A stretch of 20,000 bases of DNA from an uncultured virus (IMG/VR IMGVR_UViG_3300026154_000024) (IMGVR_UViG_3300026154_000024); one strand, 5' to 3'. Positions 1-20,000 are shown, numbered from the stretch's first letter. Program-made: numbers and translations. The notes: generated by a model from the letters alone, not told the origin.

Positions 1-29
1 TGTCAATGGCTCATGACTTCCATCTATCC
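1..29 (-). promoter_or_regulatory. Promoter-proximal leader hairpin motif GGATAG-AT-GGAAGTCATGAGCC-AT-TGACA (copy 1, truncated by window edge)
   Basis: Reverse complement of 8-21 is GGAAGTCATGAGCC, identical to 13803-13816. It is flanked by GGATAG and GACA as in copy 2 and lies just downstream of a TAACTTTG promoter. Confidence 0.7.
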
Positions 30-36
30 TACGATG

Positions 37-67
37 CAAAGTTACTTATTCTTTTTCATATTTCAAA
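37..67 (-). promoter_or_regulatory. Bacteroidota sigma-A type promoter (-33 TTTG / -7 TAACTTTG)
   Basis: Minus strand: TTTG at 67-64, 19 bp spacer, TAACTTTG at 44-37. Matches the TTTG-N19-21-TAnnTTTG consensus. Confidence 0.75.
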
Positions 68-87
68 ATATTTGTTGTTATATATTG

Positions 88-381
88 TTAAAACGGTAAT
101 CTACCGAAACTTACCAACGGCCAACGGAAATGTTTGTTGATGTGTACCCATAGACACCCGAAAAGTAGATATGTGTACCACGATTGGCCGTTAAATCCGC
201 CAAAACCGCATTTTCTTAGCACCTTTGCCATACATTTCAAGTTTTTTCTTGTTACGCTTTTGATTTGCCTTGTAACGCCGTGTTTGTTCACATGGCTTGG
301 AAGGCCAAAGACATGTGCAATATCCGTTTGCATCGGGCTTGCGCCGCCAAAACTTACAATCCGAACATGGCATAGTGCCAT
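88..381 (-). CDS. Hypothetical phage protein (97 aa)
   Basis: ORF 88..402. The ATG at 381 lies 2 nt after the stop of the upstream gene (384), giving tight operon tiling. Confidence 0.55.
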   Translation of the reverse strand: MALCHVRIVSFGGASPMQTDIAHVFGLPSHVNKHGVTRQIKSVTRKNLKCMAKVLRKCGFGGFNGQSWYTYLLFGCLWVHINKHFRWPLVSFGRLPF

Positions 382-383
382 AA

Positions 384-566
384 TTATAATATTGCCATCC
401 AAGCATTATATACGTTCTCAAACTCGCTTTCATTCACCGACCAAACGGCATTCTCGAAATAAACGAGAAATTTTCCGCTTTTAGGGCGCGATACCGCAAC
501 GACGCGACGCAAATCAACCGTCGTTTTGATACCCATGTAATCAAATTCAATCTTATACTTTTTCAT
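384..566 (-). CDS. Hypothetical phage protein (60 aa)
   Basis: ATG with A-rich upstream context; tiles with neighbours on the minus strand. Confidence 0.7.
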   Translation of the reverse strand: MKKYKIEFDYMGIKTTVDLRRVVAVSRPKSGKFLVYFENAVWSVNESEFENVYNAWMAIL

Positions 567-586
567 GTCTATATAGTTTTATTTGT

Positions 587-682
587 TCTGGCGCTTTCTG
601 AACCGCCTACAAGCCCAATCCGTAGCAAAGTAGTATAATGACACCACAGGAATATAGAAAGCGGCCAGACGTGTCTTAAAAT
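587..682. repeat. Intergenic imperfect palindromic element, divergent family member A
   Basis: TCTGGCGCTTTCT (587-599) is an inverted repeat of AGAAAGCGGCCAGA (656-669). It shares CCTACAAG and the terminal CTTAAAAT with the element at 2099-2199. Confidence 0.45.
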
Positions 683-1272
683 TAGTATTTCTTGCCATGT
701 TTCTTTGGTCTTGTTTCGTTATATTCCATTTTTAGTTCGATATGGCGTATAAAGTCCACATTCATGTCCTCGGCCATAGCAAAAAGAAATAACAGTGCCG
801 CACCGATAATATCGGGTAGGCTTTTGCCGCTACCGTCATCCGTCACGCTTGCGCCGTCGGCATGGCAAAGGATAGCGGAAAGGACGAATGCACGTTCACA
901 AAAAGAGTGCCGTTGATAGTTCTTTCGGAAATCCTTAAAGAGTTCGCGGCACGATTCGAAGCGGTCGGTAGGTGTGATGTTCAATGTTCCGCAAAGGTCG
1001 AAAAGGCGAATGGCTACGTCGGCCATTTCATCCTCAACGCTATCCTTCACATAGTTCTTGAAACGGTCATTGTACGTCAAGCCCTTGCAAATTTCAAAAC
1101 CGTGCAAATAGGCATGTAGGTTACGACGGTCGGCCTCGACGGCCTCGCCTATCTCCGACAGCACCAGCATCATCATGTGCTCGACGGTCAACATCTTTTC
1201 GTGAAATCCGTGCTTAACGGCAATATCGTATGCACGGGCAATGAAATCCTTTGTTTGTTCCTTTGTAATCAT
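682..1272 (-). CDS. MazG-like nucleotide pyrophosphohydrolase (all-alpha NTP-PPase fold)
   Basis: Motifs LVLSEIGEAVEADR ... VEDEMADVAIRLFDL ... KMEYNETRPKKHGKKY match the ExxE...ExxD signature of phage MazG-like proteins. Confidence 0.8.
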   Translation of the reverse strand: MITKEQTKDFIARAYDIAVKHGFHEKMLTVEHMMMLVLSEIGEAVEADRRNLHAYLHGFEICKGLTYNDRFKNYVKDSVEDEMADVAIRLFDLCGTLNITPTDRFESCRELFKDFRKNYQRHSFCERAFVLSAILCHADGASVTDDGSGKSLPDIIGAALLFLFAMAEDMNVDFIRHIELKMEYNETRPKKHGKKY

Positions 1273-1285
1273 AAAATATAAAATA

Positions 1286-1753
1286 TTAGTTTTGTGAATT
1301 TATAGTAACTACGGTTTCGGTTTTCGGATGGTGTTGCACCCAATAGACACCGTGCTTCTTTTTCAACGATTTTTTGAGTTTACGCGGTATGCGACGAGTA
1401 ACACGCAAGCGTTCCGAAATTTTTGCATTGGGGATTATAAGTTCATTTCCGCGTCTATCTTGCACCTTAACGTCAAAAACTGGGCTTGCATCAAACAAAT
1501 CGGTCAAGAAACCGTCATCTTTCGTCTTTTCGATGTCAATATCAATGGAAACATTAACGTCCCAATGGCGCGTGAAACGTGGCAATTCGTTTTTGTGGCC
1601 GTAAATTCTCGAAATCCGCAACCTCGAACTGCAAGTCAGGCACATTGCCATCCGAGATTGATGTCTTTGCTTGCAAAAACGACGCACCAAAGAAAATAAC
1701 TGGCTTTTATCCCACTTGATTTCATCCACTAACTTAGAAACCACATTTGCCAT
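1286..1753 (-). CDS. Hypothetical basic phage protein (155 aa)
   Basis: ORF 1286..1834. ATG at 1753 (MANVVSK) is preferred for its A-rich context and its position downstream of the promoter at 1839-1846. Confidence 0.65.
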   Translation of the reverse strand: MANVVSKLVDEIKWDKSQLFSLVRRFCKQRHQSRMAMCLTCSSRLRISRIYGHKNELPRFTRHWDVNVSIDIDIEKTKDDGFLTDLFDASPVFDVKVQDRRGNELIIPNAKISERLRVTRRIPRKLKKSLKKKHGVYWVQHHPKTETVVTINSQN

Positions 1754-1838
1754 AAATAACTTTCTTTTATTTATATAAGTAACTATTTTAATTGGTATTC
1801 CATGTATATAGATAACCATAATAACACGAAACACGGCG

Positions 1839-1872
1839 CAAAGATAAATATATTATTTTGAATAATTGCAAA
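1839..1872 (-). promoter_or_regulatory. Leftward Bacteroidota-type promoter (-7 TATCTTTG)
   Basis: CAAAGATA at 1839-1846 is TATCTTTG on the minus strand; TTTG at 1872-1869 (22 bp spacer). Confidence 0.65.
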
Positions 1873-2098
1873 ACAAATCCATATTTAACACTACTTTAAC
1901 ATAATAAGGGTAACTTATTAAAAATAGTAAATACTATATATAAAGATTACTATATATAATATAAGTAACTATATATATAAAGTAAACTATATGTAATATC
2001 GCTTACCATATTTTCGTATAATGGTAAACTATATATTATCCAACACACACAAAACATACTTTTTTAAAGACCTTTGGCAACCAAATACTAAATAATTT

Positions 2099-2199
2099 GA
2101 TTTAAGCCGCTTTTTAAGCCCTACAAGGCACTTTTATACCATAAGTGGACTAATTACCCACCGACATAAAAACAACGCCTTAAAACGGCCTTAAAATCG
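2099..2199. repeat. Intergenic imperfect palindromic element, family member B
   Basis: TTTAAGCC arms versus GGCCTTAAAA, with central GTGGACTAATTACCCACC. Shares exact 14, 12 and 11 bp blocks with 12615-12699. Confidence 0.7.
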
Positions 2200-2301
2200 T
2201 TTTTTTCAAAATTTTCGAATTTTTCTTTTTTAAAAAATTTTTTTCAGAAATAAGGTGTTTGCACCACACAATACTTTGGCCGTTTTACCCCCCCCTCCCC
2301 C
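2200..2301. other. A/T-tract region plus C8-T-C5 homopolymer; candidate genome terminus or packaging (cos/pac) site
   Basis: CCCCCCCCTCCCCC at 2288-2301, next to T/A tracts at 2200-2250, inside the long non-coding gap between divergent transcription units. Confidence 0.35.
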
Positions 2302-2600
2302 TATAAAATTGCGTAAATCGTTGAAAATCAAGCCGTTATGATTTTGAAACGTTCATTTTATTACCATACGATGTATAAATTCTATCTTTTCCCGCTGTAA
2401 CACATTGAATGAGATTACAATACACAAAATACTCGAATGAAATTTTTGGCACAAAACAAAGTATATTTTTATATATATTTTGCGTTCTATATAATCATAC
2501 CGTGAAAGCAAAAGAAAAGGTCTATAAAAGAAAATATAATATAAATATAAATATAATATATATATATATAATATAAGAAAAAGAAAAAAGAAAAAGAAAA

Positions 2601-2616
2601 TGTTTCACGTGGAACA
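2601..2616. promoter_or_regulatory. parS: Chromosomal-type parS site
   Basis: TGTTTCACGTGGAACA; its reverse complement TGTTCCACGTGAAACA fits the bacterial parS consensus TGTTNCACGTGAAACA. Confidence 0.8.
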
Positions 2617-2662
2617 TATATTAAGTGTATTATTTACATTTAATGTTTCACGCTTATTTAGA

Positions 2663-2976
2663 ATTGTGTGCGTACACAAATCGTTTTGTTTTTCCTTTTG
2701 TATAATTACGCCAAACAACTTGGGAAAGCACGGCAGCGGGCTTGTAAGTAGCGTTCTCGGCAATATTTTATTTTGTCTATAATTACGCTCGTATCATATA
2801 TTATATAAAAAAGACCATGTTAAAATGTTTAAGTTAAAAAGTATTTAGAAATTACAATGTTTTTGTATTGTGTGCGTACACATGTAAAAAAGTATTTCAT
2901 TTTGGGCTTTCAAGTGTAAACAAATCTTTAATCATCATGTTAATAAACATTTATTTTGTTATTGTGTTCGCACACA
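2663..2976. promoter_or_regulatory. Three palindromic operator-like boxes, TGTGTNCGNACACA
   Basis: ATTGTGTGCGTACACA at 2663-2678 and 2867-2882, and ATTGTGTTCGCACACA at 2961-2976, all upstream of the rightward promoter. Confidence 0.65.
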
Positions 2977-3031
2977 AAGTTAAAAGTGTTTCATTTCGTT
3001 AAAAACATTTTTTTATATCAATTTTTCGACG

Positions 3032-3039
3032 TATCTTTG
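3032..3039 (+). promoter_or_regulatory. Rightward (probable early) promoter, -7 TATCTTTG
   Basis: TATCTTTGCA at the end of the AT-rich region. No clear -33 TTTG. Predicted start near 3044. Confidence 0.7.
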
Positions 3040-3043
3040 CATC

Positions 3044-3332
3044 GTGTTAAGATAGAACGGCATCGAACATAGCGCAGAAACTTAACACCGAGCGCGGAGG
3101 CAGCACCTCGTTAGGGAGGGAGCGATAAGCGATGCCGAAGCCAACGTCAGCAGGTTTACTTGTTTTTCCTGCAAAACGACTCGGGCAACAGCGAAGTGGG
3201 ATAGATAGCTGACCAAACAGAAAACATTGATTCGTTTTTTTGTTTTGTATAGTATATAAACGGACACAATGAAAGTGATAGGGCAGACCTTCATTCGTTC
3301 AGGCTGGTGAGTTTTGCGACGTTCTATCCAGC
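3044..3332 (+). ncRNA. Candidate large structured RNA / 5' leader with multiple pseudoknots
   Basis: GC-richer island with no credible ORF. Complementary pairs: 3044-51/3081-88, 3051-59/3320-28, 3058-65/3130-37, 3088-92/3180-84, 3097-3100/3106-09, 3146-51/3208-13, 3150-54/3168-72, 3215-25/3234-45, 3268-73/3290-95, 3303-07/3328-32. Confidence 0.65.
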
Positions 3333-3374
3333 ACTATTCATTCATGTTTAATTTAATTAATAGGAGATTTTACT

Positions 3375-4718
3375 ATGATTACTGTTAAGAATTTAACAAC
3401 TGGCGAGACGATTCAAGTGCGCGACGTAAAGTTGGAAAACGGCAAAATTATTGCCACATGGCAGCGCCCCGAGCCTGGTCAGCGCTTTATGGCTGCAAAT
3501 GTGGCCGTAGTTAAAACTGAAGAGACCGTACATGATGACGAGCACAATGTTGAGCGCCGCGTTTTGGCACTGGCCGACGGTTATGAGATTATTGAAAAGG
3601 CTGAGCGCCAGCCGAAGGCAAAGAAGGACGAGCCGAAGGCCGAGTCACAGCCGACAACGGACGAACAGCCCGCAGCGGTTGAGGTAGTAACTAAGAACGA
3701 GCCACAGCCACAAGCAACAAAGGCGAAGTCGGTTGAAGAATACGAGGCAGAAATCGCTGACACTTATGGGAGCATGGGTGTCGGCATCTTCAAAAGGGCT
3801 GTCGAATACGTTCAGGCAAACTACACCGCCGCCCTGGACGAAACGGCAGTACGCCGCATCGCGTCGGCTATATTTGCGGAATACGCCGAGGCACAGCCTG
3901 AGAAAATGAAGGCGGCCAAAAAGGCTGCAAAGAAGACGCGGAAGGGCGACAAGAAGAATGAAGTCTATTGTGCTAAATTCCAGCGCATCGTGGCAAAGGT
4001 CAGTCGTGGTAATAACGTGTATCTTTATGGCCCAGCGGGTAGTGGAAAATCACACACTGCCGAGCAGGTGGCCGAGGCTCTTGGCATTGATTTTTACGGC
4101 CAAACTACAATACAATTCGCGCATGATGTGCGAGGTTACGGCGATGCAGGCGGTAACTTCCAAGATACACCCTTCTTTAAGGCGTTCGCCTTCGGTGGTC
4201 TATATTTCCAAGATGAATATGACCGCTCGAACGCCGAGGCTGCTATCGTGCTAAATAGCGCACTTGCAAATGGCTGGTATGATTTTCCTATTGTTGGCCG
4301 TGTTGAGGCTCATCCTGATTTTCGCTTTATGGCAGCGGGTAATACGCTGATGACGGGCGCAGACGAGGAGTATGTGACAGGCCAGGAAATAGATGCAAGT
4401 AGCCGAGACCGCTTCGCTTATTTCTTCGAGATAGACTACAGTCACGAGGTAGAGATGCGTATTGCACACGGGAACGATAATATTGTTTCTTTCGTCGAGG
4501 ACGTGCGACAGGCTATCAAACAAACTGGTATCAAGCACGTTGTCAGTTACCGTGCTACAGCCGCAATGATAGACGAAGTGGAGAATGAAAACGACCTCGT
4601 CGCTTGTTGTGATGAATCAATATTCAAAGCTCTTGACGTTGACGCTCGTCGCGAAATATACGAACGGCTGAATGACAAATCAAGCGTCTGGGCAAAGGCA
4701 TTGAAGAAGCTCCTTTAA
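3375..4718 (+). CDS. MoxR/CbbQ/NirQ-like (AAA_5) AAA+ ATPase with long N-terminal extension
   Basis: Walker A GPAGSGKS, Walker B YFQDE, sensor-1 MAAGN, arginine-finger region DASSRDRF, and SYRA in the lid. The N-terminal domain is followed by a Pro/Glu/Gln/Lys-rich linker. Confidence 0.88.
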   Translation: MITVKNLTTGETIQVRDVKLENGKIIATWQRPEPGQRFMAANVAVVKTEETVHDDEHNVERRVLALADGYEIIEKAERQPKAKKDEPKAESQPTTDEQPAAVEVVTKNEPQPQATKAKSVEEYEAEIADTYGSMGVGIFKRAVEYVQANYTAALDETAVRRIASAIFAEYAEAQPEKMKAAKKAAKKTRKGDKKNEVYCAKFQRIVAKVSRGNNVYLYGPAGSGKSHTAEQVAEALGIDFYGQTTIQFAHDVRGYGDAGGNFQDTPFFKAFAFGGLYFQDEYDRSNAEAAIVLNSALANGWYDFPIVGRVEAHPDFRFMAAGNTLMTGADEEYVTGQEIDASSRDRFAYFFEIDYSHEVEMRIAHGNDNIVSFVEDVRQAIKQTGIKHVVSYRATAAMIDEVENENDLVACCDESIFKALDVDARREIYERLNDKSSVWAKALKKLL

Positions 4719-4729
4719 CACAATACAAC

Positions 4730-4758
4730 GGATGGCTCGTACACGTTGCGGGCTGTCC
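4730..4758 (+). other. Intergenic RNA hairpin (12 bp including G-U pairs)
   Basis: GGATGGCTCGTA-cacgt-TGCGGGCTGTCC. The G-U pairs only work on the + strand transcript. No strong U-tract. Confidence 0.55.
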
Positions 4759-4780
4759 TATTTAGCAACAATACAGAATC

Positions 4781-5590
4781 ATGAAAACAAAAGGGATATT
4801 CAAGCGGTACGAAACGCTGAAAGCGTTCAACGACTATCTAAACGCTGGCACGACGCAACCAGCTTTCAATAACCATTCTCACACGAATTGCGAACGATTC
4901 ACAGGCACAGAATCATACGAAGAGGCCGAGCAGAAAATGATGCGAGGGGACAGCGATTTGCAAAAGAAAATAGAAGATACTGGCGTTGCTCAGACCCGTA
5001 TCAAGGTACAGAAACAGGTGCAACGGAGACAAACCTACAGTAGTGTTGTCGGCGCAATGCCTAACGTGCCCGCCTATATAAGCGGTGCACCAAATAGCAT
5101 GGTTGCCCAGCGGCTGGTTAAGACAAAGAAAAAATTTTTGAATATCGGTTACAGCATGACGGCTGGCAAAGGAGTCGATAAAGACGAAATAATTAAAGCA
5201 TCTGCAAAGATAGTCTCAGCGATATTGAATATAGAGGCGACTGGTGTACGTGTCAATCTTTATTCTTTATTCTGTGCAAAAAGTGGCAAAAAACTCATCG
5301 GGTTGTCACTAAAGATTAAGGACGCGAGCAGGAAAATTGATACATTAAGAATGTCGTACCCGTTGGCTCATTCATCATTCCTTCGCCGTCAGTGCTTCCG
5401 CTGGGAGGAGGTTACGGAAAATATTCCTGAATGTTACGCGCGCGGATACGGATATGTGCCCAAATCAAAAGAGCAGGCAGATTTTTTCAAGCGCAACGGG
5501 CTGAAATTCGACAAGGTTCTGACGTTTGAAGATATTCAATACATGAACGTTGACGATATAATTAAGATGATGACAGGGGCTGCAAAGTAA
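4781..5590 (+). CDS. vWA-like partner of the MoxR-type ATPase (DUF7192-like, degenerate MIDAS)
   Basis: VGAMPNVPAYISGAPNSM ... HSSFLRR motifs and a beta/alpha pattern typical of phage proteins encoded directly after MoxR-type ATPases. Confidence 0.65.
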   Translation: MKTKGIFKRYETLKAFNDYLNAGTTQPAFNNHSHTNCERFTGTESYEEAEQKMMRGDSDLQKKIEDTGVAQTRIKVQKQVQRRQTYSSVVGAMPNVPAYISGAPNSMVAQRLVKTKKKFLNIGYSMTAGKGVDKDEIIKASAKIVSAILNIEATGVRVNLYSLFCAKSGKKLIGLSLKIKDASRKIDTLRMSYPLAHSSFLRRQCFRWEEVTENIPECYARGYGYVPKSKEQADFFKRNGLKFDKVLTFEDIQYMNVDDIIKMMTGAAK

Positions 5591-5599
5591 CGGCAGCCT

Positions 5600-5677
5600 C
5601 TTTGTTGTTTGGGTGTGGGCGTGTAGGATATTGCAAACGTCTCGACTGTAGCACAACAAAGTGAGCCCGTTGCACCC
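5600..5677 (+). ncRNA. Candidate small structured RNA (three-way junction plus pseudoknot)
   Basis: GGGTGT-GGGC (5611-20) pairs with GCCC (5665-68) and GCACCC (5672-77). The inner CAC/GTG hairpin loop region CAACAAAG (5654-61) is complementary to CTTTGTTG (5600-07). Confidence 0.4.
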
Positions 5678-5683
5678 TCAAAT

Positions 5684-5770
5684 GATTTTAATCCGTTTTA
5701 AGCGTGTTTTTTCTTTGTGCCTTTGTAGTTGTTCACTGGCACAATAAAAGCGCGCAGCGGCCTTAAAAAT
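5684..5770. repeat. Intergenic imperfect palindromic element, family member D
   Basis: GATTTTAATCCGTTTTAAGCGTGTTTTT resembles the reverse complement of member B. Inner arms TTGTGCC (5715-21) / GGCACAA (5738-44); ends CGGCCTTAAAA. Confidence 0.55.
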
Positions 5771-5808
5771 AGGCAAATTTAGGTATTTTCACAAAATATT
5801 AAAACGTT

Positions 5809-6150
5809 ATGAAAACAAAAAATATTGATTTAGAGGTTTATGTCGGCCTGAGTATCAAGGTCGGCAACGTGTATGGGGTATGTGATGAGGTTTGCGGGGA
5901 CAGGCTCGTTTTTGTTTGGTCTGGCAAAGATAGTTGGACGGGGCAGCTGGTTGACGAAAATGACGTGACTATCTGCGACAATGAAGACGAGTGCGAGCGC
6001 GGCCGTTTGTCTGCTTTACACTATTTTGAGCGCGAAGCAGAATCTTTGCGGTCACGCATTAAAGCAAAGCTCAAGCAGGACAAGGACAATGCTGAAATGC
6101 TGCAAGAAATGCTCGCGCACTGTATGCGGTGGCTCAGTCGTTTGTCTTAA
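5809..6150 (+). CDS. Hypothetical early protein (113 aa)
   Basis: ATG with A-rich leader; beta-rich N-terminus and helical C-terminus. Confidence 0.75.
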   Translation: MKTKNIDLEVYVGLSIKVGNVYGVCDEVCGDRLVFVWSGKDSWTGQLVDENDVTICDNEDECERGRLSALHYFEREAESLRSRIKAKLKQDKDNAEMLQEMLAHCMRWLSRLS

Positions 6151-6200
6151 TTGACTTATAAGATATATTGTTTAACGTTTAACGAATAGGAGATTAAATA

Positions 6201-6494
6201 ATGACTATTGCAGAAAAGTATCACAATTTAAAAAACAAAACGATCGAGGAAATGGTTTTAGAGATTGTGGAAGCGTGCGCACAGAAATGCGTAAACGGAC
6301 AAGGTTTAGAGATTTGTTGCGGATGGTGGGACACGGAGAGCAAACCAAAGGCAGATGATTCTCAATGGTTCGACCTTATGGCTGGCGAATGCTACCACGC
6401 TGAAATAAACAAAGTAATGAAAGAGCAAGGTTTCCATGTATACGAGGAAATTGGTGGTGTCCGTCACAGACCAAGAACATATTACAGACTTTAG
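6201..6494 (+). CDS. Hypothetical early protein (97 aa)
   Basis: TAGGAG 8 nt upstream of the ATG; co-directional tiling. Confidence 0.78.
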   Translation: MTIAEKYHNLKNKTIEEMVLEIVEACAQKCVNGQGLEICCGWWDTESKPKADDSQWFDLMAGECYHAEINKVMKEQGFHVYEEIGGVRHRPRTYYRL

Positions 6495-6518
6495 TATTAA
6501 CGAAAACAAATTACAAAT

Positions 6519-6998
6519 ATGACGAAGAAGGAATTTAATCAGCGATTGAGTGAGATGTGCGCTTTTGTAAAGCATCATAAGTATGATGATATGCGCGAAG
6601 AGTTAATTCAGCGCAATATCCGCAATCCGTTCACATACGGGGCATGGTGTGAGCGTAACTTTGAGGCGAACTTGCGAGAAGATTATAAGCGCAAAACTAC
6701 CTACACCAGCGACTTCTCTATCGCAGAGTGGTGTGTACCTATCGAGGGTATGTCTGCTATTGCCAGCACTTTACGCAATGCTTTAACCAACTGGCGGGAT
6801 GATGTAGAGTTCTTTGCCGAGATTATTATTGTACTAAATATGAAGGCTTGGGAGCATGCCGCAAGAGGCAATCGCCAGTATGCTGAAATATATTCCGAGT
6901 TATATCTTGGCGCAAAGTGCTTGTATTTTGACTGGTTCGACAGCGACAATGAACGCCACGAAAAAGCAATGAATTACTATTTCGAATACGTGGATTGA
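6519..6998 (+). CDS. Conserved hypothetical phage protein (alpha-helical, 159 aa)
   Basis: KTTYTSDFSIAE ... EIIIVLNMKAWEH ... YYFEYVD pattern that I recall from gut phage early regions; function unknown. Confidence 0.8.
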   Translation: MTKKEFNQRLSEMCAFVKHHKYDDMREELIQRNIRNPFTYGAWCERNFEANLREDYKRKTTYTSDFSIAEWCVPIEGMSAIASTLRNALTNWRDDVEFFAEIIIVLNMKAWEHAARGNRQYAEIYSELYLGAKCLYFDWFDSDNERHEKAMNYYFEYVD

Positions 6999-7043
6999 TT
7001 TTGGATATTTGACTACCTATAAATTAAATTTAAACGTGTTTCC

Positions 7044-7086
7044 GTGGCCGCTGACGTTATCCGTTTACGTTGGTGGCCACTTTATA
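7044..7086 (+). terminator. Intrinsic terminator-like or processing hairpin
   Basis: 14 bp stem GTGGCCGCTGACGT / ACGTTGGTGGCCAC (3 G-U pairs) followed by TTTATA. Confidence 0.55.
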
Positions 7087-7145
7087 AGGTAGCAAAAAGA
7101 AAACGGCTTAAATCCATTTTATTTAATATATAGGAGGACTTTTTT

Positions 7146-7481
7146 ATGAAAAACAAACGAATCGTAAATCTTAGATTCAAGGTTTGTGGCCTTCACTTTG
7201 ATGCGGCCATTGATTGTGATTGGGAGTTGCATTGCTATAAAGAAGTCGAGCACAATGTAACGCCGATAGAATTGTATTGCTTTGACAAGCCCGAGTGGGA
7301 TATTCGCATGATGTACCTCAATGAGCGGAATGACCAGCAAGAGTACCACTTAGGCCTTTTCTACACGTGCGCAGACATGGACAAAATCAAGGCCGAGGCA
7401 CGTAAATGGGTGCGCGAAATGAAACGTAACTCTAAAAAGACAAATCACAATGACAAACGACGAGATACATGCGATTTATGA
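7146..7481 (+). CDS. Hypothetical early protein (111 aa)
   Basis: TAGGAGG upstream; co-directional. Confidence 0.75.
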   Translation: MKNKRIVNLRFKVCGLHFDAAIDCDWELHCYKEVEHNVTPIELYCFDKPEWDIRMMYLNERNDQQEYHLGLFYTCADMDKIKAEARKWVREMKRNSKKTNHNDKRRDTCDL

Positions 7482-7554
7482 CGCAATGATAACGGCGGAG
7501 GCTTGCGGCGATTACGCTACGGCCTCGCGCCTTTCTAAAAAGATATACGGATAA
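7450..7554 (+). CDS. Small hypothetical protein (34 aa, MTNDEIHAIYDAM...)
   Basis: Read manually; fills the gap before 7589 and overlaps the end of the upstream ORF. Confidence 0.45.
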   Translation: MTNDEIHAIYDAMITAEACGDYATASRLSKKIYG

Positions 7555-7588
7555 AACAAGTTTTATAAATTTTATTATAGGTAGAACA

Positions 7589-7792
7589 ATGAAACATACA
7601 TTTAATTATTTGGTTTGCTCGTTGGCTTTATTTGTGGCCATCGTGTTCATGCTTAGTGGTTCATTGATTTGGACGTTGTGCGGCCTTGCTTGGTGCTTGA
7701 TGCTTTACATGTGGGGCGTGGTTTGTCCGAAATGGTGGAAGATGTTTTGGGTTTCTAATTTAAGAATTTTGTCGTACTTTAATTGTTTGTAA
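7589..7792 (+). CDS. Small membrane protein (two predicted TM helices)
   Basis: Two hydrophobic stretches; Trp-rich. Confidence 0.7.
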   Translation: MKHTFNYLVCSLALFVAIVFMLSGSLIWTLCGLAWCLMLYMWGVVCPKWWKMFWVSNLRILSYFNCL

Positions 7793-7793
7793 A

Positions 7794-8033
7794 ATGACTA
7801 CACAAGAATTAAGAGACCGTATTACTATCCAGTGGAAGGGGTACGGAAGTTACAAGGTGACTATCGAATATCGTGGTAAACGTTATTCATGTATATCGCA
7901 TGATTCATTGGCATACGACCGCATAACAGGTTACGCAGATGACGTACCAGACAGGACGGTTAGAGGTTTCTACACGTACAAAGGTGCTTTACAGGCATTG
8001 TATGACGAATGCAAGCGTGCCAACAACCTTTAA
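7794..8033 (+). CDS. Hypothetical early protein (79 aa)
   Basis: Starts 1 nt after the upstream stop; GYGSYKVTIEYRGK ... DSLAYD ... YTYKGALQALYDE. Confidence 0.78.
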   Translation: MTTQELRDRITIQWKGYGSYKVTIEYRGKRYSCISHDSLAYDRITGYADDVPDRTVRGFYTYKGALQALYDECKRANNL

Positions 8034-8122
8034 TGCGAATAATGCGCACATGCACGCATATATAATAATTATTATATATAAATTATTAAAAGAAACTTAT
8101 TTACAAGTTGGAGGACTAAATT

Positions 8123-8542
8123 ATGGAAATGAGTATTAAAACATTTGTTGAGCGTTTCAAGCGCGGCGACTTTAATTATTCATCAAGGAGAATACAATGC
8201 GAGGCAAGTTGGTACGACTGGTTCTGCAATGATTCTGCACTCGCTAATAAAACAAAGAAACTTGGTGCAAAGGTTTGCAAAATTGCAAATAGTAAACGAT
8301 TTAACAAAGAAACTTCATACGTTTTCTTTAAGAATAATTGCCCGTGTGTCGGTGCGTTGTACGACCAGTTTTCTATTTGCGACATTGAAAGTGGTGATGT
8401 GTTGTATTGTTGCCAGCACTTAGAAAAGGGTTCGCATGGTTGTGACAAAGCACATTGGGAGTTGTATGACGCTGACTTTAGTTTTGAAAAACCAGTTGTT
8501 AGCGGGACGTGGCGAGAAGTAGAAAAGTATTTTAACAAATAA
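8123..8542 (+). CDS. Conserved hypothetical phage protein (WYDWFC ... FFKNNCP ... LYD family)
   Basis: GGAGG upstream; motif pattern recalled from other phages, function unknown. Confidence 0.8.
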   Translation: MEMSIKTFVERFKRGDFNYSSRRIQCEASWYDWFCNDSALANKTKKLGAKVCKIANSKRFNKETSYVFFKNNCPCVGALYDQFSICDIESGDVLYCCQHLEKGSHGCDKAHWELYDADFSFEKPVVSGTWREVEKYFNK

Positions 8543-8568
8543 AACAAAACTAAAAACATTATAGTATT

Positions 8569-8838
8569 ATGAAAATCGAGGTACAAACACGAAAGTCTAT
8601 TACGTATAAGAATCATTTTATACGCAAAGTAGAGGACATGTTTCACAATGTTTTTGTTTTGATTGACAACCCTCACAATGAGGTAGAGAACGCGCCTAAA
8701 TACATGCAAGAGATTGATTTTCCTTATGCAAGTATTGCTGACGCAAAGCGCGCCATTAATGGCGAGACTATGGTTTATGTCGATGGCGACATGTATGAAT
8801 GCAGACGCGATGACTATTTAAACCGCTTTAAGAAATGA
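8569..8838 (+). CDS. Hypothetical early protein (89 aa)
   Basis: A-rich leader; YASIADAKRAIN motif. Confidence 0.75.
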   Translation: MKIEVQTRKSITYKNHFIRKVEDMFHNVFVLIDNPHNEVENAPKYMQEIDFPYASIADAKRAINGETMVYVDGDMYECRRDDYLNRFKK

Positions 8839-9007
8839 AACGTTACACGAAAAAGTTTAAGGATTTAGAGTTATGGAATTGATTTTAGTTTTCGGTATTT
8901 TCGGAATGATTTTCACGGGTGACCTCTTCAAGATGGGTGGCCGTTGAAAAGTGAAAAAATGAAAGGAGACGATATATCATTTTTTCTCCTATAATTAAAC
9001 GTGGGTA

Positions 9008-9058
9008 GGCGGTTTGAAGATTATGACCATTGTAGCAAGGGTGGAACTTGCAACCGCC
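9008..9058 (+). ncRNA. Candidate small structured RNA (three-way junction)
   Basis: GGCGGTT (9008-14) / AACCGCC (9052-58) closing stem; GCAAG (9035-39) / CTTGC (9047-51) inner stem; CCATT (9027-31) can pair with loop GGTGG (9040-44). Confidence 0.4.
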
Positions 9059-9091
9059 ACAAGATTATGAATATTTAAAAGTTACTGAATT

Positions 9092-9415
9092 ATGGAAGCA
9101 AATGACTATGTACCTCAAACTGCTTACGAGGTTTATCACAACTATCCCGAGAAGAAAGTCGTAGGGCTTTATTACGTGGATGATGACGGCAAAAAAGTTA
9201 CGCCGCATAATCTTTACTTTAGTAGTGATATGCGCAAGTGTAACAATGACGAAACGCAAGTACATGGCCGTGCGTTTACGTGCGCTATGGGTAAGCACGG
9301 CACGACACTTTATCCAGTGTACCTACCCAATGGCAAACGTTATCGTAATGCGGACTTATGCGGAATTTCGGCACGTTACAAAGAAAACATCATTAAAGAC
9401 TATTATAACGGATAG
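9092..9415 (+). CDS. Hypothetical protein (107 aa)
   Basis: Co-directional ORF filling the gap. Confidence 0.72.
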   Translation: MEANDYVPQTAYEVYHNYPEKKVVGLYYVDDDGKKVTPHNLYFSSDMRKCNNDETQVHGRAFTCAMGKHGTTLYPVYLPNGKRYRNADLCGISARYKENIIKDYYNG

Positions 9416-9427
9416 GAGGACAAAACT

Positions 9428-9616
9428 ATGGCACGTTTAGATTATGACATCGACAATTTCAGCGGCAACAACGGACGCGGCACAAGATACGATATTATCG
9501 CGGATGGTTGCGTAGTGTATCACGACATTGCGGAGGAGGCGGTTGATAGGCTTTGCGAGGAAATGGAACGAAAGCCTTGGCTGTATTCAAACATCGAGGT
9601 AAAGGAACTTAATTAA
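9428..9616 (+). CDS. Small acidic hypothetical protein (62 aa)
   Basis: TAGGAGG upstream. Confidence 0.72.
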   Translation: MARLDYDIDNFSGNNGRGTRYDIIADGCVVYHDIAEEAVDRLCEEMERKPWLYSNIEVKELN

Positions 9617-9623
9617 ATTGGGT

Positions 9624-10463
9624 ATGAAAAAGTTTGTGGTATATATCCGTGTGTCAACAAAGAAACAAGGCGCAAGCGGATTAGGTTTAGAGGCTCAACA
9701 AAAGATTTGCGGTGAGTTCATCAAGAACCACGACGGCGAAAAGGTAGCCGAATACAAAGACGTTGAAAGCGGTACTCATCGTGATAGAAAAGGTTTGGCA
9801 GATGCTGTGGCCTATTGCAAGAAAAACAATTGCGCCTTGGTTATTGCCAAACTTGACCGCTTGGCACGTGATGTTGAGTTTTGCTTTAAGATTGTGAACA
9901 CGGGAATTGAAATACATTTTGCAGACATGCCTCAAGTTAATACGCTTTTGCTTGGTGTGTTTGCATCGGTGGCACAATATGAAAGGGAACTAACAAGCGA
10001 CCGCACACGCAAGGCATTGGCCGCAAAGAAAGAACGTGGCGAAGTGACAGGCGGTGCATCGGAAAAGTGGATAGAATCATTTAACAATAAAACAAAAGAG
10101 CAAATAGATAAAGAGTATATGGAACGTGGACGTTTAAGAAACGAGCGTTATCTTGCAAGCCGTGACGTGCAAGTGTTCTTGAAAATCATCAAGAATGTTT
10201 TTGCGGCATCGTGCGTGGGTGATGATGCTACGTTGTGGGATTGGGCGGCGGTTACTACGAAAGGCGATTATCGGGCGCGTATCTTGGGTCTGATGAAAGA
10301 TTACAAGGAACTTGACGAAAGCGGCACATTGTTCGCCCGTTGGGATTTTTCGGATTTGTCATCGGAAAAGTTACGTGTACGCCTTTGCGGTAACATTCAA
10401 AATGTGAGGAAATCTTTGGAATATAACAAAAAGGTAAACGACAATGGAAACAAAGAAAGTTAA
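9624..10463 (+). CDS. Serine recombinase (resolvase/invertase catalytic domain) with unrecognised C-terminal domain
   Basis: YIRVST with catalytic Ser, QGASGLGLEAQ, DVESG, AKLDRLAR and ERELTSDRT. ATG at 9624 preferred over TTG at 9618. Confidence 0.9.
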   Translation: MKKFVVYIRVSTKKQGASGLGLEAQQKICGEFIKNHDGEKVAEYKDVESGTHRDRKGLADAVAYCKKNNCALVIAKLDRLARDVEFCFKIVNTGIEIHFADMPQVNTLLLGVFASVAQYERELTSDRTRKALAAKKERGEVTGGASEKWIESFNNKTKEQIDKEYMERGRLRNERYLASRDVQVFLKIIKNVFAASCVGDDATLWDWAAVTTKGDYRARILGLMKDYKELDESGTLFARWDFSDLSSEKLRVRLCGNIQNVRKSLEYNKKVNDNGNKES

Positions 10464-10951
10464 GGTAGCGGAACAAAATGCCATCATTACCCAATTGAAG
10501 CAATTTGCATCGTTGGGTAGTGATAGGCAAAAAATGTTCTATGAACAACAAATAAAGGACTTGCAAAAAGGTTCATGTTGTTTCCGTGCATGACGTGTTT
10601 ACACAGGACGAGATATGGTGTATAAAGAAAATCGTGCGACCTTTGCCCCGTATGTGTTATCGTAATGCGCATCGCATGGTGGAACTATTCCCCGACAAAT
10701 GCCAATATGTCGAGGGCTTTACGACTATATTCAATGGAGGCTTCCCAATTGAGCACGCTTGGAATAAGGTTGATGATGTCTATGTCGATGTAACCTACGA
10801 AATGGCATTGAAATCGGACGTGACGGAAGAGTTATATATGGCCTTGGGTACTTACAACCTTATGACCATTACACAAGCCATATCGGAAACTGGCTATTAT
10901 GGCGGTATCTATACGCATCGTTATATAAAATCGTTGAACTTAAACAAATAG
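10444..10951 (+). CDS. Transglutaminase/papain-like cysteine-triad protein, split by an apparent +1 frameshift at ~10556-10590
   Basis: The ORF from ATG 10444 (METKKVK...QIKD) joins the next frame (CKKVHVVSVHDVF...). The C-terminal part has CYRNA, YVEG, EHAWN and YVDVT. Confidence 0.6.
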
Positions 10952-10962
10952 GAGAACAAATT

Positions 10963-11409
10963 ATGAAATTGATTAGTACTATTAGCGAAATCACTCGCGA
11001 TGATTTGGTAAACCTGTTCAACACTTCCACCTACGGAAGCAATTACTTTGATGTGATTAAGAAAAAGAAAGACTACTACGGAACGGAGCTTGAAGACGCA
11101 AACGATTGCCGCGAGGACACTTGGGCAAAGATTTTGTTATCTGGCAAACCTGTGTATGTACTCGACTATTATTCCGAAGAGGAATCTTACGGAAATCTCC
11201 CTCACGAATGGGACGAGAAACGTGGTGCAATGAAATACACAGTGACACTTGAGGACATTAAGAAAGGTCTTCAGAAAGCTATTGATAACGGAGGTTGGGA
11301 TGCGAAATGCGCCTTCGACTTAATCAACGACGATTCGTGCGACCTTGATTTAACCGAGGCTGAAAACCTACTACAGATAATCACTTTCGGAGAGGCAATT
11401 TACGGATAA
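10963..11409 (+). CDS. Conserved acidic hypothetical phage protein (148 aa)
   Basis: TAGGAG upstream; C-terminal DLTEAENLLQIITFGEAIYG motif. Confidence 0.8.
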   Translation: MKLISTISEITRDDLVNLFNTSTYGSNYFDVIKKKKDYYGTELEDANDCREDTWAKILLSGKPVYVLDYYSEEESYGNLPHEWDEKRGAMKYTVTLEDIKKGLQKAIDNGGWDAKCAFDLINDDSCDLDLTEAENLLQIITFGEAIYG

Positions 11410-11460
11410 TCCGTGTATCATAAATTATCTTTATTATTAACATCAAAAACGTTTTTGCTT

Positions 11461-12374
11461 ATGAAACCATTTGAAGTTGCAGTATTTAAGCAGGTTTTGG
11501 AAAGTCGCGGTATGGTGACTCCGTTCATCAACCTTTCCGAAAGTATCGCATCAAGACCAATCCGATGTTGATTGAGGACTATCTACGTCAAATTGATGCA
11601 AGTGAGGTGTGTGTGAAAGCCTTTTATTGGGTGGTCAATTCCCGTTGGGGCTTTGACTATTGGGCGCAAGCGCAAAAGGACTTTAACGAGTACATGAATC
11701 GTTATAGCGAGGATGACGAAAAAGAGCCTTGGTGGCACTTGCATGGCCGCTACAAGATTTTGCGTACCAATTGGGATGCCGTTAAGCATTGGAAACTTGA
11801 AAACCGTGCTACGGCTGCAACACGCATGAATATCACTTTGCCTGAAAAGTTGGCCGAAAAGGAATTTTTCGAGGAACTTGAAAAGGCCGAGGTACAGATG
11901 CCGTCCGATGATGACGAAACGCCGACACCGAAAGACGATGACACGCCAAAGGTTGATGACAATGGCGATGACTTGGATATTTTCGGTGAGTTCAATTTCG
12001 TGGACTTGACCCCACGTAGGCAATTGAAACCCGACGAAATTAGCATCAACCGCCGCAACAAGAAAAACTCGATTACGTTCAATCAGTCGGTATCTAAAGA
12101 GGTGCGTGAACGTGGCGGCTATGAATACGCTGCACTTATGCTCAACAAGTCTGGTGACGTTGCTATTATCCTTAATGACACAAAGGGCGTTTCGATGCTT
12201 GACGGACGTGTTGATAAAGAGGGTGGCAATGCCGTTATCAACAACAAGGAACTTGTATCTCGCTTGGTTGTATTCCTTGACATCAAGAATGACTATGCCA
12301 TCGTGAACATCGAGGAAATCAAAAAGACCAATGATTTTGTGGCTTATCGTGTATTTATTAACGAAAACAAGTAA
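11461..12374 (+). CDS. Hypothetical protein with acidic linker; probable true start 11461 with an apparent -1 frameshift near 11533-11537
   Basis: MKPFEVAVFKQVLESRGMVTPFINL joins FRKYRIKTNPMLIEDY if one T is added to the CTTT run. ORF 11565..12374 itself has a weak TTG/ATG context. Confidence 0.65.
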
Positions 12375-12380
12375 AGTATT

Positions 12381-12608
12381 ATGGCAAATCAAAATGACAA
12401 CGAAAAAGAGTGCGCTACCCAAAAGAAACAAATCAAAGCGTACTTACTGACGGGCAATCGTCTTACTCAATTGGATGCACTTTACAGATTTGGGTGCATG
12501 CGGTTGGCTGCGCGTGTGTGTGAACTACGTGACGAGGGCATGAACATCAAGACGGAACGCATCAAAGTGCCATCGGGAAAGATTGTTGCATCGTACTTTA
12601 TTCCGTAA
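12381..12608 (+). CDS. Helix-turn-helix DNA-binding protein (HTH_39-like)
   Basis: QKKQIKAYLLTGNRLTQLDALYRFGCMRLAARVCELRDEGMNIKT pattern. Confidence 0.8.
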   Translation: MANQNDNEKECATQKKQIKAYLLTGNRLTQLDALYRFGCMRLAARVCELRDEGMNIKTERIKVPSGKIVASYFIP

Positions 12609-12614
12609 ACGCTA

Positions 12615-12699
12615 TTTTAAGGCGTTGTAACGGCATTTTGCGTATATTGTGGGATAATTACCCACCAAAGCAAAGAAACGCTTTCTATGGGCTTAAAAA
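12615..12699. repeat. Intergenic imperfect palindromic element, family member C
   Basis: TTTTAAGGCGTTGT ... GTGGG-ATAATTA-CCCAC ... GGGCTTAAAAA; exact matches to member B. Confidence 0.7.
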
Positions 12700-12738
12700 C
12701 CACGTTAAACGAAAAACAGATTAAAAACATAAAGCATT

Positions 12739-12936
12739 ATGAAAAAGATTAAGTTTATCAATAAGCAAGTGAACAATACCGAAAAGGTTATCATGGGTGG
12801 TAAGGTTGGCGAATGTGTGTTTGCCGTATGCCAAAACGTCAAAGAAACGAATGACGCAATACGTTGGTGCAACACGCACAAGGTAGGCGACAAATTCGAG
12901 CGAGACGATTATACAATGGAAATTGTTAAGGTTTAA
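12739..12936 (+). CDS. Hypothetical protein (65 aa)
   Basis: A-rich leader; co-directional. Confidence 0.72.
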   Translation: MKKIKFINKQVNNTEKVIMGGKVGECVFAVCQNVKETNDAIRWCNTHKVGDKFERDDYTMEIVKV

Positions 12937-12945
12937 ATTCGGCTT

Positions 12946-13062
12946 ATGGGTAGATTTGGCTATTGCGGTGATTGTCGCAATAACGATGACACGCAAAAGT
13001 GTATGATATGTTATCGCGGTTCTTGGTTTGAACGGAATGACAGGGACGACGATGACGTGTAA
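12946..13062 (+). CDS. Small putative zinc-binding protein (38 aa, CxxC...CxxC, acidic tail)
   Basis: Manual translation: MGRFGYCGDCRNNDDTQKCMICYRGSWFERNDRDDDDV. Confidence 0.55.
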   Translation: MGRFGYCGDCRNNDDTQKCMICYRGSWFERNDRDDDDV

Positions 13063-13086
13063 TTAACAACTTAAAACAAAAAGATT

Positions 13087-13506
13087 ATGAAGAAAACGAT
13101 TTTATTTATCTTGTGCGCTTTTCTGTTCACGGCTACGACTTATGCGCAACAATACAAGCAGTCGGACATTGGCGGCATTTGGCTTGTTACCGAGGCTTTT
13201 AACGAAAATACAAAGCAATGGGTTCCTTGTGGTGGTGACGATGCGCAAGCGTATGCGTTCATGTCCGAAACATCACATGGCAAGCCTTTAGCGTTGCTTT
13301 CAAATAATGGCGGTGTTTCTACATTTGTCTATACGTTGAACAATAACAAGGTTCTTTTGCGTGATATTGACGATGATACCTTTGTTATTGTGACAATAAA
13401 GATTGTTTCGCTTAAACGTGGTCATTGCTTTGTCGGCTTGGTATCTACATACAATAGCCAATATAGCGCAAAGTTCAAGTTCACAAAGATAGACGAAAAA
13501 GAATAA
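13087..13506 (+). CDS. Secreted beta-barrel (lipocalin-like) protein
   Basis: Sec signal peptide MKKTILFILCAFLFTATTYA|Q, G-x-W motif (IGGIWLV) and an all-beta pattern. Confidence 0.65.
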   Translation: MKKTILFILCAFLFTATTYAQQYKQSDIGGIWLVTEAFNENTKQWVPCGGDDAQAYAFMSETSHGKPLALLSNNGGVSTFVYTLNNNKVLLRDIDDDTFVIVTIKIVSLKRGHCFVGLVSTYNSQYSAKFKFTKIDEKE

Positions 13507-13603
13507 AACAATTTTGCCGTTTTTGCAAAAAATGGCTTAACTATTTTATTTTTTATTTATTTGTCATCATAGATTATCTATAATAAGTTATCTATATATA
13601 GGG

Positions 13604-13705
13604 TGTTAGAAATTTAATAAGCAAGTGTTAGAAATTTAATAAGTGTTTGTTAGATTTTTAATAACTTTGTTAGAAATTTAATAAGGTGTGTTAGAAATTT
13701 AATAA
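13604..13705 (+). repeat. Five 17 bp direct repeats (iterons) TGTTAGAAATTTAATAA; putative replication origin
   Basis: Copies at 13604, 13626, 13648 (2 mismatches), 13668 and 13689; period 22/22/20/21 bp; AT-rich flank at 13540-13600. Confidence 0.85.
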
Positions 13706-13745
13706 GTACGTTTTGCTAAATTATCTAAAATTTGCATTTGGTTTC

Positions 13746-13776
13746 TTTGTGCTTTGTATATTTATTATTAACTTTG
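13746..13776 (+). promoter_or_regulatory. Bacteroidota-type promoter (-33 TTTG / -7 TAACTTTG)
   Basis: TTTG 13746-49, 19 bp spacer, TAACTTTG 13769-76. Confidence 0.78.
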
Positions 13777-13777
13777 C

Positions 13778-13867
13778 AAGTGGAAAAAGAAAGGGATAGG
13801 TAGGAAGTCATGAGCCAACCGACAAGACCTTTTTCGCACCTGTTAGGGTTTTCCCTTTTTTCCACTT
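13778..13867 (+). promoter_or_regulatory. Structured 5' leader containing the GGAAGTCATGAGCC motif (copy 2)
   Basis: Outer stem AAGTGGAAAAA (13778-88) / TTTTTCCACTT (13857-67); inner GGATAG-GTA-GGAAGTCATGAGCC-AAC-CGACA. Confidence 0.7.
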
Positions 13868-13899
13868 TTAATGGGTGCAAGGTTTATAACAGATGCGAA

Positions 13900-14448
13900 A
13901 TGAAAAAAATGGTATTCTACAAACAGCTATTGGTTGACGATATTGGCCTTACACCCACCGAAAAGATGTTGTATTCTTATTTGGTTAATGTTGCTATTTC
14001 GCAAACGGATGACGTGTTTGATAAAGAGGACGGAAGTTATTGTAGCATTGTTCTTGATGAACTTGAAACATTGGATTTACCTCCGTTATATCAAAACGAA
14101 ATCACACGTCAATTCAATGTGTTTTCGCAAGGAGCAATTTCTTTGGCTTATAAGGGTTTAAAAGCAAAACATATTATAGACGAAACGAGCCAAAGTATTC
14201 AACTAAACAAATTACATTCATGTGGTTATTTCACGATTGATGTCGATTGTGGCTTACGTGGTGAATTACTTATATTTTATTCATGGTTGAAAGATTTGGG
14301 TAAGGGTGGTAATATTCTTGCAACTATGGAAAAATTAAGTTCTATGTATAATGTACGACTGACAAACATACGTGATTACTTGTTTAGATTACGGAGCAAA
14401 AAATACATAACGAGAAACGAAAAATGGAATATAGTTTTATTAAAATAA
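13900..14448 (+). CDS. Putative replication initiator (tandem winged-helix DNA-binding protein)
   Basis: Two related modules, LTPTEKMLYSYL... and LRGELLIFYSWL...ATMEKLSSMYNV...IRDYLFRLRSKKYI, located directly after the iterons and promoter. ATG 13900 preferred because 13810 lies inside the leader motif. Confidence 0.6.
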   Translation: MKKMVFYKQLLVDDIGLTPTEKMLYSYLVNVAISQTDDVFDKEDGSYCSIVLDELETLDLPPLYQNEITRQFNVFSQGAISLAYKGLKAKHIIDETSQSIQLNKLHSCGYFTIDVDCGLRGELLIFYSWLKDLGKGGNILATMEKLSSMYNVRLTNIRDYLFRLRSKKYITRNEKWNIVLLK

Positions 14449-14579
14449 AGTCTTATGCAATACAAGCAAGTAAAAGAACTTTGCGATAGCCTTTGCACAA
14501 ATGCTATGGGGGGTATGACGCAAACAAAGAATTTGAAAAATACAAAAAGATTTAGGCGGAAAATTTAATTTGAATAGCT

Positions 14580-14822
14580 ATGGCAACAATTAAAATACAT
14601 GGATATTTGGTAAGAAGTGATGGTTATAATCACTTGGAATTTTATGACAGCTTTCCCAAAAGAATATACGGAAAGTATGACAATCATTGGACGTATCAAG
14701 AACCAAGTTGTGTAAAAGTACTGCCATTGAAAAATATGCCAGAACTATCGTGGGAAGATGAGCCAGTTGAAGTTGATTTGAAAATGTCAGTAACAAAGAA
14801 AAATAATTATGAAAACGCTTAA
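14580..14822 (+). CDS. Hypothetical protein (80 aa)
   Basis: PELSWEDEPVEV motif common in Bacteroidota phage small proteins. Confidence 0.72.
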   Translation: MATIKIHGYLVRSDGYNHLEFYDSFPKRIYGKYDNHWTYQEPSCVKVLPLKNMPELSWEDEPVEVDLKMSVTKKNNYENA

Positions 14823-15267
14823 AGCATATACAGATTTAGAACAGTCAAAGAAGTTGGCAAAAATACTACCTCTTGAAAGTGCTGATATGCACTATCAATA
14901 TGTACTACCCAAATCAGATAAGATAAAACATAATCCAGAAATAGGTAATCCTGTAAATGCACTTGAATGGTACAATAGAGGGTACACAACGTTTGGAAAA
15001 GAACCAATAACATTGGATGAGTATTGCATTCCTTGTTGGAGTCTTGCTGCATTGATTGATGTTTTACCGAAAGATAAGAGTATTGATTGTGCTATAACCT
15101 TTGGCTATTATAATGGTAAATGCGAGTATATAGAAAAATGGCTATGTGCTTTTGAAAAAGAAGGCGAAACAACAGATGATTTTATCATCGAAACGATTGA
15201 TGGAATCAATCCTATTGATGCTTGTGTTGATATGATAATGAAATTACATGAACTTAAACTGTTGTGA
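14809..15267 (+). CDS. Conserved hypothetical phage protein (152 aa)
   Basis: YTDLEQSKKL ... ESADM ... IPCWSLAALIDVLP ... PIDAC pattern. Confidence 0.78.
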   Translation: MKTLKAYTDLEQSKKLAKILPLESADMHYQYVLPKSDKIKHNPEIGNPVNALEWYNRGYTTFGKEPITLDEYCIPCWSLAALIDVLPKDKSIDCAITFGYYNGKCEYIEKWLCAFEKEGETTDDFIIETIDGINPIDACVDMIMKLHELKLL

Positions 15268-15269
15268 TT

Positions 15270-15578
15270 ATGCTTGATAAAGAACTACTTAAACGTCAGT
15301 TGAGATTTGCTGAACGCGAGGAAAAATTAAATAAAGAAATTTCTTTGGCAAAATGTCCTATTTGTGGAGGTGATTTAGAAATGAACTTCCATAAAGGTGG
15401 TGGTGATTCTATTGTTATACCATTTTGGGCAGAAATAAAATGTAAATCTTGTGGAATGTTTTCAAAAAAAGTAAAAAGAAACTCATACGAGTCTTATCAT
15501 TGGAAGTATGACGGTTCTGATGAAATAGCACTTAAAGAGGAAGTTTGGGATAGTGTAATGAGATACTGTAAGCGTTAA
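15270..15578 (+). CDS. Zinc-ribbon protein, Lar restriction-alleviation-like
   Basis: CPICGG ... IKCKSCG ... W motif spacing. Confidence 0.55.
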   Translation: MLDKELLKRQLRFAEREEKLNKEISLAKCPICGGDLEMNFHKGGGDSIVIPFWAEIKCKSCGMFSKKVKRNSYESYHWKYDGSDEIALKEEVWDSVMRYCKR

Positions 15579-15703
15579 AATGATAGATGTTGTGACTATG
15601 AATATTACAGTTATTTACTATATTAATTAGTACTTTTTTATTAAGTCTTGGAATATAATAAGAAAAGACATCGAAGAATTAAAGAAACTAAAAGGTTAAA
15701 GTT

Positions 15704-16090
15704 ATGATTTACTATCATCACAAGCAAAAAGAAAAGATGCTATCCAATCCTTGCAATAAGAAATTGGATGCCGTATTGCAAAAGAACTTTCCAGAAAACG
15801 ACAAATGGGGTGCTTGCATTATATTTGACGAAAGGGGATTTGCCGACACGATAGAAATAAACAAACTATCCGATGTAACGCAAAAAGGCAAAACATGGAC
15901 GTATTACGCTACGATAGAGCTTTATAAAAGTCATCAAGAAAGTGAGGACGAATATTGGGAGGTTTATTCACAATTCAACGGAAAGAACGAGGATGAACTT
16001 TGGATATTCGCCTACTACAAAAACTTTGGTGACGCGGTGCGACGTGTGAAACTTGGTATCGAAAAACTTAAACCAATTAAAAAATGTTGA
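15704..16090 (+). CDS. Hypothetical protein (128 aa)
   Basis: Co-directional ORF with ATG start. Confidence 0.75.
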   Translation: MIYYHHKQKEKMLSNPCNKKLDAVLQKNFPENDKWGACIIFDERGFADTIEINKLSDVTQKGKTWTYYATIELYKSHQESEDEYWEVYSQFNGKNEDELWIFAYYKNFGDAVRRVKLGIEKLKPIKKC

Positions 16091-16093
16091 ATT

Positions 16094-16267
16094 ATGAAGA
16101 AAAAGTTTCGTTTTTACTTGCCGATTGTAAGCGGCGTTACAATTCAAAAAATTGCTGTCATTCTTTGTCTTATCGTCGCAATGTTCCGTTACTTTACGGG
16201 CGACGTTGACCGTGCTACGTTTTGGATGATTTGTGCTTTGTTCAACTATCTTTGCTATAAGTTATGA
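16094..16267 (+). CDS. Small membrane protein (57 aa, two hydrophobic segments)
   Basis: Manual translation MKKKFRFYLPIVSG...ALFNYLCYKL; starts 3 nt after the upstream stop. Confidence 0.6.
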   Translation: MKKKFRFYLPIVSGVTIQKIAVILCLIVAMFRYFTGDVDRATFWMICALFNYLCYKL

Positions 16268-16337
16268 CAACCACATTCAATATGACATTAAACAATATTT
16301 AGCAAAAGAAATGGCAAAAGGTTAAAAGTGTTAATAT

Positions 16338-16370
16338 TTTGGTGTATTACAAATATTTGTTGTACCTTTG
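16338..16370 (+). promoter_or_regulatory. Bacteroidota-type promoter for the ssb/recombination operon
   Basis: TTTG 16338-41, 21 bp spacer, TACCTTTG 16363-70. Confidence 0.75.
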
Positions 16371-16387
16371 CAACAAATTCAAGACGT

Positions 16388-16780
16388 ATGGATAAGAATA
16401 TAGTAATGTTAGAAGGCATTATCGGCGACGATTACAAGTACGGCAAGACGCAAGACGGGAAAGAATACGCTACTTTTTCGCTTTGCATCAATTCGTACAT
16501 GAAAGAGTTTGCCGATTCAACCGAAAGGACACACTCACAAACGTACATTCGCATCTTCGTTTTCGATAAGAAACAAGTTGCCTATCTACAAAAAGTTAAG
16601 GCACGGCGCGGACAACGTGCATCCGTCTTTGGTCGTCTTACATCGGTAAAGAACGAGTACAAAGGCAATACGTTCATCACGAACAACGTTACATGCCGTG
16701 ACGTGACAATCATCAAGAACAAAAAAGAAAAAGACGATAAAAATGAACAAAAAACGAGTTTACATAAGTCTTCCGATTAG
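16388..16780 (+). CDS. ssb: Single-stranded DNA-binding protein (OB fold)
   Basis: NIVMLEGIIGDD ... TQDGKEYATFSL ... YIRIFVF ... GQRASVFGRL. ATG 16388 lies after the promoter. No canonical DLPF tail. Confidence 0.8.
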   Translation: MDKNIVMLEGIIGDDYKYGKTQDGKEYATFSLCINSYMKEFADSTERTHSQTYIRIFVFDKKQVAYLQKVKARRGQRASVFGRLTSVKNEYKGNTFITNNVTCRDVTIIKNKKEKDDKNEQKTSLHKSSD

Positions 16781-17060
16781 CGGTTATGACTTGGACGAAA
16801 GAAAGGAAACGGCTTTGGATATGGAAGTGAAACTACGCGGACGTGGCTACGACGTTTTCAATCCACTTGGCGACCATTTCCAGCCTGGGCTTACAACTAA
16901 CGAATACATGAAACTTGACTTGAAAGCATTGCTTGATTGCGACGTTATCATGTTTATGTATGGTTGGAATCGCAGCGCAGGTTGTAAATGCGAGTTGGAT
17001 GTTGCTACGGCCATCGGATTAGACGTATGGTTTGAGGATTTGACAACGATTAAACTTTAG
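16743..17060 (+). CDS. DUF4406 family protein (nucleoside 2-deoxyribosyltransferase-like fold)
   Basis: VYISLPISGYD ... VFNP ... YMKLDLKALLDCD ... GWNRSAGCKCE ... A motif set. Confidence 0.8.
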   Translation: MNKKRVYISLPISGYDLDERKETALDMEVKLRGRGYDVFNPLGDHFQPGLTTNEYMKLDLKALLDCDVIMFMYGWNRSAGCKCELDVATAIGLDVWFEDLTTIKL

Positions 17061-17065
17061 GGATT

Positions 17066-17359
17066 ATGAAACACGTAATGAAACATAGCCATTCACCACG
17101 ACACATAAATGCCGCTAAACAAGCCGCAGCACGTGCTCGTCACGCATATTGTTGGTGATTCGCATTTCTTGTGTTCGACTTCTATATGTTGATGTATTGC
17201 TTGAAATTCAAGGCCGACAAATTCGACATCTTGAATAAGTTGGCTACGATTGTTTCACGTGAAACATTGTCCTTTATTCGTGGTGACATTCGCCATAAGT
17301 TTGTCGCCACACCTATCACGACACTTATTTTAATTTTCATCATTTTATTCACAATTTAA
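17066..17359 (+). pseudogene. Possible ~97-codon ORF interrupted by an in-frame TGA at 17156-17158
   Basis: The ATG 17066 ORF (30 aa) and ORF 17171..17359 are in the same frame, separated only by TGG-TGA-TTC. Confidence 0.35.
17251..17266. promoter_or_regulatory. parS: Perfect palindromic chromosomal-type parS site
   Basis: TGTTTCACGTGAAACA, an exact match to the canonical parS palindrome. Confidence 0.82.
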
Positions 17360-17372
17360 ACAACAAAAGATT

Positions 17373-17546
17373 ATGAGTCCAAAACAGTATGACCTTTATG
17401 TAAAGGATTGCGCATTGCGCGGTATCACACCATTCCCTAATGACATGGGTACACCTCCCGACGTATTCGGACGTATGTACTTGGGTAGTAGTAAGAAACG
17501 CCATAACACCATTCGCCGTAAGCGTTTGGCACGTGCGGCAGCATAA
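17373..17546 (+). CDS. Small basic hypothetical protein (57 aa)
   Basis: AAAAGATT-ATG context (same as 13087); MSPKQYDLYVKDC...RRKRLARAAA. Confidence 0.65.
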   Translation: MSPKQYDLYVKDCALRGITPFPNDMGTPPDVFGRMYLGSSKKRHNTIRRKRLARAAA

Positions 17547-17561
17547 AACACTATTCGCATC

Positions 17562-18563
17562 ATGGAACAACAAGAAGTAAAAGATTACAAGCAGGACGTG
17601 GCCGCTACCCGTGTTGGTTGCCTTGGCTCGTCGGACGGTAAGATGCTTTCGCAAATTGCCGCGTTAGGAACTATCCCCAAATCCGCTTATAAGCGTTTGG
17701 CCGTCGTTAAAGGATTGATACCACAAGTTGAAATCCCGAAGAATGCCGCCATTCAGGCTGGTGACGATTTGGAAATGATTGTCTATTCACATCTAAAGGC
17801 ACAAGACCCACGATATGAAAGCAATCCTCTTTGGGTAAGCGAGAAATATTCAACAAAGAATTGCAAGTTGATTTCACACCCAGACTTGGTATTGCAAGAC
17901 GATGCAAGCAAGGTGTTGAACGTCTATGAGGTTAAGACCACTAAGTACACGTTTGAACAAACACGTCAGACTTACGAGTCTCAACTTTTCATTCACAACC
18001 TACTTGCAACGGAACGCGCAAAGAAACTTGGTAGCGATTGGAAGGTAAAAGTGTTCTTGGTACACTATTCTACCGACGGCCTCGACCTTGAAAACGGTAT
18101 CGAATTTGACCCGTCACGACTTACCGTGCATCAGGTGTACTTTTCAACTATGTACTTTGATGTCATGCGTGGTATGAATCTTGTAAACGATTTCTTGGAA
18201 ACGTTCACGGAATACTACGAGGGCGACGAGATTGATGCCAACCTTTTGCCTACTAACGTTAAGTCGCAATTCGATGACGTGGCCGCTATGTTGGTGGAAA
18301 TAAAGGAACGTGAATCAAAGGTAGAGGAGTTCAAGCAACGTCTTTACCAGTTCATGGTTGACAAAGACATCAAATCCATCAAGAATGACGTGTTCTCGAT
18401 TACACGTGTTGACCCGACGGTTAGCAAGTCTTTCGACGCAAAGAAATACGTTGCCGACTTGATTAAGAAATATCCTCGCAAGTCAAAGAAGATTATTGCA
18501 GACTACACTAAGGAAACAAATCGTAAAGGCTACGCCACTATCAAACTTAAAGAAGAAAAGTAA
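17562..18563 (+). CDS. YqaJ / lambda-exonuclease-like recombination nuclease
   Basis: R..CLGSSD, G..LE, ISHPD, EVKT and YESQL form a PD-(D/E)xK YqaJ motif set; coiled-coil C-terminus; adjacent to recT. Confidence 0.85.
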   Translation: MEQQEVKDYKQDVAATRVGCLGSSDGKMLSQIAALGTIPKSAYKRLAVVKGLIPQVEIPKNAAIQAGDDLEMIVYSHLKAQDPRYESNPLWVSEKYSTKNCKLISHPDLVLQDDASKVLNVYEVKTTKYTFEQTRQTYESQLFIHNLLATERAKKLGSDWKVKVFLVHYSTDGLDLENGIEFDPSRLTVHQVYFSTMYFDVMRGMNLVNDFLETFTEYYEGDEIDANLLPTNVKSQFDDVAAMLVEIKERESKVEEFKQRLYQFMVDKDIKSIKNDVFSITRVDPTVSKSFDAKKYVADLIKKYPRKSKKIIADYTKETNRKGYATIKLKEEK

Positions 18564-18566
18564 ACT

Positions 18567-19427
18567 ATGGCAGACGAAAAGAAACCTACGGGCTTGAAAT
18601 TGTTTAACCAAACTATCAATAGCCCATCCACGCAAAAGTATCTTGCCGACGTGTTAGGCGACCGTAAGATGTCTTTCGTGAATAACTTGGTTGCACTTGT
18701 GGCCAACAATGCCAACTTGCAGGCTTGCGAGCCTTACACGTTGATGTTTGCGGCCATGAAAGCAACGGCGTTGAGCATGCCGCTTGATAATTCAATCGGT
18801 ATGGCCTATATCATCCCGTATAACGACAACAAAAAGGGTATCACGGTTGCGCAATTCCAAATCGGCTGGCGCGGCTTTGTGCAGTTGGCACTCCGTAGCG
18901 GAATGTTTAAGTCTATCAATGCAACGGAAATCCGCGATGGTGAGTTGATTGGCCGTGACCGCCTTTCGGGTGAATTAAAGTTCAAGTTCGTGGAAAACGA
19001 CGAGGAACGTGCAAAGTTACCAATTGTCGGCTACGTGTCACATTTCCGCTTGCTTAACGGCTATGAATCGGTATTCTACATGTCTAGGGCAGAGGTCGAG
19101 GCACATGCAAAACGTTATTCGCAAACGTATGCGTCAAAGAAAGACTATATCCGTAACGCATCCAAATGGACTACCGATTTCGACATGATGGCATTAAAGA
19201 CGGTTACAAAGTTGAACATTTCAAAGAATGCTCCTTTGTCCGTTGAACTAAAGGATGCAATGCGAGCCGACCAAAGCGTTATGTATGAACGTAACAAGTA
19301 TGATTACGTTGACTACGACGGCGAGGTCGATATGACGAAAGCGCAAGCCGTAGCCGATAAGTTTGCAGGATTTGGCGATGCCGAGGAGGTGAAAGACCAA
19401 GGCGATAACCCTAACGAAAATCAGTAA
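18567..19427 (+). CDS. recT: RecT-family single-strand annealing protein
   Basis: LQACEP, GMAYIIPY, AQFQIGWRGFVQLALRSG, W..DFDMMALKTV and APLS motifs. Confidence 0.92.
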   Translation: MADEKKPTGLKLFNQTINSPSTQKYLADVLGDRKMSFVNNLVALVANNANLQACEPYTLMFAAMKATALSMPLDNSIGMAYIIPYNDNKKGITVAQFQIGWRGFVQLALRSGMFKSINATEIRDGELIGRDRLSGELKFKFVENDEERAKLPIVGYVSHFRLLNGYESVFYMSRAEVEAHAKRYSQTYASKKDYIRNASKWTTDFDMMALKTVTKLNISKNAPLSVELKDAMRADQSVMYERNKYDYVDYDGEVDMTKAQAVADKFAGFGDAEEVKDQGDNPNENQ

Positions 19428-19431
19428 GCGT

Positions 19432-19644
19432 ATGTCACACGGACTAACATTCTTACACTCGCACAGTGGATTAGAGCGCGATTTGCGTTTTCCCAAGCAC
19501 ACCGTGCTGGTGGACGCTAAGTTTGCCCACATGTTTAGTGGCGAGCCTTGCGTACCTTTCACACATAACCGTATCGAATATGTGAAAGTAAACATCTTGT
19601 CATTTGCCAACAAAGGCGGAGTATTCAAAAATCTAAGTGAGTAA
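19432..19644 (+). CDS. Hypothetical protein (70 aa)
   Basis: Starts 4 nt after the recT stop. Confidence 0.55.
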   Translation: MSHGLTFLHSHSGLERDLRFPKHTVLVDAKFAHMFSGEPCVPFTHNRIEYVKVNILSFANKGGVFKNLSE

Positions 19645-19648
19645 TGAC

Positions 19649-19840
19649 ATGGGAAAAGATAAGCGAATTTTTTGCAAGGGCGAGCAATGTTCCGTAAAGA
19701 ACACTTGCCTACGTTATACGCAAGGAAAGGGTGCGACAATGTATCACGGCAGTAAAGACATTTTCATTCGCAAATGCACATTGCAAAAGTACTACATACA
19801 AGATGAAAGTAACATAAATCAAGACAGTAAAAGACATTAG
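19649..19840 (+). CDS. Small Cys-rich hypothetical protein
   Basis: FCKGEQCSVKNTCLRY motif; ATG 19649 preferred over GTG 19637. Confidence 0.65.
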   Translation: MGKDKRIFCKGEQCSVKNTCLRYTQGKGATMYHGSKDIFIRKCTLQKYYIQDESNINQDSKRH

Positions 19841-19843
19841 ACT

Positions 19844-20000
19844 ATGGCACAAGAAAGACCTACAAAGAAACGTGGTGGTATCACAGGACGCGCCTACGTC
19901 GTTATGGGTGGTAAGGTTGCACTTGGCACTTATGACAAAACGGGCATTTCGGTGGTATCGCTATGGCCGAATTGAAAAGAAGGTTAAGCGTTTGCAGCGT
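19844..20000 (+). CDS. Hypothetical protein, 5' part; apparent frameshift near 19947, runs off the window
   Basis: MAQERPTKKRGGITGRAYVVMGGKVALGTYDKTGI continues as FGGIAMAELK in another frame. Confidence 0.45.

Follow-up and report, generated by a model that had tools for sequence, protein, structure and literature searches.

The nut sites of phage lambda, which combine boxA with a boxB hairpin, and the put RNAs of phage HK022 are cis-acting antitermination signals in nascent early transcripts, boxB being a short stem with a small GNRA-like loop that is bound by the N protein. At the other end of a leader, 5′-terminal stem-loops stabilise bacterial and phage mRNAs (e.g., the E. coli ompA leader). 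For Bacteroides capsule operons, one report describes leaders with ops pause sites, in which nascent-RNA pause hairpins recruit the NusG paralogs UpxY, RNA polymerase pauses at an ops-like site 10–12 nt after the hairpin, and Class-1 start codons lie at +41/+42 from the pause (PMC11685472). Long regulatory leaders occur in this genus, 13.5% of the B. thetaiotaomicron 5′ UTRs exceeding 100 nt, and the sigma-ABfr −7 consensus of Bacteroidota is TAnnTTTG (PMC7366714). In the 20,000-nt stretch of an uncultured virus analysed here (IMGVR_UViG_3300026154_000024, hereafter the window), a preliminary description had proposed that positions 3044–3332 encode one ~290-nt multi-pseudoknotted non-coding RNA, ribozyme or riboregulator, made as the first product of an early promoter ahead of an AAA-vWA gene pair. 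The region is a mosaic whose modules have been exchanged independently and are distributed differently among related phages, and we regard it as probable that 3044–3374 is a ~330-nt untranslated mosaic leader of the rightward early operon, carrying a cis-acting stem-loop, and not one folded RNA.

The first gene after this leader starts with an ATG at 3375–77 (+), read from the sequence together with an AGGAG at 3362–66, and encodes an AAA_5-type ATPase of 447 aa (3375–4718, +; Pfam AAA_5 1.7e−08, phrog_249 1.5e−50), followed by a DUF7192 protein of 269 aa (4781–5590, +; Pfam DUF7192 3e−29, phrog_1909). The AAA half of the proposed pair was thus recovered by both Pfam and PHROGs, whereas the vWA assignment of the second protein was absent from the Pfam, PDB-sequence and Atlas results: no PDB sequence matched it below E 0.45, and its nearest Atlas clusters were all DUF7192, a name for which the literature search returned nothing. 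No relative of the ATPase was found in 185,579 (bacterial) species genomes, and its matches among GenBank phages (429 records) were all below 60% identity and covered the C-terminal 56% only. Its N-terminal low-complexity linker (3716–3951) is a variable segment, as 234 nt of it are replaced by 249 other letters in a contig from the public run X3. The window carries phage genes of early type, namely those for RecT, a RecE-like exonuclease, SSB, a Lar-like protein, an HTH protein, a serine recombinase of the Resolvase family (9618–10463) and MazG-like pyrophosphatases. Neither a tRNA nor a tmRNA was found in the window; one related contig (L009) has a tRNA gene (51.3 bits) upstream, at 714–784 (−).

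The word TAnnTTTG occurs 37 times in the 20-kb window, compared with a shuffle mean of 24.9 (at least 37 in 1 of 200 shuffles). One copy, the −7 box TATCTTTG at 3032–3039 (+), lies within a promoter/operator module, P1 (2792–3051, +), which also contains two operator-like palindromes and the predicted first 8 nt of the transcript, and which is ~90% identical to three related loci. A transcript made from a Bacteroidota-type promoter probably begins with the stretch, in line with its proposed place as first early product. We infer transcription from P1, its strand, its start site and the existence of a leader RNA, the start being placed by the −7 box at 3032–39; a search for RNA runs covering 2700–4700 found none, and the matches to the downstream GC-rich sequence were in DNA contigs only. 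Three copies of a 16-bp near-palindrome of the TTGTGTGCGTACACAA type (2664–2679, 2868–2883 and 2962–2977) look like repressor operators; two of the three are followed by AAGT(A/G)TTTCATTT, and the latter two copies lie inside the P1 block that is conserved at ~90% in L005, L011 and L016, the first being upstream of it. The promoter word is present in two outward-facing copies, at 1830–1846 (−) and 3032–3048 (+), which form a 17-nt inverted repeat (88%). The leftward box (1846–1839, −) and the rightward box (3032–3039, +) are separated by a 1.2-kb AT-rich spacer (1835–3030) that is ORF-poor (GC 0.14–0.41) and has a higher density of inverted repeats than any other part of the window, with as many as 39 complementary 7-mer pairs in 289 nt; it is a candidate origin or regulatory region. 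Only 4 nt lie between the end of the leftward copy and the GTG (1834) of a 182-aa ORF, so that the message of this ORF may be leaderless.

In order to compare modules, relatives were collected through the ATPase, which at 43–70% protein identity gave 5 loci in viral and 15 in metagenome contigs, and 1834–3374 was aligned to these loci with BLAST. The P1 block (2792–3051) is 90.0%, 90.9% and 89.5% identical to L005, L011 and L016, respectively, and the likeness stops exactly at 3051, beyond which the three loci carry unrelated, ORF-free sequence; their ATPases are only 66%, 66% and 49% identical to that of the window. The following part behaves in another way, as 3030–3234 is 92.8% identical over 207 nt to L009 2080–2285, with a 1-nt indel, and this GC-rich cassette matches L009 only (ATPase 67% identical), being absent from the other 19 loci. 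Towards the gene, 3295–3326/3336 matches L008, L009, L010 and L013, and 3335–3370 is 94% identical to L012 2455–2490; L009 is the only relative with both ends, having the 3′ hairpin as well as the cassette. All share just one piece, 3030–3051, made up of the core promoter and the first 8 bases of the transcript, which behaves as a recombination linker. With regulatory blocks of 89–92% nucleotide identity beside an ATPase of 49% amino acid identity (L016), conservation is far higher in the regulatory DNA than in the gene that it would drive, a clear case of mosaic exchange at promoter linkers.

A deletion can be read from the junction segment (3235–3301, +), defined by alignment with the relatives, which contains a T-run and AGTATATAAACGGACA. 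The latter corresponds to what stands just before a second promoter, P2, in the relatives, and P2 together with ~100 nt after it is missing from the window, the hairpin being kept. P2 of L009 (TACTTTTG) lies between cassette and hairpin, and the two ends are 113 nt further apart there. Promoters of this kind, TA[CT][CT]TTTG followed by CAA, were seen at L009 2323–2450 and also in L008, L010, L013, L012, L004, L001 and L020; after P2 come a conserved GCACTGG(G/T)(A/G)ACAG with a small covarying stem, an A-rich stretch of ~60 nt and then the hairpin. In wider searches, 2900–3400 had no DNA match among GenBank phages, two cassette words had 0 and 0 matches in IMG/VR, the P2 pattern hit 47 IMG/VR loci of which 2 were true and both already known, and four 21–22-nt matches in high-GC bacterial genomes were set aside as chance because they did not extend. 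The promoter word was found at 2 loci in IMG/VR, one of them in an unrelated HicAB phage, where the same 22-nt promoter/start word (L006 1501–1522) stands before a HicA/HicB-like pair without the 5′ hairpin.

The cassette itself (3052–3234, +) is GC-rich (~0.5), T-poor (A.32, C.23, G.28, T.17) and ORF-free, and the GC-richer island noted beforehand is indeed there (GC 0.55–0.56 at 3050–3199 vs. 0.26 just upstream). The sole ORF with a start codon and at least 40 aa that lies wholly in the leader is on the minus strand (3082–3294, 70 aa), has no Pfam or PHROGs match, and is split into ORFs of 46 and 40 aa in L009; tblastx of the leader against 21 sources gave nothing significant outside the DNA-homologous stretches of L009, L010 and L012. 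The indel, the split ORF and the lack of a translated match make the cassette non-coding, as had been proposed for the whole stretch. At likenesses of at least 80% the cassette was also present in DNA contigs of three public runs (X1–X3), and a fourth run matched 3098–3138 only; these contigs differ from the window by T3063C, A3113T, TT3166–67CC and G3302T, among the differences listed. Other relatives have ORF-free, T-poor blocks at the same position (L008 1880–2280, L010 1495–1890, L013 1365–1750, L012 1900–2200 and L005 272–600; T 0.17–0.21). Taken with the cassette, such blocks have T at 0.15–0.21 and G+C at ~0.42–0.51 vs. 0.27 G+C in the neighbouring spacer. The blocks are mutually dissimilar, are enriched in AGCG and ACGG, and hold AACG 36 times in 2062 nt vs. 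12.2 expected (up to 11 in 301 nt). They may be functional RNAs or decayed fragments.

A well-supported conserved stem-loop lies at 3302–3333 (+), with a 7-bp stem position (3302–08/3327–33) and an 18-nt conserved loop (3309–3326). In a gapless alignment of 7 sequences (window, L009, L008, L010, L013, L012 and L004), 95.9% of the 49 stem cells are paired, compared with 16–47% when the 3′ partner is slid by 1–3 columns, and 6 of the 7 pairs show changes on both sides. The stem thus covaries, with a score of 0.81 vs. 0.23 in shuffles (0 of 500 as high), a control that overstates independence, as the seven sequences stand for perhaps 3–4 lineages. RNAalifold on six P2 transcripts recovers the same hairpin independently, and single folds contain the stem in all seven (−9.1 to −17.8 kcal/mol); the window copy is the weakest (5 of 7 pairs, −9.1 kcal/mol, z −0.74). 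The hairpin has an identical 17-nt loop core in L008, L009, L010 and L013 and is present in diverged form in L012 and L004, and an inner 3-bp stem shows one compensatory change and one break. L010 and L012 have G-U pairs when read on the + strand, which become C.A when the opposite strand is read and thus fit the + strand only, and the hairpin's orientation relative to the genes is constant (7/7). A covariance-model search found a single copy in each locus and in each whole record covered, as well as a 22-bit match in L001 with the look of an ordinary terminator. From the end of the stem to the ATG there are 42 nt in the window, and 52–56 nt in L009, L008, L012 and L004.

Several readings of this hairpin were tried and dropped. 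The substitution pattern of the loop looks conservative if read as codons; a leader peptide or small ORF was rejected, with 5 of the 7 sequences having no in-frame ATG, GTG or TTG upstream of the motif. An intrinsic terminator or attenuator was also rejected, given the 18-nt loop, a stem that is not directly followed by a T-run in any of the seven sequences, and the lack of any predicted + strand terminator-like site at 1800–3500. A search for a pairing partner of the loop elsewhere in each locus gave scattered G-U-rich matches at no consistent site, and the 10 matches of the loop word in IMG/VR were all in unrelated coding sequence. Among the paper titles listed on phage non-coding RNA, Bacteroides leaders and antitermination, none concerned the element, the motif catalogue compared being Rfam. 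The hairpin would be a small conserved RNA signal of a familiar kind, with no match to an Rfam family.

At the other end, GTGTTAAG (3044–51) pairs with CTTAACAC (3081–88) in an exact 8-bp hairpin with a 29-nt loop (H1, 3044–3088, +). In three otherwise unrelated leader types, the conserved 5′ arm has a complement further on, which spans 8 nt in the window (8 of 5000 shuffles) and in L009 (5 of 5000), 7 nt in L016 (113/5000) and 6 nt in L005 (412/5000) and L011 (356/5000); L006, the unrelated HicAB phage that shares the promoter word, has none. In L005 (283–293) and L011 (1938–1948), the 5′ hairpin of the P1 transcript is immediately followed by GCTCTTTGACA, which we take to resemble the boxA antitermination word. 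With the stem-loop, H1 makes two short local RNA elements that appear, from these comparisons, to be under selection.

The rival that prompted the work holds that 3044–3332 is a single large multi-pseudoknotted non-coding RNA, its 5′ and 3′ hairpin loops paired to each other, possibly acting with the ATPase; we consider this highly improbable, although the helices it lists all exist. Four of the five pairings that had been located by position are exact Watson–Crick matches (3044–51/3081–88, 3051–59/3320–28, 3058–65/3130–37 and 3171–77/3311–17), the fifth (3073–79/3312–18) being present with one necessary G-U pair, and the named short motifs are all in place (CCGAG 3088, CTCGG 3180, GTCAGC 3146, GCTGAC 3208, GCAGG 3150, CCTGC 3168, GCTGG 3303, CCAGC 3328, AATGAA 3268 and TTCATT 3290). 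Complementary 7-mers number 10 vs. a mean of 2.0 (reached in 3 of 1000 dinucleotide shuffles) and 8-mers 4 vs. 0.44 (13 of 1000), the MFE and centroid folds both contain the 3051–59/3320–28 closure, and the window-specific bases C3324 and T3327 complete its 9 bp. Moreover, Rfam 15 covariance models at gathering thresholds, which include self-cleaving ribozymes and large gut/metagenome RNAs, had 0 matches in the whole window, so such an RNA would be new. A ribozyme finds no support there, since no ribozyme matched at E ≤ 10; the four matches obtained at that level in 2300–3500 scored 10.7–15.2 bits vs. thresholds of 55–60 and did not overlap 3044–3332, in the leaders of 11 related loci the sole match was a tRNA at another place, and L009 2050–2510 gave one 12.9-bit chance match. 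The helix density had been said to go beyond that of an ordinary UTR, yet the folding energy is ordinary (MFE z −1.03 on + and −1.39 on −; −0.03 for 3044–3234 alone), and when 289-nt windows were slid along the same 20 kb, nine of the 452 with GC of at least 0.40, at four other places, reached at least 10 complementary 7-mers, so that one such region per 20 kb is unremarkable. The observation of complementary segments is accurate and weakly above chance. Its excess of 7- and 8-mers is unexplained by reading the cassette as a spacer. The comparison with L009 weighs against the long-range helices: the closure over ~260 nt loses 2 of its 9 pairs there (CGTTATAAC in L009 vs. CGTTCTATC in the window) with an unchanged 5′ arm, and in 3058–65/3130–37 T3063A with A3132G turns T-A into A.G. 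Both varying long-range helices are thus broken without compensation, in one homolog only, which is weak as a refutation, and pair 3063/3132 may be compensated in the T3063C contigs of the three runs; the remaining named helices are invariant, and hence uninformative, or fall in parts that are missing from L009. In the two cassettes (window and L009), 0 of 47 RNAalifold pairs are compensatory. The ends in L009 are 113 nt further apart with a promoter between them, and L008, L010 and L013, all of which are without the 5′ partner, keep the loop core TTTTGCG unchanged. The modules occur separately in relatives, and modular exchange of regulatory blocks explains the region better than a large RNA; of the proposed architecture, the 5′ and the 3′-most hairpins are real and conserved, and dense exact complementary words in one sequence were no evidence of a large RNA here.

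Two further readings keep part of that picture. The cassette and its equivalents (~180–450 nt) could be a swappable early non-coding RNA, made from P1 and ending before the hairpin (e.g., a decoy or sponge for an RNA-binding factor of host or phage), which we rate as unlikely. ORF-free blocks do follow P1 in the window/L009, L008, L010, L013, L012 and L005, with T at 0.15–0.21 and the AACG surplus in common, the cassette is 93% identical between phages with ATPases 67% identical and recurs in the DNA contigs of three runs, and an A-tract/T-tract hairpin with a T-run at 3215–3249 could end the transcript. The same high identity beside diverged genes can, however, equally mean recent exchange, and the composition resembles the phage's own coding strand, as expected of a gene fragment in decay. 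Terminator prediction gave none on the + strand and the T-run is missing in L009, the folding z of six leaders ranges from +1.1 to −1.9 (−0.03 in the window), and local alignments of the cassette with the blocks of eight other loci score within shuffles in 8 of 8. Its fuller form, in which the slot between early promoter and stem-loop holds interchangeable, unrelated, T-poor and CpG/AACG-rich non-coding RNAs of 180–450 nt, made first after infection as decoys or sponges against a host factor or defence, is more doubtful still; if it were true, 3052–3234 would be one allele, and the rapid replacement would reflect an arms race. Alternatively, 3044–88 and 3302–33 might have no RNA structure and be duplex-DNA sites for a repressor or for the serine recombinase, whose Resolvase-family gene is in the window. 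For H1 a DNA operator is possible, as its arms (GTGT..ACAC) resemble the half-sites of the three upstream palindromes and are only 6 nt (L005) and 4 nt (L016) apart, like an operator over a start site, but in the window and L009 the 29 nt between them are too far for a simple operator and fit RNA better. At 3302–33 the arms covary around a conserved 18-nt centre, the reverse of a dimer-binding site, with G-T pairs on the + strand only and a constant orientation in all seven. Taken over both sites, we consider the DNA-site reading very unlikely.

Under the mosaic-leader reading, we infer that the two elements act at the RNA rather than the DNA level, and their roles might be as follows. The leader would have arisen through recombination, with the conserved core promoter as its site, together with a deletion, in front of an operon of the AAA_5 ATPase, DUF7192 and onward in an uncultured phage with Bacteroidota-type promoters. 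Transcription from P1 would start near 3044, and the 5′ hairpin would form first and might protect or mark the 5′ end of the transcript, with the cassette 3052–3234 presumably carried along as an exchangeable spacer of no demonstrated structure. The stem-loop at 3302–3333 would then offer its conserved loop to a phage or host factor that sets expression of the early operon, and this putative factor may act on transcription elongation, through pausing or through antitermination of the nut/put type, or on how stable the message is or how it is translated. Should the stem-loop prove to be a control site, it would offer an entry point to the way in which early genes are switched on in uncultured Bacteroidota-type phages from digester/wastewater-type samples, for which almost nothing of such control is described, and it is small enough for direct tests.

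Compared with the nut and put signals, the likeness lies in a short conserved stem-loop in an untranslated leader, after an early promoter and before the first early gene, with one copy per operon, and in the boxA-like word after the 5′ hairpin of the same-promoter relatives L005 and L011. In contrast, the window loop has 18 nt with a possible inner 3-bp stem and is not a pentaloop, and the stretch 1800–3500 has no predicted + strand terminator to override. NusG-like (NGN, KOW), N-like and Q-like matches were absent among the 36 scanned ORFs, which for N, a class of small and diverse proteins, is weak evidence. A lambda-type nut site is not supported as far as boxA goes: the 1300 nt that lead up to the ATG in the window have no 11-mer that fits the word with 2 or fewer mismatches, and with 0 mismatches it occurs only in L005 and L011. 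Like the ompA-type stabilisers, H1 starts only a few nt from the predicted +1 and has been retained by three unrelated leaders, but its loop in the window has 29 nt. With the UpxY/ops leaders the locus shares the Bacteroidota-type promoter, a long untranslated leader, locus-specific variation and a hairpin that precedes the first start codon by some tens of nt (PMC11685472). The 42 nt from stem to ATG in the window are like the +41/+42 of the Class-1 start codons, but the distance is longer in four relatives. The gene content gives a UpxY/ops leader no support, since the first gene is AAA_5 and the second DUF7192, neither being a NusG paralog, and no NGN or KOW match was found among the 36 scanned ORFs. 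The lack of a boxA-like word and of a NusG paralog and the large loop thus place the locus outside the nut and ops classes on the features that were tested, and by analogy the nut/put signals and the Bacteroides pause-hairpin/ops leaders would be the closest known systems to this leader.
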